Positions 1 through 64,000 of a DNA stretch of 64,000 nucleotides are shown in pieces. The stretch spans positions 1 to 64,000 of IMG/VR virus record IMGVR_UViG_3300025101_000019; one strand, 5' to 3'. How positions within the stretch are numbered: the stretch's first letter is position 1; each line of letters begins with the position of its first letter. Both the position numbers and the translations under genes were made by a program. The notes below the pieces were generated by a model that saw only the letters and a list, made by a program, of their open reading frames with translations, ran no database searches and was not told where the DNA came from. Source of the DNA: a virus.

Positions 1-2186
1 CCTTGAGCACCTTGAGAACCTTTTGGCCCTTGAGCACCTTGAGCACCCGTAGGACTTGCACCTTGAGCACCTTGGTCACCTTGAGGACCTTGTGCACCTT
101 GGTCACCCTTTGGACTCGACCCTTGTGCACCTGTGTCACCTTGAGGACCTTGTGCACCTTGTGCGCCAGTTGGACTGGCTCCTTGAGCACCTTGAGAACC
201 TTTTGGCCCTTGAGCACCTTGTGCACCAGTTGGACTTGCACCTTGAGCACCTTGTGAACCTTTTGGCCCTTGAGCCCCTGTATCACCTTTAGGACTAGCA
301 CCTTGAGCACCTTGGTCACCTTGAGGACCTTGTGCACCTTGAGCGCCAGTTGGACTTGCACCTTGAGCACCTTGAGAACCTTTTGGCCCTTGAGCACCTT
401 GTGCGCCAGTTGGACTGGCTCCTTGTGCACCTACATCACCTTTAGGACCTTGTGCACCTGTATCACCTTTAGGACTTGAACCTTGAGCACCTTGAGCACC
501 TACATCACCTTTAGGACCTTGAGCTCCCGTAGGACTAGCACCTTGAGCACCTTGAGAACCTTTTGGCCCTTGAGCACCTTGAGCACCCGTAGGACTGGCT
601 CCTTGTGCACCTGTATCACCTTTTGGCCCTTGTGCACCTGTATCACCTTTAGGACTTGAACCTTGAGCACCTTGAGCACCTTGGTCACCTTTAGGACCTT
701 GTGCTCCAGTTGGACTGGCTCCTTGAGCACCTTGTGAACCTTTTGGCCCTTGAGCACCTTGAGCACCTTGAGGACTTGCACCTTGTGCACCTGTACTTCC
801 TTTAGGACCTTGAGCACCTTGAGCGCCTGTATCACCTTTAGGACTTGCACCTTGAGCACCTTGGTTACCTTGAGGACCTTGTGCACCTTGAGCACCTGTT
901 GGACTGGCTCCTTGAGCTCCTTGAGAACCTTTTGGCCCTTGAGCACCTTGAGCACCCGTAGGACTTGCACCTTGAGCACCTTGTGAACCTTTTGGTCCTT
1001 GTGCACCTTGTGAACCTTTTGGACTAGCTCCTTGAGCACCTTGTGAACCTTTTGGCCCTTGAGCACCTGTATCACCTTTTGGACTTGCACCTTGAGCACC
1101 TTGAGAACCTTTTGGTCCTTGTGCACCTTGAGCGCCAGTTGGACTTGCACCTTGAGCACCTTGAGAACCTTTAGGCCCTTGAGCACCTTGGTCACCTTTA
1201 GGACTGGCTCCTTGAGCACCTTGAGAACCTTTTGGTCCTTGTGCACCTGTATCACCTTTTGGACTTGCACCTTGAGCACCTTGTGAACCTTTTGGCCCTT
1301 GAGCACCTTGAGCACCTGTTGGACTGGCTCCTTGAGCACCTTGAGAACCTTTCGGCCCTTGAGCACCTTGAGCGCCAGTTGGACTTGAACCTTGTGCACC
1401 TTGTGAACCTTTCGGCCCTTGAGCACCTGTACTTCCTTTTGGACTTGCACCTTGAGCACCTTGTGCACCTTGATTTCCTTGAGCACCTTGAGCACCTGTT
1501 GGACTGGCTCCTTGAGCACCTTGAGAACCTTTCGGCCCTTGAGCACCTTGAGCACCCGTAGGACTTGCACCTTGAGCACCTGTACTTCCTTTCGGCCCTT
1601 GAGCACCTGTATCACCTTTTGGACTTGCACCTTGAGCACCTGTACTTCCTTTTGGCCCTTGTGCACCTTGTGCACCTGTTGGACTGGCTCCTTGAGCACC
1701 TGTACTTCCTTTTGGCCCTTGAGCACCTGTAGCACCTTGTGGACTTGCACCTTGAGCACCCGTACTTCCCTTTGGCCCTTGTGCACCTGTATCACCTTTG
1801 GGACTAGCTCCTTGTGCACCTGTACTTCCTTTTGGCCCTTGAGCACCTTGAGCACCTTGTGGACTTGAACCTTGTGCACCCCCTGCTCCTTTTGGTCCTT
1901 TAGCACCTTGAGCACCTTGTGGACTTGAACCTTGTGCACCTTGTGAACCTTTTGGCCCTTGAGCACCCGTAGGACTTGCACCTTGAGCACCTGTACTTCC
2001 TTTTGGCCCTTGTGCACCTTGTGCGGATGAACCTGAAGTACCTTGAGCACCTTGAGAACCTTTTGGCCCTTGTGCACCTTGAGAACTTGCACCTTGAGCA
2101 CCCGTAGCACCTTTTGAACCTGATGAACCTCCTGAACCTGATGAACCTTTTTGTCCTTTTTGTCCTTTTGCACCTTGAGGACCTGT
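1..2186 (-). repeat. Coding tandem repeat of 51-60 nt: Gly-X-Y collagen with periodic 2-residue interruptions
   Basis: Consecutive 60-nt lines from about 841 to 1920 align with each other. The unit encodes about 6 GXY triplets plus an inserted pair (GAS-PT/PK/PQ-G). Confidence 0.95.
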
Positions 2187-2630
2187 ATTGTGTATTAGTA
2201 ACTCACCTACAAAGTAATTATGGTCTGGTTCTACCTCGATACTTATAAGTTCTATTGGTTTTTCAACTAATTTTACTGAAGTTATCTTTATTCCATTGAA
2301 AAATGGTGTAGTACCACATTTACAATCACCACAACCACATGATTCGTTACCGACTGGTGAAACCCATTCACCATCTTTGTATATTTTTATATCGACAGAA
2401 GTTTTTAGCTCAGTTCCGTCTGAAAGTTTAATTTGTAAGTAGGAGTCGAGAGTTCTTTCCCATTTGGTTACAACCTTATTGTACCTAATAACCCCATTTT
2501 CAACATCATAACCTTTTATATAGTCACCAAGTTCGATATTAGACAAATTGATTGGAACGCCTTGTCTATTATTTACTCGTCCTTTGATGTCTATTAAGGT
2601 ATCTTTATGTAATCCATGTATATGTTCCAT
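1..2630 (-). CDS. Hint-domain plus interrupted-collagen protein (fibre/whisker-like); runs off the window, no stop seen
   Basis: Translated by hand from ATG at 2630: [17 protein letters not shown]...[34 protein letters not shown]...[18 protein letters not shown]. The frame is open to the window edge (at least 876 codons). The track omits it because there is no stop in the window. Confidence 0.9.
2187..2630 (-). other. N-terminal Hint (intein-like) domain lacking the Cys1 nucleophile
   Basis: Block-A-like GLHKDTLI with Gly in place of Cys. Blocks F/G read [18 protein letters not shown] followed by Thr149. No block-B His. Confidence 0.8.
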
Positions 2631-2640
2631 ATTCTACCCT

Positions 2641-3471
2641 TTAACTAACAAAATCAAGTCTTAATATTATTGTGAATCCAAATCCTCTCGACCTTGCAGA
2701 TGCATTTCTATCTACAAATAAGTTTAATCTATCACCACTATCAAATTCATAAGTTGAACCAAAAGTATATGTTGTTGAAACACCTGCGGTTGCTGAAATT
2801 GTTCCAGTTACTTCATTTCCTAAGTTTCCATCTTGATTTTTCCATGTTAACCCAACAGTACCACTCGTTGCAGATTGATGTGGGCTTACAATTACTTGTT
2901 CTACATATCCTTGAGCTGGAACTACATATTGCCAATAACCAGTTTGAACTTCATCATCCATTTGGTTTATATTTGCAAATGGTACATAACCATTTGTTTT
3001 AGCTGCTTTTAGTACCTCACCATTTGTTATAATGATTTGTTTTTCTTTTGATGAATCAAGAGCTCCAAAAACCTCTACACCACTATTACTTGCTCTTAGT
3101 CGTGTTGACCCACCTGTTGTGAGTACTATTGTATCATTTGCACTAAATCCAAGTTTAGTATTTGTATCACCTTTATGTTCAATGAATGTTGGTATTTCTA
3201 TTAGACCAGATGCGGTAATATCAACGGCAGACAAGCTTGATTTACTCGTTAATGTATTATCTACGGTAAAACTCGTAAATCTACCATTGTTAAATGTTAG
3301 TGCATTTGTACCAACCGACCCTATATTGTCGGTTTGTGGGACAATATTCGCTCCTGCGTTAAATTGCCCTTCAAGTTGAAAACCACCTTCGAATAATACA
3401 TCCGATGAGGCGGTTACTTTGTTTAATACGGCATTACTGCCAGAAGTTATTAATTTTTTCCAATTTGGCAT
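2641..3471 (-). CDS. Virion structural/tail-fibre-associated protein
   Basis: 276 aa, beta-rich. N-terminus MPNWKKLITSGS is shared with 3968..5290. GAGG SD upstream. Confidence 0.65.
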   Translation of the reverse strand: MPNWKKLITSGSNAVLNKVTASSDVLFEGGFQLEGQFNAGANIVPQTDNIGSVGTNALTFNNGRFTSFTVDNTLTSKSSLSAVDITASGLIEIPTFIEHKGDTNTKLGFSANDTIVLTTGGSTRLRASNSGVEVFGALDSSKEKQIIITNGEVLKAAKTNGYVPFANINQMDDEVQTGYWQYVVPAQGYVEQVIVSPHQSATSGTVGLTWKNQDGNLGNEVTGTISATAGVSTTYTFGSTYEFDSGDRLNLFVDRNASARSRGFGFTIILRLDFVS

Positions 3472-3488
3472 ATTCTAATCCTCTTTGC

Positions 3489-3539
3489 GGTTGGTAACTC
3501 AACTATTGAGCCCACTTCCCCTTTTCGGGGCCAACAACC
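3489..3539 (-). ncRNA. Candidate structured cis-regulatory RNA (three-way junction) in a 5' UTR
   Basis: Coding strand GGUUGUUGG-CCCC GAAAA GGGG-AAGUG-GGCUCAA UAG UUGAGUU-ACCAACC gives two hairpins closed by a GGUUG/CAACC stem. It is a GC-rich island between a promoter motif and the SD. Confidence 0.5.
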
Positions 3540-3563
3540 AGGTTCTTTAATTTATTCCTTGTA

Positions 3564-3571
3564 TATAAGTA
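3564..3571 (-). promoter_or_regulatory. Putative late promoter (TACTTATA)
   Basis: One of 15 same-orientation, gene-boundary copies of TAYTTATW. Confidence 0.55.
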
Positions 3572-3590
3572 TCAAGAAAAAAAGAAAGAA

Positions 3591-3761
3591 TTACCCTTTT
3601 GACTTTTTTGCTTTAGGAGTTTTGAGTAATTCAATCTCCATTTGAATTTTTTGTTGAAGATTTACCATCATAGATGCTTCAGCACCTGTAATTTGTAGTT
3701 TACTTAGAGCGATTTGAATTATTTTTAAATCTGGCTCTGTTAATCCATCATATTGTTGCAT
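3591..3761 (-). CDS. Small helical protein (56 aa), not in the ORF track
   Basis: MQQYDGLTEPDLKIIQIALSKLQITGAEASMMVNLQQKIQMEIELLKTPKAKKSKG*. It fills the intergenic gap and resembles neighbour 3766..3951. Confidence 0.7.
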   Translation of the reverse strand: MQQYDGLTEPDLKIIQIALSKLQITGAEASMMVNLQQKIQMEIELLKTPKAKKSKG

Positions 3762-3765
3762 AACT

Positions 3766-3951
3766 TTATAATTTATCGTGTTCGTTTTGTAATTTTACTG
3801 CTAATTTATAGATTCGTTCAATATCTCGTCCTTGGAAAGTTCCATTGGATATTAAAAACAAGAGAACCTCAAGCTCATTTTTACTAAGCTTGAGGTTTGT
3901 CTCTTTTTTTTGTGGTTGTGTAGTTTTACTAATGTTTTTGTGATTCGACAT
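3766..3951 (-). CDS. Small hypothetical protein (61 aa), possible fibre chaperone
   Basis: The pattern LSKNELEVLLFLISNGTFQGRD...KLQ parallels 3591..3761. Confidence 0.65.
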   Translation of the reverse strand: MSNHKNISKTTQPQKKETNLKLSKNELEVLLFLISNGTFQGRDIERIYKLAVKLQNEHDKL

Positions 3952-3967
3952 AACTTTTTTTTAATTA

Positions 3968-5290
3968 TTAAGAATAAATCCAAATAGTTTCATCATCAGT
4001 TCTTACATTAATAGTACCTACTCCTTGGAATGTTGGAGCGGTTGTTGGATTTGCACCCGTTGAAGTCTGAATATTACCTAATTTAGAATCTATATCTGCA
4101 GTTGTTGCATTATGTGCTAATTCTTCGACAAATCCGAAGACACCAGTACCTGCGCCAGTTCTTTCCCAATAAATTGCGTTACCTGCTTGTGCAGTACCAC
4201 TTGAACCACCAAATATAATACCAGTATCAGCACCAGTTGAACCAGAATTGATAAGTATGAATTGGTCTTCAACATTTAAGTTAGCTACTTGTAATTCTGT
4301 TCTTGTACCTTCAACAGTTAAATCACCTGTTACTACCATATTTGCAAATTGTACATTAGAATTATTTGCTACACCTTGGTTCATTGCACCTAAGTAACCC
4401 CATTGAGTTGCTGAGATTGTTGTTGTACCGATGTTCTCTAATTGTGCACCTTCGTCTGAAGTTAAGTTACTGATTTCAGTTATTGATGCTGCGGAGATTG
4501 AACCTGAATGTATTCCTGCACCCAATCCTCTAACACCTGCTGCCGTAAGTGTAAATGCGTTTGCACCATCTGCAACATTAATCATTGTTCTAAGGTTAGC
4601 TGGAGTAATTTCTTCAATTACACCTGCACCTGCTGAATCTCTACCTAAGATTCTATTTGTTGCACTTACATTTTGGATTTTAGCGTATGTTACACCATCA
4701 TCTTTAATTCTTAGTGCGTCTGAGTTAATTTCTATTGTATCACTATCAACACCTACTGCTAATGTAATAGTTGTATTACTTCCTGTGTTAGTAGTAAATG
4801 AACCACCACCTGATAAACCATTACCTGCAGTTACTGTGATTGTTGAATCTTGAACACCACCTAATGCAGATACCTGTGCTGATGATGATACAATTCCTGC
4901 ACCTAATGCTCTAATATTTGCTGCTGAAGTTGGATTTGCACCATCTGTAACATTAATCAGTTCTAATACATTTGCTTTAGTTAATGCTGATGGAGCTGCA
5001 GCTCCTCCTGTTATATTACCTAAGATTGTATTGTCTGCAATATTTGCTATTTTTGCGAGTGATACACCACTATCTTTTATACTAATAGTTTTTCCCGCCG
5101 CACCATCATATGTGGTACCCGAGTTAAGTTGGATTGTCGAATTATCTACTGTAAGACTATTTCCAACTTGAGTTGCTGTTGTTGCCGTTGTTGCGTTTCC
5201 GGCTAAATTACCTTTGAATCCTACTGATGCAGAAACTTCGGCTAAACTAGCTATCGAACCCGAGACAATGACTTTTTTCCATGTTGCCAT
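3968..5290 (-). CDS. Virion structural/tail-fibre protein
   Basis: 440 aa, G/S/T/A-rich. Internal duplication IKDSGVSLAKIANI / IKDDGVTYAKIQNV, a fibre-like VTGDLTVEGT segment, and an MATWKKVIVSGS N-terminus. Confidence 0.7.
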   Translation of the reverse strand: MATWKKVIVSGSIASLAEVSASVGFKGNLAGNATTATTATQVGNSLTVDNSTIQLNSGTTYDGAAGKTISIKDSGVSLAKIANIADNTILGNITGGAAAPSALTKANVLELINVTDGANPTSAANIRALGAGIVSSSAQVSALGGVQDSTITVTAGNGLSGGGSFTTNTGSNTTITLAVGVDSDTIEINSDALRIKDDGVTYAKIQNVSATNRILGRDSAGAGVIEEITPANLRTMINVADGANAFTLTAAGVRGLGAGIHSGSISAASITEISNLTSDEGAQLENIGTTTISATQWGYLGAMNQGVANNSNVQFANMVVTGDLTVEGTRTELQVANLNVEDQFILINSGSTGADTGIIFGGSSGTAQAGNAIYWERTGAGTGVFGFVEELAHNATTADIDSKLGNIQTSTGANPTTAPTFQGVGTINVRTDDETIWIYS

Positions 5291-5373
5291 TTTGTTTTCC
5301 CTTTTAATTTATTTTTTAAACATTATGATACACAACCAATGCATCAATAGCGAAACTTCTTAAATCTATATAC

Positions 5374-5381
5374 AATAAATA
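5374..5381 (-). promoter_or_regulatory. Putative late promoter (TATTTATT)
   Basis: Motif copy upstream of 3968..5290. Confidence 0.55.
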
Positions 5382-5396
5382 TAGATTATTTTTTTA

Positions 5397-6059
5397 TTAA
5401 TTACCTATCCCCATATAAAAGTTAGATGCTGAATAAAACATTCCACCTTCTTCATATGTAGGTGTAGAACTTAATTCTTTAAACTTAATTACATTACTAA
5501 CTCTAACGGAACCTGTTATATCTAAATTATTAGTAGTTGATTTGAAAGAACCTGTTGTTGTAAAGATTCCACCAAAACTTGAACCCGTAAAAGTATTCAA
5601 TGCAGCAATACTTGTATTTGCTGAACCTGTAAAGTTATTTAGTGGTGTGATTACACTACTAACACCACCTTTAAATGTAGTTGAGTTAGTATCTAATGTA
5701 ACAGTTGCTGCACCACTTGTTGCACCACCACTTAAACCATTTCCTGCTACTACACTTGTAATATCACCGGCACCACCACCGCCACCACCACTAATACCTA
5801 AATTAGTTGTATGGAATGATGCGGAATCATCCGTTCCATCATAACCCGGCGTAGAAAATGCAACAAACTTTCTTGTAACATATAATTGTTCGGTATGTTC
5901 TACCCAAATTATCTGTCCATCTTTAAGTCTGTCGTGATATATGCCTGTCATGTCTGAAGCAGAGGGTACAGTAGTCCAACCACCTTGTACATATTGTACT
6001 GATGTGAATGAGCCCGAAGCCCCACTTCTTACATAAATATCACCTGCCGTTGTTGCCAT
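5397..6059 (-). CDS. Virion structural protein
   Basis: 220 aa, with GDITSVVAGNGLSGG and LNxFTGS segments shared with neighbouring fibre genes. Confidence 0.65.
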   Translation of the reverse strand: MATTAGDIYVRSGASGSFTSVQYVQGGWTTVPSASDMTGIYHDRLKDGQIIWVEHTEQLYVTRKFVAFSTPGYDGTDDSASFHTTNLGISGGGGGGAGDITSVVAGNGLSGGATSGAATVTLDTNSTTFKGGVSSVITPLNNFTGSANTSIAALNTFTGSSFGGIFTTTGSFKSTTNNLDITGSVRVSNVIKFKELSSTPTYEEGGMFYSASNFYMGIGN

Positions 6060-6076
6060 TTATCTTCTTCCTTTTA

Positions 6077-9000
6077 TTATGGTGCTGACGCTGAGTCAGG
6101 CATTAAATAATATCTTGAGTTATTTGTATTTTCACCTTCTGCAAAAATCATTCCCCATCTTGTATATCCTTCTACTGCATTTTCAGTATTGAAATAATAT
6201 ACACCCGTTCCAATTGTACCAGGTATTGATGCGTCTTTTGCATATACATAGTATTCGTTTGCAGTACCCGTACTATCCGGCGGTACTCCATCATACATAC
6301 TTACAGGTTTACCACCTTGATTCGATGCTGATGGGAATACTACTACTAATCTTTTTGAACCACCACTACTAAAGTTTATATATCCAAAACTTGATAGACC
6401 TGTTGCGTTACTATCTGATAGTGTTGTTTTTGAACTACTTCCAAATAATTGCATTGTACCACCAACATATGTTGGACTGAATGTTGTACCAAGTGAACCA
6501 CTTTGTAATTTTGCAATTACTGAACCTGCTTCGATTCCTACTCCATCACCACCACTATCACCCATAGATGCGATTGCCGCTGCTTCACTTGCCGCAGAAC
6601 CACCATCCCATCCATAAACATATGTCTTAGCTACGGGGTTAAGAATTGTTATACTTCTATTGTAACTTGTTGACTTATCAAAGTTGTCAAATACTGATGC
6701 GCTATAGTTGTAAGTCACACCATTACTAATTGTTCCTACACTTTGTAGTTGATATGATGATGAGTTTGCATTTTGTGGTACAAGTTTTAAATTACCTGCA
6801 TCTGTTCCACCTAATGAAGCTGAGAATGGTGTATCCGATTCTGTATCTGTTATAGTAATCGTTGTAAGATTTGTTGATGCCGCTACTGATGCGGTCATAT
6901 TTGCACCTACTTCATTAAATGTTGCAGTTGGTGCTTGATTTGCGACTACACTTACTGATATACTATCTGAACCTATATTATTAAATTGGTCTTGATATGT
7001 TATAGTTGATGTAATTGTATCACCACTACCTGTACTTGAACCACTTATATTTACACCTATTGTTAGTTTACCATTACTGTTTACTGCTATGGCTGCGTTA
7101 GATGAAGTAAATGCTTGTACTGCTGCGGAATTATATTGAGGTGAATAAGTAACTCCTAAGTCACCTTGTGTTCCCGTTCTACCATCAGCGTTAATTTTTA
7201 TATGTGCTCCACTCTCTGCACTCTCTATTATTCTAAATGTACCATTTGTAGTTAAAGTACCATTTGGTGCTGATGCGATTGTTACACTATGTTTAGTAGT
7301 ACCTACCCTAAATCCATGAGTATCTTTTATAGATGCGGTCATTGGATAAGTAGAACCACTTAAATTATTTTTTGGTTGTACTAAGTAAGTATCACCAGAT
7401 TTGTATGCATTTAATTGACCACTTGGGTCTGTAAAAGTAAATGAACCATGGTTTAGTGAATCACTTTCTGTATCTGTAAATGATATTGTTGTAATTGTAC
7501 TACCACTTCTTGCACCATTTGTATTTAAGTTTGCAGATGTGTTACTGAAACTTGGAACAGGTGCGTTATTGATAACAACTGCTATATTTTGGTTTACATA
7601 TTGTTTAGTTGTTTCAAATCCATGCTCTGATGCGGTTAATTCTACTGCAATTGTACTTCCACTTGAATATGCCGAACCACTTAGGTTACTTGCTAACCTT
7701 AAAGTAGTACTTGAACCTGTTGTTGCAGACAATCCAATTAAATTACCCGTTGATTTGATTTCCCATCGTTGAGATGCGCCTGATGACCATAATCCACTTG
7801 TTCCTGTTCTACCATTTGAACCTATTTTTATTTCATTACCACTTGTTGCGGATTCTATGATATATAAATTGTCCCAATTGTCAGATATTGAACTTGCCGC
7901 GTCATCTGCGATGTTAATTCTGATTAAACCTGTATCAGATGTTGTATTAAATGCGTCTTTTACTGTTACTTGGTAAAAATATCTATTTGCAACATCAGAA
8001 TTTAGATAAACTCCATTCTTTCTTGTTACAACACCTGCAGAACTACATTGGAATGGATTAGAATGTGGGTCATATAGTGAATTACCACCTAAAGATGAGG
8101 TAATATTTGAACCACCATCTAAATTTGCTTCTTTTAATGTAAAATTACTAAATACAATAGTATCACTCGTTGGGTCTGTTGCGGTTATCGTACCAACACT
8201 TGCACCATTACTACTATTTTCATTAATACTACCTAATGTTTGGTCATTTACTGTTGGACTGATGTTATCAACAACTTTTATTTGGAATGGTAAGTATGCA
8301 ATTGCTTCAGTATCATCACCACTTACATAGTGTTCATCACTTGCAGTTAAAACTAACTCATATTTTGGTGTAGTTTCATAATCTAATGATGATGTTGTCT
8401 GATTTAACTGAATATATGTACTTGCTTTAGTAATTGTAAATCCACTTGGGACTGAACCACTACCAATTGTGATTGTATCACTCTCATCATCGGTGAAATA
8501 AACTCTAACTTTGTTACTTGCCGCTACTGAGTTCTCATTTAGTGATTGTGTAAATGTAGTTACCACAGAACCACCGACTGATGTTTGTCTCCACTTCGGT
8601 GGAGTGTTAGGTGTTACCCTAATGTATATTGTTTTTGAACCAACACCTGCGAATGTATCTACTGCCTCTACTAAGAATGGATGTGAACCACTACCTGGTG
8701 TATTATCAGTATTCAATGATGCCGTTGATTTTGTATTTAGTGTTATAGCTCCATTTGATGCTATTCTAAATTTATCTGCCGTATAAGAACTTGCAGTTCT
8801 AAATGTAATCGATTGTCCTTCTGCGTCTGTTGCGCTAACAGTTCCAACAGAAGACCCACTTGCTACAAATTCACCAATTGTAAATCCAGTTGTACTAATT
8901 GATGGTACTGTATTTGGAAAGAATACCTTTTCAACAAAATCTGATAAAGAGGTAGTTGTTCCAAAGTTATTATTGTAAACACCTGATGGTAAGTCTGTAT

Positions 9001-10270
9001 TTGATACGACTCTATTTCCATCAAATGAAACAAAAGATGCGGTAGCTACCGACATTGAAGAAGTCTGATTATTAGATATAGCTGACCCTGTAAAAGTATT
9101 CAATGCACTAATGTCGGTTGAACCACCACCGCTACTACTACCTGTATTTGCGTTATCAATATAGATAACTCCACCCATATTTGCATGAGCAGTACATTGA
9201 TAATATAAAACTCTTGGTGAATCAAATTGTACATTCCAAGTTAATGTTCCATTTGAAACATTATTGTTTGTTATACCATCATTATACTCAGAACCTGCAG
9301 AACCATTAGGAGTTGATTGAATCCTAAATGGGTGAGCTCCCATATTATTTATAAATTTATACTTTTGACCTCTTGTTAAATAAAGAGTTGGGTCATTTTC
9401 TGCACCTATTAGACCTGGACCAGTAAATGTGTAATGATTAGAACCATCTGCACCTAATGTCCATTGTGAAGTATAGTTACTTAGTTCGGATACTGAAGAG
9501 GAATCAACACTTGTTATTGAAGATGATATCAATCCACTTGGTAATTGTACCGAAGATGATATTAACCCACTTGGTAATGATACCGAACTTGTATTGATTG
9601 TAACTGTAACTGCGTTACCATCATTGGTTGCCGTAACTGCGTTACCTACAAAATCAAAACTACGAACTATTTTACTTAATGCAGTTCCTTCATCGGATGC
9701 AGTTATATTTAATCCGGCTCCACCGCCACCACCACCTGAAAGTGATGATAAGTCTACTGAATTTCCACCTGAAATACTTAATGAGTTGTTTCCATCATTA
9801 AATGTTAATGTTTGTTCTGAACCTGTACTATCTGTGGTTGAGAATCCTAATGCCGTTATTTGTGCAGATGATGATATCGTTCCATCAGGAAGTGTATCAC
9901 CACCACTACCAAATCCTGCAGCTGCAGCACTTGCAGATGTTAAATACCCTGCACCTTCAACATTTGTTAATCTTGTTGCTAAAGATGATGAGGTAGTACC
10001 AAATGCTCCTGATATTTCTGCTTTTGTGTAATTATTTCTTGCTTCTAATGATGTGATTCTTGTAGAAATAGAACCTGATGTAATTGGGAATACTTTTTGC
10101 CTAAAGTTATTTGCTGCAGTTATCGAATTCTTTTGAAATGCAGTTATTGTTTGAGGTCTATTCTGTATAGAATTATATGTTACTTGCGCAGATGATGATA
10201 TTACACCATTAGATGATGTTATATCCCCAAAGAATGAACCGCTAAATGAACCTGAATAGTCGAATGGCAT
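6077..10270 (-). CDS. Large virion surface protein with cadherin-like repeats and a cupredoxin-like domain
   Basis: 1397 aa. Cadherin motifs VGTVSATDAEG, LDYETTPKYELVLTASD and VGTITATDP. The segment AHPF...YYQCTAHANMG resembles a type-1 copper ligand set. Confidence 0.75.
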   Translation of the reverse strand: MPFDYSGSFSGSFFGDITSSNGVISSSAQVTYNSIQNRPQTITAFQKNSITAANNFRQKVFPITSGSISTRITSLEARNNYTKAEISGAFGTTSSSLATRLTNVEGAGYLTSASAAAAGFGSGGDTLPDGTISSSAQITALGFSTTDSTGSEQTLTFNDGNNSLSISGGNSVDLSSLSGGGGGGAGLNITASDEGTALSKIVRSFDFVGNAVTATNDGNAVTVTINTSSVSLPSGLISSSVQLPSGLISSSITSVDSSSVSELSNYTSQWTLGADGSNHYTFTGPGLIGAENDPTLYLTRGQKYKFINNMGAHPFRIQSTPNGSAGSEYNDGITNNNVSNGTLTWNVQFDSPRVLYYQCTAHANMGGVIYIDNANTGSSSGGGSTDISALNTFTGSAISNNQTSSMSVATASFVSFDGNRVVSNTDLPSGVYNNNFGTTTSLSDFVEKVFFPNTVPSISTTGFTIGEFVASGSSVGTVSATDAEGQSITFRTASSYTADKFRIASNGAITLNTKSTASLNTDNTPGSGSHPFLVEAVDTFAGVGSKTIYIRVTPNTPPKWRQTSVGGSVVTTFTQSLNENSVAASNKVRVYFTDDESDTITIGSGSVPSGFTITKASTYIQLNQTTSSLDYETTPKYELVLTASDEHYVSGDDTEAIAYLPFQIKVVDNISPTVNDQTLGSINENSSNGASVGTITATDPTSDTIVFSNFTLKEANLDGGSNITSSLGGNSLYDPHSNPFQCSSAGVVTRKNGVYLNSDVANRYFYQVTVKDAFNTTSDTGLIRINIADDAASSISDNWDNLYIIESATSGNEIKIGSNGRTGTSGLWSSGASQRWEIKSTGNLIGLSATTGSSTTLRLASNLSGSAYSSGSTIAVELTASEHGFETTKQYVNQNIAVVINNAPVPSFSNTSANLNTNGARSGSTITTISFTDTESDSLNHGSFTFTDPSGQLNAYKSGDTYLVQPKNNLSGSTYPMTASIKDTHGFRVGTTKHSVTIASAPNGTLTTNGTFRIIESAESGAHIKINADGRTGTQGDLGVTYSPQYNSAAVQAFTSSNAAIAVNSNGKLTIGVNISGSSTGSGDTITSTITYQDQFNNIGSDSISVSVVANQAPTATFNEVGANMTASVAASTNLTTITITDTESDTPFSASLGGTDAGNLKLVPQNANSSSYQLQSVGTISNGVTYNYSASVFDNFDKSTSYNRSITILNPVAKTYVYGWDGGSAASEAAAIASMGDSGGDGVGIEAGSVIAKLQSGSLGTTFSPTYVGGTMQLFGSSSKTTLSDSNATGLSSFGYINFSSGGSKRLVVVFPSASNQGGKPVSMYDGVPPDSTGTANEYYVYAKDASIPGTIGTGVYYFNTENAVEGYTRWGMIFAEGENTNNSRYYLMPDSASAP

Positions 10271-10303
10271 CTATTTTTTCTCCAATTAAAATACTTTTAC
10301 CTA

Positions 10304-10311
10304 TATAAATA
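10304..10311 (-). promoter_or_regulatory. Putative late promoter (TATTTATA)
   Basis: Motif copy upstream of 6077..10270. Confidence 0.6.
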
Positions 10312-10335
10312 GTTTATTATTTTCAATAACTGAAA

Positions 10336-10998
10336 TTAATCATATGAAAATAATAATTTTAAGACTTCATCCAAAGATTCGTGTCTATGGTTGTCTTTTA
10401 AGTTTACATTAAAAACAAATAACGATTCCTTCAGTTTATGAACTTCGTGTACCGCTGAGTCATTTGCAAATTTTAAATCTATTTGTTGAGGGTCACCACA
10501 TAACATCATTGTAGAGTGTTTACCCAAACGACCCAAGACCATAGCTAATTGTTGTTTAGTTAAGTTTTGAAACTCGTCTACTATAACTATTGAATTATCG
10601 AAAGTTCTGCCTCTAAAGTGTGATAAAGACACTAATTCGATATTTTCATCTTTTTCCATTTTTTCTAAGATTGTAGGTTTGTTATAAACCTTTCTCATAT
10701 TAGAACGAATTGGAACTAACCAGGGTTCCATTTTTTCATCTAATGAGCCAGGTAAGAATCCGTTGTCTTCATTTGATATGGTAGGTCTTGTTATAACTAT
10801 TTTATTAACTTCTCGTTTAAAAAAACTATCAAGTGCAATCTGAACTGCTAATAATGTTTTACCACTACCTGCTTTTCCTAATATAAAATTGAATGGGTGA
10901 TTTCTTATTTGTGCTTTTGCTTGTTTTTGCTCTTCTGATAAACTTATTGAAAATCTAACATTTCCCTTTGGAGCTTTCTTCGCGATATTCTCTGCCAT
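10336..10998 (-). CDS. phoH: PhoH-family ATPase
   Basis: GKAGSGKT, GFLPG, RGRTF, IVDEFQN and GDPQQID motifs. The ATG at 10998 follows a GAGG SD. Confidence 0.95.
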   Translation of the reverse strand: MAENIAKKAPKGNVRFSISLSEEQKQAKAQIRNHPFNFILGKAGSGKTLLAVQIALDSFFKREVNKIVITRPTISNEDNGFLPGSLDEKMEPWLVPIRSNMRKVYNKPTILEKMEKDENIELVSLSHFRGRTFDNSIVIVDEFQNLTKQQLAMVLGRLGKHSTMMLCGDPQQIDLKFANDSAVHEVHKLKESLFVFNVNLKDNHRHESLDEVLKLLFSYD

Positions 10999-11020
10999 AG
11001 ACAATCCTCTTTTGGTTTAT

Positions 11021-11028
11021 TATAAATA
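11021..11028 (-). promoter_or_regulatory. Putative late promoter (TATTTATA)
   Basis: Lies just downstream of the capsid terminator and upstream of phoH. Confidence 0.6.
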
Positions 11029-11039
11029 TCAGTAGGCAT

Positions 11040-11068
11040 AAAAAAAGGGTGACCGAAGCCACCCTTTT
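11040..11068 (-). terminator. Rho-independent terminator after the major capsid gene
   Basis: GGGUGGC-UUCG-GUCACCC hairpin followed by U7 on the coding strand. Confidence 0.9.
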
Positions 11069-11094
11069 AATAACATTAAGTTATAATCTTATGA

Positions 11095-12765
11095 TTATCC
11101 GCTTATTGCCTCTAAACCATGACAAAATACTTTACCATAGAACTCACCTCTTACCATTTGTTTAGCGTAACGAGTCATTACACCTTTTCTTGGTTGGAAG
11201 TTAGTTGGGTCATACACAAGAGGAGTCATAATTAATGGAATGTATGGAGCGTAAACTGCACCAGTTTCCAAGAATTGAGAACCTTTGAATCCTAATAGGA
11301 TTACATTCTCTTTCATGTATGGGTTTTTGTACACTTGGTATCTGTTAGCGAAAGAACCTACTTGGCTTACACCAAACGCAAATTGCATTTCGTTACCTGT
11401 ACCATTTGACTGATAACCTGGAATAGACTCGATGATAGTAGCAACATCAGGAGATACTACCATAAAGTTTGCTCCACCTCTCATTGTCTTAGCGTGGATT
11501 TGGTTAGAAACTCTCTGTAACTGAGTACCTAAAGTCTGGAACCATTGTTGTTGAGTATATCTCTCAACTGCTGCGTTAAGACCACTTGAAGTGAATTTAG
11601 TACCATCCCAAGAAAATCCGATTCTAGCAGACCACTTAGCTTCAGTTAAAGCGTTTTCTAATAACATATCTAAGATTTCTAAGTCAATCTCTTGTGAGAT
11701 GTACTCAGATAACATAGAAGTTAATTCTGCTTCAGCGTCAATTGAGTGATAAGCGTTTAAATCTTGTGCGAACTCAGGCGTCCATTGTGCTTTCAACTTT
11801 CTTGTCTTAGCTACGATTGGAACACTTCTAAGTTCAACATTCAATTCTGGAATACCTAAGTCTGAACCACCTGAAGTTGTGTCTTCAAAGTCACCTCTTG
11901 TAATGTCAGTTGGTTGCTTTTGGTATTTTACTTTAACACCAGCGATTGCGTTAGTAGCACCTACTAATTTAACCATGAATGATACTGAGTTAGACCCAGA
12001 AACATTTGCTTTAGTGTATGCAGGATAGTAAGCTGCGATGTTAGAACCACTAATTTCGAATGCTCTTACGCCTTCTAAATCAGCTCCAACTAATGCACTT
12101 GCGTCACCAGTAGTTACTGTTACTCTTCTTAACAATGCTCTATCAGCTGCTGATAAAGATTGTGAGAAACTTGAATCATAATCGATTGCTGGGTCTAAAG
12201 CGACACCATTTGCGAATGATTCAGATGTAAATGTAGTAGCTGCTGCGGCTGCTCCGGCTGCTGCTTGAGATAATGCTGCAGATTCAGTCTCGTTGATTGA
12301 ATATGCAAATCTTCCTGCTCCGTAAAGACCTTCACTTGCTTCGTTTGCAGTTTCAGTTACACCGAATACTGAGTCAGTTTGTGAATCTTTACCTGCACCA
12401 GTTTCAAATCCTGGTTGTGCAGTACCATACTTAAAGTCTAAGTAAAATACCAGACCTGATGGTAAGTTCATTGGTTGTACGCTAACGAATTCTTTTGCAG
12501 CGATTTCGCTGAAAATTCTTCTAACCAATGGAAGTGCTACACCTGCCCACTCTTCAGAGTTTGCGGATGTACCTGTTGAAGAAGCTTCTTTTACTAATTC
12601 TCTTGCTTGGTTTTCAAGTAGAGTAGCAATAGTACTTCTTTCAAAATCAGACTCGATACCTTCTAAAAGGCCAGTCTTGTCCCACTTAGTTACTAATCCT
12701 TTTGCCTCATCAGACATTTTCTTAGTATACCCAGCGGATTCGTTTAATAATGAATTTGTATCCAT
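11095..12765 (-). CDS. gp23: Major capsid protein (T4 gp23-like)
   Basis: VQPMNLPSGLVFYL, KTRKLKAQWTPEFAQDLNAYH, YAPYIPL and FQPRKGVMTRYA motifs. Confidence 0.97.
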   Translation of the reverse strand: MDTNSLLNESAGYTKKMSDEAKGLVTKWDKTGLLEGIESDFERSTIATLLENQARELVKEASSTGTSANSEEWAGVALPLVRRIFSEIAAKEFVSVQPMNLPSGLVFYLDFKYGTAQPGFETGAGKDSQTDSVFGVTETANEASEGLYGAGRFAYSINETESAALSQAAAGAAAAATTFTSESFANGVALDPAIDYDSSFSQSLSAADRALLRRVTVTTGDASALVGADLEGVRAFEISGSNIAAYYPAYTKANVSGSNSVSFMVKLVGATNAIAGVKVKYQKQPTDITRGDFEDTTSGGSDLGIPELNVELRSVPIVAKTRKLKAQWTPEFAQDLNAYHSIDAEAELTSMLSEYISQEIDLEILDMLLENALTEAKWSARIGFSWDGTKFTSSGLNAAVERYTQQQWFQTLGTQLQRVSNQIHAKTMRGGANFMVVSPDVATIIESIPGYQSNGTGNEMQFAFGVSQVGSFANRYQVYKNPYMKENVILLGFKGSQFLETGAVYAPYIPLIMTPLVYDPTNFQPRKGVMTRYAKQMVRGEFYGKVFCHGLEAISG

Positions 12766-12786
12766 TTTGATTTCTCCGTTTTTAAA

Positions 12787-13956
12787 TTATTTTATTAGTC
12801 CTGCTAACTTCTTAAATCTGTTAGCAACTTCGTTACCTTCAGAGATTATTGATTTGTTAGGTGCAGTACTTGCAGTTGGTTTAGAAGCGATTCCTTCTTT
12901 AACAACAGTTTTCTTTTTTCTTGCAACATTTAAGTTTTCACCTAATGTAGCAAAAACAAGCTTAACTTCTCTTAAGTTTGCAGCTCTATCAAAGTTCTCG
13001 ATAACTTTAACTTTTTGTGACTCATTCAAATCAAAAGTTCTGAATAATTTGTTGGTGTAAAGTAGTTTAGCGTTTAAAAGATTAACTTCGTTGATAGTTC
13101 CTTTTAAAGATTCGATAGTAGCGTATGCTTCTTCCAACTCTTTATTTTCTTCTTCAACTTCTTCAGTCTCTTCAACTTCTTCTTCTTCGTTTACAACAGA
13201 TTCTTCAACTTCGTCTTCGTTTTCATCTACTTCTTCTTCGTCCATTTCATTTGACATTTCTTTTAATGTCTCAATGATTTCGTCAATATTTAACTCGTCA
13301 TCGTTTTCCACTTCAGATGAATCACTAGCGTCATCAGATGGTTCAGCGTTATCGCCAGCACCTAAATCAGATGAGTCAAGTTCTTCTTTTACTTCTTCTT
13401 CCTCTTCAACTTCTTCTTCGTTGATAGAAGCTTCTAATTCTTTAATTACAGATTCTAAATCAAGTTCGTCTTCGTCCATTTCTGTTTCATCCATTTCTGT
13501 TTCGTCCATGTCCTTCATTTCGTCTGCAGGCGCTTCTTCTTCTGCTTCTTCAGCAGCTTCTTCTTCGTCATGCATTTCGTCTTCATGTCCATCAACAACA
13601 TCAGATGCGATGTCTTCGACTTCTTCTTTATCTTCTGTATCTAATTCCTCGTCAGCTACTTCCTCTTCAGATACTTCATCATCAGTCTCGTCCATATCTT
13701 TCATTTCGTCAGCTACTTCTTCACCTTCATAGGTTTCGTCAGCAACTTCCTCATCAGATTTCATTGCCATTTCGTCAGCAACTTCATCTTCTTCGATATC
13801 GTCTTCGTCTAATTCTTCAGCAATCTTGTGAGATAACATTGATTGAAGTTTTGGAGTGAAGGCTTCTTCTAAGGCCATCTTTGCGTTTGCTAATGCAGTT
13901 TCTTTTACTGCCTTTGCGTCAGCGATAGCTTCTTTTAATAAATCAGATTTAGCCAT
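12787..13956 (-). CDS. Prohead core scaffold protein (gp22-like)
   Basis: Extremely acidic coiled protein directly upstream of the capsid gene, with an AAGGAG SD. Confidence 0.8.
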   Translation of the reverse strand: MAKSDLLKEAIADAKAVKETALANAKMALEEAFTPKLQSMLSHKIAEELDEDDIEEDEVADEMAMKSDEEVADETYEGEEVADEMKDMDETDDEVSEEEVADEELDTEDKEEVEDIASDVVDGHEDEMHDEEEAAEEAEEEAPADEMKDMDETEMDETEMDEDELDLESVIKELEASINEEEVEEEEEVKEELDSSDLGAGDNAEPSDDASDSSEVENDDELNIDEIIETLKEMSNEMDEEEVDENEDEVEESVVNEEEEVEETEEVEEENKELEEAYATIESLKGTINEVNLLNAKLLYTNKLFRTFDLNESQKVKVIENFDRAANLREVKLVFATLGENLNVARKKKTVVKEGIASKPTASTAPNKSIISEGNEVANRFKKLAGLIK

Positions 13957-14034
13957 TTCTGTCTCTCCTTAATTAAATTTTGGATAATAAGATTATTTGG
14001 AATCTTAATAGTGATTACTATTATAAAAATAAGT

Positions 14035-14076
14035 GACCACTCATTGGGGAGTGGTATTGTGTTCGGTTTATAAATA
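14035..14076 (-). promoter_or_regulatory. Late promoter motif (14069-14076) followed by a 5' leader hairpin
   Basis: TATTTATA is followed by ACCACUC-CCCAAU-GAGUGGU. A second hairpin, UAAGAUU/AAUCUUA, lies at about 13988-14007. Confidence 0.55.
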
Positions 14077-14116
14077 TAGGTCTAAAACCAAAAACAGTAA
14101 GTGTTTACTATTTTAT

Positions 14117-14365
14117 TTAATCGTTTGACCTAATTCTTCTTATATATTCTTTTCTGATAGCATCCATCTTTTGTTTTCTTTTAACTGCGGATGGTTTTAT
14201 AAACTCTTTTCTATCCTTAAGTTCTTGTAAGACATTTGATTCTTTAACTTGTCGTTTCCAAAACTTAAGTGCGGCTTCAATATTTCCGTTGATTACTTTT
14301 GCGGCTTTGAATTTACCAGGGATAATCATTTGTTCCCTTCTTACTTTTTTGTATCTTTTTTGCAT
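14117..14365 (-). CDS. rpsU: Phage-encoded ribosomal protein bS21
   Basis: NIEAALKFWKRQVKESNVLQELKDRKEFIKPSAVKRKQK matches the bS21 pattern. ATG at 14365 is preferred over GTG at 14383, which lies in a hairpin. Confidence 0.88.
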   Translation of the reverse strand: MQKRYKKVRREQMIIPGKFKAAKVINGNIEAALKFWKRQVKESNVLQELKDRKEFIKPSAVKRKQKMDAIRKEYIRRIRSND

Positions 14366-14380
14366 ATATAAAAAATTAAA

Positions 14381-14412
14381 CACCGGCCATTAGTGACCGA
14401 TGTTAATAAATA
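14381..14412 (-). promoter_or_regulatory. Late promoter motif (14405-14412) followed by a hairpin and U-rich tract before rpsU
   Basis: TATTTATT, then CAUCGGUCA-CUAA-UGGCCGGUG, then UUUAAUUUUUU. Confidence 0.55.
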
Positions 14413-14437
14413 TAGAAATTATTTTAGTAAATATAAA

Positions 14438-15061
14438 TTATTTGAAATCTTTATCAGATGCTAACTTAGCACTATCTTTTTTGTAGAAGTCAATTAATGT
14501 TTTTAATCGTCTAGCATCAATAGTTACTGATTCATTATTTTCTTTATCTTTTATAAGAAGCGTTGGTCGGTATTCAAATTGACTAACTGCAGATTTTATT
14601 TTAGCACTTCTAAAATATTTAATTACTTCTACAATTCTTTCCTTTGTGAATGGAACACCTTCAAGATAAAATAAACCAACTTGAGGACTGTAATGTGATG
14701 AGTAATCTTCTACTACTACTGATTCTAATAGTTTATTTTTGAATTTCTTTGATAATGTAACTACTGCCTTTACAACATCCTTAATATTTTTTGCATCTAC
14801 TTGAGCGTATTGCTTTGAACCATCTTCAATACTAACATTGTATGGTTTGTCTTCATCTTCGTAATATCCAACGAATAATTGTGTTTCGCCACCATTACCT
14901 GCGTAGAATGTACTTGTGCCTGTATGGTATTCAACATCGTCTCCGTTAACTTGGACATCATTACCAATAGCTTTACTCATTGCCTTTGCGATGATTTTTT
15001 TCTCACCATCTTTTAATGCTGGGTCAGCTTTTTCACTTAATAAGTTTTTTAGTTTTATCAT
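14438..15061 (-). CDS. Putative internal head (cargo) protein
   Basis: N-terminus MIKLKNLLSE and an internal LLE-SVVVE linker. Confidence 0.6.
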   Translation of the reverse strand: MIKLKNLLSEKADPALKDGEKKIIAKAMSKAIGNDVQVNGDDVEYHTGTSTFYAGNGGETQLFVGYYEDEDKPYNVSIEDGSKQYAQVDAKNIKDVVKAVVTLSKKFKNKLLESVVVEDYSSHYSPQVGLFYLEGVPFTKERIVEVIKYFRSAKIKSAVSQFEYRPTLLIKDKENNESVTIDARRLKTLIDFYKKDSAKLASDKDFK

Positions 15062-15069
15062 AATGTTCC

Positions 15070-15501
15070 TTAACTCGCGTACTTCATTAATTCTTTAACT
15101 TTCTTTTCCATAGCAGGTACTTTGAGTCCATATGTATTGGCCATCAACTCTTTCATGTATCCTGAGTTCATAAAGTTTTGTAATTCTTTTTTAGTTGCAA
15201 CTGATGATTTGAAATCATTTTTTGCAATCTTATCTAATTCTTGTGCAGTTACTTTACCTTTCATATATGCGTTCATCGCATCTTGTTTGGTATTGTAGTT
15301 AGCTTCGTTTATACCCATATGAAGTCTACGATTCATTCCAACACCTTCAGATAAGTCATCCACTTTATTTTTAAAGTCAACAAACAACTTTGCAAATTGT
15401 TGTCTTGTCTTAGGGTCTAACTTTTTAATATTCTTAAGTGCTTTCTTGTACATAAAAGAAAGGTCTACTGAAATATCTTGTAAGATTTCTGTCTTATCCA
15501 T
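15070..15501 (-). CDS. Putative internal head protein
   Basis: Two small modules joined by an LSE...GINE linker. Confidence 0.55.
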   Translation of the reverse strand: MDKTEILQDISVDLSFMYKKALKNIKKLDPKTRQQFAKLFVDFKNKVDDLSEGVGMNRRLHMGINEANYNTKQDAMNAYMKGKVTAQELDKIAKNDFKSSVATKKELQNFMNSGYMKELMANTYGLKVPAMEKKVKELMKYAS

Positions 15502-15803
15502 TAGTCACCTCTCATTGCTTTTGCTAATGTTTTCAAGTGTTTCAATTCTTCTTTAGCACCTTTGTGTTTAGCATATCTATCTAAACCAAAAGACATCATA
15601 ATACCTATTGATAAATGTAATCTACCTTTTTTAGCATTTGGATATTTTCTACCATAAGGTGAAGAGTTAAACCAATCAATCATAGCTTGTGCCATTTCTT
15701 TTGATACTTTGATTCCTTCTACTCTATCAGTATTACCTTTTACAACTTGCTTTAATCCACCGATTGCTGAGATTTCCGTTAGTATGTCTTTTAATTTAAT
15801 CAT
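15501..15803 (-). CDS. Putative internal head (cargo) protein
   Basis: N-terminus MIKLKDILTE followed by a basic body. Confidence 0.6.
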   Translation of the reverse strand: MIKLKDILTEISAIGGLKQVVKGNTDRVEGIKVSKEMAQAMIDWFNSSPYGRKYPNAKKGRLHLSIGIMMSFGLDRYAKHKGAKEELKHLKTLAKAMRGD

Positions 15804-16624
15804 TACTTTACCTTACCACTTCTTTCTAATTCTTGTGCTGCACCAATTACATAACGCAATGCAGTTGCAAGGTCTCTGTTCATATATTTAGCAATCTTTC
15901 TAACTGCCATCATTACGATTCTTTTTTCTTCAGTAGAGAATGATTCAACGATTGCTTTATTTTTTGGGTTAACTGAATCCATCATTTCTTTAGCAGATAC
16001 TTTCATCTTCTTTAATTTAGATGATGGTAATTCGCCCAATCCAAATGACTCGTTTAATAAACTTGTTAGTTTCATTGACTTAGATTCATTAGTAAATTCT
16101 TTTGCATTTTCTTTATCATCTTTGTCAACTGATTTTACAGGATATTTTTTTCCATCTACTTCGAACTCATCTTTGCCTTTAGCGATTGCTTTAGCTCTTT
16201 CAGCACCGAATTCATTTCCTTCTTTAATTTCATAATATTTCGAAAGTACTTCACCGATTTCATCATAAGTAGACTCCATTCTTTGTTGTAGTGTGTGAAC
16301 TTCACTTAATGTTTTTTGAAAAACTTTAAATGACTCGTTCATTGATTTCATATGTCTGTTAACAGTAACTCTATCAAACCAATCACCCGTTTCTTCGAGT
16401 GTTACTTTGTTTGCATTCTCAACAATGTTCTTAATTGCACCATATGTTTCCATAAGGTCACCATTACGATAAATTGTTTCACCAAACTTTTTATATGCAG
16501 ATACTGCTTCAAGAAATGCTCTCTTTTCTTCAGAAGTCATTTTCTTTTCTTCTTGTTCTTCTTCACCAATGTTTAATCTTTGGTAAGACTTTGATGATTC
16601 GTTAAGTAAATCTTTTAATTTCAT
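15803..16624 (-). CDS. Putative prohead core/internal protein, modular
   Basis: N-terminus MKLKDLLNE with a second internal copy, MKLTSLLNE. Confidence 0.6.
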   Translation of the reverse strand: MKLKDLLNESSKSYQRLNIGEEEQEEKKMTSEEKRAFLEAVSAYKKFGETIYRNGDLMETYGAIKNIVENANKVTLEETGDWFDRVTVNRHMKSMNESFKVFQKTLSEVHTLQQRMESTYDEIGEVLSKYYEIKEGNEFGAERAKAIAKGKDEFEVDGKKYPVKSVDKDDKENAKEFTNESKSMKLTSLLNESFGLGELPSSKLKKMKVSAKEMMDSVNPKNKAIVESFSTEEKRIVMMAVRKIAKYMNRDLATALRYVIGAAQELERSGKVK

Positions 16625-16638
16625 AATATATCCCTAAT

Positions 16639-17271
16639 CTAAAAACATTCACAATAGCCACCAACTTCACAGATGATGTCTCTCATAATGTCTTGTGCTT
16701 TATTATACTTATAAGTATCTTGTTTTCTACTAATACCTTCATTTATAACACCTTCATTCTTTGGCGACATAAATGCCCCATGAGTTGATGGGTTAGATAC
16801 AAAGTCCCAACAAATTAATTCAAAGTCTTGTTCTACTGCAACAGTCCCATCTTCACTTATCTGTTTTACAGAACCCATACCTCTTGAAGAGATACCAACA
16901 GTACAACCTGCTTTTATAATTTCTTGTAATATTTTTCCTGATGGTGTATTTAGAATTTCTACTGTTCCGATTACATCATCACCTCTCCACTTTACATTTC
17001 TTACAATGTGTGAAGTGTTTTTTAATTCAACTACTGATGATTCTGGATGGTCTAATTCACCATACGCTCTATTCTCTGCGATTTCTTTTCCTAAGTACTT
17101 AGTAACTTCTCTTCTTAATATATCTTTTGGATATACTCGTCCATTTTGGTTTTTAGCGTTTGCTCTTTGTAAAACACCATCTACCAGAAATCTACCATGT
17201 TCAGATTTAGCCTCTGCCAACATAGTAGGAGTTACTTCAAATATCATTGTATCAATTAAAAGTGATTTCAT
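16639..17271 (-). CDS. gp21: Prohead core protease (T4 gp21-like)
   Basis: NQNGRVYP, GELDHP, GISSRGMGS and WDFVSNPS motifs. Confidence 0.95.
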   Translation of the reverse strand: MKSLLIDTMIFEVTPTMLAEAKSEHGRFLVDGVLQRANAKNQNGRVYPKDILRREVTKYLGKEIAENRAYGELDHPESSVVELKNTSHIVRNVKWRGDDVIGTVEILNTPSGKILQEIIKAGCTVGISSRGMGSVKQISEDGTVAVEQDFELICWDFVSNPSTHGAFMSPKNEGVINEGISRKQDTYKYNKAQDIMRDIICEVGGYCECF

Positions 17272-17418
17272 CTAGCCTTCCCATTGTTTTTTCTTACGAT
17301 ATAAATCAAAGAATACTCTGGCTAATTCATGACGAATTAACTTTCGTATTTGTTGGATATCTGTGATTTCCAACTCCTCTTTCAAGGTCACCTTTGTATT
17401 TTCACACCCACAAGACAT
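17272..17418 (-). CDS. Small hypothetical protein (48 aa), not in the ORF track
   Basis: MSCGCENTKVTLKEELEITDIQQIRKLIRHELARVFFDLYRKKKQWEG* fills the gap between its neighbours exactly. Confidence 0.7.
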   Translation of the reverse strand: MSCGCENTKVTLKEELEITDIQQIRKLIRHELARVFFDLYRKKKQWEG

Positions 17419-17419
17419 A

Positions 17420-17965
17420 TTAAGCACTCAATTCTTTTAATTGTCGTGCAACTTTTAACATTCTTTCAGAAATCTTACCAAATCTTTTTTGAGTAGACTT
17501 CCAATACTGACCAGTATGTACACCCGTTTCAGTTTTTAGTTTAGAGTTCTGATTTACAATCTTTGTAATTTCCCACATCAATCTATTAATCTCTTTAATT
17601 GAAGTATTTACTTTTTGATGAGCTTTCATAGAGTCATCTCGTTTGTAATCACGATAACTAGCCTCAACTATTTTTTCTAACTTAGCTTCAATCTTACTAA
17701 CAGATTCTAATTTCTTAATATTCTTATTTGACTTCTTAGATTTCTTGTATCCAAATACTTCTATGTGGTCATTGTCCATATCGTCCTCACTTTTTGCAAA
17801 CGCATAAGGAGTTTTTGGTGGACCTGCACCACCATCTAAATTACCTGTAACATTGGCTTCATCTTTAGTTTCTTCTTCCTCTTCTTCTTGTCCAAGTAGA
17901 ACAGTTTTCTTTTCTTCCAATTCCTCGAATCTTTTATCGAGTTGTTCAAGTAAAAATTTAGACAT
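17420..17965 (-). CDS. Head-region hypothetical protein
   Basis: 181 aa with an MSKFLLE N-terminus and an AAGGAG SD. Confidence 0.6.
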   Translation of the reverse strand: MSKFLLEQLDKRFEELEEKKTVLLGQEEEEEETKDEANVTGNLDGGAGPPKTPYAFAKSEDDMDNDHIEVFGYKKSKKSNKNIKKLESVSKIEAKLEKIVEASYRDYKRDDSMKAHQKVNTSIKEINRLMWEITKIVNQNSKLKTETGVHTGQYWKSTQKRFGKISERMLKVARQLKELSA

Positions 17966-18802
17966 TTATCTTCTCCTTAATTCGTCAAGTAATTGATTAT
18001 ATCTTAATAGAGCTAATATTTGATTTTCGTTAACTACTTTATGCTTAGTTAACTCTTTTATAAGATTTATTGTTTCATTAAGTTTAATATTAGTAACTTT
18101 ATCGGAAATCTTAATAGATTTTAATTCTCTTTTCAATCTAGCTACCTCAGAAACAACAAATTTTCTTAAATTTTGAGAATTGTCAATGTTATTGATGTAA
18201 TTTTTCAATATAAGTTTTTGAGATTCTGAAAGAGTTGAGTATTTTGAATTAAACGAGTCTACTAAGAACTTATATGCTAATAGTCTAACCTCTTTTGGTT
18301 GTTTCTGATATTCTTTGTTAGATACATCCTCTGTTATTACAACTTTATCTGTTGTTATTGATTCAAAGATTGTATTCTTACACTCTACATATTCTTTTGG
18401 TGATTGTGATTCACTATTTTCAAATAATTTGTATGCAGATGCTAATTCTTTATAATTTGAAACTCTATATTTAAAAAAGTCTTCAATAAGATATGAATCT
18501 TTTATAGATTTGATTAAATTGTACTTTTCTCTTTTTAAAGTACCTTCAATTAACTTAGCTCGTTCTTTTAAAACAATGTTTAAGAACTCTTGTGCTTTAT
18601 ATTGAGAGTCAAAGTTCTCTTTTGTAAGAGCTTGATATAATTTTAGCTCTGTTGCGAGTTGAGAACCTTTTCTAAAGTGTTTTTTTATAATCTGAGTTGC
18701 ATAGCAGGTATTATCTGATAAAGTATCAGAGGCAATTTGTCGAACTAATAGTTCAAACAGAATTCCTGTGTTTTTAAATTTACTATGTTTTAATTTTCCC
18801 AT
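17966..18802 (-). CDS. Head-region hypothetical protein downstream of portal
   Basis: Likely start MGKLKHSKFKNTGILFELL at 18802 (AAGG SD, promoter motif at 18833-18840). Helical. Confidence 0.65.
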   Translation of the reverse strand: MGKLKHSKFKNTGILFELLVRQIASDTLSDNTCYATQIIKKHFRKGSQLATELKLYQALTKENFDSQYKAQEFLNIVLKERAKLIEGTLKREKYNLIKSIKDSYLIEDFFKYRVSNYKELASAYKLFENSESQSPKEYVECKNTIFESITTDKVVITEDVSNKEYQKQPKEVRLLAYKFLVDSFNSKYSTLSESQKLILKNYINNIDNSQNLRKFVVSEVARLKRELKSIKISDKVTNIKLNETINLIKELTKHKVVNENQILALLRYNQLLDELRRR

Positions 18803-18852
18803 TTTTATTACCTTAATTATTAACAACTACACTATAAATATCTAAAAAAAAA

Positions 18853-20766
18853 CTAAATCGTGTCATCTATTAAATTGTTCTCGTCTAACAACCCACCTTT
18901 ATCATTAGGTTTGGAGTCATCTTTCAAAGATTCAAGTATTACACTTCTTGTTTTTCTCTTCATCTTACTAAGACTACTTTTCATAGCTTCGGCTTGTTCA
19001 TATGCCAATGGTGATATCTTATGTTTACTATAAGATGTATCTGGCTTGGACGCTCTTCTATTCATTTTCTGTCCAATTGGGTCTCTTCCAAATGGATTAT
19101 CATCCGTTTTGTAGTTCCCTGCCTTTGGTGGTCTTCCCGCTCCATCAAATCCACCATCTGGTGCACCAGGAGGGTTACTTGGAACACCCGAATTACCATA
19201 TTCGTTTTGTGAACCTTCTTCACCATCACCATTTTGTTGTATCATAGCTAAATCATGTGGAGTACCAAACGACTCACCTGATTTTATTGGGTCATTACCT
19301 TCAGATTCTATCTGTTCATGTCTGAAACCTAACTTAAGGTCGTTTATTACCTTACCTTGTTCAAGTTTCCATTCATCGTCTGACATATTAAAGATGTTTT
19401 TATACACCCATTCTTGAGATACCATCTTAAGGTCTTTTAAATCACTTGCAAGTCTTGTTTTTTCAGTCCAAAGATTTGCTTTCTCTTGTTCGTATATGAT
19501 TGATGGGTTAGTCAACTCTAATTCAAAGTTAACTAAGTCTGCATTTTCATATCCTTGTGAGTATAAGTGAATGATTGCAATCTTTGTTAATTCAGATAGT
19601 ACAATTTTTTGTAATCTCTCAACAGTTCTTGCGAATCTAATATCTTCTTGTGCTAATGTTGCTTTACCTTCAACACCTTCTTCATATCCAATAAATGCTT
19701 TTGGAACTTTAAGTGCCGCCATCATTCTATTCTTTAGATATTCAATATCATCAATACCACCGAACTCCATTCCACTTAGGGAATCAATCTCAGTACCACT
19801 TTGTCCACCTCTAACAGGTAGATAGTAATCTTCTAACATATTTTGAAGGTTGAACTTAAGATTGTAGTCACCTGTATTTTGGTCGAGGTAAGGAACTTTC
19901 TTCATTTGGTCAATAATACTTCTCATGTGATTATCAACTTCATTAGGTGGAATGTTACCTACATCAATTTTGAATACTCTTTTCTCAGGCGCTCTCATAA
20001 TTCTATGAATCATCATTGCGTCTTCCATAAGAGTTAATTGTTTCCAAGTTTTTCTTGCACCTTCAATTAGAGAACGACCATATGGAAGGAAGTTTGTATC
20101 TGACATTAATCTAAAGTGTGCCATTTGATAAAACTCCATATAGTCTGCTTGTTTGTTAGATGCGACACCATGAGCTGCGCCAGCTGAACCTAACTTAAAT
20201 CTAACTTCATAAGGATTCTCTGGATTAAAACCTTCTTCTCTTTCTATTTCATATGCTGACATTGGTGATGCGTTTACAATACCCACACCTTCTTCAATAT
20301 CAAGATGTAAAAAGTAATCACCATATTTATTCATACCTCTAATCCAAGACCAAAGGTTAAACTCTATATTCAGTACATCATAGAAAAGGTTTTGTAATAT
20401 CTTTTTTACATTCTCGTCATTCGTCTTAATTCTAAGAACATCACCCATATCATTTTTTAGGGTACATTCATCCGAGTATATATCTAATACAGATGCGATG
20501 ATTGAATCTTTATCCATCGCTTCATAATCTGTATATAATTCTAATTTATTTGAATGGTAGTTGAATTGGTTATTGTAAGTTTCCCAATGCTTTCTTGTAG
20601 TGTGTAATCTACCGAACCTATCATAATAGGACGAACTCCTCAAGTTACCTTGTGATTGTAGTCTTTGAGTATCGATAGCTTGTGTGTTACCTTTACCAAT
20701 TCTACGAACAACAACTTGGGTGTTGAATAATTTCTTTAGTCTACCAAATAATGATTTATCTGCCAT
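18853..20766 (-). CDS. gp20: Portal protein (T4 gp20-like)
   Basis: LMEDAMMIHRIMRAPEKRVFKIDVGN, MLEDYYLPVRGG and ALKVPK motifs. Confidence 0.95.
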   Translation of the reverse strand: MADKSLFGRLKKLFNTQVVVRRIGKGNTQAIDTQRLQSQGNLRSSSYYDRFGRLHTTRKHWETYNNQFNYHSNKLELYTDYEAMDKDSIIASVLDIYSDECTLKNDMGDVLRIKTNDENVKKILQNLFYDVLNIEFNLWSWIRGMNKYGDYFLHLDIEEGVGIVNASPMSAYEIEREEGFNPENPYEVRFKLGSAGAAHGVASNKQADYMEFYQMAHFRLMSDTNFLPYGRSLIEGARKTWKQLTLMEDAMMIHRIMRAPEKRVFKIDVGNIPPNEVDNHMRSIIDQMKKVPYLDQNTGDYNLKFNLQNMLEDYYLPVRGGQSGTEIDSLSGMEFGGIDDIEYLKNRMMAALKVPKAFIGYEEGVEGKATLAQEDIRFARTVERLQKIVLSELTKIAIIHLYSQGYENADLVNFELELTNPSIIYEQEKANLWTEKTRLASDLKDLKMVSQEWVYKNIFNMSDDEWKLEQGKVINDLKLGFRHEQIESEGNDPIKSGESFGTPHDLAMIQQNGDGEEGSQNEYGNSGVPSNPPGAPDGGFDGAGRPPKAGNYKTDDNPFGRDPIGQKMNRRASKPDTSYSKHKISPLAYEQAEAMKSSLSKMKRKTRSVILESLKDDSKPNDKGGLLDENNLIDDTI

Positions 20767-20840
20767 ATTTTCTACTTCTAATTATATTGTATACTTATAC
20801 ATTCTATAAATATACAAAAAAAATAGTTTATTTCCAAATT

Positions 20841-22415
20841 TTATAACAACCAAGTTAAATCTTGGTCATTACCATGCTGGTCTTTCTGTTTCCAAGGGTC
20901 TATTCCAAGGTTTCTATTGTTATAAGCACCTGGTTGATTCCTTTTTATGTGGGTTAATGTAGTTCTTGTTAAGTCCATACCTTGTTGTCTTAACTTCAAT
21001 GCCGTATCTCTAACCCAAAGACCTGTTGAGAAAGATATTACTAAGTCATCATTATAACCTCGTTGAGCTTCTGCTCTACTACCATTCCATATAAAAACAA
21101 ACAACTCATCGATTAATCTTTTTGACCTAATCAATGGTGTTCGTTCTCTCATATAAGTATCTAATTTAGATATAACCAATGGACGAGTTCTACTTGTCAT
21201 TGAGAACCCAGGAACCATATCGTCTTTTCTTTTTAAATCAAAACCTTTTCTGAGATGAATATCTTCATCAACATAACCTAAATCTCTGTATGAATAATAT
21301 AGGTTTTGGTAGTTTCTATCTATAACTTCTTGAATTACTGCCCAACCAATGTTTGCGTTTTCAATTACAAGTAATGCATTGTTCCAATCAGTTGCAACCG
21401 ATGTTAAAAATGCACCATATTGTTTTGTTTCAATTTTACCTTTATATTCAGCAACTTGTTCCACAGTCTCAACATCAAAGACATGAAACGCAGAATAGTC
21501 AGTAGAATCCCCACGAGCAACATCAGCCACAACAACATAATCACGAGAATAGTTAGGGTAATCCCATAACCAATAATTACCATCAAAACCTCTTTTTTCA
21601 ATAGGGTCTTTAACATGCGTCTCTTCATACCATTTTAATGTTGAACCTTCTACTACTGTATAACCAGAACTGATAAAATCACAATCACATTCTTGTGCTG
21701 CTCCCTTTTCACCAAGTAACTTTGTTTGTTGTTCTCTCCATGCTTCATCTCTTTCTGGATGAACACTCCAATGTAGTTCTATCGGATTCCATTGTTCACC
21801 TGCTTGTCCTTGTAACCATATTTTGTGAAAAAAGTTACCGACACCATTTGGTGTAGATAATACGATTGCCCCACCACCAGTTGATAGTGTTGATTGTGCA
21901 GATGTCCAAATTTCTTCTACATTATCGATAAACGCAGCTTCATCAATTACCAATAAAGATAATGCTTCAGAACGACCTGCGTCACCTGCAGCAGATGTTG
22001 CTTTTATCTGAGAACCATTTCTAAGTCTTAATGATAACTTGTTATCTTCCTCAGTATTACCTCTTAACCAAGATGGTAAGTTCTGATGCATGAATCTAAC
22101 TTTGGTAACTAAGTTTTTTGCAACCTCTTGTTTAGTTGCAATTACTAATACATTTTTATCTTCATGAAATAACATAAGCCAGAGAGAATATCCGGCTGAT
22201 AGTGTTGATATACCTAATTGTCGTGATTTAAGAATTACATTAAATCTATTATCGGAAACTGCCGACATTAAGTCTTCTTGGAAGTCGTATAAATTAAAAA
22301 GAATTTTACCACGAGATGGGTGTTGAATATAACAATACTTTCTAAAAAAATAGACGGGGTCTTTAGCACACTTTAAGTACTCTTCCTTTATGATTTGTTT
22401 GATATTCTTTTGCAT
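20841..22415 (-). CDS. gp17: Terminase large subunit (T4 gp17-like)
   Basis: KSRQLGIST Walker A, LVIDEAAF Walker B, STPNG, ADVARG and NDDLV nuclease motifs. Confidence 0.95.
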   Translation of the reverse strand: MQKNIKQIIKEEYLKCAKDPVYFFRKYCYIQHPSRGKILFNLYDFQEDLMSAVSDNRFNVILKSRQLGISTLSAGYSLWLMLFHEDKNVLVIATKQEVAKNLVTKVRFMHQNLPSWLRGNTEEDNKLSLRLRNGSQIKATSAAGDAGRSEALSLLVIDEAAFIDNVEEIWTSAQSTLSTGGGAIVLSTPNGVGNFFHKIWLQGQAGEQWNPIELHWSVHPERDEAWREQQTKLLGEKGAAQECDCDFISSGYTVVEGSTLKWYEETHVKDPIEKRGFDGNYWLWDYPNYSRDYVVVADVARGDSTDYSAFHVFDVETVEQVAEYKGKIETKQYGAFLTSVATDWNNALLVIENANIGWAVIQEVIDRNYQNLYYSYRDLGYVDEDIHLRKGFDLKRKDDMVPGFSMTSRTRPLVISKLDTYMRERTPLIRSKRLIDELFVFIWNGSRAEAQRGYNDDLVISFSTGLWVRDTALKLRQQGMDLTRTTLTHIKRNQPGAYNNRNLGIDPWKQKDQHGNDQDLTWLL

Positions 22416-22419
22416 ACAT

Positions 22420-23031
22420 TTACTTTTTCCCCTTGAACGAGATTTTCCAATAGACTCTACCGATTACTATTGGTTGGAAGTTCTGATTAACACCAAGCCC
22501 TACTCCATATACATTATCTTTTTTAGATTTGTAAAGTAAGTCTCCAGATAAAAAGTTTATTTGCTTAGAATTACCACCGACACTTACCCCACCAAACAAT
22601 TTTGGTTTATTGAGGTAAATGTCATTAGTAATGGTTGTAGTTGGTATTAATACTTGGGAGTCAAAGTTTCTACTAAATATCTTGTTTTGAGATATTGTAT
22701 CTATAATAGTAATGTAACCCAACGAATCTAACTTAAGAGTATCTTGATAGACATATTTGCTATAATAATCTTTTAAGATTTCGAGGGTGTCGATTTTAGT
22801 TTTTAATACTACTGTATCTGTAACAGTCTTTGTCTCTATTCTTGTTTTGTATTTTGGTACATAAACTTTTTTTTCTACTGTTAGAGTGTCATATCGTGTT
22901 TCGATTTTAGTAACAATCTTTTCAGTAGTAACATCGTCACCACCACCACAAGTTTTGAGTAAGACAAGTATACAGAGGACAATAATTATTAAGTTTTGGA
23001 GTTTTGTTCCAGCCTTTTTAAATAGTCCCAT
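22420..23031 (-). CDS. Membrane-anchored/lipoprotein-like protein, possibly lysis-related
   Basis: Hydrophobic N-terminus ending in LLKTC-GGG, DT-rich stalk, and amphipathic C-terminal beta strands. Confidence 0.5.
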   Translation of the reverse strand: MGLFKKAGTKLQNLIIIVLCILVLLKTCGGGDDVTTEKIVTKIETRYDTLTVEKKVYVPKYKTRIETKTVTDTVVLKTKIDTLEILKDYYSKYVYQDTLKLDSLGYITIIDTISQNKIFSRNFDSQVLIPTTTITNDIYLNKPKLFGGVSVGGNSKQINFLSGDLLYKSKKDNVYGVGLGVNQNFQPIVIGRVYWKISFKGKK

Positions 23032-23051
23032 TACTATGTACTCCTATGAGT

Positions 23052-23426
23052 TTATTTTTTTCCGCGTCCTCTACCTGAACCTGAACCTGAAGATTTTCTT
23101 CCTCTTCCTCTACCTGAACCTGAACCTGAACTTGCTTTACGAGGTTTTCTACCTTTTCGGTTTTTACCTTTTGCAGCTGAGACAACATCTTTAGTTTGTT
23201 TACCGACTTCTTTTACTGCGTCAGCAACATCACCGAGCTCTTCTTTAACTCTTTTTGCTCTTCTCTTTACTTCTTTAGCAACTTTTTTAGCGTCTTCGAT
23301 AGTATCTTCTACTTCATCTGGAATGTAGTCACCATCTCTGTCGTTAATTTTACCTTGCTTGTAAAAGTAATAGTATACACCTGCTCCGACAAGTAGTACA
23401 CCTAAAATAATAAAAATTGTAGTCAT
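23052..23426 (-). CDS. Membrane protein with a DxDxD loop and a basic GS/RG-repeat tail
   Basis: N-terminal TM helix, DRDGDYIPD, and two copies of SGSGSGRG (24-nt repeats at 23068-23091 and 23107-23130). Confidence 0.7.
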   Translation of the reverse strand: MTTIFIILGVLLVGAGVYYYFYKQGKINDRDGDYIPDEVEDTIEDAKKVAKEVKRRAKRVKEELGDVADAVKEVGKQTKDVVSAAKGKNRKGRKPRKASSGSGSGRGRGRKSSGSGSGRGRGKK

Positions 23427-23470
23427 AATTTTTCCGTTTTATTTGATTATTAATTAAACTTTGATTACTA

Positions 23471-23495
23471 ATATAAATATGTAAATTAATTTAAT
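23471..23495. repeat. 25-bp direct repeat, copy 1 (contains the promoter motif)
   Basis: ATATAAATATGTAAATTAATTTAAT, identical to 24523-24547. Confidence 0.9.
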
Positions 23496-24504
23496 TAGTT
23501 GATTTTGGGATTTCTCTACAATTATCTTCTAACTTTTCTAAGATATCGTAGTACTCATCTTTTTTAAGAAGTTGAATGAAATCGTTATTTGCTCCAATCA
23601 AATCTTCTTTAATTTTATTCCAAACTTCATATAGTTCGGGTTTGTTTTCTTTTTCAGCTTTGTCATAAAATGTTTTTGCACCCCATAGATGAAATATCTG
23701 TGCACCCAACTCTTTCATAACTTGTGCTGATGGTATATTCCAAATTTGGTGTTGAAATCCTAATGGCGTTGATAATGCGTTAGTTAATGACTGAGACTGA
23801 AATGGGGTTTCTCTTGATATTCGTGCACCAGTATTATCATATTCTTCTTGGAACATCATAGCACTTAGTAACCATTGTTCGATTGTAATTTGTGGTGCAG
23901 TACTATCTGTAAACTCCGATTTTTCGAAAAACTTTTCAGAATAACCACCTTTATTATTTAGAACAAATCTAAAGTACTTGTCTGTATACTTTTTTAAAAA
24001 TTCAATATCTGTAAAACAAATAGCTGCACAATTTGCAGGCATTGTGTTTATAAATGCCATCACATCCCAATCAGTCCACTTAAAAGCGTTTGGTTTATTT
24101 AAGACTGATGGAAATGCGTATGTTGTTGGTGATTCTGTATGTAAGAATGATACTTGTGCTCTTTCTAATATATCAGGTGTTATGTTGTGTAGTACTAAAT
24201 CAGTATCTAACATAAGGAAAGGTTCTTCTTGGTGTTTCATTACCCATAACTTTGGCGAAGACCAATAATCTTTAGAAATCTTATCACTTGGATATTTGTC
24301 AAGTACCTCAGTATTGACTTCATCATATAAAGTATCCATACCAAATTTTTTATACTCGTTTAAAGTATAAGTGTCTACATACAACATGATTTTTTCAGAG
24401 GGACTTGATACCCTGAGTTTTACAACACTAAGTAATTGTGTTAGGAGTTCTAAGTCGTTAAAGGATTTACCCTCTTCGAGCTTATAAGTGTGAATGTACT
24501 TCAT
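23491..24504 (-). CDS. Putative glycosyltransferase-like protein (DUF6734-like)
   Basis: WSSPKL, FLMLDTDL (DxD), IEQWLL and FHLWG motifs. The family call is from memory. Confidence 0.55.
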   Translation of the reverse strand: MKYIHTYKLEEGKSFNDLELLTQLLSVVKLRVSSPSEKIMLYVDTYTLNEYKKFGMDTLYDEVNTEVLDKYPSDKISKDYWSSPKLWVMKHQEEPFLMLDTDLVLHNITPDILERAQVSFLHTESPTTYAFPSVLNKPNAFKWTDWDVMAFINTMPANCAAICFTDIEFLKKYTDKYFRFVLNNKGGYSEKFFEKSEFTDSTAPQITIEQWLLSAMMFQEEYDNTGARISRETPFQSQSLTNALSTPLGFQHQIWNIPSAQVMKELGAQIFHLWGAKTFYDKAEKENKPELYEVWNKIKEDLIGANNDFIQLLKKDEYYDILEKLEDNCREIPKSTN

Positions 24505-24522
24505 AACTTGTTTTTTAGTTTT

Positions 24523-24547
24523 ATATAAATATGTAAATTAATTTAAT
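24523..24547. repeat. 25-bp direct repeat, copy 2
   Basis: Identical to 23471-23495. Confidence 0.9.
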
Positions 24548-24555
24548 GAAATTGA

Positions 24556-26478
24556 TTACCATTTTTTACAAGACCAATATCTTGCTTTATGTCTCGGTCC
24601 AGGATTATCACAATTGTGTCTTGCTCTAAATGCTTTTCTTCTTTCAGGATTATTTTTTTTGATAGACATTGTCTTTTCATTTCCCTTACCTTTGTGACCA
24701 AAGTTTACTTTCACTACATTTCCTTTTGGATTCTTAACATAGACTTTAAACTTTTTAACATCACCTTGCATTATTTTACCAAGCTTGACATCTCTACCCT
24801 GATACTCTGCTTCTTGTAAAGTTGGGTTAAGTGCGTAAATGTCACTATTCTGTTCCTTCATGAATTCTATAAACTCTTTGACATCTTGATAATTTTCTAC
24901 ATCATATTCTTCAATTGATTCTTTTTTCTTTTTACCCTTTTCTTCATATCCATTTGCGAATGCCGCTTTTCTTTGAGCGTCTGATGAAAATCCCTCGTAG
25001 ATAGATTTAAGATACTTTAAAAACTCTTTGTCTTTTCTCATGTCTTTAAAGTCTGGGTCTGAAAATACATTCTTGATAAAATCTCTCGCGTCTTTAGAAT
25101 CTTGTCTAATTTGGTCGATTACTTTAAACATACCTTCGTTTACTGATTCTTTTACAAATCCTTCTTTGAATAAAATTTTACCTGTTCTATCTTCAATTGC
25201 GATAGTTGCTCGTGGGTATCCACCTTGCATCATTCTAAATGCTGCTGGGACTGCCATTGGTGTTTTTACTAATTCTTGTTTTACAACCTTACCTAACATA
25301 GTTGCCACAATACTAACAGGATAACTTCCTTTTTTAGCTGCTTTATGTATGATTGCAAGGCCTGTTGATTCATCTATTGATTCATGCATATCTTCGATGG
25401 TAGCTGCCATATCACCAATAGCCATAGTTACATTTCCGTTTCTTTGATATAGATAATACTTAACACCTTTTGGATTCGCCGGATTTTGTAGAATGATTCT
25501 TTCTACTTTTTGTTTACCAACTAAAGTTTTTCCTTTGGATACTACAAATTCCTTTTCAACTCCACCCCTCATTGATGAACCATACTTAATCGTAATCTTA
25601 TCACCTTTTTTGAGTTTATCGTAAACCTTTAATCTTTTTTTCATATCCATAGATTTAGCTTCGTTTACTGATTCTTTTATAGGATTCATATCTTTATCAG
25701 TTACATAATATGCAGTCATCTGTCCACCCATTGAACCACCTCTCTCCAGTTTTTCAATTTCTTTTTGAGCATCTTTGTAAGATTTGAATACTTTAGGTGG
25801 TAATTTTTTATCTCTTTTTAAATCATATCCACCAACTAAAGATTTACCTTGTCCTCTACCTAAGTTACGAGTAATGTAAAATTTAGCTTCGTTTACTGAT
25901 TCATCCATTACATCATACATCTTACTATTTCTACCAATTGATACAAGAGTTAAATCTTTGTGTTTCTTACTTAACTTAGCTAATTCTTTTTTTGCTTTGT
26001 TGATATCACCATCGCCTGGTCTGCTACCACCATCTCGGTAATAGATTTTACCATAGTCTTGTTTGTTTTTATCAAACTTATCTACTATCACTAATAATTC
26101 GTTTACTGATTCTTTTCTAACCTTAGCTACTTTAAATGCAACATTAACCATTTTAGGTAAAGAAAGCTTTCCGAAGTTTTTCTTGTTTGAATCATTGATT
26201 GCGTCATATACTGCAATTACTGCTGATGCTGAGAATGAATCAACTCTCATCTTTTTACCACTTACTGGGTCTTTGATTTTTGCGTTTTGTTTATTCTTAA
26301 GAATATCTCTTAATTGAGAAATTACCTCAGGTTCTTTAACTTCGTTTACAAATGATTTTGCATAGGGATTAGAAATCACTTTACCTAACTCAGGTGTGAA
26401 TCCATATTTGTATTCCATGAATGACTTAACATTTTGATATTCTTCTTTTATAATACTCTTGAGTTGTTTTTTATTCAT
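24556..26478 (-). CDS. Modular basic polyprotein with ESVNE linkers (putative capsid cargo)
   Basis: 640 aa. ESVNE occurs four times, plus SFVNE, ESIDE, ESIEE and LQE. The C-terminal module is KKFKVYV...FRARHNC...ARYWSC. Confidence 0.7.
   Translation of the reverse strand: MNKKQLKSIIKEEYQNVKSFMEYKYGFTPELGKVISNPYAKSFVNEVKEPEVISQLRDILKNKQNAKIKDPVSGKKMRVDSFSASAVIAVYDAINDSNKKNFGKLSLPKMVNVAFKVAKVRKESVNELLVIVDKFDKNKQDYGKIYYRDGGSRPGDGDINKAKKELAKLSKKHKDLTLVSIGRNSKMYDVMDESVNEAKFYITRNLGRGQGKSLVGGYDLKRDKKLPPKVFKSYKDAQKEIEKLERGGSMGGQMTAYYVTDKDMNPIKESVNEAKSMDMKKRLKVYDKLKKGDKITIKYGSSMRGGVEKEFVVSKGKTLVGKQKVERIILQNPANPKGVKYYLYQRNGNVTMAIGDMAATIEDMHESIDESTGLAIIHKAAKKGSYPVSIVATMLGKVVKQELVKTPMAVPAAFRMMQGGYPRATIAIEDRTGKILFKEGFVKESVNEGMFKVIDQIRQDSKDARDFIKNVFSDPDFKDMRKDKEFLKYLKSIYEGFSSDAQRKAAFANGYEEKGKKKKESIEEYDVENYQDVKEFIEFMKEQNSDIYALNPTLQEAEYQGRDVKLGKIMQGDVKKFKVYVKNPKGNVVKVNFGHKGKGNEKTMSIKKNNPERRKAFRARHNCDNPGPRHKARYWSCKKW
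25135..26116 (-). repeat. Four dispersed exact 15-nt repeats GAATCAGTAAACGAA (ESVNE)
   Basis: Plus-strand TTCGTTTACTGATTC starts at 25135, 25660, 25888 and 26098. Pairs of copies extend to 19-22 nt of identity. Confidence 0.9.
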
Positions 26479-26486
26479 GATGTCCC

Positions 26487-27254
26487 TTAGTCTATTGTTT
26501 TTGGAAACTTAGTTTTCTTAGCTAAATCTAAAAGTTTTTTTAAGTCTTCAGGATTATTTCTGTTGAATTTATCTGCGTTCTTTTTGTTTTTGAAAATTGC
26601 TGATACTTTCTTTCCGTTATCATCAATCATAATGATAATACCATTTTTACCAACATGCCTTTCATCAAATACAGATACCTTTTCTTCAATAGTCTCTTCT
26701 ACATTTTCTTTTGTAGTTCTCCAACCACCACCTGCGGCTTTATATTGTTTTGCCGCCCATGCGTTTGCGTATGCTGATGGATATACATCAAACTTCTTTT
26801 TAGCTTGTGATTTGTAGTAAGACCATTTAGATGGATTTGTAGGGACATTCTTTTCAACAAGAACAGATAAGTTTTCTAATAATTTGTGTTCTTTATTTAG
26901 AGATTCATTTTTAAGGTCTTCAATTTTTGAACCAAGAGGTCTACCTACATACATTGATACAAAGAATCCGATTGCATCAAGAATGTCGTGTCCATCCCAT
27001 TTTGCGGCTGCGGCGATGTCCATTCCTTTAGACTCAAGACTATCTTCCCACTCTCTCTTACCAAAGTATTTTGCACCTTTAGCTTTTGGAAAAAGTTTAT
27101 CTACTTTCTTAGATGTACTATGAAAGTTTGCATCTGTTAATGCACCTTTCAAAATAAACATAATAGCGTGATGTGCTTCTGGTGAGGACGCACTTGTTCC
27201 TTTAAAATATGCGTCTAAGTCTTTTTTTACTTTTTTATTTAATCTTGGATTCAT
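26487..27254 (-). CDS. Modular basic protein (putative capsid cargo)
   Basis: Modules are separated by LKNE/LLE/LVE/IEE. Contains a YPSAYANAWAAKQYKAAGGGW module. Confidence 0.65.
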   Translation of the reverse strand: MNPRLNKKVKKDLDAYFKGTSASSPEAHHAIMFILKGALTDANFHSTSKKVDKLFPKAKGAKYFGKREWEDSLESKGMDIAAAAKWDGHDILDAIGFFVSMYVGRPLGSKIEDLKNESLNKEHKLLENLSVLVEKNVPTNPSKWSYYKSQAKKKFDVYPSAYANAWAAKQYKAAGGGWRTTKENVEETIEEKVSVFDERHVGKNGIIIMIDDNGKKVSAIFKNKKNADKFNRNNPEDLKKLLDLAKKTKFPKTID

Positions 27255-27256
27255 TG

Positions 27257-27667
27257 TTATGCCCCTGTTTTACTATTTGTAGGTTTTTTACCTTTAGTTC
27301 TGTTTCCACCTTTTTTTGCGTCACCACCTTTTTTCTGTGCCGCTCTTTTTCTTCTTACAAATGCTGCCCTACCTTTTGGTCCTAACTTATTGGCTTTCTC
27401 TTGTGATAGACATGCGGCGTAAGCACCACCTTCTTTACCATCACCACACTTACCTAACTTCTGTCCATCTGAACCATATCTGTCCCAACCACCACCTGAT
27501 GAGGTGCCAGTCTTTCCTTTACCAAACCACTTACGAAGGTCTTCGTTCATTAGATTCTCTGATACTAATCTTTGATATACATCAGAAATGGTATACTCCA
27601 ATGCTAACATATGAGGTACACCATCTGTCTTGTATGACTCGTAAGTTTCTTTTATAAAGGACTTCAT
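27257..27667 (-). CDS. Basic hypothetical protein (putative capsid cargo)
   Basis: MKSFIKE N-terminus, then LMNE followed by a basic DLRKWFG...GGWDRY...C...C domain. Confidence 0.65.
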   Translation of the reverse strand: MKSFIKETYESYKTDGVPHMLALEYTISDVYQRLVSENLMNEDLRKWFGKGKTGTSSGGGWDRYGSDGQKLGKCGDGKEGGAYAACLSQEKANKLGPKGRAAFVRRKRAAQKKGGDAKKGGNRTKGKKPTNSKTGA

Positions 27668-28248
27668 TTTTTAACTTCCCATTTTTTTAGATAGTTTTCT
27701 TTAAAAAGACGAAACTCGTTATCAATCTTCTCTTCAACATCTTCCCACGACATCTCGTTCCATTCTTCTATTGAACCATCTTCATTAACGAATTTCGCCT
27801 TTAATGCCGTTTTAACTGCCTGCTTTTCAATCTCGGCTTGTTTTAACCAAGACTTCATATTAGCATAAATCTTTTTTCTTTCGTACTCTTCGTATGTTCC
27901 ATCAATTCTCATTTGATGTTCCATTTCAATAACACAATCGAAACACATACCATGGATTCCTCTCATGTATATATCGTTTCGTGTTGGCTTTAAGTACGAG
28001 TTACAACCTTTTTTACAATTTGGAAACTTTGTTAAGTCTTCTCTTAACTTTGAAAGTTTACCAAGTTTAACCTTGTATCCTTTCTTTTGTTCCCAAAGTG
28101 TACCTTCATCATCAGTCCATTGGTCACCAACTTCTCTTTTGACAAAGGATTTAGTCTCACCAAAACTAACATTAGTTTTTGTTTGACTTTTATGTGTTCC
28201 GGCAATCATTTCGGTGACTGCTTTTACATTTTTTAACTTTTTTGACAT
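27664..28248 (-). CDS. Hypothetical protein with a Cys cluster
   Basis: CKKGC...CFDC could bind Zn. Promoter motif at 28269-28276. Confidence 0.65.
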   Translation of the reverse strand: MSKKLKNVKAVTEMIAGTHKSQTKTNVSFGETKSFVKREVGDQWTDDEGTLWEQKKGYKVKLGKLSKLREDLTKFPNCKKGCNSYLKPTRNDIYMRGIHGMCFDCVIEMEHQMRIDGTYEEYERKKIYANMKSWLKQAEIEKQAVKTALKAKFVNEDGSIEEWNEMSWEDVEEKIDNEFRLFKENYLKKWEVKK

Positions 28249-28284
28249 AACACTTGTTTAATACTTTATATAAATATACAAAAA

Positions 28285-31200
28285 TTAATAGAAAAGGCCA
28301 AGGATTTGATTAAGAGGTGCGAATGTACCTGTTAACTTATATGTACCACCTTTATATAGGAATACAATACCCTCGTTTGGTACTATCTTATCTCTTCCAC
28401 CAATACTCTTTAATCTTTCTAATTCCATTTTTAATTTTGCAATCTTTTTTGGGTCACCTGATTTCTGAACATCTTTGATTACTTTGTCTAATTGCTTCTG
28501 AATATCACGAAGTGATTTATCAGGATTAACAGTAAGTGCTGATGACATAAATGAAAGTACTTCTGCACCAAGACCTAAAAATATATCTTCGAATGGTTTC
28601 ATATTATTCTTAGCCATTTTTGAGTGGTCTATTTTATCTGTCTTGTTTGCCCAATCTCTTGTTTTAGAATCAGAAATGTTTTTCTTATCTAATCTAAATG
28701 ATTTATCATAAAACGCCCATCGTTTTACTAACCCCATTTTAGTTTTATTATCTAATGTGGTTGGTGAGTTTTTATCTACAAAATCACTCCACCATGCTTG
28801 ATGGTAATCTGCAACTCCATTAGAATCTTTTAGTTTAAATTCTTTTTGAAGTTTACTTACCTTCGATGAATAAATTGATTTCTTGTTTGATAAATCTTGA
28901 CTCCTCGGTATCTTAACAACTGGTGGTCCTTGGATAGTATAATTATCTTGAACATCGGCATTTACCTGCTTTATCATACCCGCTAATACTTTAGCGTCTG
29001 ATGTATCAGCACCGATTGCTTTTCCATCTTCATTATACTCCATCGTTCCATGAAAGACTAATAGAGGTTGACCATATGGTATTACATTTACTGACTCCGG
29101 CCATATAACTTCAAGGTTCATAAATTTTGAGCCATCCTTGAATATTTTACTTCTTTGCGCATCGGAGAGTTTTGAAATGGCTGATTCTAAATCTCTCATT
29201 GCGAAATTATACGCATCGGTCAACCCACCCCTATTAGCAAACTTATCGGCGACACCTTTGATGTCTAATGCGTTAAGTCCTCTGTCTTTGAGGTGTCCTT
29301 TATTTCTGGCAGCGATAATACCTCTATCTTTACGATATGAGATTGCTAACGCCTGTCCATCTGTTTTCTCTCTTGCAAACTCTAATGTTCCTTCGAGAGC
29401 TTTTGATATGATTGTTTTCAAATCACCAAAAGTTAAATTAATTTCAGTATCAAATGGGTGATTCATATGTCCATATGCGCCACCTTCCATAATCATACTT
29501 TCATTAAATATATTTTGTGTTCCTGCGTTTCCTACATAAGAAACAAAATACAATCTTTGTTTACCAACTTTTTTAGAAAGTACTTGTCCTTCTTTGCCTG
29601 AACTATCAAGTTCTTTTTTTGCATTATCAGGTTTTAAGTAAAACTTTCTCTTTTGTTTCATTAGAGATGCTTTTTTACTTTTTACTTTCTTCTTTGGTTT
29701 TTTCTTTTCACTTAAGAAGTTTTCTTTTTCTTTATTCTTAATCCATAATCCTATTTCAGGACCTTTAATATCGTTAGGTACATCTTTCCCACCAACTGAT
29801 AAATTAAAGTTAACAAACTTACTCATGTCTTTTCCATCTGATTTAGGACCTAACATAAGTTTACCATATTGTTTAATTTGGTCATCCGATAAAGTTGTTT
29901 TCTTTTGTGCGTTTTTATAAACAACAATATCATCGGCTCTAAATGACTGAAGTGATACTAAGAATACTATATTGTTTTTTTCTTCGTTTGAGTATGTAAG
30001 TTTGTTTAATGCTTTTGATAATACTACTGGAGAGTTTTTGGATAATACTACTGATAAAAATAAAATGTAATCATTATCAGTTGGATATGGTTTTGATACT
30101 TTTAGATTTGGAAGTATCTGTTGTGTAAATCCAAGTTTGTCACACATCTCTAAATACTTAGAAGGATTCTTTGCTTTCTTTATAGACTTAACAAACTCAT
30201 CTCTGATTCTTTCTGCACTTACACCTTTTAGTGATGGGTCACTTTGAAGTGCGTCATGTAGTTCTTTGTCAAGTTTACCACCTGTACTTGCTTGGAATCT
30301 TAATGCTCTTAATTTTCTAAGTGGGTCTTCATCAAATCTTTCTGATGCGTTACCAACTGTTCTAATGTTTTTCTTTTTAAGGTCTGCAATACCACCAACT
30401 AAATCTACGATTTCTTTTTTATCGATATCGTAGAACAATGCATTGATAGTTAAATCTCTTCTTCTTACATCACCTTCTATATCTGTATAATCAACTGAGT
30501 CGGGTCTACGACCTTTACCGATATCTTTTCTAAATGTTGCAATCTCGTGTCCACCAACCATTACAACTCCGAATGATTTTCCGACTTCAACAGTTTTCAT
30601 TCCTGCGTCCTTTGCAATCTTTAGAACTTCATCAGGTTTTGCGTCTGTTGCTAAATCATAATCTTTTGGTGACTTACCAAGTATTGCGTCTCTTACTGCA
30701 CCACCCACTACATAAAGTTTCTTACTATTCTTTTTGAATGCTTTGTGAATCTTTAAAATATCAGATGGTATTTTTAGTAATTGTTTTGCCTCATTTATTA
30801 AATCATATCTTTCAATAGATTCTTTTAGTGAAGCGGCTTTACCTTGTTGTTTTTTTGTTTTAGTTTTAGGAGTAAGGTTATCTAAATCTTTTGGTTCAGC
30901 GAATTTAACAAATTCCATACCCAATCTCAATGCAACTCTTTTAATATGTTTTGCCCATTTTCTATAAGCAGGTCTACCAGTTATATCTTTACCATATCTC
31001 TTTTTCTGCCCATCCATAGTATCACCACTTGGAAAGAATGATACTTGATATCTACCAGGTCCATTTGGATAATGGGTGTTAAACGATTCCATTGAGTCTT
31101 CGTCCATTAAGTAGTTTACAATATCCCAACCCAAGTCCCCAACAACTTCTTCCATCTCTGCTTTATAAGATTTCATATTACCATAGAATGCACCTGGCCC

Positions 31201-31902
31201 ATCATCTACAATACCTTTACCACTTGTTGGAATTTGTGAAGCTTCATTGATTAAACTATTAATGTTAATTGATTGTAAAAAAGATTCCATTACGGATTCT
31301 ACTGAGATTAATCTGCCTGATACTAAGTTAAATATTTTTGGATTGAATTTACCATATACTTTTTTAAAGAATGATTTTCTTTGAGAATCACTCCCCCTCG
31401 ACATTCCCTTACGAACATCAGTACCACTTATATTACCAAAAGATGGTGATACATAAACATATCCCTTATCTTTGTAACCTGTATCAACATTTCCCTTTTT
31501 ATACATTGAAAAATATTTTTGATAACCAGGACTTGCTAATCTGTTTGCATCTTTTTTTCCTACGACAGTAATAAATGCCGTTGTTTTTTCTGGAAACTTA
31601 TCCATCACCTCTGATGGTGAATATGGGTTTTTAACTTGAACAATTTTATTAGAAGGGATTTTAAACATCGTAGTCATAACTTCTCTTTTTTCTCTGAAGT
31701 TAAATGGATGTCTTGGACCACCTTGTTTGTTTGATGTACCTATGAATACATTATTCTTACCAAACTTACTGACAAGATGTTCGTAAACTTTTGCGTGTCC
31801 AGAATGGAAGGGTTGAAATCTACCTGAGTAAACTACTACCTCTTTTTTTATATCTTCACTCAGTATAGAGTCTACTACCCAATTTGTTAAAGTCTTTCCC
31901 AT
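28285..31902 (-). CDS. Multi-enzyme polyprotein: HIGH nucleotidyltransferase (NMNAT/cytidylyltransferase-like), unknown domain, class II CCA-adding enzyme, ligase-like domain
   Basis: GRFQPFHSGH...ISGTDVR; VGGAVRD, DYDLAT, RRRDLTINAL and EDPLR; EKTDG...NLE...LVF...EGIV...YK. Confidence 0.85.
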   Translation of the reverse strand: MGKTLTNWVVDSILSEDIKKEVVVYSGRFQPFHSGHAKVYEHLVSKFGKNNVFIGTSNKQGGPRHPFNFREKREVMTTMFKIPSNKIVQVKNPYSPSEVMDKFPEKTTAFITVVGKKDANRLASPGYQKYFSMYKKGNVDTGYKDKGYVYVSPSFGNISGTDVRKGMSRGSDSQRKSFFKKVYGKFNPKIFNLVSGRLISVESVMESFLQSININSLINEASQIPTSGKGIVDDGPGAFYGNMKSYKAEMEEVVGDLGWDIVNYLMDEDSMESFNTHYPNGPGRYQVSFFPSGDTMDGQKKRYGKDITGRPAYRKWAKHIKRVALRLGMEFVKFAEPKDLDNLTPKTKTKKQQGKAASLKESIERYDLINEAKQLLKIPSDILKIHKAFKKNSKKLYVVGGAVRDAILGKSPKDYDLATDAKPDEVLKIAKDAGMKTVEVGKSFGVVMVGGHEIATFRKDIGKGRRPDSVDYTDIEGDVRRRDLTINALFYDIDKKEIVDLVGGIADLKKKNIRTVGNASERFDEDPLRKLRALRFQASTGGKLDKELHDALQSDPSLKGVSAERIRDEFVKSIKKAKNPSKYLEMCDKLGFTQQILPNLKVSKPYPTDNDYILFLSVVLSKNSPVVLSKALNKLTYSNEEKNNIVFLVSLQSFRADDIVVYKNAQKKTTLSDDQIKQYGKLMLGPKSDGKDMSKFVNFNLSVGGKDVPNDIKGPEIGLWIKNKEKENFLSEKKKPKKKVKSKKASLMKQKRKFYLKPDNAKKELDSSGKEGQVLSKKVGKQRLYFVSYVGNAGTQNIFNESMIMEGGAYGHMNHPFDTEINLTFGDLKTIISKALEGTLEFAREKTDGQALAISYRKDRGIIAARNKGHLKDRGLNALDIKGVADKFANRGGLTDAYNFAMRDLESAISKLSDAQRSKIFKDGSKFMNLEVIWPESVNVIPYGQPLLVFHGTMEYNEDGKAIGADTSDAKVLAGMIKQVNADVQDNYTIQGPPVVKIPRSQDLSNKKSIYSSKVSKLQKEFKLKDSNGVADYHQAWWSDFVDKNSPTTLDNKTKMGLVKRWAFYDKSFRLDKKNISDSKTRDWANKTDKIDHSKMAKNNMKPFEDIFLGLGAEVLSFMSSALTVNPDKSLRDIQKQLDKVIKDVQKSGDPKKIAKLKMELERLKSIGGRDKIVPNEGIVFLYKGGTYKLTGTFAPLNQILGLFY

Positions 31903-31905
31903 ATC

Positions 31906-31913
31906 TATAAGTA
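31906..31913 (-). promoter_or_regulatory. Putative late promoter (TACTTATA), 3 nt before the ATG
   Basis: Motif copy. The spacing implies a nearly leaderless mRNA. Confidence 0.5.
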
Positions 31914-31939
31914 TCTTAGATTTATTAATTAGTTATTTT

Positions 31940-34900
31940 TTATCCACAATACAAGTATCCATATACATTTTCCATTCTACCATTAGAATCCCATGAAGAG
32001 GATATCATACACTTAGCAACTGTATATGAGGTATGTGATTGTCTTTCTTCGTAAACTGGACTTGAACCACTAAATGAAGTTACCACCCACTCTGATGGTT
32101 GTTTCATTAGATAACCAGGCGTATCTGATGAACATAGTAAATCTCCTTTACTTACATCACCACCTTGGTTACACAATTTAAAACCAGGTAAAACAAATGA
32201 ACCTGATTCATCCTGCGTTACACTATCCCCAATCGAAGCCACTTTCCAAATTTCTTTAGAACCTGTTTGACTTACAGGAATATAATCGCCAAATGAATCT
32301 TTTCTTGATGCGGAGTAATATTCCTCAGGTGGGGTAAGTTCGTCTGAATCACTTGTTTTATTTTTTCCTAACGCAAATCCTTCAAATTTCTGAACATAGT
32401 TTAATTCAAGTTTTTCCCACAGAATTCCAACAACATTAGTGTCTTTTGCAGTTGTGACTTTATGAAGTTCATTATTTGCACCTAATTTAACCAAGTCACC
32501 AGAATTAATATCTGATGTTATATCTTTTTTGTATTGGTGTCCAAGTGTTGTTTCCTGACCGGAAAGTCCACTTGGTGCGGGTGATAATTTTGAAAGTGTG
32601 TTGTGTGAAAGTATCCCATTTGAAACATAGTTGTGAACTATATCCAATTCATAATTCCAAACCTCAACTTCTTCGTCAAAAGTTTCTACACTTTTTATTT
32701 TATCAATGAATATTTTTTCACCATCGACAACATATAACTCACCACCAACTCCAAGTTCATCTATTGCAATTTCAGAATTTGGATAATCAGGATGATATAG
32801 TAAATGTGAGTTAGAACATTTTAATTCTTTGTCTGATTCTGTTTTTATCAAACTCCACCCTTTAACTTTATTAGTAGTAATTTCATCAATAGGTGACCAT
32901 CCCCATTCTTTAGTTTCAAAGTTAAATACTTTTATTATATCATCGTTTTTGGTATCTTCTATATTTATCTCACCTCTTTTAGTAATTATTTTAGTACCAG
33001 GCAATACACAACTATAACTTCCACCCGATGAAATCGCAGATGAAATAGAAGTCAATTCAGTATCAATATCATCTTCAAGGTCTGTAAATCTTGTAGCAGC
33101 ATTTCTAACAGTTCCATCACTATCTCTAAATCTTGGTACTTTTAGAATTAAACCAGTTGAGTCTACACCAAACATGGTATTAAATGCTTTTGTTGTACTA
33201 CCAGACTTGAAAGTTGCGGTATCTTCAAGAATTCCTTTAAATGTTGCAGTACCATCTTGTGCAATTTTAAATTGAGGTGCTGAAATATATCCTGAAGAAC
33301 CTAATGTAAAATCACCATAAGTATCATTTGAGGTTGCAGTTCCTTTTATTCCAATATGCGATGAACCAATTGTCCACCCACCAATAGAACCAGCTCCTGC
33401 GGTTACTGTACCATCAATGGATAATGTAGTTCCATCAAATTCAAGTTTTGGTGAACTTGTACCACCCATTTTAAATGTTCCTTTATCAAGACTTATTATA
33501 GAACCTTGGGTAGTACTTAAATTGTTAGACCTAATTGTTCCTGTCTTAATTGAATCACCACTAATTGTAGTAGAACCACCACCACCTGCGAACTCGGTAA
33601 CTTTTATATAATCTATATATGTCTTACCTGCTGCGCCATTATAGTTTACAAGAATCATTGGTGCAAATGCGTTTGTTGTAGTCCAAACTTGACCTGGGTC
33701 ATGAATGTTTGGGTGAACGCCACCAGTCTGGTAATATCCTGCAGTACCCTTAAAGTAACCTTTGTATATTACCCATTCACCAATCGCTGGTTGTGCACCA
33801 CTTGCAGCAAAGTAGTGTTGACTACCATAATTACCCCCCGTACCAGTAGTATTACCTGCAGCATTAATTGCGGTAAGTTTCGTACTACCATCTGTATGTA
33901 ATGAAGATGAGAAGGCGGTTATACCTGCGTAAAGGTAATTATAAGCACCTGCAGCTCTCTGTACTCTAACTTCTATTTCATATAATGAGTTTGGATTAAA
34001 TGGCATAACAGTATTTGAACTAAGCCAGGCCATGTCGTCAGTACCAGAATTATTACCAATTATAGCGACTGGCCCAAAGAATTGTCCGTAGTCTGTATCT
34101 GTAATTGAATCGTTTGCGGTGATAGCTCCACCAACAATGGCCATTCCTACACCTGAACCATCTAATTTTGGATTTTTTCCTTGGTCTATATATGAGGGTC
34201 TTGCTTCTCGTGTTGCTGCGTTAAAGTCTTCAAAGTATAATGCTTCTGGTTGATTTCTACCTACAAGTTCAACATCACCACTAATTTTAATATTACCATT
34301 AGAACCACTAATAGATGTTAGTCCTCTACCAAAATAAAATTCTTGTACTGCGAAGTCAACACCTGAACCTGATATCAATAATGTTTTAGACCCATTGTCC
34401 CATGCGAAGTAACCTGCTCCTAATGCACCCGAACCACTACCTAAATAGAAGTTACCATCATTATCCATAAACGCACTCATGTCGTTTATTGTAGCTGCGG
34501 AAGTTAATGCATTATGGTATCCAAGAACTTCACTATTCATTACCAACCCAGCTGGCGCAGGGAATGGAATTGCGGATAATGTATCACCTAAGAAACTAAA
34601 GTCTTGATTGTCTGCACCTTGAGCTCCTGTAGCTCCTTTTGCACCATTCGTACCATTCGAACCTGCCGAACCTTTTCCACCTTTAGCACCTTTTCCACCT
34701 TGAGCACCTTGACCACCTTGAGCACCTTTTCCACCTTGAGCACCTGCCGAACCTTGTTTAGATTTAGAGAACGACATGGTTTTTGCAATTATTACTTTCT
34801 GTGAACCACTACCACTAATTGCATTAATTTCTAATGAACCAGAATCTTGTGTTAGGCCTGTTATAGTAAAGTGATTATGTCCGTTTGTTGTTGCATTACC

Positions 34901-37900
34901 CGATGACCCACCTGCGTTTTGAAGTTGACTAAATGAAACTCCAGATGAACCTGTACCTGCGTACTTGTATGAATTAGTTTTATCAGTAATACCTTCAAAT
35001 ACAATCATATCGGTAATTGCACCATTCAATCCTCCAGATGCAATCGAACCTGCTGCGTTTGCAGGAATTGTATGTGATTCATTTGTAAGGAAACCTGTTA
35101 CTGCGTCAGAACCATCTGCACCTGGCGTTCCATCCGAACCACCTTCTACTTTGAATATTGTAATTGAATCAGATAAATCACTTGCATTGTTCGATACCTC
35201 AATTGTAATTGGAAATTGATTTTTATTGGTAACTTTCCCTGCTGCATTGGATGCACCATTGTCAAATGTTAATGTAAATGTTTGAGTACCTGTACCATTT
35301 GTTACCGTACCACTTAAATTTGGAGTAGTAATCGAATTACCACCACCTTTAGTGATTGTAATATCATTCTTATCGATTGTATGTGCTAAGTTCTGCTGAA
35401 CTACACTCATAGTAATTGTAGTAGGAGTTGAAGTTGTATCACTTGAGTCATCAAACGCAAAGGTTTGAGAATCCGAAAGTAAAGTTAGTGACCTTGCCGT
35501 TGAACCATCTAAACCATCATCACCTTGTCTTGCTACTGCAACCGACATAGTTTTTGCAATTTGAGTACTTGCACTTACTGCCGTCAATACAATAGAACCA
35601 CTAAATGGTGAAGTTGTATTTGTAATGGTTACTGGATTAGTACCACTCGTTGTTATATGTGCTGATTTAGTAACAGATATACTATAATCACTTGTACTAT
35701 CAGTCACACCCTCAAATACTATCATCTCAGTACTTGCGCCTGCGAATGAAATAACTTCATCAGATGAACTTAATGGAAGTGTATGAGAATCGTTTGTTAA
35801 AAGCGCTGAAACTGCGGATGTACCATCTGAACCTGGCGAACCATCTGAACCACCTTCGACTTTAAATATTTTTACTGAATCAGTTAACCCATCTTTGGTA
35901 CAAGAAATTTCAACAGGTAAAAATCCTTTAGTTTGTTGCATCCCACCTGCGGATTGTCCCCCGACCCACTTTAAACTACCACTTACAATACCAGTTCCAT
36001 TTGAAACATCACTATTATCAAAATCAAATCCCGTTACTACCGAACCACCATTTCTTGTAATTGTAATATCACTTGCTCCAATAGTACCTGTAAGATTTTG
36101 TTGTTGGAAACTAAATATAATATTAGATGGTGTAGGGTCGTTATCAGAAGAATCATCAAAAGCAAATACAGGCGAATCTAAACTACCAATTAGTAATTTA
36201 GCGGATGTACCGGGATTACCATCTGCACCTTGTTTAGTTCGTGTAAGTGACATTGTTTTAATCAATCGTGTACTTGAACTAACTGCGTTAATTGTTAGTG
36301 ACCCCGAATCAGCATTTAGGCCTGTTATACTAAAATGATTATGACCTGCCGTTGTTGCATTACCTGACGAACCACCTGCTGATTGTAAATGTGAAAATGT
36401 TGTTCCTGTCGATGCCGTAGCAGAGAATAAGTAATTAGATGATTTGTCTGTAACACCTTCGAATACTTTTACATCAGTTACACCACCTGCGAATGATGCA
36501 ATACTACCACCCGAATCTGCAGGGAAGTTATGATTCTCATTTGTTAAGAAAGCGGTAACTGCATCTGTTCCATCTGTACCAGATGTTCCACCTTCTACTT
36601 TAAATACTTTTATACTATCTGTAAATGTGTCTTTACTTACTTCAATTGTAATTGGTAAATGAGTTTTAGATACGACTTTACCTGCCGCCGGAGTTGCCCC
36701 ATTATCAAATGTAATACTACCACTTAATAAACCAGAACCATCACTTACATTACCACCTAATGATGGTGTTGTGATTGTTCCACCACCATTCTTAGTAATG
36801 GTAACATTACCTGTTGAAAGTGCCCCACTTAAATTTTGTTGATTGATAATAAACGATATTGAACTTGGTGTTGCAGTAGTATCTGCAGATGTATCAAAAG
36901 CGTAAACTTGAGAATCAACAGTAACTTGTAATGTTTTAGCATTAGAACCTGCGAGACCTGCAGTACCTTGTTTTGATTTAACCAAGGACATTGTTTTTGC
37001 AAGTTGTGTACTTGCACTAACTGCGGTGATTATTATCGAACCACTATCGTGTACCATGGCTGATATTGAAACTATATTTCCGTTTGTACCACTTAAAGTT
37101 GATTCTGTTTGAAGACTACCTGTTCTACTATAAGTGTAGTTTGCAGTTACATTTGTAGTACCTTCAAATACTTGCATTGAAGAACTTGCGTCAGTAAAAC
37201 TAACAATAGTTCCGTCTGATTGTGCAGCGAAGGTATGTGCTTCATTAGTTAAGAATGCCGTTACTGCGTCAGTACCATCAGAACCTGGTGAACCATCTGA
37301 ACCACCCTCTACCTTAAATAATTTTATTGTATCGGTTAATCCATTTTTAGTTGCTGATATTGTAATTGGGAAATGTGATTTAGTTCCTTCTATACCACCT
37401 GCATTTAGATTATTTCCAAACACAATACTACCACTTGCTATACCACTAAACTTTCCATCAGTAGAAGTTACATTAGTATTGTTGAAAGCAAAGTTTGTAA
37501 TAGCATCATCACCTTGAGTTGTGATTGTAATATCACTACTTCCAATTGCGGCGTTTAAGTTTTGTTGGTTAAATGAGAATATAACATTTGTAGGTGTAGC
37601 CGTATTATCTGATGCACTATCAAATGCCATCACTTGTGAATCTAAACTTGCTACTAATGTTTTAGCATTAGAACCTGCGAGACCATCTGCACCTTTTGCA
37701 CCTGCAGCACCTGCGGTTGATTTTGCAAGTGACATAGTTTTAACTAATTGAGTACTTGCACTAACTGCGGTTACTGTCAATGACCCACTATCGTGTCCCA
37801 TTGCGGTTATACTAAATGTATCTGTATCTTGACTAAAACTAACACCCAATGAACCTGTACCACTAAATGAATAGTTTGATGTCTTGTTGGTGATACCTTC

Positions 37901-40900
37901 AAAGACAACCATATCAGTAACACCTTGAGTGAAGTCAGATACTGTTCCTGATGGGTTTGCAGGGAATGTGTGTGATTCATTGGTTAAGAATGCCGTTACT
38001 GCATCTTGACCATCCGTACCAGGCGTTCCATCTGCACCACCTTGTACTTTAAATATTGTTGTACTATCAGTTATATCATCTTTAGTAACCGATAGTGTTA
38101 ATGGTAAATCAGTTTTACTTAATGTCAATCCACTAAAAGATAAACTACCACTTTGTTGTCCTGACCCCGATACTACTCCCGAAGTCCCACCTAATGATGG
38201 TGTTGATATTGGCGAACCACCTGCTTTAGTGATTGTGATATCACTTCCTGCGATTGTAGCTGACAGGTTTTGTTGACTGATTGTAAAGTTGATTACATTC
38301 GGAGTTGCGGAATCATCCGTTGAATCATCAAATGCGTATACCGATGAGTCGGTTGTTATTTGTAATGACTTTGCAGTTGCAGATTCCGTTACGGCGTTAA
38401 TTGCTTCTTCTACTGATTGAAATCCACCTTCTGGTGCAGTTATTTGAATAGTACCTTTTACTACTAAGTTAGTACCATCCCATGTAAATTTATCACCTAA
38501 TGAGAATTTTGAATCTGAACCTAAAAAGAATCCTGTGTTTGTATTACCATGTGTTCCGACACCTGTAAACAATTTGGAATCTTGCATTTTGATTCCACCA
38601 ATAGAACCTGTGTTTGCTATTATACCACCTTGAAGGAATACATTATCAGTTGCCAATCCAAATCCTGGATTTGAATTACCGAATACATAAGATGAGTTAG
38701 CCAACCCACTTAAGTCACCCAATCGAACTTTTAATCCAACATCATATAATCCACTACCTGTTCTTTCAACAATATCCATAAACGGAGTATTGGTGTCTCG
38801 TGGATTTGCATTCATTTTAATGTAACCACTACCACTCAGTCCAGTTGATACTATCACTTGACCTTCATCGTATGGTTGAGCTGCTGATGCTAAATCACCA
38901 ACAAAGTCACCTTGTGACCCACTTCCATATCCTCTTGTTACATATAGTCTACCATGTACTTCGTCTGCGCCAGAATTATCACCATCAAGTGATGCCGAGT
39001 TTACTAAAATATATTCTGTTTGGAATCCTGTACTATCTACTTTTTTAGCTAATAGAATTTCACCAACAGTAAACCCACTTGCGTTCTTAACTGACATTGT
39101 TGTGTCATTTGCAGTAATGTTTGACCCTGTTAATGTTGTTGCGTTAGTAACCCATAGTTGACCACCAACTGCGTTTACAGATTCTTTTTCAAATGTAGTT
39201 GTTCTTAGAGTACCTCTAATTCTTACATTTTCAAACTCTGCAGTTCCATTACCTTCTGAAGATATTTTCCATCCTTTAAAATTACTTGCGAAATCTTTTG
39301 TCTGTAAAATACCTTCTGGTTTCATTATAAGATTACCACCCTCAATGGATGATGTTGTAATGTCCCATCCACCAATAGATGCCGATTGGAATATAGCAAA
39401 TCCATCAGCGTCAATAGATGACGAGGCGTTTTGTCTTGTAGAAGGGTTTCCACTAATTTGTGCAGGAGTACGAATGTTGTTTGCAGTAACTGCCCCTAAG
39501 ATAGTTACACCATCTGTAATCGTACCACCTTCTATTAATACTTTTGATGCGGTTATATCACCTTGAGCTTTTAATCTTAATGAATTGTCTGATGACCTAA
39601 TCTCATCTGAAACAACCTCAAATCCTGCAATAGATGCAGATGCAAATCTTGCAAAACCATCTTGGTCAATTGACGATGATGCGTTTGCTTTAGTTGAAGG
39701 AGCTCCATTAACTACGGCAGGAGTCCTAATTTGATTTACTGTAAGTGATGATTTTATTGTTGCGTTTGTACCAATTATCAATTGACCTGTGTTTGGGTCT
39801 AAGTGAAAGTCAGATGAACTAATTTCAATCTTACCATCCGAACCACTCATAAATTGACTACCCGGCGTACCTATAAAAAACTTCTCTGCTTTTACATCTA
39901 ATAAACCACTACCTGATGTTGTGAATATAAGGTGACTCTTATCATTCTCAGATACGAACTCAAATCCGACACCTTCCATTAAGTCACTACCAACTACCAA
40001 GTTACCACTACCAGAATATATTAAAAATCCACCTGGCCCTTTTCCTTCGGATGCGGATGTAAATCCTTTATATCCAACAGACCTTAAGAATCCACTACTT
40101 GCTCCACCGATTTCAATACCACTACCTAATGCGTTTGATATAAAAATAGAACCTGTTATTAAAGAACCCTTACCACCAATGAAAGTAGTAGAACCTGGAA
40201 ATACTACATCTTCTATTATAATGAAAGTTTCCGATGGTTCGTTTTTACTATTTAAGAATTCTATTCTAATAGTCTTGGGGTCACCAATATGTTGAGATGG
40301 TATTGGTATTGTAAATATGAAGTCTGAACCATCAGTTGGTTCTATATATCGTGTTGTTGCAATTGTTTCGAAATCAGTACCAAGTCCTTGTGATTTAACA
40401 GAGGTTCTTAGTAATTCAATTTTACCTGCAACTGGGTCGGCACTTGTGATTGTAAATGTAGATACTGTTTGTAGGTTTTGTGATGTTCCTACCGATGCCG
40501 ATGAAAAATATTCAATGTGAGCAGGAATTGTTGCTGCATCACTAAATCTGTACTGGTGGTCTCGACTACCCGTTATAGGGTCTTTTATTTGTAATATGTC
40601 ACTACTTGATACACTTAAGATAGATGATGTAAAGTTTGTTGGTTGTGCAACACCTTTTTGTCTTGGGAAAATAGTTTGTGATGATAAATCTAATCTTACT
40701 TCACCACCAATCATCATACTATTAAATCCAGTACCAGTCGTTTTGGTTAGAATTACATCATCACCAAAAGTTGACCTTTGATACTTGACACTATGTGTAT
40801 CTGTTGTTAATGTTAGGGTTGCGTTTCTACCCTGACCCAATTCATCTTCAGTTTCTTGATTTAATTCAAATGTACTAAATGGTTGTAAACTTGCAGATAT

Positions 40901-41425
40901 TGATGCGAGTGGTAAAATCTTTTCATCAAAAATAATATCGGAAGAAGACCCTTGATTTACTCTTACAGGAATATCTCTATTCCATCTTACTGCGTTTCCA
41001 TTTCTAGCCGTACCTACAATTGTTACTTTTGCAGTTCCAGATGCGGTATTTTCTGATGGGTCTGTTCTATCTGTATAAACCCAAATACTAACTATCTTAC
41101 TTCCATCTCGTTCCTTTCCATTCATTATCTCAAAATAGATTGGATTTCCTTTTGAATCAAGAACCTCTATTTGTATTTCAGAGTTTCTTTTAAGTGAGTT
41201 GGAACCTGTTAGTCGTATTGTGTTTTTACCTGACCCAAAGAATTCGGGCACTTCCGTTACATTAAAAAATGTTGAGGTTGGATTGGTATCCTCTACAACA
41301 GGCGGTTTCGCAGGTGAAAATCGTGGGGTCGGTCCAGACCTTGCATCTCTCAAACTCGCACTTGTTCTTGGTGCGAATTGTTTGTTTAGATTTTTCTTAC
41401 CTCTTCTTCTGAATGGTATTGCCAT
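31940..41425 (-). CDS. Giant tail/fibre protein (3161 aa) with five two-domain repeats, short collagen segments, a mini-intein and a C-terminal chaperone-like domain
   Basis: Repeated DAVTAFLTNE...MSL and QQNL...FKVEGG units, GAQGGKGAQG collagen, a Hint domain at residues 2806-2942, and a GDLLCSSDTPGYLMKQ C-terminal segment. Confidence 0.8.
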   Translation of the reverse strand: MAIPFRRRGKKNLNKQFAPRTSASLRDARSGPTPRFSPAKPPVVEDTNPTSTFFNVTEVPEFFGSGKNTIRLTGSNSLKRNSEIQIEVLDSKGNPIYFEIMNGKERDGSKIVSIWVYTDRTDPSENTASGTAKVTIVGTARNGNAVRWNRDIPVRVNQGSSSDIIFDEKILPLASISASLQPFSTFELNQETEDELGQGRNATLTLTTDTHSVKYQRSTFGDDVILTKTTGTGFNSMMIGGEVRLDLSSQTIFPRQKGVAQPTNFTSSILSVSSSDILQIKDPITGSRDHQYRFSDAATIPAHIEYFSSASVGTSQNLQTVSTFTITSADPVAGKIELLRTSVKSQGLGTDFETIATTRYIEPTDGSDFIFTIPIPSQHIGDPKTIRIEFLNSKNEPSETFIIIEDVVFPGSTTFIGGKGSLITGSIFISNALGSGIEIGGASSGFLRSVGYKGFTSASEGKGPGGFLIYSGSGNLVVGSDLMEGVGFEFVSENDKSHLIFTTSGSGLLDVKAEKFFIGTPGSQFMSGSDGKIEISSSDFHLDPNTGQLIIGTNATIKSSLTVNQIRTPAVVNGAPSTKANASSSIDQDGFARFASASIAGFEVVSDEIRSSDNSLRLKAQGDITASKVLIEGGTITDGVTILGAVTANNIRTPAQISGNPSTRQNASSSIDADGFAIFQSASIGGWDITTSSIEGGNLIMKPEGILQTKDFASNFKGWKISSEGNGTAEFENVRIRGTLRTTTFEKESVNAVGGQLWVTNATTLTGSNITANDTTMSVKNASGFTVGEILLAKKVDSTGFQTEYILVNSASLDGDNSGADEVHGRLYVTRGYGSGSQGDFVGDLASAAQPYDEGQVIVSTGLSGSGYIKMNANPRDTNTPFMDIVERTGSGLYDVGLKVRLGDLSGLANSSYVFGNSNPGFGLATDNVFLQGGIIANTGSIGGIKMQDSKLFTGVGTHGNTNTGFFLGSDSKFSLGDKFTWDGTNLVVKGTIQITAPEGGFQSVEEAINAVTESATAKSLQITTDSSVYAFDDSTDDSATPNVINFTISQQNLSATIAGSDITITKAGGSPISTPSLGGTSGVVSGSGQQSGSLSFSGLTLSKTDLPLTLSVTKDDITDSTTIFKVQGGADGTPGTDGQDAVTAFLTNESHTFPANPSGTVSDFTQGVTDMVVFEGITNKTSNYSFSGTGSLGVSFSQDTDTFSITAMGHDSGSLTVTAVSASTQLVKTMSLAKSTAGAAGAKGADGLAGSNAKTLVASLDSQVMAFDSASDNTATPTNVIFSFNQQNLNAAIGSSDITITTQGDDAITNFAFNNTNVTSTDGKFSGIASGSIVFGNNLNAGGIEGTKSHFPITISATKNGLTDTIKLFKVEGGSDGSPGSDGTDAVTAFLTNEAHTFAAQSDGTIVSFTDASSSMQVFEGTTNVTANYTYSRTGSLQTESTLSGTNGNIVSISAMVHDSGSIIITAVSASTQLAKTMSLVKSKQGTAGLAGSNAKTLQVTVDSQVYAFDTSADTTATPSSISFIINQQNLSGALSTGNVTITKNGGGTITTPSLGGNVSDGSGLLSGSITFDNGATPAAGKVVSKTHLPITIEVSKDTFTDSIKVFKVEGGTSGTDGTDAVTAFLTNENHNFPADSGGSIASFAGGVTDVKVFEGVTDKSSNYLFSATASTGTTFSHLQSAGGSSGNATTAGHNHFSITGLNADSGSLTINAVSSSTRLIKTMSLTRTKQGADGNPGTSAKLLIGSLDSPVFAFDDSSDNDPTPSNIIFSFQQQNLTGTIGASDITITRNGGSVVTGFDFDNSDVSNGTGIVSGSLKWVGGQSAGGMQQTKGFLPVEISCTKDGLTDSVKIFKVEGGSDGSPGSDGTSAVSALLTNDSHTLPLSSSDEVISFAGASTEMIVFEGVTDSTSDYSISVTKSAHITTSGTNPVTITNTTSPFSGSIVLTAVSASTQIAKTMSVAVARQGDDGLDGSTARSLTLLSDSQTFAFDDSSDTTSTPTTITMSVVQQNLAHTIDKNDITITKGGGNSITTPNLSGTVTNGTGTQTFTLTFDNGASNAAGKVTNKNQFPITIEVSNNASDLSDSITIFKVEGGSDGTPGADGSDAVTGFLTNESHTIPANAAGSIASGGLNGAITDMIVFEGITDKTNSYKYAGTGSSGVSFSQLQNAGGSSGNATTNGHNHFTITGLTQDSGSLEINAISGSGSQKVIIAKTMSFSKSKQGSAGAQGGKGAQGGQGAQGGKGAKGGKGSAGSNGTNGAKGATGAQGADNQDFSFLGDTLSAIPFPAPAGLVMNSEVLGYHNALTSAATINDMSAFMDNDGNFYLGSGSGALGAGYFAWDNGSKTLLISGSGVDFAVQEFYFGRGLTSISGSNGNIKISGDVELVGRNQPEALYFEDFNAATREARPSYIDQGKNPKLDGSGVGMAIVGGAITANDSITDTDYGQFFGPVAIIGNNSGTDDMAWLSSNTVMPFNPNSLYEIEVRVQRAAGAYNYLYAGITAFSSSLHTDGSTKLTAINAAGNTTGTGGNYGSQHYFAASGAQPAIGEWVIYKGYFKGTAGYYQTGGVHPNIHDPGQVWTTTNAFAPMILVNYNGAAGKTYIDYIKVTEFAGGGGSTTISGDSIKTGTIRSNNLSTTQGSIISLDKGTFKMGGTSSPKLEFDGTTLSIDGTVTAGAGSIGGWTIGSSHIGIKGTATSNDTYGDFTLGSSGYISAPQFKIAQDGTATFKGILEDTATFKSGSTTKAFNTMFGVDSTGLILKVPRFRDSDGTVRNAATRFTDLEDDIDTELTSISSAISSGGSYSCVLPGTKIITKRGEINIEDTKNDDIIKVFNFETKEWGWSPIDEITTNKVKGWSLIKTESDKELKCSNSHLLYHPDYPNSEIAIDELGVGGELYVVDGEKIFIDKIKSVETFDEEVEVWNYELDIVHNYVSNGILSHNTLSKLSPAPSGLSGQETTLGHQYKKDITSDINSGDLVKLGANNELHKVTTAKDTNVVGILWEKLELNYVQKFEGFALGKNKTSDSDELTPPEEYYSASRKDSFGDYIPVSQTGSKEIWKVASIGDSVTQDESGSFVLPGFKLCNQGGDVSKGDLLCSSDTPGYLMKQPSEWVVTSFSGSSPVYEERQSHTSYTVAKCMISSSWDSNGRMENVYGYLYCG
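32600..33010 (-). mobile_element. Mini-intein/Hint domain (137 aa, no homing endonuclease)
   Basis: S|CVLPGTKI (block A), LKCSNSH (block B), VWNYELDIVHNYVSNGILSHN|T (blocks F/G). Confidence 0.88.
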
Positions 41426-41444
41426 TTATACTCTCCATATATAA

Positions 41445-44400
41445 CTATAAATATGAAACTTTTGAGAACCCACGAACTTTACTGATATCTATTATTTGGT
41501 CTACCATGTCTCTCGTTTTGTCAATATGACTTATTGTTACAATAAAATCAAATTGTGTCTTAAGGTAATCAAATAATAAATATAGAGAATTAAAGTTATC
41601 AGTATCTAAAGAACCGAATCCTTCGTCAATGGCGATAAAGTTTGGTCTTGGTAAATTAGATACATTTATTAACGCAGTTCTTATTGCGATAGAAGATATA
41701 AACTTTTCCATACCACTTGTTAATTCAAGAGGCCAGTATTCATCAGTACCATATGCGATATATGAATTGATGTTTTTACCATCTGTATTTAGTAATACTT
41801 GGAAGTCTACTATCGGTTGTAGTATGTTGTTTATTTCTATTTCTAATTTTGGTAATACTTCGGATATTAGTTGATACGGAATTCCATCTCGTCTAACACA
41901 CTTAAGATAAAACTCATATCCATCGTACTTGATTTCCATATCACGAAGTTTTTCTATTGATTCATTAACTTGTTGTATAGACTTTTCTGCTAATTTTATA
42001 TCAGAGTTAATCGACATTACTTCTTCGTTAACCTCGGATATTTTGTCTTTTAAACTTTCTCGTGTGTTTTTAAAAGAATCAATTCTTTCATTTACTAGCT
42101 TGTTGTGCTCAACTGCTTGTTGTTGCTTATTTGCTTTGTCAATTGTTTTAGATAAAGTCTGTATTTCGGAGTTGTATTTATCTACTAACTTAATACACTC
42201 ATCATAAACCTTTGTTGCATCTAACCACTCTTTACCCAAATCCAATTGTTCATCTACCAAGGATTCATAGTCTTGTAGTTGATTTCTAACATCAAAGTCA
42301 TTTCGGTCTTCTAATACTTTTATTTTAGTTTTAATTAACTTTTCATATTTTGTATTTTGACTCTTAATGTCTTTCTGTAATTGTTCTGCTTGTTTGGCGA
42401 ATGGTGTATTTTTATTCTGTACACAATGTTCACAATTGTCGTCAAAGGTTAATTGCCCAATACCATCTAAGTGAGACCTCATATGTTTTAAGTCTAACTC
42501 AATGGTCTGAGATTGTTTTTCTAAATCATTAAATTTTACATTTAAAGTTTCATACTTAATATTCTTACCTTTAAGTTCTTTGATATTTAATTTCTTTAAT
42601 TTAGATTCTATATCTTTTTGTTTGGCTTCGATATCATTAATCTGTAATTTATTGAAATCACATTCTGAGTTTTGATTGTCTAAAAGAACTTTGACCTCGT
42701 CTAACTTAGATTCTAAGGTTTCTATATCACCGATATCCTCGACTGGTTTTAAAGTTCTCATTTCAAACTCCATTTTCATATTGGTGTTATCTAACTTTAA
42801 TTCGAGTTCATCTTTTCTTTCTTGTAACTCATCTAAAGAACCTGTGATTGATGTTAGAGATTGTTCTGCTTCAATTAACTGACTTGGAAAGTCTTCTTTC
42901 TTATATTCTCTAAGTAATGTGTTTAACTCTCTAATCTCTTCACTTGCTATCGCCCATAAATCTTCGAATACATCCATATCCAAAAATTGTGCTAATAGTT
43001 CTTTTCTTTCCTTTTGAGATTTTTCTATGAACCCACTACTATTAGATTGTGTTGACATCGCAGTTAAAACAAAGTCTTCATATGTTCCAATGTACTCACG
43101 AATGATTGCGTTGGTCTCTCTTCTTTGTTCACCATTAAGTGATTGTCTTTCACCATCTACAATACGATAAAACTCCACATCAACTTTTACAGTTCCTCTT
43201 TTTGGACTTTTCTTTGCTTTTCGTTCTATAAAGTATTGTACATTATTTAATTCAAATTGGAACTTACAATCAAATCCCATTTTAGAATAGTTTAGAACAT
43301 CCTCTGCTCTGATTGTCCTTGAACATTTATCAAACATACAAAAAGACAATGCGTCCCATAGAGTTGACTTACCACTTGCGTTTGGTGCGAAGATTCCATA
43401 TGCACCTTTCATGTTTGTAAAGTCAATTACATTGTTAGTTCCATATGAGAACATATTAGAAAACTCAAATCTTCTTGGAATCCAAGTTGAATTACTAATA
43501 ACATTATGTTTACCAAGTTTATCGTTTATGTCATTATTAATCTGAGTAACTACTTCAAGTTGTTCTTTTGTAAGATGGTCAGTCTCTTCTAAATATTCAG
43601 AAATTAATTTGTTTTGAAATCCTGTATCTCTTACATTTTGTAAAACTATTGATTGGTGTTCTACATCTCTTTTTCGAGTAAGAACTTTCTGTACTGTTAG
43701 TTCTTGAACATCCCTACCTTTTTTTATTTCTGCTATAAGTTTGTTTAGTTGTGATGTCTTAGTATCTTTTACCCTTACTCTTATTCTTGGTTTATTTGGA
43801 ATGTAGTTATCAGATACTATCTTACCATTCTCAATATCAATAGTAACATAACCATAATCATTGTGAACTTCGATAAACTTACTTTGTAAAGTTTCCATGT
43901 CCCAAACTAAAATACCATGCTTTGGATATTTAGCCTCACCATGATTTTGAACTATAAGAGAACCTGGATATTTTATATGTGAATTACCCATTACTGAATT
44001 ATTAGGTTTATGAATATCACCTAATAAAACTAAATCAAAATCAGTAAAGTGAGATACTTTAACATTTTTGTTTTGAATCACAAATCCATGTTCCGTTTCT
44101 ATATTATCTACGGGGCCATGGAATACACCAATTCTACCATTATTCTTTTTATAGTCTTTTGCTTGTGGGAATCCTTCAGAAGTATCCCATATTGATTTAT
44201 GTATAAATGTATAACCACCAATACCATAACCACCTGTATCTCTTAGGTAGTAAAGGTTTTTGTGGTCTAATGCTTTCATGATTGGACTGAGTGCATCAAG
44301 TCTTGATGTGTTGTTTAGATTTGCATCGTGATTACCAGGAATTACAATAGTTGGTAATAAGTCTGCTAACTTACAAAAGAATTCTTGAGTTAAATCTACA

Positions 44401-44615
44401 ACCTCAGGTGACATATCTGTTTTTGCGTGAACAATATCACCTGCAATATAGATGATATCATTTTCACCCATAGTAGATAATATGTGTCCGTACAATTGTG
44501 AGAATACCTCACGATACTCTTTATGTCTTTTTAGATTTCTAATATGAACATCGGCAATATGATATATCTTATCAATTTTCTCAACACCGATGTCGATGTA
44601 TTTTATTTTTCTCAT
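41445..44615 (-). CDS. Fused Mre11/SbcD nuclease and Rad50/SbcC ATPase (gp47-gp46-like)
   Basis: ADVH, GDIVH, GNHD and GDIH phosphoesterase motifs; APNASGKST; CEHC hook; SGME; IDEGFGSLD. Confidence 0.92.
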   Translation of the reverse strand: MRKIKYIDIGVEKIDKIYHIADVHIRNLKRHKEYREVFSQLYGHILSTMGENDIIYIAGDIVHAKTDMSPEVVDLTQEFFCKLADLLPTIVIPGNHDANLNNTSRLDALSPIMKALDHKNLYYLRDTGGYGIGGYTFIHKSIWDTSEGFPQAKDYKKNNGRIGVFHGPVDNIETEHGFVIQNKNVKVSHFTDFDLVLLGDIHKPNNSVMGNSHIKYPGSLIVQNHGEAKYPKHGILVWDMETLQSKFIEVHNDYGYVTIDIENGKIVSDNYIPNKPRIRVRVKDTKTSQLNKLIAEIKKGRDVQELTVQKVLTRKRDVEHQSIVLQNVRDTGFQNKLISEYLEETDHLTKEQLEVVTQINNDINDKLGKHNVISNSTWIPRRFEFSNMFSYGTNNVIDFTNMKGAYGIFAPNASGKSTLWDALSFCMFDKCSRTIRAEDVLNYSKMGFDCKFQFELNNVQYFIERKAKKSPKRGTVKVDVEFYRIVDGERQSLNGEQRRETNAIIREYIGTYEDFVLTAMSTQSNSSGFIEKSQKERKELLAQFLDMDVFEDLWAIASEEIRELNTLLREYKKEDFPSQLIEAEQSLTSITGSLDELQERKDELELKLDNTNMKMEFEMRTLKPVEDIGDIETLESKLDEVKVLLDNQNSECDFNKLQINDIEAKQKDIESKLKKLNIKELKGKNIKYETLNVKFNDLEKQSQTIELDLKHMRSHLDGIGQLTFDDNCEHCVQNKNTPFAKQAEQLQKDIKSQNTKYEKLIKTKIKVLEDRNDFDVRNQLQDYESLVDEQLDLGKEWLDATKVYDECIKLVDKYNSEIQTLSKTIDKANKQQQAVEHNKLVNERIDSFKNTRESLKDKISEVNEEVMSINSDIKLAEKSIQQVNESIEKLRDMEIKYDGYEFYLKCVRRDGIPYQLISEVLPKLEIEINNILQPIVDFQVLLNTDGKNINSYIAYGTDEYWPLELTSGMEKFISSIAIRTALINVSNLPRPNFIAIDEGFGSLDTDNFNSLYLLFDYLKTQFDFIVTISHIDKTRDMVDQIIDISKVRGFSKVSYL
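41446..41453 (-). promoter_or_regulatory. Putative late promoter (TATTTATA) for the giant tail gene
   Basis: Motif overlaps the end of the Mre11-Rad50 gene. A GGAG SD follows. Confidence 0.55.
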
Positions 44616-45547
44616 ACATTAAAAAGCTGATACTCCATTAACTTTCTTAAGTCTAATGATGGTGTATCATAAATTTTTTGGTTTATATTTTCATAACCCA
44701 TATCGGATGCGTCTTCCTCACCCATATCAACCAAATGCGTATCTATCCCATACGACATAAACTTCTTTGAAAGACCTATGGCATTAGATAGAGCATCGGA
44801 ATCTAAACAAATATACAACTTTTTTACTTTATTTGCAACTATTTTCTTTTCTAATTCCGATTGGATTGATTTTCCGAATAATGGTATTGCGTTTCTTCGT
44901 ATTGCGATTGCGTCAAACGCCCCCTCACATAATACCAATGGTGTATCCCAATTTATTAAAAGGTCAAACCCTATAATGTTTTTAGATACCTTTGGATTCT
45001 TATGTTTAAATTTGCTTTGATAGAATGACCTACCTACAAAAAAGTTTAGCCGCCCTCTGTCATCATACGATGGTATAATAATCTTATCTTCATATTCTCC
45101 TGTTTCACAATATCCAATATTGTATTTAATTATATCTTCGGGTCTCAATCCCCGTTTTAACAAATAATTTAATGCGTGTTTATACTTGAAAGAATCTGAC
45201 TTCTTATAAAGTGGTTTAAATTCCTTTGGTAATTCTACTTGCTCTACGATAGTATCAGTTTGATAATCTGAATTGTATCGATTTACCCTGCTGAATATAC
45301 TATTGTACTCATCCCATGTTGATTTGGATACACGAAGTTTCTTGAATAAGGTTTTAATTGTACGACCCTTTTCATCCGATATCCAACAATGCCATGGATT
45401 CTTACCATCAGAAGTAATTTTAATATTTACTTCTAACTTGGGTTTATAGTGGTCAACAAATGGTGAGTAAAACGCATAGTTATCACCTGATGTTCTCTTG
45501 GATTTACCAAGAACGGACTCCAATAATTGCAGTAGTCTATCTTCCAT
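44612..45547 (-). CDS. DNA primase (DnaG/TOPRIM type)
   Basis: YLLKRG, IIIPSYD, FFVGR, LCEGAFDA and CLDSDA motifs. Confidence 0.9.
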   Translation of the reverse strand: MEDRLLQLLESVLGKSKRTSGDNYAFYSPFVDHYKPKLEVNIKITSDGKNPWHCWISDEKGRTIKTLFKKLRVSKSTWDEYNSIFSRVNRYNSDYQTDTIVEQVELPKEFKPLYKKSDSFKYKHALNYLLKRGLRPEDIIKYNIGYCETGEYEDKIIIPSYDDRGRLNFFVGRSFYQSKFKHKNPKVSKNIIGFDLLINWDTPLVLCEGAFDAIAIRRNAIPLFGKSIQSELEKKIVANKVKKLYICLDSDALSNAIGLSKKFMSYGIDTHLVDMGEEDASDMGYENINQKIYDTPSLDLRKLMEYQLFNV

Positions 45548-45576
45548 TTAATATAAAGTTACCTTAATATACGAAA

Positions 45577-46011
45577 TTATTTCGAGAATGCAAAGAAATT
45601 TTGTGAAGGTTTTTCATCTATCCATTCTTGTGGGATTTCCTTCTTTGCCCATTTGAACCCATTCTTCTCACACCACTCGGCGTAAGTAGTTTTAGAACCT
45701 TTGTATATTTTACCATTCGGTGATTGTAATACAAACCTTAAATCCATCTCTGGATTTTGTTCTTTTATTAATAAATGTTTTTTTCTATCTTCAGGTAAAA
45801 ACCACCCTTTCGATTCTATATAGATTCCATTTGGTAATTTAAAATCTGGTTTGTAAGTATGGTGTGTTGCTGGTATTGTATATGATACTTCGTGTTTTTC
45901 ATATTCACCATCGATACCTTGAGCTTGAAGTTGTTCATCAATTCGTGTCTCAAGGCCGGACTTATGTCCTTTTTGTTTTTGGATGTGACTCCAATTGCCT
46001 TTTTTATTCAT
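45577..46011 (-). CDS. T7 endonuclease I-like Holliday junction resolvase
   Basis: KSGLE, YKPDF, IESKG, DRKKH and KTTYAEWC motifs. Confidence 0.9.
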   Translation of the reverse strand: MNKKGNWSHIQKQKGHKSGLETRIDEQLQAQGIDGEYEKHEVSYTIPATHHTYKPDFKLPNGIYIESKGWFLPEDRKKHLLIKEQNPEMDLRFVLQSPNGKIYKGSKTTYAEWCEKNGFKWAKKEIPQEWIDEKPSQNFFAFSK

Positions 46012-46013
46012 AA

Positions 46014-47735
46014 CTATTCAAAATCTAATCGAACATCAATCGTTACATCAACATCTTGTCGTTTCTTTAATGGCGAACCTAATTTACCTATTGCGAGTAA
46101 ATCACCCGTATCATTGTATAAACCTACTGATGTTATATATGGTCTGAAATCTGACCCTGTTACAAACGCTTTTAATTCGTGATTATCTTCTGTACCACCT
46201 TTTCTTAAAGTGTTATTTTGTGATACATTATATTCATTTTTTCCAATCTCACATAATATGGATTGCATTTCTATTTTCTTTGTTGACTTATATGTAAACT
46301 CGTATCCCTTGTTTGTATAATCAAAGTCACCATTTCCTAAGAAACAATTTTGATATTTGGGTCTTGGGTCTGTTACTACTATTATTCCTTTTTGATAATA
46401 TACATAACCAACATCTCGTGTTTGATATGCCGACCCACTTATCACATGATTGTTTGATAAAGAACCTACATGCGCAGGTGTTAAATGTCTATTATAAATT
46501 CTAACCTCATCTACTGACCCACTTGTTCCTGTGAATTTTCTTAATCCCCCATTGTCACACATTATAGTAATATCAGCTTCATTTGCAAATGTTCGTCTTG
46601 TTGATGTTTGTACATTTCCAACTAAAGTACCATCTATATAAAAGTTAAATCTATTCTGAGATGCTACCTTGGAATTGTTATGAGTTACTATAATATTATG
46701 CCAGTTATTATCATTATACTTTGTAGATGAACTTAAAGTCATTATAGGTTTTTTGTCTTCCCTACCATCACTGTACTGAAAAACTATCTGTCCGTTTTTT
46801 GCACCTGCCGTTTGATTGTGTACACTAATATCAAATGGGAATTGTCCATCTGTTGAAGTATCTAATCGTCTCGTCATTGACGGGTCGGTTGAATACGGGT
46901 CTACTTTTTGATTTGATTTCTTTATAAGAGTATTAGTAGTATTATCTGTAAAAGATTGACTTGGTGGTAACTTTACCCATAAAGAAATACCAAAGTCATT
47001 TTGTGGTGTAAAGAAAGTATAATAGGAAGTTCCCATTGTTGAGTATAAATGGGATTGTTGTGTCATATGTACACCATACCCACTTGAACTAACTTCTCCT
47101 GTTGTAGTAATACCAGGAACAACTTTTGCTTTACTTATGTAAACATCTCTTCCATCAGGCCCATCGTCTTTAGACTTTTTATAAAATGTATTAAATGTAC
47201 CATCTTGAAATCCTAAGTAAAACTTTAAATTCTTTTTAGGTACAAAGTTAGTATCGTCTATTACTGTATCTCGTAGGATACCACATTCGTTTGTATGTTT
47301 TGATTCACTTAAGAATAAAGAAGCAGATGCGGCTAATTTAGAATGGTCTGTTACTGTTACTGAACCTGGCTTTATTCCCAACCCAAATTTATTTTGAGGT
47401 ATCGATATAATAGATGCCGTTGGGTGTAACAAGTGACCACCATGTCCATGTTTAAAACATGAGGTATTAATAGTGTCCCACATAATTTTCTGTGGAATCT
47501 TATTCATAACAGGAACTACTGCTCTTGATTGAGTAAGTAAGTCACTATCAAATTGTATACCTTGATGTTTAGATTCAGAAACTTCTGTTCGAATACCATT
47601 TGGTGATATTGCTCTAAATGTAGATATTTCAAAAGATGATGAATGATTAGTATCAGTCACCACATAATTTTTATATGCCGTATAGGGATACTTGGTTATC
47701 CCTTGGTTGAATATCCTTTTGAAAACTTGACTCAT
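46014..47735 (-). CDS. Virion structural protein with a LamG/concanavalin-like domain
   Basis: ISLWVK, WHNIIVT, FYIDG and GSVDEVRIYNR motifs. The C-terminus is paralogous to that of 47750..49093. Confidence 0.75.
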   Translation of the reverse strand: MSQVFKRIFNQGITKYPYTAYKNYVVTDTNHSSSFEISTFRAISPNGIRTEVSESKHQGIQFDSDLLTQSRAVVPVMNKIPQKIMWDTINTSCFKHGHGGHLLHPTASIISIPQNKFGLGIKPGSVTVTDHSKLAASASLFLSESKHTNECGILRDTVIDDTNFVPKKNLKFYLGFQDGTFNTFYKKSKDDGPDGRDVYISKAKVVPGITTTGEVSSSGYGVHMTQQSHLYSTMGTSYYTFFTPQNDFGISLWVKLPPSQSFTDNTTNTLIKKSNQKVDPYSTDPSMTRRLDTSTDGQFPFDISVHNQTAGAKNGQIVFQYSDGREDKKPIMTLSSSTKYNDNNWHNIIVTHNNSKVASQNRFNFYIDGTLVGNVQTSTRRTFANEADITIMCDNGGLRKFTGTSGSVDEVRIYNRHLTPAHVGSLSNNHVISGSAYQTRDVGYVYYQKGIIVVTDPRPKYQNCFLGNGDFDYTNKGYEFTYKSTKKIEMQSILCEIGKNEYNVSQNNTLRKGGTEDNHELKAFVTGSDFRPYITSVGLYNDTGDLLAIGKLGSPLKKRQDVDVTIDVRLDFE

Positions 47736-47749
47736 ACTTCATCGCTTTA

Positions 47750-49093
47750 TTAGAAATCTAATTTAACTTTTATTAAAATTTCATTAGAGAAAGATTTCAA
47801 TAGAGGTTTAGAAAGTTTAGCAATTGCCAACAACGCGTTGTCGTTATTATATAAACCAACACTTGTGATATAAGTTTTAGGGTCACCAATATAAGTAGTT
47901 TGTGCTAACTTACCTTCTGAACCTGAAATATATGTTGGGTTATTACTAAAGTTATACTCTGCATTTTTAGCTCTAACAAAATAAAATGTAGACTTTATCT
48001 CTTCTTCATTTCTTGCTTGGAATCCGTTTGCAGCATCTGCAGCCGCAGCCCCACTAATTGCGGTAAACAATCTATTGTGGTTTTGATTATCTGCTTGTGT
48101 TCTAACTGTTCCTAAAGATGCTGATGTGTCAAGTAATGCTGCACTTAATACAATGATACCATGTTGTGGATAAACTTCACCAAATACTCTACTTGAGTTT
48201 TGAATACCATTTAGTAAAGAACCACTTACAATATTGTATTTAGTTTGTCTTGCGTTACCTGATTGGTCTCTATCACCACTATCGTCAATTAACCTTAACA
48301 TATCGTTTCCGCCAGAACCTGAGATACATAGTTCCCAATTTCCAGGGTCAAGTCTATCTTTTAATCTTGCTCTGTTTATTGCGATTGCGTAGACATCGTT
48401 TTGGTTCGTGTCATTAAATCTAAAGAACTTTTGAGAAGATGGTAATAAGACTTGTTGTAGTTGTGAGTAAATCGCTGATGAAGGTGAATCTTCATTCGTT
48501 CCTGCTGACCCACTACCAGCGTAGTGACCATATGAGATTGAGAACTGAGGTTCGTTTGTTGATACAGTCGGGTCGCCATTATAGATTTCATAATAATATG
48601 CTTTTTGAGTAGCTGATTGAAATGATGATGTATGGAATACTGTTAGTTCTCCACTATTACCACTCCACAATCCTCGTGTTACTCTTTTAGTCCCACCTTC
48701 TACAATGTCTTCATTTGTAAATGCGGTATATACTTTACCACTACCGAAGTCGTATGCACCTGCTCCGATTACTGGTGTTGTGTTATTTTGGTTGTCGTCT
48801 CTTACTATATCTACAACGGGGTCTGTAACTACTACTGAACCACCACCTGTGTTTCCACTTGTTACACCGACAGATACGGATGAACCACCGCCACCGCCGC
48901 CTCCATTTTGCATGAGGACATTACCACCGAGGCCGAGGTTACCATAATAAGGTTGGTCTCCACCCATACCGAAGTTACCAAAACCACCACCATATCCTAA
49001 CATTCCGTCAAATGCTGATGTGTTTCCACCGAGTAAACTACTGCCACCTAAGTTGTTACCAAAACCACCACCATAAAAATTTAATAATGCCAT
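47750..49093 (-). CDS. Virion structural (baseplate/tail) protein
   Basis: Gly-rich N-terminus and C-terminal YITSVGLYN...LLAIAKLSKP. Confidence 0.65.
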   Translation of the reverse strand: MALLNFYGGGFGNNLGGSSLLGGNTSAFDGMLGYGGGFGNFGMGGDQPYYGNLGLGGNVLMQNGGGGGGGSSVSVGVTSGNTGGGSVVVTDPVVDIVRDDNQNNTTPVIGAGAYDFGSGKVYTAFTNEDIVEGGTKRVTRGLWSGNSGELTVFHTSSFQSATQKAYYYEIYNGDPTVSTNEPQFSISYGHYAGSGSAGTNEDSPSSAIYSQLQQVLLPSSQKFFRFNDTNQNDVYAIAINRARLKDRLDPGNWELCISGSGGNDMLRLIDDSGDRDQSGNARQTKYNIVSGSLLNGIQNSSRVFGEVYPQHGIIVLSAALLDTSASLGTVRTQADNQNHNRLFTAISGAAAADAANGFQARNEEEIKSTFYFVRAKNAEYNFSNNPTYISGSEGKLAQTTYIGDPKTYITSVGLYNNDNALLAIAKLSKPLLKSFSNEILIKVKLDF

Positions 49094-49104
49094 AATTTAT
49101 TCCT

Positions 49105-49749
49105 CTATGCGTTTGATGTTACTTTAGGCGTTACCGTTACATCAATCTCAGCTCTACCACCTGTTTCATTACCAATGATAACAATTCTTGTAGAAGTTGT
49201 TTGATTGATTGGTAAGTTTGTAGTTGGTTGAAATTGAAATGCAGTTCCTGTTACAGAAATTGCTTTTGCGGTTGCGTAAGTGTTAATATTAATAATTGCA
49301 GATTGTTTACCAGGTACTGCCCCTAATCCTGCGATAGTACCGACATCACTATTTAATAGTATTGCAGTATATCCTAAGTTTTCATTACCACCATTTTTAG
49401 TTGTTACATTGATTGGTACAAGAATACTTTCCTCACTAACATTAATCGATGTGATAGATGTTTCTAAGAAAGGTAACTTAATAGTACTCTTTGGTAATGA
49501 TAATAATTTATATTTCATTAGATATGATTCATCAGTAATTGCCTCTAACACAGGCATATTCTCTATAACGATACCATAAAAATCACTACCTAATGAGTGT
49601 GCTGGATTCCAAAGGTCGTAATCAACCTCATCGTCAGCCAATGCAAATTGTGTTATTGCAAATTTGTCTCTGCCTTCAGCTAATAGCTCTCTACCCTTCT
49701 TGGTAAGTATTGCGTCTACTGTTACAGATGAATTATCTAAAAATCCCAT
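49105..49749 (-). CDS. Virion structural (baseplate/tail) protein
   Basis: LTKKGRELLA...ITQFALAD N-terminus. Promoter motif at 49771-49778 and a GAGG SD. Confidence 0.6.
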   Translation of the reverse strand: MGFLDNSSVTVDAILTKKGRELLAEGRDKFAITQFALADDEVDYDLWNPAHSLGSDFYGIVIENMPVLEAITDESYLMKYKLLSLPKSTIKLPFLETSITSINVSEESILVPINVTTKNGGNENLGYTAILLNSDVGTIAGLGAVPGKQSAIININTYATAKAISVTGTAFQFQPTTNLPINQTTSTRIVIIGNETGGRAEIDVTVTPKVTSNA

Positions 49750-49832
49750 AGTTGTTTCCTCTTTTACTTATATAAATATAGTTTTTTTTATTTTTAAATC
49801 ATTTTTCTAATATGATTCTAATTTTATCTATT

Positions 49833-52800
49833 TTAACCACCTCGGCGATTGTTTCTTATAAACCCACCTAAAGTTGTATTTGGACTTGCAGCCCCTGTTG
49901 AATTAGGATTGGTTTGATTAAAAAATCCACCTTGTTGGTTTGGTCGTTGTTGTCTGCCACGATTTCTGTTTATCATATCATTAGCAGCATTTGTGTTAAT
50001 ACGAACTGCACTACCATTTGGTGTAACTGTCGTGGTTGTTTGTGTACCTCTCGGTCTTGCCCTTACAACAGGGTTTGTTGTACCTAAACCTAAACCAGGT
50101 AAACTTCTAAATATATTATTTTCTAATACAACTGTTTTCCCTTTAGACTTTACCTCATTATTATTGTTACTGAGAATGTGTTGTTTTACACTTACTAAAG
50201 TATCTGGGTCTGCAATTTTAACTGTATCTGGCAAGTCACCTTTAACTTCATCACCTTTTACTACATTATCAGTATTGTATACTAATACATCTGATTCTAC
50301 TTGAGTTACTATAACAACGGGTGAATTATCAGGAGTATCAGGAGATTTGGTTGTCAATGAATCACTTGATATTTTACATCCTTCAAAAAATAAGTTCTTT
50401 AAATTACCTGTTAATCTATCATCTTGAATTTGTGAAAAATGGAATGATGCCGAACTTGCAAATTTAATTCCTAATGAAGCACTAACATCATTAGAATAAA
50501 AATACTTTGGTTCTAATGCGTACCTTGAAGGTCTTGAATTTAAGATTGTTGAACCTGTTGGTGAATATTCCCAATAACCATTTGAACCTGTAAAGTATGC
50601 ACCAGATGCCGTATTAAATAATGCGATGTCGGTGAACTTATATATTGATGGTTTAAATGGGTCTCGTTCAATACTTGAAGTATAAGTTAAGTAAGAACCT
50701 GATACAACATTCAGTACACTAATTCCAGGTGCCTCATATTGATGTTGTGTGTAATCAATATTATCAGGCCTTTTGTAATTGTTTCTTTCAAAGACATGAG
50801 GTTCAATCATTATACCTTTATGCCAATCTGCTCTCGCAGGTACAAGTTGTCTCATACTATCAAAGACAGACATATCATATCTTGACAACATTCCTATTAT
50901 AATATTAAGAGCCGTTCCTCTATTATATTTTTGGAAATAGTTTCTTGCTCTAAAATCTAATAAATCATATCCATCAATATTTCTAACATCAGTATCACCA
51001 ATTAAATCATCAACCTCAAAATATCCTTCAGATGCATAAATATCAAAGTTTACAGTATCAGTTGTTGAAAAGTAAGTTCCTAATAAGTTTGAATCATTTG
51101 GAGCTCTATCGTATTGACTTACTTCATTTGACTTATCTCTTTGTAATGGTCCTTGTAATGATGATGACTCTACCCTTACTTTATTATTACTAAGGTTTAA
51201 GGCGCCTGCTGATGGGATTGATACAAAGTATGTATCAACTTCACCAGAAAGATTATCTGGCTGACCATGTTCATATGACGCTGATAATATAAATCCTCTA
51301 TCTGAAGATGTGAAGTGTTGGTTAGGGTGTCTTGATTGAATTGACCCACTAACATTATTAAATACACTATCAGGGAATATTCTATAAAGAACATTTTCAT
51401 ATGATGTATCTAAGTCTAAATCAGTTGTGTTGGCGTCAGAGTAATATGCTTCTCTATTTGCCGCATGTCCTTCGAGAACCTCGGATGCTAATTTTGTTTT
51501 GTAGTATCTAATCTCTTGAATACTTGCAGTTGAGGTTGTTCCAAGATAAGGCGCCATCAGTTTGTTGTTGTCCGATGAACCACTTGAGTTCCAAATAAAG
51601 TTCCAATTATTATTAGTTGTTGATGCGGTTGCATGAACCAATACATCACCAAAGTCATCTACATATGTAGCTCCTAAATGATATCCACCCGATGCGGATG
51701 AAAATCCTATAACAACATCTCTCTCTTGTATATAAGGGAAGTAGTCTGAACTTACTGATATTATTGGCGAACCACCTCTTAGTCTTACTCTAGCTTTCTT
51801 TGTTGTTTTTTGGTAATCCCAATGTAAGTCAATCTGTCCACCATCTTTTTGATTCAGTCTAAATACCGTATGATTATCTGTTGGAAGTTTACCAACATAC
51901 TCAATAGTCTTTGGTCTAATATTGTTTATAGTATCCCAAATATGTTCACTTCTATTTTTACCATCTAATTGTAATTTGTAAACATATCTATCGTGTTCAT
52001 AAATGTTCTTTTGAGATTCTATTCTTGGACCACCATATTCTCTAATCTTTAAGAATGAACTTGGTATTCCGTATGATGATATTAATGTTTTAAATGAACG
52101 AGCCGTACCTTTTGTCTTGTAAATACCTGGCACATTATTTAACAATCGTCTCCAAGTCTCTTGTACAATTTCTTTAGTTGGTTTAGAATACAACGACCCT
52201 GATTGTTGTGGAGTACCATTTTGGTCAACACCAAATTCATATTGCCATAGGCCTGTATCTGCGTATCCATTGTATAGTTTCCAACCAAATGATTCTGCTA
52301 TTATGGATATTAGGTCATTTGCTAAACCATCTGCCGGGTGTTCTTCTCTTTCATTGATTGTTGTCAATGATTTTATGTAGTTCCAAGAAATGTCAAAATG
52401 TTGTCCTAACATATCTACAAATGTTTGATACTCTTCATTAAGTTTATCATCATTTATATTTACAGGAATAACACTTCTTAATTTTGTTGGGTTTTGGGCG
52501 TCATATAAAGACGCACTTGATAGTGTCTCAGTTAACCACGAAGTACCTTGACTTGATGTACTATGATACAATACATCAGGATTTCTTGTTTCTTTTGGAT
52601 ATGGATTAATAGTAAATGCTGAAGATGAGAAGTGAGTATAAATCTGTGCTTCATGATTGTAATACAACCAATACTCAAAGTCATCGAATGTACCTATAAG
52701 TTCTATCTTTCTTCTGTTAGAAGAAGATATGTTTGTTAATGCCTCAGAACCACTTACATTATTTAATACACCAATTCTTCTATCAAATGCTTCAACTTGT

Positions 52801-54209
52801 TGTAACTTGTAATAGAAGTTTCTAACTCGTTCTTCTGCTGATGAGAAGTTTACAAAGTTTTTAAAATCAGAATAATCTATATTTAATTTTACATTTCCAA
52901 GAGAACCACTAAAATATCTATCTATTATTTTTTGTTGTGTAGGTGCGCCAGAGTCTAATAAACTACTCCATGTTTCGTAGTCACTACTTGCCCCACTACC
53001 ATCACCTAAATCTATATTAAAGTTTGGGTCTGAGAAAAACTCAGTATTGTCTTCACCTAATTGGTTAAATACTATAACTCGTTCTATGTAAGATTTTTGT
53101 AGTTGTGCAGATGTTCCAATTGTATCATTTACATTTACTTCATCTGGTAGTGGACTATAAAGTTTTAATATAGCGGTGTCAACTGAAGTTACCGTCATAT
53201 CGAGTCTTTTGTACTGCATACTCCAAAAACTTGGAGCACTTAATGGTACACCAACTCCACCACCTGGACTTCCGTTGTTCCAAGTACCTGCCAACTCTAC
53301 TGACTTTCTAATACCTTCTTCAGTAACATCTAATGGTAACGACCCTGATGTTGATACACTTCCTAAAGAAAACTTTCGTACCCAACTTAAAGTAGTGTCG
53401 GGGTTTTGTTTAAGTTTAAATTCATCAAATCTACCAGTAACCTCAAAATGCCAGTTGCCTGTAACAGGAGCGGTTTGTTCTGTTTTCTTTCTTACGAGTA
53501 CTTCAGTAAATGTATTGTAGTCCGATTCACCATCTAAATTCAATGAAGCTTCAATACCACCTGATTCAACTGGAAACCAAATACTATCTGGCGTATCACC
53601 TGGTGGATATGGTAAGTAGTCTTGTACTTCACCGACAATTGTACCATCAAATGCGGCGTTGATAATTGGTATTAAATTATTCTCACCAAGATTAAGCATC
53701 AATGGTGTGTAAGTTGTACTTGGGTCTGTGAATGAGTTTGCTTGTATTTCTTGATTTTTTCTATACAATGATGCAAATGCAGAAAGACCATCTTGAATAA
53801 ATCCTTGAGCACCAATTACTTTAATTTCTTTTCTGTCCCCTGATATTTCTACAATCTTCACATTTGGTAGGTTGTGAAGGAAATTATAAACTATGTTGTA
53901 TGTTCCTTGATTGAACCCTGCGGCTCTAATATCTGACTCTGGTTTTACATATACAGTATAACCATTTTGTTCATCACCAATTTTTTGGATATTTCCATTT
54001 GTACTTGCGACAAGAGTTGCACCTGCGTAGAAGTGTTTTTCAACTATGGGAGTTGATACTCCTGGAACACCAACAATGTCAGCATCTCTAAGAGGCACTC
54101 TGATTTGACCACCATCAAGTATTGCTTGGTCACCATTATCAAAAACTTGACCAGTAACTGGTTGTTTCGATAAAACCTCTTCTTGATTATAAAATCTATC
54201 TAATGCCAT
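49833..54209 (-). CDS. Large baseplate wedge protein (gp7/gpI-like)
   Basis: IYKTKGTARSFKTLISSYG wedge-type motif and position after the gp6-like gene. Confidence 0.6.
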   Translation of the reverse strand: MALDRFYNQEEVLSKQPVTGQVFDNGDQAILDGGQIRVPLRDADIVGVPGVSTPIVEKHFYAGATLVASTNGNIQKIGDEQNGYTVYVKPESDIRAAGFNQGTYNIVYNFLHNLPNVKIVEISGDRKEIKVIGAQGFIQDGLSAFASLYRKNQEIQANSFTDPSTTYTPLMLNLGENNLIPIINAAFDGTIVGEVQDYLPYPPGDTPDSIWFPVESGGIEASLNLDGESDYNTFTEVLVRKKTEQTAPVTGNWHFEVTGRFDEFKLKQNPDTTLSWVRKFSLGSVSTSGSLPLDVTEEGIRKSVELAGTWNNGSPGGGVGVPLSAPSFWSMQYKRLDMTVTSVDTAILKLYSPLPDEVNVNDTIGTSAQLQKSYIERVIVFNQLGEDNTEFFSDPNFNIDLGDGSGASSDYETWSSLLDSGAPTQQKIIDRYFSGSLGNVKLNIDYSDFKNFVNFSSAEERVRNFYYKLQQVEAFDRRIGVLNNVSGSEALTNISSSNRRKIELIGTFDDFEYWLYYNHEAQIYTHFSSSAFTINPYPKETRNPDVLYHSTSSQGTSWLTETLSSASLYDAQNPTKLRSVIPVNINDDKLNEEYQTFVDMLGQHFDISWNYIKSLTTINEREEHPADGLANDLISIIAESFGWKLYNGYADTGLWQYEFGVDQNGTPQQSGSLYSKPTKEIVQETWRRLLNNVPGIYKTKGTARSFKTLISSYGIPSSFLKIREYGGPRIESQKNIYEHDRYVYKLQLDGKNRSEHIWDTINNIRPKTIEYVGKLPTDNHTVFRLNQKDGGQIDLHWDYQKTTKKARVRLRGGSPIISVSSDYFPYIQERDVVIGFSSASGGYHLGATYVDDFGDVLVHATASTTNNNWNFIWNSSGSSDNNKLMAPYLGTTSTASIQEIRYYKTKLASEVLEGHAANREAYYSDANTTDLDLDTSYENVLYRIFPDSVFNNVSGSIQSRHPNQHFTSSDRGFILSASYEHGQPDNLSGEVDTYFVSIPSAGALNLSNNKVRVESSSLQGPLQRDKSNEVSQYDRAPNDSNLLGTYFSTTDTVNFDIYASEGYFEVDDLIGDTDVRNIDGYDLLDFRARNYFQKYNRGTALNIIIGMLSRYDMSVFDSMRQLVPARADWHKGIMIEPHVFERNNYKRPDNIDYTQHQYEAPGISVLNVVSGSYLTYTSSIERDPFKPSIYKFTDIALFNTASGAYFTGSNGYWEYSPTGSTILNSRPSRYALEPKYFYSNDVSASLGIKFASSASFHFSQIQDDRLTGNLKNLFFEGCKISSDSLTTKSPDTPDNSPVVIVTQVESDVLVYNTDNVVKGDEVKGDLPDTVKIADPDTLVSVKQHILSNNNNEVKSKGKTVVLENNIFRSLPGLGLGTTNPVVRARPRGTQTTTTVTPNGSAVRINTNAANDMINRNRGRQQRPNQQGGFFNQTNPNSTGAASPNTTLGGFIRNNRRGG

Positions 54210-54780
54210 TCTTTAAATCCAAAAACTTACCATTATAAATATTTTCTCTCATTCGTTTCTTTACTTTAGAAGTTGTATAGTAATCGTACCCTTCTATTTC
54301 GTATAGACCCGTTGTCAATTCAGTTACATTTAAACTATCAGGCAATATTCTTTCTTGTAGAGTAACCCCGTTAAATGTTTTTAAACTTCGTTTATGATTC
54401 TTAACTCTTTTAAACTTGTTTCTTGCTTTAGATGGTCGTTCACATTTGTTTCTAAGACCTAAGTGGTCTTGCCATAATGCCTCATTTGACCATTTAATAT
54501 CAATAAACATATTTCTTTGGAATCCTAAAATCATAGCCGTATCTAAAATATGTTTTAAGTATTGATGATTTTTTATTTCATTTCGTAAAACAATATCTAC
54601 ATCCATAGTTGGAATATTTGCACCATAAACATTTTCTGCAAATGCACCAACCAAATAAACTTTATAGTCTGATAAATCAACTTCTTTGTTAAAGTTGTTC
54701 CACCACCCTTTAAACTTATCGTACCTTGGTCTTTCCCATGGTGTTGTAGTTTCGATATTTCCTATTTTAAAATAAAACAT
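54196..54780 (-). CDS. Pol-beta superfamily (minimal) nucleotidyltransferase-like protein
   Basis: VYLVGAF...TMDVDIVL...FIDI. Confidence 0.55.
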   Translation of the reverse strand: MFYFKIGNIETTTPWERPRYDKFKGWWNNFNKEVDLSDYKVYLVGAFAENVYGANIPTMDVDIVLRNEIKNHQYLKHILDTAMILGFQRNMFIDIKWSNEALWQDHLGLRNKCERPSKARNKFKRVKNHKRSLKTFNGVTLQERILPDSLNVTELTTGLYEIEGYDYYTTSKVKKRMRENIYNGKFLDLKNGIR

Positions 54781-54788
54781 ATTTTTTC

Positions 54789-55391
54789 CTATGAATCTAA
54801 GTATCCACCACCACCAAACATACCATTATAATATGGGTTGTTAGGGTTGTATGTTGTTTGATTTCCACTTCCTGCTCCAGCTGGCGAACCTGCAGAGAAT
54901 TCGTCATCGGTTACGACTCCACCACCACTCGTACCACCACCTCCAGAAGAGTTAGCAGTTTCACCTGTTGATGTTCCTACAAAAGAGTTGACTTGTGTAG
55001 GGTATGCATCGGGTGGAAACCCATATCCATTTGGAACTCGTGTACCATCATCTAATTGAGCAATCGGTGGCCATGGAATTTGCCCGTCACCTTGGATTTC
55101 AGTAAAAGGTCCTGATAAATATATAGAACCTAATTGTGCTCCCATCCTAGCTCTTTGTTGAACTGATTGATTTGGAACAATTCCTCTTTCTGGAAAACTT
55201 AATTCTTTTATTTCAATGTCAAAATTATTAACAACATCTGATTGTTGATATCTGGCTACTTTTGTTTTTGAACCATCATCTTTATCAACAAAGTAGATAT
55301 TACCATATTGTTCCCCTTGTTGTTCAATGGGGTACGATACTATCTGTCCTCTGACATTTCTGTTTATATCTCTTATTCCTTGTACACTCAT
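54789..55391 (-). CDS. Hypothetical protein with a Gly-rich C-terminus
   Basis: 200-aa ORF abutting its neighbours. Confidence 0.6.
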   Translation of the reverse strand: MSVQGIRDINRNVRGQIVSYPIEQQGEQYGNIYFVDKDDGSKTKVARYQQSDVVNNFDIEIKELSFPERGIVPNQSVQQRARMGAQLGSIYLSGPFTEIQGDGQIPWPPIAQLDDGTRVPNGYGFPPDAYPTQVNSFVGTSTGETANSSGGGGTSGGGVVTDDEFSAGSPAGAGSGNQTTYNPNNPYYNGMFGGGGYLDS

Positions 55392-57466
55392 TATCGTACT
55401 ACCTTAAAGTAAAAGTTGTCATCGTAATATTTTATGTCACTTCCTTGGTCAACCCTAAAACAGAATTTATAAAATCGTTCAGGTTGTAATCCGTTAAACC
55501 AAAAATTGAAATAGTTACCACTTGCGTCACAACTTAACTTTGTGTAGTTTGTATCGAATGGAATGATAACTTGTTCGGTTTGGGAATCTACTACTGAGTA
55601 ATATGATGTAGTTGGTAAATATTTTATCGTCTTTAAAGGTGACGATTCAAATGTCCTTGTTGGATATCGGTCTCTACCAAATACTCTAATCTTAGCTTTA
55701 GAACTTTCTTTATATTCTGTTGAAAGATTCTTCACATATAATATAAGGTCATCGCCTGTTAGTGCGTTTAGAGACCCTGTTACAAATGTAGAATCATCCC
55801 ACCTTGCTTCTAATACAGGTGGATAGATTGTATGAGTATCAGATGAAAAGAACTTTATTGAACCGAATTTTTTATCTGATGCTTCATCATTGTTAGACTT
55901 TTTAATAATAAGTCCGTTGTTCGTCCTTGTACCATTAATCATTTCGTTTACATACTCTGTAACTGGCACATCTAAATTGTCAGTTGATTTTGTAAACACT
56001 TGTTTGTAATGTATGCCTGCACTAAAAGATGATGTGAACCATGTTCCACCACCACTTGTTTTAACAAACGATGCTTCCCATAATGTATCATGGAATGCCG
56101 ACCCTGTTAGGTCGTGGTCTGTTGATAATATTTTAAAGTTGTCAATAGATGCACTTGATTGTATTGAACTTCCACTTGCAAAGTATGACCATCTAAATAA
56201 ATGTTGTCCTGATTCTCTTGCTTGGAATTTTACTGTTGGTGTAAAACTTGATGTAATATATCTTATTGCATTATCAAAATCGTTAACATCAACTAATCTA
56301 CCTGTTGGTGTTTGTATTGTAAACTCAACACCCAATGATTGACCTTCTGCATTTACTCTTGGGAAACTTCCTGTGTCTATTGAAAAACTAGCAGTATAGT
56401 TTCTACCTTCTTGTAATGAAAACTTTCTATTTAAAGTTGCACCACCATTATCGGATGCGCTTATATTTAAAACATCGTTAGCTATAAAGGCTGACCCTGT
56501 GATTCCTTGTGAGTTATCTATTCCCTCATTTATAAAATATGTAGATGGTAATCCACTTACATTTACAGAGAACTGGTCATTTACCAATGTTGATGAAGGT
56601 TCATCTTTAAAGAATAAGAAATTGTCAATTGAACCTGCTGACCCATCCGAACCATTTTGGTCAAAGAAAGAAAATTGTAATTTATGAAGTCCAGAAGCAC
56701 TTGCCGTAAATGCCATTTTATATGTTGCGGTTGATATTAGTGATTCTTGGAATCCTGCAATCTCGTTATTCAATAAATCCCCTGCAGGGTTTACTACATT
56801 GAAGTCAACGCCTGATAAGGACTCTCTATTGAAATCAAATTCTACTTTGTATATTTGTCCTGCATCTAATGACGCTGATAAGTTTGCCGTACCACCACTA
56901 AACTCAGATGCCGACATTGCCATCTTACCACCTGAAACAAATAACAATGGTTCATCACCATTTTGTCCATTAATTTTATCTACTAACTCAAACCCACCAA
57001 GACCTGATACAAAGTCTATTGAGGATATTAATGAGTTTATTAAACTTGAATCTTTTATCTCACCGACCAATGCACCTGTTACATCCCAAGTTTGACCTGT
57101 ATTAGGTTCAACCCACGAACATCCCTCTTCGTGATGTGGTGTATCTGCTTCTTGTCCTAATCCCTCTACCCATGCTTGTTTGATTGGATAAACAAACAAT
57201 TCGAAATCTTCTTGTAAGTCTGCACTTTCAACATTCTCTAATCGTAATCTATATTCAGGTGATGTTATTGTTCCATCTGAAACTGAACTTGAGATTTCAG
57301 CTAAGTCGAATTGAACCAATGCCCTACTATTTCCTAACAAGTTAGTATTAGATGGGTCATACAATTTATTGACCTCAAGAATTTGGTCTTTACCTGTATT
57401 CTGGTCCTTACGATTTGAATCTTCGTAAATTGTAGTATCTTTATTTGCGTATATTCTATAAATCAT
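55391..57466 (-). CDS. Virion structural protein (DNRLRE-like N-terminus, carbohydrate-binding-like inserts)
   Basis: KDTTIYED...NTG...SRALVQFDL, two related beta-sandwich inserts ending in SIDNF, and FFSSDT...PPVLE. Confidence 0.6.
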   Translation of the reverse strand: MIYRIYANKDTTIYEDSNRKDQNTGKDQILEVNKLYDPSNTNLLGNSRALVQFDLAEISSSVSDGTITSPEYRLRLENVESADLQEDFELFVYPIKQAWVEGLGQEADTPHHEEGCSWVEPNTGQTWDVTGALVGEIKDSSLINSLISSIDFVSGLGGFELVDKINGQNGDEPLLFVSGGKMAMSASEFSGGTANLSASLDAGQIYKVEFDFNRESLSGVDFNVVNPAGDLLNNEIAGFQESLISTATYKMAFTASASGLHKLQFSFFDQNGSDGSAGSIDNFLFFKDEPSSTLVNDQFSVNVSGLPSTYFINEGIDNSQGITGSAFIANDVLNISASDNGGATLNRKFSLQEGRNYTASFSIDTGSFPRVNAEGQSLGVEFTIQTPTGRLVDVNDFDNAIRYITSSFTPTVKFQARESGQHLFRWSYFASGSSIQSSASIDNFKILSTDHDLTGSAFHDTLWEASFVKTSGGGTWFTSSFSAGIHYKQVFTKSTDNLDVPVTEYVNEMINGTRTNNGLIIKKSNNDEASDKKFGSIKFFSSDTHTIYPPVLEARWDDSTFVTGSLNALTGDDLILYVKNLSTEYKESSKAKIRVFGRDRYPTRTFESSPLKTIKYLPTTSYYSVVDSQTEQVIIPFDTNYTKLSCDASGNYFNFWFNGLQPERFYKFCFRVDQGSDIKYYDDNFYFKVVR

Positions 57467-57477
57467 ATTTTAACCCT

Positions 57478-59400
57478 TTAAAATAGTGGTACTACTTTTC
57501 CTCTAATATCTTGTTCTGGGAATTTTATCTCAAATATAGATGGGTCTTTAGGTGGATATACAACTCCCTTTCTTGTTGCGGTTACAATATCATATCGTTT
57601 GTTGGAATAACTTCCACCATACTTGTTAATGACTTGTAAACCACCAAGACCATCTTTATCAGGTCGTACCACACTTTGTACCCCATCCACTTCATCTAAC
57701 ATTACATATATATCAGATAATAATATCGGTTGATTAATACTTCTTTTATTAATTGCAAAATAGTCCTTTATCTTTTGAATACATTTTAAAAGTACATCAT
57801 TAGAATTAAAGTTAGGTTTAACTACGATTTCAAAATCAATACCTACATTTACAATGTAACCATCTTTAATATTGATTGCGTCAGTTAATATTCTATAATA
57901 CGATAAATAATTTCTTAAATTTTGTTTAGTTGCCGGATTTAAAACTGTTAACTTTTTGTTTGCGTCATATCCTAAACAATAAAAGTTTATAGCTAATGGA
58001 TTTAAAACACTTTCGTTTGTTAACGGACCATCATCAAGTGGTGTCTTGATTTGAAAATCAGGAGCAACAAACGCTTTTGCTATTGAACCAAATTGTGGTG
58101 GTAATGCGTATGCTCTTACTAAGTAATCTTCTCGTGTCACATTTCTATTCTGTGCACTAAAGTAAGCTTTTGCGTTTTCTCTTACCTCTTCAATCTCTTC
58201 TTCAAACTTACCACCAACCGCAGGTCTCTCATTTATTACTGCGATGGATTGTTTGATTTCGTTAAACAACGCTGAATCTAATCCGATGCCTGTTGTTTCT
58301 ATTTCAACCTCGGCTACTTGGTTTAGGTCACCTGCGATTACATTATCAATTACACCAAGACCAACTCTGTAAGTTACTGTTAGTTCTTGATTTGCAGGAG
58401 CGATTCCATATGTTTTACTATATAAAAAGTTTGATGGGTCTAATCCTTGATTTAGATTTCCATTTGCGTTATATAATGCAGAACCCACATTGTCTGGATT
58501 AGGAAGTAACTCTTCATCTGCGTTTGCAGATACGCCTGCACCAAACTGAACTATGATTTCACCCTCATCACTTATACGAGTTATATATCTTTTAGGAACT
58601 CTTTTTAGTTTTAGTAAAGCGGGTGTATCATTACTAAATGCAGAATATGTTAATGAGTAGTCTGCCGTATTTGGACTTTCTGTAAATACAGTATCTTGTC
58701 CAAGGTAATCTACCTTAGTCCAAGTTTCACCATCATCGTCTGTTATTTTGATTACATCAATTAACCCATCCTCATCTTGAAGTTTTATCTTGTCATAAAT
58801 CTTTGGTGAACCAAATGTAAAAGTCTGAGTCTTTTCTTTACCACTTGTTGCCTGTACATATTTCTTTAAAAGATATTTTACAGGTAAGTTTGTATTATCA
58901 TCTACTTGGTATACTGATATTTCAGTTGGGTCAAACGATGATGAGTAATTAAATCTAACTTTTTGATTTGTGCTAAACTCGATATCACCATTTGATTCTG
59001 CGGTTATTTTTGCACCTTCTTTTATATTTAATGCGTATCTAAAATCTGGTCTTACATTTGCACCACTACCAATTGCTGGTACTAATTGGAATACTGCCAT
59101 ATTTGTTGTTGCGGGTACATTTAATTTTGGTTTGTATCCATACGCCTGTGATATTGCAAATATGTTTTTCTTTTCTTGTGCTTGTTCTAATATAGATTCT
59201 CTAAGTTGAACATCAGTATAATATGAAAGTACATCCCCAACATATGAAGATAGTTCCAACATCATCATACCTGGAGAGGACTCGTTAAAGTCGTTAAAAG
59301 TTTGAGGGAAATAAGTTTTTGTAAAGTCTACAAGATTCTGTCTTATAGAACCAAACTCTCTTCCTATTAACTTAACATCTTTTTTAATTTTATCTGCCAT
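57478..59400 (-). CDS. Baseplate wedge subunit (T4 gp6-like)
   Basis: DFNESSPGMMMLELSSYVGDVLSYY and AQNRNVTREDY motifs. Confidence 0.88.
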   Translation of the reverse strand: MADKIKKDVKLIGREFGSIRQNLVDFTKTYFPQTFNDFNESSPGMMMLELSSYVGDVLSYYTDVQLRESILEQAQEKKNIFAISQAYGYKPKLNVPATTNMAVFQLVPAIGSGANVRPDFRYALNIKEGAKITAESNGDIEFSTNQKVRFNYSSSFDPTEISVYQVDDNTNLPVKYLLKKYVQATSGKEKTQTFTFGSPKIYDKIKLQDEDGLIDVIKITDDDGETWTKVDYLGQDTVFTESPNTADYSLTYSAFSNDTPALLKLKRVPKRYITRISDEGEIIVQFGAGVSANADEELLPNPDNVGSALYNANGNLNQGLDPSNFLYSKTYGIAPANQELTVTYRVGLGVIDNVIAGDLNQVAEVEIETTGIGLDSALFNEIKQSIAVINERPAVGGKFEEEIEEVRENAKAYFSAQNRNVTREDYLVRAYALPPQFGSIAKAFVAPDFQIKTPLDDGPLTNESVLNPLAINFYCLGYDANKKLTVLNPATKQNLRNYLSYYRILTDAINIKDGYIVNVGIDFEIVVKPNFNSNDVLLKCIQKIKDYFAINKRSINQPILLSDIYVMLDEVDGVQSVVRPDKDGLGGLQVINKYGGSYSNKRYDIVTATRKGVVYPPKDPSIFEIKFPEQDIRGKVVPLF

Positions 59401-59411
59401 GTTGTATTACC

Positions 59412-59846
59412 CTATGCTATTGATAGACCACCTTGTTCATCTATCCCTACTATAATTATCTTGTTTGCTCCAGTTTCTCCTACTGAAAATGAAAATGAAA
59501 AGTTTACTCTGTTATTATCTGCTTCAGTATCAACTCTAATTTCTTTCATTTTAATATAAGGTAACCAAAACTTAATATCTTTTTCAAGTCCACCTTTTAA
59601 ACTTTCGATTAATTCGTCTGTTATATTTTCAAAAAGAAATGAAGGTAAGTCTGTTCCAAACAAAGGTTGAAAGGGTCTCTCACCCTTTCGTGTAAGTAAT
59701 AAGTTTTTAAGATTTGATAACGCCTGTTCTTCTGTTGTCATCGTACTACGAAATATTGGAGCACCACCCAATGGGAATGGAATCCCAATTGCAGTATTCT
59801 TTTTTAAATCTAATGGATTTATTTTTTTCGTAGGTCTTGTAGCCAT
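59412..59846 (-). CDS. Baseplate wedge/sheath initiator (T4 gp25-like)
   Basis: NLKNLLLTRKGERPFQPLFGTDL...WLPY. Confidence 0.92.
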   Translation of the reverse strand: MATRPTKKINPLDLKKNTAIGIPFPLGGAPIFRSTMTTEEQALSNLKNLLLTRKGERPFQPLFGTDLPSFLFENITDELIESLKGGLEKDIKFWLPYIKMKEIRVDTEADNNRVNFSFSFSVGETGANKIIIVGIDEQGGLSIA

Positions 59847-60292
59847 TATACTCTACCCTTCTTTTTGTTTATTGCTTTCATTAAACCTGAATAATCTTTT
59901 GTTAATGCGTTTCCTACACCAGAACTCATCACTGCGTTTACATCAACTGCTTTACCATCAGAATCTTTTGTTGGTATCATTGATTGTGGTGTTGATGGAC
60001 TACTAAGTCCCATCATAGATGCCATAGTTGCTCTATCCATTCCTTGTGCATTATTTGCAGTCATAGTTCCACCACCCATTGTTGGCCAATGGTCAACTGT
60101 TTCATTTAATAGGTCTGAGAATTTCCCACCCTTAAATTTAACATTTGGCTTCTTAACCTTTTTTGTTGGTTGAGGTGTACTCATTTCTTGAATAATAGAT
60201 TCACGAATGGCAAGTTTCTCTTTTGCCACCTGCTTCTTTACTTCTTCTTTTATTAACAATCGTATTGCTTTTACAAATTTATTAGTGTCCAT
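59846..60292 (-). CDS. Hypothetical protein, possible head cargo
   Basis: LIKEE, IIQE and LLNE sites. A promoter motif at 60296-60303 lies 3 nt before the ATG. Confidence 0.55.
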   Translation of the reverse strand: MDTNKFVKAIRLLIKEEVKKQVAKEKLAIRESIIQEMSTPQPTKKVKKPNVKFKGGKFSDLLNETVDHWPTMGGGTMTANNAQGMDRATMASMMGLSSPSTPQSMIPTKDSDGKAVDVNAVMSSGVGNALTKDYSGLMKAINKKKGRV

Positions 60293-60315
60293 AATAATAA
60301 ATAGTTTTATTTTAA

Positions 60316-61374
60316 TTAATTTTTCATTAAATTTAACTCTGTCGTTATTTTAGCGATTCTTGCTTTGATTCCAGTACATTGTCCTTTCAATGCACCACCT
60401 GCGGAAGCAAGTGGGGCGTTTACTCCTACATATTTGTTAGGTGTTGTACTAATGTTTGGAATAGCTCCATTTGAAGCAAATCCACTAACCGCATTATTTA
60501 ACGCATCGAGTTCGTTTTTAATTTCGTCTATTTGTGTAAACATATTATCCATCGCAGCTTTCCATGCTGGTGTTGATATATTCACATCTTCTGTTCCTGC
60601 CAATATAACTCTATCCTTTTTAGCATTTAATAATACTCGGTCAGAGTTAACCATAAATTGTGGGTCACCCCATAGGTTAGCAGGTGTTACTCCTAAAGAA
60701 AATGGATGTGCTTGACTTAAGGATATAGTTTGTTTGGATGTCATATATAATGAAGTATCATCCTCATCAACTTCTTCTATAACAAACTTATTCCAACCAC
60801 TTGAATTTTGAGTATTTCTTAGTATTGTAATTGGTGATGTAGAGTCACCTTTCCAACTTGGTTTTTCAGTTGTCTTAGCACCTTGTGGAGTATATCCAAG
60901 TCTGATTGATTGTCCAAACCTTCCTTCAACTATCACATCACCACTAAATGGTTGTAGTGCGGATACACCACCCACCTCTTCAAATCCAAAATCAAATTGA
61001 AAAGGTTTAGTAGAACTTGCTTGTGGATTACCTGCAGATGCTTCTGCATATCCACCCGAGTTAGCTGAATCACCTTCAAGTGTTGTATATCCTGATGGTA
61101 ATGCGTTATGATTTGTATTCCTTTGTAATGACAACGGAGTTACATAATACATTCGTGTTCTACTTGATAGTGCGTTGGAATCAGGACCTCTTTCATTAAT
61201 GAGGTATACCATTTCCCCTGCAACGGGTACTCTTTTTATGTTGGTATCCAAAGGCCATGCAATTTTTTCGACCTTACTTCTACCTGATGCCATGTTTACC
61301 TCAACCTTAATTGAGTAAAGTAAATCGGAATCAGAGTCTTGTAGTTTTACTTCTGTAACGAGACCTGTGGCCAT
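60316..61374 (-). CDS. Baseplate hub/spike protein (gp5-like)
   Basis: OB-fold-like N-terminus (PVAGEMV), GDVIVEGRFGQSIRLG and NSDRVLLNAK. Lies just upstream of the gp25-like gene. Confidence 0.6.
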   Translation of the reverse strand: MATGLVTEVKLQDSDSDLLYSIKVEVNMASGRSKVEKIAWPLDTNIKRVPVAGEMVYLINERGPDSNALSSRTRMYYVTPLSLQRNTNHNALPSGYTTLEGDSANSGGYAEASAGNPQASSTKPFQFDFGFEEVGGVSALQPFSGDVIVEGRFGQSIRLGYTPQGAKTTEKPSWKGDSTSPITILRNTQNSSGWNKFVIEEVDEDDTSLYMTSKQTISLSQAHPFSLGVTPANLWGDPQFMVNSDRVLLNAKKDRVILAGTEDVNISTPAWKAAMDNMFTQIDEIKNELDALNNAVSGFASNGAIPNISTTPNKYVGVNAPLASAGGALKGQCTGIKARIAKITTELNLMKN

Positions 61375-61733
61375 TATACTTCTCCTGTTTCTTCTTTAGG
61401 TAGGTCTTTTTCAACCTCGTCTATGGCGTCCATCAATTGTCTTTTCTCTTCATCAGACAACATATAGTTTCCACCATCGGTGTTATTATCTTTCATCATT
61501 CGTTGAACAATTGCTGCAAGTTTTATTAATGCGTCATCATTCCTAACGGATATGTCGAGATACTCCTTTATTAAAGGAACAACTACTGAGGCATCATTTA
61601 GATTCTTGACCATTGGTTCAAGTTGTGCAATCAGTAGTTTTATTTGTCGGTCTTTCTTTTTCTGATTAGAATAAATGTCAGCCATTACATCTGAAAAAGA
61701 TTTACCTTTAAAAATTTCATCGTCTTTGGTCAT
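61374..61733 (-). CDS. Hypothetical helical protein
   Basis: 119-aa ORF overlapping both neighbours. Confidence 0.6.
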   Translation of the reverse strand: MTKDDEIFKGKSFSDVMADIYSNQKKKDRQIKLLIAQLEPMVKNLNDASVVVPLIKEYLDISVRNDDALIKLAAIVQRMMKDNNTDGGNYMLSDEEKRQLMDAIDEVEKDLPKEETGEV

Positions 61734-62448
61734 TGAATTCCTCGATTCTATGATTTATTTCTAAGTGTCCTTTTGAGACAAAATCGATGTACAACTCTTT
61801 ATATACATTTTTTAATTTACCAATTACTTTTGTAATATATTGGGTTTGAACACCAGTTCTCTCTCTAATAAGTATGTAAAGAGCCTTTTTGTTGTAAGAA
61901 TATAAATCATGTCTTGTTCTAAATAACTCTGTAACTGAGTCTGCTATTTTCTGTTCTCTATCTTTAGAAAACAACTTGTATAGATTTGCGTCAACATATC
62001 TAACATAGAAATCAAAAAAGTCTGCTATTGATTCTTTTAACTCCTTATCGTAAACTTCGTTACCTATATTTCTTGAACTATCAATATACTTTACTTCGGT
62101 CTTTTGTTTCATTCTTTGATAGTTCTGATTATTCTCATTGAATAAATAGTTTCTTGCTACCACAGTAAAATAAGAAAACGCCCTACCATTAGCTCCATTA
62201 AATTTATGAATCTTTTGGTTTAGGAACGCAACAACATTAGCTTTGACATCATCATATGGGACATCGAAATAGTATGTCTTATATGTGTGAATAACATTTT
62301 CAGCTAACTTGTCAAATGGATAATGAATAAATCTATTGTAGATTTTATTCTTCATCTTGTAGTCGTCTGAATTGTTGTATGCGTTAATAGCTATTTCAGT
62401 AATCTTCGTGAAATACCTTTTACTCCTTTTCCTTCGTTTCCTCGGCAT
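61717..62448 (-). CDS. Phage sigma factor (T4 gp55-like late sigma)
   Basis: KLAEN...IHKFN...RAFSYFTVVARNYL resembles sigma region 2 and the gp55 FAYFT segment. Confidence 0.7.
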   Translation of the reverse strand: MPRKRRKRSKRYFTKITEIAINAYNNSDDYKMKNKIYNRFIHYPFDKLAENVIHTYKTYYFDVPYDDVKANVVAFLNQKIHKFNGANGRAFSYFTVVARNYLFNENNQNYQRMKQKTEVKYIDSSRNIGNEVYDKELKESIADFFDFYVRYVDANLYKLFSKDREQKIADSVTELFRTRHDLYSYNKKALYILIRERTGVQTQYITKVIGKLKNVYKELYIDFVSKGHLEINHRIEEFNDQRR

Positions 62449-62707
62449 AATAATTTTCAAGTTTTTCTATGATTGTATATAACTGCTTAAATACAAATCC
62501 AGTTTCATCATCATTTTCAAATGCTCCTTTAGTATCTAAGTCCTTCATCTTTTGCATTGAGTCATCTATTTCCTTTGCAAAGTCAGATATAAATTTTTCT
62601 TGTTCTTCAACAACTTCTTCAGCAGCTTCATTCTTTCTCAGTAAATTCCAAGTAGTGAATGCAAATACTATTGTTGTTAAAGACAATATAATAATTGTTT
62701 GTACCAT
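62420..62707 (-). CDS. Small membrane-anchored coiled-coil protein
   Basis: N-terminal TM helix followed by an acidic coil. Confidence 0.6.
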   Translation of the reverse strand: MVQTIIILSLTTIVFAFTTWNLLRKNEAAEEVVEEQEKFISDFAKEIDDSMQKMKDLDTKGAFENDDETGFVFKQLYTIIEKLENYYAEETKEKE

Positions 62708-62711
62708 AATT

Positions 62712-63503
62712 TTAATCTTCTACGATATCTTTAAATGCATCAAATACTTTTTTAGTATCCTCAGTCGATGTCTTTGAGGTATTAAATGTATCTGATAATT
62801 TTCCTTTTGTAGATGGTCTTCCGTTTGGATTACGAGTTGACTTTACTGGCGCCATCTCTTTTTGCCATCTTTCATACTCATATCTAGCTGCGTTGATATC
62901 TGCTTGATGCATGATATGAGGTAGAGGTGTTTTAAGGGTTTGGTCTTTATTGAAAGTAATATAATACTTTTTATTAGACTCATCATACAACCCATCTGTA
63001 AGTTGTATTCCTATCCACTCCTCTTCACTACACTTAACTCCAAAATAGTTTAGAAGATAAAAACTTCTAAGACTATGGTCCATATAATTTAGGTTTGGAT
63101 TTGTTTTGTAAATCTTACCTTGGTTTTTAACATGCCACTCGGAGTCGTTTTTAATATAGTGGTCTTCTTCAACCGAACCAAGTTTACCTAAGTCGTGGTG
63201 TAACGCCGTAAATATAAGAGACTCCTTACTGAGTCCTTCTAAATCAAGACCCCACTTTTCTTGTAGGTCATATATACTAAGTGCGTTTCTTGTAACTCTA
63301 AGTACATGGTCAATGTATCCACCAGGAAATGCATTATGATAATGTTCAACTGATGATGCAGGTGTATAAATTATTCTCTCTTCAAAATGGTCATACATTT
63401 TGTTTAGTGATTCTAATCTCTCACCTGTAAATGTTTGGTTGATTAATTTTCTAAATTTTTCGTAATTACTTACTAATTCTTCTGCAGTAAAAAAGTTTGT
63501 CAT
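62712..63503 (-). CDS. HD-domain phosphohydrolase
   Basis: HNAFPGGYIDHVL, ALHHDLGK and HQAD motifs. Confidence 0.85.
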   Translation of the reverse strand: MTNFFTAEELVSNYEKFRKLINQTFTGERLESLNKMYDHFEERIIYTPASSVEHYHNAFPGGYIDHVLRVTRNALSIYDLQEKWGLDLEGLSKESLIFTALHHDLGKLGSVEEDHYIKNDSEWHVKNQGKIYKTNPNLNYMDHSLRSFYLLNYFGVKCSEEEWIGIQLTDGLYDESNKKYYITFNKDQTLKTPLPHIMHQADINAARYEYERWQKEMAPVKSTRNPNGRPSTKGKLSDTFNTSKTSTEDTKKVFDAFKDIVED

Positions 63504-63504
63504 T

Positions 63505-64000
63505 TTATATTATTTTATCTATTATTCCAAGTTCTAATGCTTGTTCTGAAGATATAAAGTAATCATTGGATGATATACTTTCCCAATGTTCTTTATCTTT
63601 CTTTGTACACTCAGCCATAAGTTGATTACAATCACTTTCTAATTCTTCACTAAATTTAGCATTTGATTTTACATCACTTAGTTTACCTACTACAACAGTA
63701 GACAATTGGTGTACCATAATCTTTGAGTGTTTGGATGCCATACGAGTACCCGTACCACACGCCAGTAATAATGCTCCTGCGGACATCGCAGCTCCTCTAA
63801 CAATGATATTGTATTTGATACCTTGTTTTTCTTGAGACCTCATAAAGTCAATTAACCCAAGAGTTTCAATCACATCACCGCCTGGTGTATTCAATAAGAT
63901 ATTGAATGTCTTAACATCACCACCATTGAGTTTGTTTAGTAATCTTGATTTTGATATAACATCAAATGTCATACCAGATTGGATTTCACCTTCTATAATA
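63505..64000 (-). CDS. clpP: ClpP-like serine protease (5' end outside the window)
   Basis: LNTPGGDV, GAAMSAG, IMVHQ and ALELGIID motifs. The frame stays open to the window edge (IIEGEIQSGM...). Confidence 0.88.
   Translation of the reverse strand, partial: IIEGEIQSGMTFDVISKSRLLNKLNGGDVKTFNILLNTPGGDVIETLGLIDFMRSQEKQGIKYNIIVRGAAMSAGALLLACGTGTRMASKHSKIMVHQLSTVVVGKLSDVKSNAKFSEELESDCNQLMAECTKKDKEHWESISSNDYFISSEQALELGIIDKII

Follow-up and report, generated by a model that had tools for sequence, protein, structure and literature searches.

A Hint domain at the head of a collagen-like phage fibre protein and its predicted role as a self-removing leader

Genetic context of the collagen-like fibre gene

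The sequence examined, referred to here as the window, comprises 64,000 nucleotides (IMG/VR record IMGVR_UViG_3300025101_000019; positions 1 to 64,000) from the 173-kb genome of an uncultured phage. A gene for a collagen-like fibre protein was found on the minus strand, with its ATG at 2630, an in-frame stop two codons upstream and a reading frame open to window base 3. As window base 1 is also contig base 1, the ORF is cut by the end of the contig. It encodes an N-terminal domain of 148 residues (Met1-Asn148, 16.7 kDa; minus strand, 2187..2630), a single threonine (Thr149; minus strand, 2184-2186) and a collagen-like region of 727 residues (minus strand, 3..2183) in which the Gly-X-Y repeats start at Gly150. 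A gene for a 276-aa fibre protein lies upstream in a different frame, and direct reading of the minus strand places a ten-base spacer, AGGGTAGAAT (2631..2640), which includes a Shine-Dalgarno-like GGG, between the stop of that gene and the ATG.

The collagen-like region matched PF01391 (E 2e-56), and successive glycines were spaced by three in 181 of 220 cases, with 35 regular two-residue interruptions. The pattern is one of six Gly-X-Y triplets per run followed by a two-residue break (G[AS]SPxG). By its long repeat the region belongs to the collagen triple-helix repeat family (PF01391), and it would presumably form a triple helix.

Complete relatives carry two collagen genes in tandem, and the present contig breaks between them; in related phages the two genes are followed by genes for a hydroxylase and a glycosyltransferase. 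The possibility of a single gene wrapping round the contig, with the collagen C-terminus found at the far end as its end, was rejected, as relatives have two tandem genes and the far-end piece matches the second. A neighbouring gene encodes a 1,397-aa protein annotated as a capsid protein in a related Flavobacterium phage. No similarity to a T4-like capsid protein was found, and this neighbour looks like a fibre or baseplate protein.

Identification of an N-terminal Hint domain

The initial annotation had placed a Hint domain at the start of the ORF, and both sequence and structure comparisons bore this out. The gp41-1 intein matched the domain (E 4.5e-4), and a match to PT-HINT (PF07591; E 3e-4) scored 21.4 bits, which is below the Pfam gathering cut-off of 27.7. 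BIL-type proteins gave much stronger matches, the best having an E value of 1.7e-17 among 1.8 billion sequences. An AF2 model of the domain (pLDDT 80.6, pTM 0.76) has the horseshoe-like all-beta Hint (Hedgehog/intein) fold, and Foldseek matched this model with a probability of 1.00 to Tetrahymena BUBL BIL2 (6y75; E 9e-10), the gp41-1 intein and the C. thermocellum BIL 2lwy, with TM values of 0.64-0.80 to BIL and intein structures. Matches to the model at E<=1e-3 were also found for 103 viral Hint models. From these matches and the predicted structure, the N-terminal 148 residues form a true Hint domain whose closest kin are the type-A BIL and PT-HINT domains. The description of the domain as a domesticated intein is therefore too loose for the evidence, since these kin are autoprocessing domains found in fibre and toxin proteins and not mobile inteins.

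Approximately 17 distinct relatives with the same layout were identified, all from uncultured phages of roughly 170-180 kb. Every homologue carries the Hint domain, and no intein-free allele was found among them. Searches of cultured phages with either of the leaders from the two collagen genes found no carrier, only weak matches to unrelated Hint domains in jumbo-phage structural proteins. Literature searches on Hint or intein plus collagen in phages returned nothing relevant, and a Hint leader on a collagen was found in no publication, named protein or cultured phage.

Loss of the N-terminal splicing residues

PF07591-type domains lie within longer proteins, with a large N-terminal region ahead of them and a C-terminal region behind, and begin with a Cys (or Ser) nucleophile. 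In the window protein, as the initial annotation had noticed, there is almost no N-extein; MEHIH alone (minus strand, 2616..2630) precedes the domain, the upstream stop being two codons away, and in all relatives only 3-6 residues do so. Ile4 and His5 of this flank are invariant in the family alignment, and His5 is encoded by both CAT and CAC. When aligned with BIL relatives, Gly6 (minus strand, 2613..2615) occupies the site at which inteins and BILs have their Cys1 nucleophile, and is followed directly by the counterpart of the residue after Cys1, as had been proposed. The distant BIL matches have Cys at this site. A survey of the homologues extended the loss of Cys1 to the whole family, in which position 1 is Gly or Ala and rarely Ser.

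The missing block-B His was also confirmed. The only His residues of the Hint leader are at positions 3, 5, 8, 137 and 147, with none from 9 to 136, so the block-B His is missing under any alignment. In the alignment obtained, the B:7 Thr corresponds to an invariant Ser (Ser78) and the B:10 His to Ile81, not to Asp80 as the earlier reading implied, and the PF07591-type Thr-x-x-His of block B is absent. As there is no N-extein, position 1 is Gly, Ala or Ser and block B has no His, the alignment indicates that the leader is without usable N-terminal chemistry and would form no (thio)ester and undergo no splicing. In some inteins, block-B residues also help C-terminal cleavage. These helpers are missing in the Hint leader, an observation that speaks against its self-removal.

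A complete Hint domain with Cys1, SNSH, VHNY and SHN|T is present within a 3,161-aa fibre protein encoded by the same genome. The losses in the Hint domain of the collagen gene are thus specific to that gene. An origin of the leader from the Hint domain of the 3,161-aa fibre was rejected, as their similarity is weak and limited to the C-terminal block (E 1e-4 over 35 residues).

Retention of the C-terminal cleavage residues

At the other end of the domain, the retained residues described in the initial annotation were all recovered. The terminal His-Asn and block-F His typical of PF07591 are present as His147, Asn148 and His137, and the predicted scissile junction, His147-Asn148|Thr149 (minus strand, 2184..2192), stands just ahead of the first Gly-X-Y, with nothing separating Asn148 from the triple-helix repeats but Thr149. 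In all relatives (22 loci plus fragments), HN|TGP likewise runs straight into Gly-X-Y. The overall identity between relatives is 43-82% and the mean column identity across the Hint domain is 63%, but Ser130, His137, His147, Asn148 and Thr149 are invariant. His137 lies in a block from Ser130 to Tyr139 (minus strand, 2214..2243) in which ten of ten residues are invariant, including Ser130 at position F:4. At G:5 the family has Ile, Val, Leu, Met or Phe.

At these invariant sites synonymous codons are in use, two for His147, two for Asn148 and four for Thr149, and Ser130 switches between AGT and TCC. This codon-level evidence shows that selection acts on exactly the residues predicted to be catalytic. 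By alignment, the C-terminal cleavage apparatus is intact, strongly conserved and placed directly ahead of the collagen, and cleavage is predicted at this junction.

The second collagen gene of the relatives also begins with a leader that is modelled as a Hint fold. This leader shares only ~20% identity with the first and is more degenerate; it has an invariant VHN but no block-F His, and its +1 residue is variable and includes Pro. As this degenerate leader also ends in His-Asn, its predicted removal looks like a maturation step common to both fibres. However, the chemistry may differ between the two genes, as the second leader is without the block-F His.

Predicted function of the Hint leader

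Cleavage by BIL domains has been described previously, as have the roles of His F:13, His G:6, Asn G:7 and Asp F:4 (PMC4031507), and in at least one intein the F:4 Asp holds back Asn cyclisation until the earlier steps have finished (PMC4031507). As the parts that cut at the front of the domain are lost while those that cut at the back are strictly kept, the Hint domain probably acts as a one-way leader and detaches itself through Asn cyclisation. In this pared-down Hint fold with a single reaction, Asn148 would attack its own backbone carbonyl, and the cyclisation would break the bond between Asn148 and Thr149. The products would be a Hint leader of 16.7 kDa (calculated mass 16.68 kDa) with a succinimide end, and a collagen-like chain starting from Thr149, one residue before the first Gly-X-Y. 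The invariant Ser130 in place of the usual F:4 Asp fits a cleavage that is uncoupled and constitutive. Three linker-less globular domains could hardly fit on the tip of a triple helix. The purpose of the leader may be to cover the N-terminal end of the chain or to keep it soluble, or its removal may set a defined N-terminus flush with the helix. An analogy with BclA of B. anthracis, in which isopeptide attachment follows N-terminal processing, was discarded, as the source paper has been retracted (PMC3104494).

The main competing explanation, considered unlikely, is that the Hint domain stays on the fibre as a structural head without catalytic activity. Such a head would fix the N-terminal end of the fibre to the virion or to a partner protein, and His-Asn-Thr would have been conserved because folding or binding requires it. 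Conservation extends over the whole domain, surface-like positions among them, and the mean column identity together with the invariant Ile4-His5 flank also fits a lasting structural role. Cleavage would leave the chain with no obvious N-terminal domain by which to attach to the virion, and the paralogous leader, with its missing block-F His and variable +1 residue, and the PT-HINT score under the family cut-off point in the same direction. However, both paralogues have kept His-Asn at a mutual identity of only ~20%, yet Hint relatives without cleavage at the C-terminal end have no terminal His-Asn. Hedgehog domains are one such case. Type-B BILs, which also show no C-terminal cleavage, are another (PMC4031507). 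The codon-level selection on the predicted catalytic residues and the linker-less passage from the domain into the triple helix further argue against a retained head.

It is very unlikely that the domain serves in ligation and not removal, the alpha-amine of Thr149 attacking a (thio)ester from the Hint domain of the 3,161-aa fibre, or a class-3-like ester on Ser130, so that the collagen is joined covalently to another chain. Type-A BILs do ligate their flanks by the same reaction, in which an amine attacks a thioester (PMC4031507), a complete Hint domain occurs within another fibre of the same genome, and simple cleavage does not explain all of the invariance of Thr149, Ser130 and His5. However, nothing was found to indicate that the collagen and 3,161-aa fibre proteins meet, and a five-residue N-extein would make cis-splicing pointless. 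The class-3 needs (Cys at F:4, the WCT Trp and Thr, and a block-B His) are all missing, and a class-3 intein with Ser130 as its nucleophile was therefore rejected. A variant in which Asn cyclisation timed by folding frees the alpha-amine of Thr149, which is then joined to the (thio)ester of the 3,161-aa fibre Hint to give a branched or end-to-end fibre by BIL-type ligation, is less probable still.

The initial annotation had further proposed that the domain acts in trimerisation and folding, and that a Cys cluster gates its cleavage. No support was obtained for a role in trimerisation, and the conserved C-terminal module of ~40 residues shared by both collagen paralogues is a better candidate for chain registration. 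The Cys-rich insert is indeed present (residues 97-106; minus strand, 2313..2342), with four Cys within ten residues in the window protein and a weak metallothionein-like match (E 1e-3, below the cut-off), and inteins under zinc and redox control are known. However, the insert is absent from relatives L011-L023, P0005 and P0006, which make up more than half of the family, and so cannot be a general switch; where it is present, the number and spacing of the Cys residues vary, and it lies in a variable loop modelled with low confidence by AF2 (means of 73 and 62 for 10-residue blocks, the lowest inside the domain). Gating of cleavage by metal binding or redox state is thus hardly to be expected, and would at most be a feature of one subclade.

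Comparison with known systems

The best structural and sequence matches of the phage leader, type-A BIL (2lwy, 6y75) and PT-HINT (PF07591) domains, have the same fold, a terminal His-Asn and the block-F HN[YF]; they are autoprocessing domains and not mobile elements, as is predicted for the leader. In BILs, cleavage products predominate (PMC4031507). However, the BIL/PT-HINT domains are internal, start with Cys, carry TxxH in block B and usually show Lys at +1, whereas the phage leader is translated first, has Gly, Ala or Ser at position 1, no block-B His, Ser at F:4 and Thr as its invariant +1 residue, and scores below the PF07591 cut-off. Canonical class 1-3 inteins (gp41-1, Npu DnaE, Mja KlbA and mycobacteriophage Bethlehem DnaB) share with it the Hint fold, the block-F His, the His-Asn end and the +1 hydroxyl, but the leader differs from these in having no N-extein, mostly no Cys, Ser or Thr at position 1, no block-B His, no WCT and no intein-free allele. 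Compared with class 1 inteins, it has the +1 Thr but Gly at position 1 and MEHIH as its entire 'N-extein', and the class 3 WCT residues (Trp B:12, Cys F:4 and Thr G:5) are not found, as F:4 is Ser130 and block B has no Trp.

Engineered C-cleaving intein tags, such as the Ssp DnaB mini-intein in pTWIN1, have the same layout, a Hint domain without a working N-terminal nucleophile followed by the target protein. Such tags free the target with its native N-terminus by Asn cyclisation alone. They are laboratory derivatives of true inteins in which block B is retained and which respond to pH or temperature, whereas the phage leader occurs in nature, has become fixed in a phage lineage and is joined to a collagen fibre. 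The S74 autopeptidase chaperones of phage tail fibres and spikes are likewise self-removing end domains of long, low-complexity and presumably trimeric fibres (PMC7824862), as is predicted for the Hint leader. However, the S74 domains sit at the C-terminal end, work through a Ser-Lys dyad, are unrelated in fold and have a known role in promoting trimer folding.

Significance

If its cleavage is confirmed, the domain would be an example from nature, fixed in a lineage, of a Hint pared down to a one-way leader at the N-terminus, and a counterpart to the engineered intein tags. With its invariant Ser at F:4 and its lost block B, the family offers a natural test case for Asn cyclisation uncoupled from the earlier steps, and a small, Cys-free and constitutively C-cleaving Hint could serve as a tool. 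For the phages themselves, it would represent a second kind of self-removing domain in fibre assembly, beside the C-terminal S74 chaperones, and removal of the propeptide together with the hydroxylase and glycosyltransferase genes would complete a bacteriophage maturation pathway like that of procollagen.

Organization of the Hint-collagen gene

The Hint-collagen open reading frame (ORF) is on the minus strand, with an ATG at position 2630 and an in-frame stop two codons upstream, and is open as far as window base 3. An upstream 276 aa gene in a different frame stops 10 bases before the ATG. As base 1 of the window is also base 1 of the phage contig (173,350 bases, 34% G+C), the gene is incomplete. 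Residues 1–148 (the collagen leader) are non-collagenous and end in ...[17 protein letters not shown], followed directly by Thr149 and by Gly-X-Y repeats from Gly150. Residues 97–106, [10 protein letters not shown], are Cys-rich. When the sequence was re-read, the coordinates and all elements listed for this ORF in the initial annotation, which had described a self-removing Hint prodomain on a collagen fibre, were found to be correct.

The collagen region (window 3–2183, minus strand) is interrupted, with 31 of 36 runs made up of exactly six triplets and 35 two-residue interruptions (G[AS]SPxG) between runs. The Y position is occupied 35 times by Lys and never by Pro, which fits lysine-directed rather than proline-directed modification. 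A 557 aa ORF that reads the repeats in another frame (window 500–2173, minus strand) was rejected as an artefact of repeat composition, and similar Gly-free shadow ORFs are present in relatives.

Fold of the collagen leader

Sequence searches backed the identification of the leader as a Hint domain with strengths ranging from weak to strong. The match to PT-HINT (PF07591; E 3e-4, 21.4 bits) was under the 27.7-bit cut-off, the gp41-1 intein matched with E 4.5e-4, and the Pho RadA intein, Tetrahymena BIL2 (BIL, bacterial intein-like domain) and a Clostridium thermocellum BIL with E about 0.03–0.04. With phmmer, 1.84 billion representative sequences were searched exhaustively, giving 141 matches, and those outside the close family were canonical BIL/PT-HINT and intein sequences, down to E 1.7e-17, with a CF..GT start, T..HP in block B and an HNY...VHN end. 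Outside this family, none of the 141 joins a Hint domain to collagen. An AlphaFold2 model of the leader (27-sequence alignment; mean pLDDT 80.6, pTM 0.76) matched several solved structures in Foldseek with a probability of 1.00. Tetrahymena BIL2 (6y75) was matched with E 9e-10, and the other solved structures included the gp41-1 intein, the BIL of C. thermocellum (2lwy) and a large number of further inteins, Npu DnaE among them. Matches extended to 103 predicted viral Hint proteins. Hence a Hint fold, the absence of which had been named as one outcome that would overturn the prodomain proposal, was found both by sequence and in the predicted structure.

Conservation of the leader and its catalytic residues

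A scan of IMG/VR for the leader identified 22 loci, on contigs reaching about 180 kb, which with additional metagenome fragments gave 17 distinct domain sequences (43–82% identity). None has an N-extein. The common start is M-x-(L/M)-I-H-[G/A] followed by L-[HY]-[KE]-[DE]-[TA]-L, and the common end is [10 protein letters not shown][FY][VI]G..[LIVMF]HN, continuing directly into TGP.G; about 800–1,200 residues of collagen-like repeat follow, and all relatives end in a conserved module of about 40 residues (the C-terminal module). In a survey of homologues, as suggested in the initial annotation for loss of Cys1, position 1 is Gly or Ala, or Ser in two fragments. The Cys-rich insert had been proposed to gate cleavage, but it is limited to the subclade of the window, is absent from relatives L011–L023, P0005 and P0006, and varies in Cys count and spacing where present, so that such gating could be no more than a subclade-specific trait. 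Public copies of the protein are all metagenome proteins, either unnamed or 'hypothetical'.

Aligned with BIL relatives, the leader has Gly6 at the Cys1 position and Thr11 at that of the block-A Thr, while Ser78 aligns with Thr B:7 and Ile81 with His B:10 (intein motif numbering). As His is found only at residues 3, 5, 8, 137 and 147, block B has no His whichever alignment is used. The C-terminal side is complete, with the block-F His137, penultimate His147, Asn148 and a +1 Thr, and catalysis of Asn cyclisation has been assigned to residues at these positions (PMC4031507). Ser130 replaces the Asp at F:4, which in one intein restrains Asn G:7 until the branched intermediate forms (PMC4031507). 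A 3,161 aa fibre encoded by the same genome includes a complete Hint domain (window 32480–33091, minus strand) with Cys1, SNSH in block B, VHNY, and SHN followed by T. It is weakly similar to the collagen leader and serves as an internal control, indicating that the losses are specific to the collagen-leader gene.

Invariant positions number 38 and include I4, H5, S78, S130 to Y139, H147, N148, T149, G150 and P151. Synonymous codons vary at H137 (CAT 6, CAC 8), H147 (CAC 10, CAT 4), N148 (AAT 5, AAC 9), S130 (AGT 13, TCC 1) and T149 (four different codons), indicating that the constraint is on amino acids and not on DNA.

A second collagen gene and the genomic neighbourhood

In complete relatives, a second, tandem collagen gene (gene B) is located about 20 bases downstream of the Hint-collagen gene (gene A). 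Its leader of 155–215 residues (for example L018:8849–9550; also in L005–L021) ends in an invariant [YF][IV]VHN, has Pro, Ala, Val or Phe at the variable +1 position, and is separated from the collagen repeats by a variable linker of 20–100 residues, Cys-rich in most relatives. The two leaders are about 20% identical, and profile–profile comparison aligned them over 129 columns (probability 76%, E 2e-5). An AlphaFold2 model of the gene B leader (pLDDT 87) matched BIL and intein structures, though its alignment included gene A leaders and canonical Hint domains and may be biased towards the Hint fold. The block-F His is absent (DVY versus DHNY in gene A), and the gene B leader appears to be a more degenerate Hint-fold domain.

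The C-terminal module (G..F....L.F..G......MY.SGS; L018:8692–8826 and 11819–11953, L024:14905–15039) is homologous in both paralogues and matched nothing in Pfam. As a candidate tip or chain-registration domain, it is likelier than the Hint leader to be the registration element. The trimerisation role initially suggested for the leader is unsupported.

Both ends of the contig (window base 1 and contig base 173350) fall within collagen repeats of one strand. At base 173350, the collagen C-terminus matches gene B and not gene A, which places the assembly break inside the repeats; the 3' part of gene A and the 5' part of gene B are missing from this contig. Many related contigs likewise end within collagen genes. 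Assemblies are broken by the repeats, and the 'linear' contig ends are not genome termini.

The upstream order is kept in most loci, with a gene for a 1,397 aa fibre protein followed by genes of 220, 440, 61, 56 and 276 aa and the Hint-collagen gene. The 1,397 aa protein (window 6077–10270, minus strand) is Ser/Thr-rich and has a cadherin-like domain, and its N-terminal part matches the baseplate-wedge connector family phrog_677. Part of its gene shares 75% DNA identity with the 'major capsid protein' gene of Flavobacterium phage immuto; as the protein has no similarity to a T4-like capsid protein, this role was rejected and the immuto annotation is probably wrong. Directly after gene B, at the opposite contig end (L024:11157–14863), are genes for a 2OG-Fe(II) oxygenase (PF13640), a GT2 glycosyltransferase, and a GT4/GT1 glycosyltransferase fused to an OGFOD2-like oxygenase, which together look like a collagen-modification cassette. 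Beyond these are neck-like genes, a gp15-like gene and the gene for the tail sheath. Among cultured phages, Microcystis phage Mel-JY01 (sheath 54% identical) and the 'immuto' phages of Flavobacterium are the nearest, and neither leader had a counterpart in the cultured-phage collection.

Proposed processing of the leader

The most economical reading is that the leader cleaves at its C-terminal end only, and it probably removes itself from the collagen in this way. No (thio)ester could form at its front. Asn148, aided by His147 and His137, would cyclise and cut the Asn148–Thr149 bond, yielding a 16.68 kDa Hint fragment and a fibre chain beginning at Thr149, one residue ahead of the first triplet.

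A permanent structural head on the fibre is an unlikely but credible alternative. Against cleavage, the high conservation of the whole domain and of the Ile4-His5 flank would also be compatible with a permanent function, the chain left by a cut would lack an N-terminal anchor, and block B, which assists C-terminal cleavage in some inteins, is missing. Cleavage is nevertheless favoured over retention because selection at the amino acid level falls on exactly the catalytic residues, because no linker stands before the triple helix, and because the Asp F:4 'brake' is replaced by Ser. It is also favoured because His-Asn survives in two such divergent paralogues. Hedgehog domains, Hint relatives that make no cut at the C-terminal end, have no His-Asn. 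The same applies to type-B BILs (PMC4031507). Simple cleavage does not explain the invariance of His5, Ser130 and Thr149, which leaves a very low probability that the freed amine participates in a BIL-type ligation.

The literature searched yielded no description of collagen-like phage fibres with a Hint leader. An analogy with the collagen-like BclA, for which isopeptide attachment after N-terminal processing was reported (mBio 2011, PMC3104494), was dropped as that paper is marked as retracted. It is proposed that the collagen leader works like type-A BIL and PT-HINT autoprocessing domains and engineered C-cleaving intein tags. However, unlike type-A BIL and PT-HINT domains, it has neither a position-1 nucleophile nor a block-B His and is not embedded within a larger protein, and it scores under the Pfam cut-off for PT-HINT. 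Though the leader differs from them in fold, chemistry and the protein end involved, the S74 self-cleaving chaperones at the C-terminus of phage fibres (PMC7824862) offer a functional parallel.

Follow-up and report, generated by a model that had tools for sequence, protein, structure and literature searches.

Among the ribosomal proteins encoded by phages, bS21 is the commonest, and the purpose that it serves there has so far been a matter of conjecture only (PMC9723584, PMC9976891). The freshwater Bacteroidetes myoviruses described by Chen et al. (2022; PMC9723584) carry the gene for bS21 (rpsU) beside those for terminase, portal, protease and capsid, as a separate unit according to that report, and have members of the Bacteroidota as hosts; their bS21 is expressed late, and its substitution into host ribosomes has been proposed. 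In clades a-e of these phages, rpsU is located on the reverse strand of a genome of about 300 kb, and its product possesses an aromatic residue at position 54 (PMC9723584). The published record thus already covers bS21 in phages, the lateness of its expression and the proposed substitution.

A second point of reference is the autoregulation of rpsU in Flavobacterium johnsoniae. In the host ribosome, bS21, bS18 and bS6 hide the anti-Shine-Dalgarno (anti-SD) sequence, and whether this sequence is free to pair depends on the state of bS21 at the 30S platform (PMC7797042, PMC9976891, PMC13000457); Tyr54 of host bS21 stacks on A1534 (PMC7797042). This control concerns one gene, rpsU itself, whose SD forms a helix of 13 bp that expels bS21 and is read by ribosomes lacking this protein (PMC13000457). 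Host ribosomes without bS21, or with its Y54A variant, gain only on strong (extended) SDs, and a weak AGGA SD brought virtually no gain in F. johnsoniae even when bS21 was depleted or carried Y54A (PMC9976891). Among the bS21 paralogues of Francisella tularensis, too, a bS21 variant is reported to alter the choice of mRNAs for translation (PMC9578407).

The stretch of DNA studied here (the window) comprises the first 64 kb of a virus record of 173,350 bases with a CheckV completeness of 95%, nearly all genes of which lie on the minus strand. The encoded structural set includes a Gp23-type capsid protein, a prohead protease, a T4-like portal, terminase, sheath and tube (Table 1), and gene order and late motif are in common with Immutovirus; judged by this gene content, the phage is an Immutovirus-like myovirus, a description that implies no formal genus or family rank. 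The deposited phages nearest by capsid protein are Mel-JY01 (58% identity; rpsU present) and the Flavobacterium phage immuto (52%; rpsU absent). Immuto, which is cultured on Flavobacterium and has no rpsU in its complete genome, is the closest bS21-less relative; it resembles our phage in head gene order, late motif and early promoter spacing, and 56 of 197 proteins gave hits in the comparison of the two. It differs in its lack of bS21, in SD-level pairing on only 5% of its genes, and in a family A polymerase where our phage has one of family B with clamp and clamp loader. The latter three genes (L020:6088-12070; genome positions 130085-136070) are common to the bS21-encoding genomes. A ClpS-family protease adaptor is encoded on the minus strand at L018:18172-18405 (genome 102169-102405) and is of interest because removal of host bS21 by phages has been suggested in the literature. 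Several unrelated ORFs between positions 14438 and 16624 start with a similar KLK-x-LL-x-E tag, as they do in relatives, and this tag is a possible candidate for a capsid cargo signal. RNA-library contigs matching the phage came from marine and some freshwater samples.

Table 1. Features of the window around rpsU and the head genes, with an example of an early promoter
Feature	Position	Strand	Remarks
Major capsid protein (Gp23)	11095..12765	-	Profile match E 1.5e-78
SD (GGAG) of major capsid gene	12774..12777	-	-6.6 kcal/mol
Scaffold-like protein, acidic, 389 aa	12787..13956	-	Putative role, from position and homology to immuto gp067; no match in Pfam or PHROG
SD (AAGGAG) of scaffold gene	13965..13970	-	-8.2 kcal/mol
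Hairpin and U-tract between rpsU and scaffold	14036..14055	-	Terminator scan
Second late-type motif, upstream of scaffold	14069..14077	-	Motif search
rpsU, phage bS21, 82 aa, ATG start	14117..14365	-	Pfam PF01165 E 1.7e-12
11-bp hairpin and U-rich tract, terminator-like	14379..14404	-	Directly after late motif; fold z -4.1; terminator scan
Late-type promoter motif ATATTTAT upstream of rpsU	14405..14413	-	Putative promoter
Prohead protease, SD-led	16639..17271	-	Peptidase_S77
Portal, low-copy late gene without SD	18853..20766	-	phrog_213; leader -2.8 kcal/mol
Terminase large subunit	20841..22415	-	phrog_2; leader -6.0 kcal/mol here; SD not kept family-wide
Bipartite early promoter before primase	45563..45593	-	TTG, 20-nt spacer, TAnnTTAG-like box; host marker

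By its sequence, the product of the phage rpsU gene is a true bS21: it matches PF01165 with 47.3 bits (cut-off 27) over profile positions 4-54, and its best matches in the PDB are bS21 proteins. The AF2 model (pLDDT 86.5), with a strand at residues 18-22 and helices at residues 29-42, 45-53 and 58-81, reproduces the bS21 layout of an N-terminal strand, helices, the KPS motif and a long C-terminal helix; the N-terminal extension is modelled fairly confidently and contains a short helix. A Foldseek search with this model returned nothing at E <= 0.001, its weak matches being mitoribosome chains of 85-86 aa at E 0.3. In comparison with 25 bS21 proteins of Bacteroidia, the phage protein lacks the traits of the anti-SD-sequestering type. 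It possesses an N-terminal extension of about 18 aa that the hosts do not have, Lys41 at host position 24, where an acidic residue is typical of Bacteroidia, and Arg71 in the column of Tyr54, which is Tyr in 96% of the Bacteroidia proteins. Two of these features recur throughout the phage family, since an extension of 9-25 aa, mostly basic, is present in 85/85 aligned phage proteins and 0/25 host proteins, and Lys occupies host position 24 in 111/113 phage proteins and 0/25 host proteins. Host positions 23, 26, 30 and 33 are altered as well in phage bS21, and divergence in this stretch was also seen by Chen et al. (PMC9723584). A tree of bS21, built from 65 columns, was mostly unresolved.

We scored SD strength as the pairing of leader positions -18 to -4 with the 16S tail, for which we used the canonical sequence and not one taken from the host. 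Early and late blocks were drawn by hand from the annotation, and the starts were called mechanically, some of them wrongly. At a threshold of <= -4.5 kcal/mol, SDs preceded 33/53 genes of the late blocks and 11/123 genes of the early ones (Fisher p 5e-13). In 300 shuffles of the late leaders, 11 SDs were obtained on average and never more than 18, compared with the 33 observed, while the early leaders fell below their shuffled background (11 SDs versus 19 +/- 3.8 expected). Mechanical classing of the genes by their nearest promoter motif yielded a weaker but clear difference (39/106 versus 12/91 SD-led genes, p 1.6e-4). These data agree with the first-pass annotation of this DNA, made from its letters alone, in that SDs are concentrated on structural genes: all eight SD-like sites that it had named are present (-6.1 to -8.2 kcal/mol), and the five leaders that it had described as SD-less scored from +1.3 to -1.8, with the exception of that of primase (-4.0), which has AAGGT after its promoter. 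In two other bS21-encoding genomes, G014 and G015, the class bias is weak (p 0.19 and 0.33).

The content of G peaks at positions -12 to -8 from the start in late genes only, and within the 16S tail it is mainly CUCCUU that pairs. Most phage SDs comprise 5-7 bp, compared with 9-12 bp in the strong SDs of host rpsU genes. Such short SDs are found on the high-copy virion genes for capsid, scaffold, protease, sheath, tube and neck; the leaders of the early genes for SSB, GroEL and Hsp20 have 4-bp pairings only, and the low-copy portal and terminase genes are mostly without SD across the family. An ORF for a 1205-aa fusion with matches to cytidyltransferase and tRNA nucleotidyltransferase (28285-31902) lies in a late region and has an SD-less leader.

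The gene for bS21 itself lacks an SD (-1.7 kcal/mol). In 71/86 relatives, too, rpsU has no SD while the genes around it do, with the clade of Mel-JY01 as the main exception, and the extended SD of host rpsU leaders, which reaches -13.6 to -20.5 kcal/mol in 8/25 of them, is absent before the phage gene. This leader would fit a protein that is first made on unmodified ribosomes. An alternative GTG start at 14383 falls within the hairpin upstream of rpsU, and the rpsU genes of relatives start at ATG. The late motif occurs at 36 sites on the coding strand and at 3 on the opposite one, ranks first among upstream 8-mers in this genome and near the top in immuto, and is invariant upstream of rpsU across 17 relatives. 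In the hairpin that follows it, 8/12 pairs displayed two-sided changes among 17 relatives, with 96% paired (slid controls, 31-46%), a covariation that is partly circular because the structure was derived from the tested alignment itself. The gene had been placed in a head operon with a late-type motif of its own; this motif is present and rpsU does lie directly upstream of the scaffold and capsid genes, but a single operon is doubtful because a second late motif and a second hairpin separate rpsU from scaffold (Table 1). On the simplest reading of these elements, the hairpins would be terminators that end upstream transcription, with local late starts, and rpsU and scaffold-capsid probably form separate transcription units. 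RNA runs are represented by contigs, which cannot rank genes or show starts; scaffold-capsid contigs in four studies end near 13937-14039 and two runs are without cover over rpsU. We did not count these contigs as evidence; they are at most a weak hint at a separate scaffold-capsid unit. Inspection by eye of the rpsU leaders of six relatives (L055, L057, L070, L074, L077 and L186) revealed an early-type rather than a late-type motif upstream. The timing of bS21 may differ by lineage, and such timing might predict SDs on middle genes. In G014, SDs are present on 10/26 early orthologues.

The early promoters of the phage are bipartite: in 21/28 sites, a TTG lies 23 nt upstream of a TAnnTTAG-like box, and this offset is identical in immuto, Mel-JY01 and two bS21-less relatives. 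An upstream TTG element belongs to the Bacteroidota sigmaA-type promoter. The early box resembles the TAnnTTTG box of Bacteroidota sigmaA (PMC9723704). DUF4494 scored over its cut-off in our phage and is also present in immuto and Mel-JY01; of 14 control genomes, that of Bacteroides alone has it. Since bipartite promoters, DUF4494 and the depletion of SDs on early genes coincide, we consider it highly probable from these markers that the host belongs to the Bacteroidia. The presumption that this host does not use SDs in the normal manner very probably holds as well, considering the Bacteroidota-type promoters, DUF4494, the relative that infects Flavobacterium and the occurrence of early SDs below chance. 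Mel-JY01 (PP395634; L024, L248-L257), which encodes bS21, was deposited as a Microcystis phage, a label that its Bacteroidota-type bipartite promoters and DUF4494 render doubtful; a literature search without most subscription journals found no publication on this phage. We also scanned genome contigs for NrdB to find the host, and the seven matches inspected have phage-like neighbours and gave no firm host; matches in several GTDB MAGs (L282-L298) look like binned phage DNA for this reason.

To compare phages with and without bS21, we assembled 144 non-redundant loci (capsid identity under 95%) from four viral scans and one metagenome scan and scored bS21 as absent only when a locus spanned protease to capsid. 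In 89/89 bS21-encoding loci holding both of these genes, rpsU is situated between them and is co-oriented. With an SD call at <= -4 kcal/mol, the capsid gene is SD-led in 113/114 relatives with bS21 and in 2/30 without, the scaffold gene in 111/114 and 5/29, and the protease gene in 86/89 and 2/30, respectively. The rates are low for portal (12/67 with bS21, 0/19 without) and terminase (12/50 and 2/17), which indicates that the SDs mark high-copy genes. The median share of SD-led genes per locus is 0.54 with bS21 and 0.07 without. The letters of the SDs vary among relatives (GGAG, GAGGA, AAGGA, AGGUG) and their complementarity is kept. Late orthologue pairs have a median of -6.1 kcal/mol here and -0.8 in immuto (n=17, p 1.5e-5); the gap is much smaller for early pairs (-2.3 and -0.7). 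No bS21 over cut-off was detected in the whole records of 11 bS21-less phages, among which immuto alone is complete. Rhodothermus phage RM378 was uninformative as an SD-using control, with SDs at 30% versus a background of 16% and poor start calls.

A few loci depart from the rule. L053 encodes a bS21 and is mostly SD-less; its protein (L053:5913-6125) has a short extension, is nearest to the host proteins on the tree and is possibly a separate acquisition. In L195 and L198 the capsid gene is SD-led although the interval from protease to capsid lacks bS21; both are fragments (completeness 6% and 16%; GC 40% and 53%), and a different host or a bS21 gene elsewhere is possible. Four other bS21-less loci (L110, L400, L407, L414) carry an SD on the scaffold gene only, possibly as a relic of bS21 loss or for use of the bS21-less ribosome pool. 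No small accessory gene common to all bS21-encoding genomes was found; the search recovered only replication genes (family B polymerase, clamp and loader), a pair of large early ORFs and a pair of small ones found in 4/6 genomes.

A tree of five genes implies 5 changes in bS21 and 4 in the capsid SD, so that the association rests on a handful of events and the counts of tips overstate the evidence. Four independent pairs are available on well-supported branches, of which about 3 are concordant, 1 is tied and 0 are opposed (p 0.25); a capsid-only tree yields 2 pairs and has no power. A single bS21-less clade was rejected (AU p 3.5e-6; 3.2e-5 with L053 and L366 added). Gain and loss of bS21 are not separable because the trees are quick, unrooted and long-branched, and lineage and host are confounded because immuto, besides lacking bS21, has a different replication module. 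Within these bounds, the co-occurrence of bS21 and SDs in the genomes compared is real and strong, and the pattern suggests that phage bS21 may adjust the ribosomes of the host to the translation of late genes.

The first-pass annotation had proposed that phage bS21 replaces the host copy late in infection and unlocks SD-dependent translation of virion mRNAs, and its suggestion to align the C-terminus implied an explanation through Tyr54. This proposal is partly supported: the host is very probably SD-blind, SD strength differs by gene class, and bS21-less relatives lack these SDs. Replacement of the host copy and unlocking are putative steps, and the Tyr54 explanation fails across the family. 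Tyr or Phe is kept at host position 54 in 59/113 phage proteins, the median capsid SD is -6.2 kcal/mol beside these (n=59) and -6.35 beside the others (n=54; p 0.45), and any difference in scaffold SDs favours Tyr/Phe54 as the side with the stronger ones. We therefore rejected loss of Tyr54 as the determinant of the family's SDs.

We favour with fair confidence a reading of these sequences in which a lytic phage of a Bacteroidia host would use two modes of translation, the phage protein staying bound to the ribosome and permitting ordinary short SD pairing. Early genes, with host-type promoters and SD-less leaders, would be translated in the host mode, and bS21 itself would first be made by unmodified ribosomes from its SD-less, late-motif-led gene. 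It would then displace the host copy from 30S subunits, either by exchanging with it or by being built in as the subunits assemble; PMC9723584 cites a demonstration in E. coli that a different phage bS21 binds the 30S subunit. The resulting ribosomes would keep a bS21 and have an anti-SD usable for ordinary pairing of 5-7 bp, and the output of SD-led late mRNAs would rise relative to that of SD-less host and early mRNAs. The features responsible are probably the basic N-terminal extension, which may disturb the bS18/bS6 pocket, and the changes in helices 1-2 (Lys24), with loss of Tyr54, as in this phage, being an optional extra. More tentatively, the bS21 of the whole family could be a gain-of-function protein whose extension and helix changes, rather than loss of Tyr54, enable the otherwise SD-blind ribosome of Bacteroidota to read SDs.

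It is unlikely, in our estimation, that phage bS21 is not the SD reader and that the late SDs are read by bS21-less or pocket-damaged ribosomes, which would arise when host bS21 is removed, when a phage copy that binds only loosely displaces it or when some other phage factor acts. In ribosomes lacking bS21, which account for over 10% of the host pool, the anti-SD is free (PMC13000457), retention of Tyr/Phe54 in about half of the phage proteins would be compatible with this route, and the phage encodes a ClpS adaptor, a protease route having been proposed (PMC9976891). However, the ClpS gene is found in only 2/6 other bS21-encoding genomes, which also have no small accessory gene in common, and bS21-less ribosomes need extended SDs. 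The phage SDs are shorter than these ribosomes require, which makes active support of SD pairing likelier than plain release of the anti-SD.

We regard it as rather improbable that host lineage accounts for the pattern, such that the Bacteroidota hosts of bS21-encoding phages have a leaky anti-SD pocket, short SDs boost highly expressed genes there anyway, and bS21 is carried for another reason, e.g., to keep ribosomes complete. The independent contrasts are few, several ribosomal genes are SD-led in some classes of Bacteroidota (PMC7797042), and SD presence tracks copy number (capsid yes, portal no), as it would for a plain enhancer. This reading sits poorly with the depletion of SDs on early genes, extending to those for SSB, GroEL and Hsp20, and with a tree on which lineages with and without bS21 interleave and have promoter types in common. 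Purine-rich motifs that merely co-occur with bS21, as binding sites of a phage or host protein or as RNase or stability signals of late mRNAs, would suit the many SD-like sites that pair over 4-6 bp only, and GGAG is the cleavage motif of RegB in T4, but the G peak in the canonical SD window, the focus of pairing on CUCCUU and the retention of complementarity while the letters vary make this very unlikely.

Were bS21-dependent reading of late SDs to prove true, it would be a clear example of specialised ribosomes made by a virus and possibly a one-gene switch for SD-dependent expression in Bacteroidota; with a gain of function, virion genes would have a nearly orthogonal channel of translation, and there would be a reason for phages to carry bS21, their commonest ribosomal protein. 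The locus offers a concrete target in the short SDs of its high-copy late genes, and its bS21 offers candidate determinants. Immuto, in culture on Flavobacterium, is a natural negative control, and the strains and reporters already available for F. johnsoniae make the question directly testable.

In a literature search that left most subscription journals uncovered, we came across no publication connecting phage bS21 with SD-led late genes, nor any in which relatives without bS21 served as controls. The paralogues of F. tularensis are chromosomal genes of a gammaproteobacterium and not phage-encoded (PMC9578407). Unlike clades a-e of Chen et al., our phage has a co-oriented rpsU, a genome of 173 kb and Arg at the position of Tyr54, and what it adds to those phages is that late-gene SDs follow the presence of bS21. 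It shares with the autoregulation of F. johnsoniae rpsU the dependence on the bS21 status of the ribosome that we propose, but where that system concerns a single gene with a long helix, the phage would act on dozens of genes with short SDs, among which rpsU is the gene without one.
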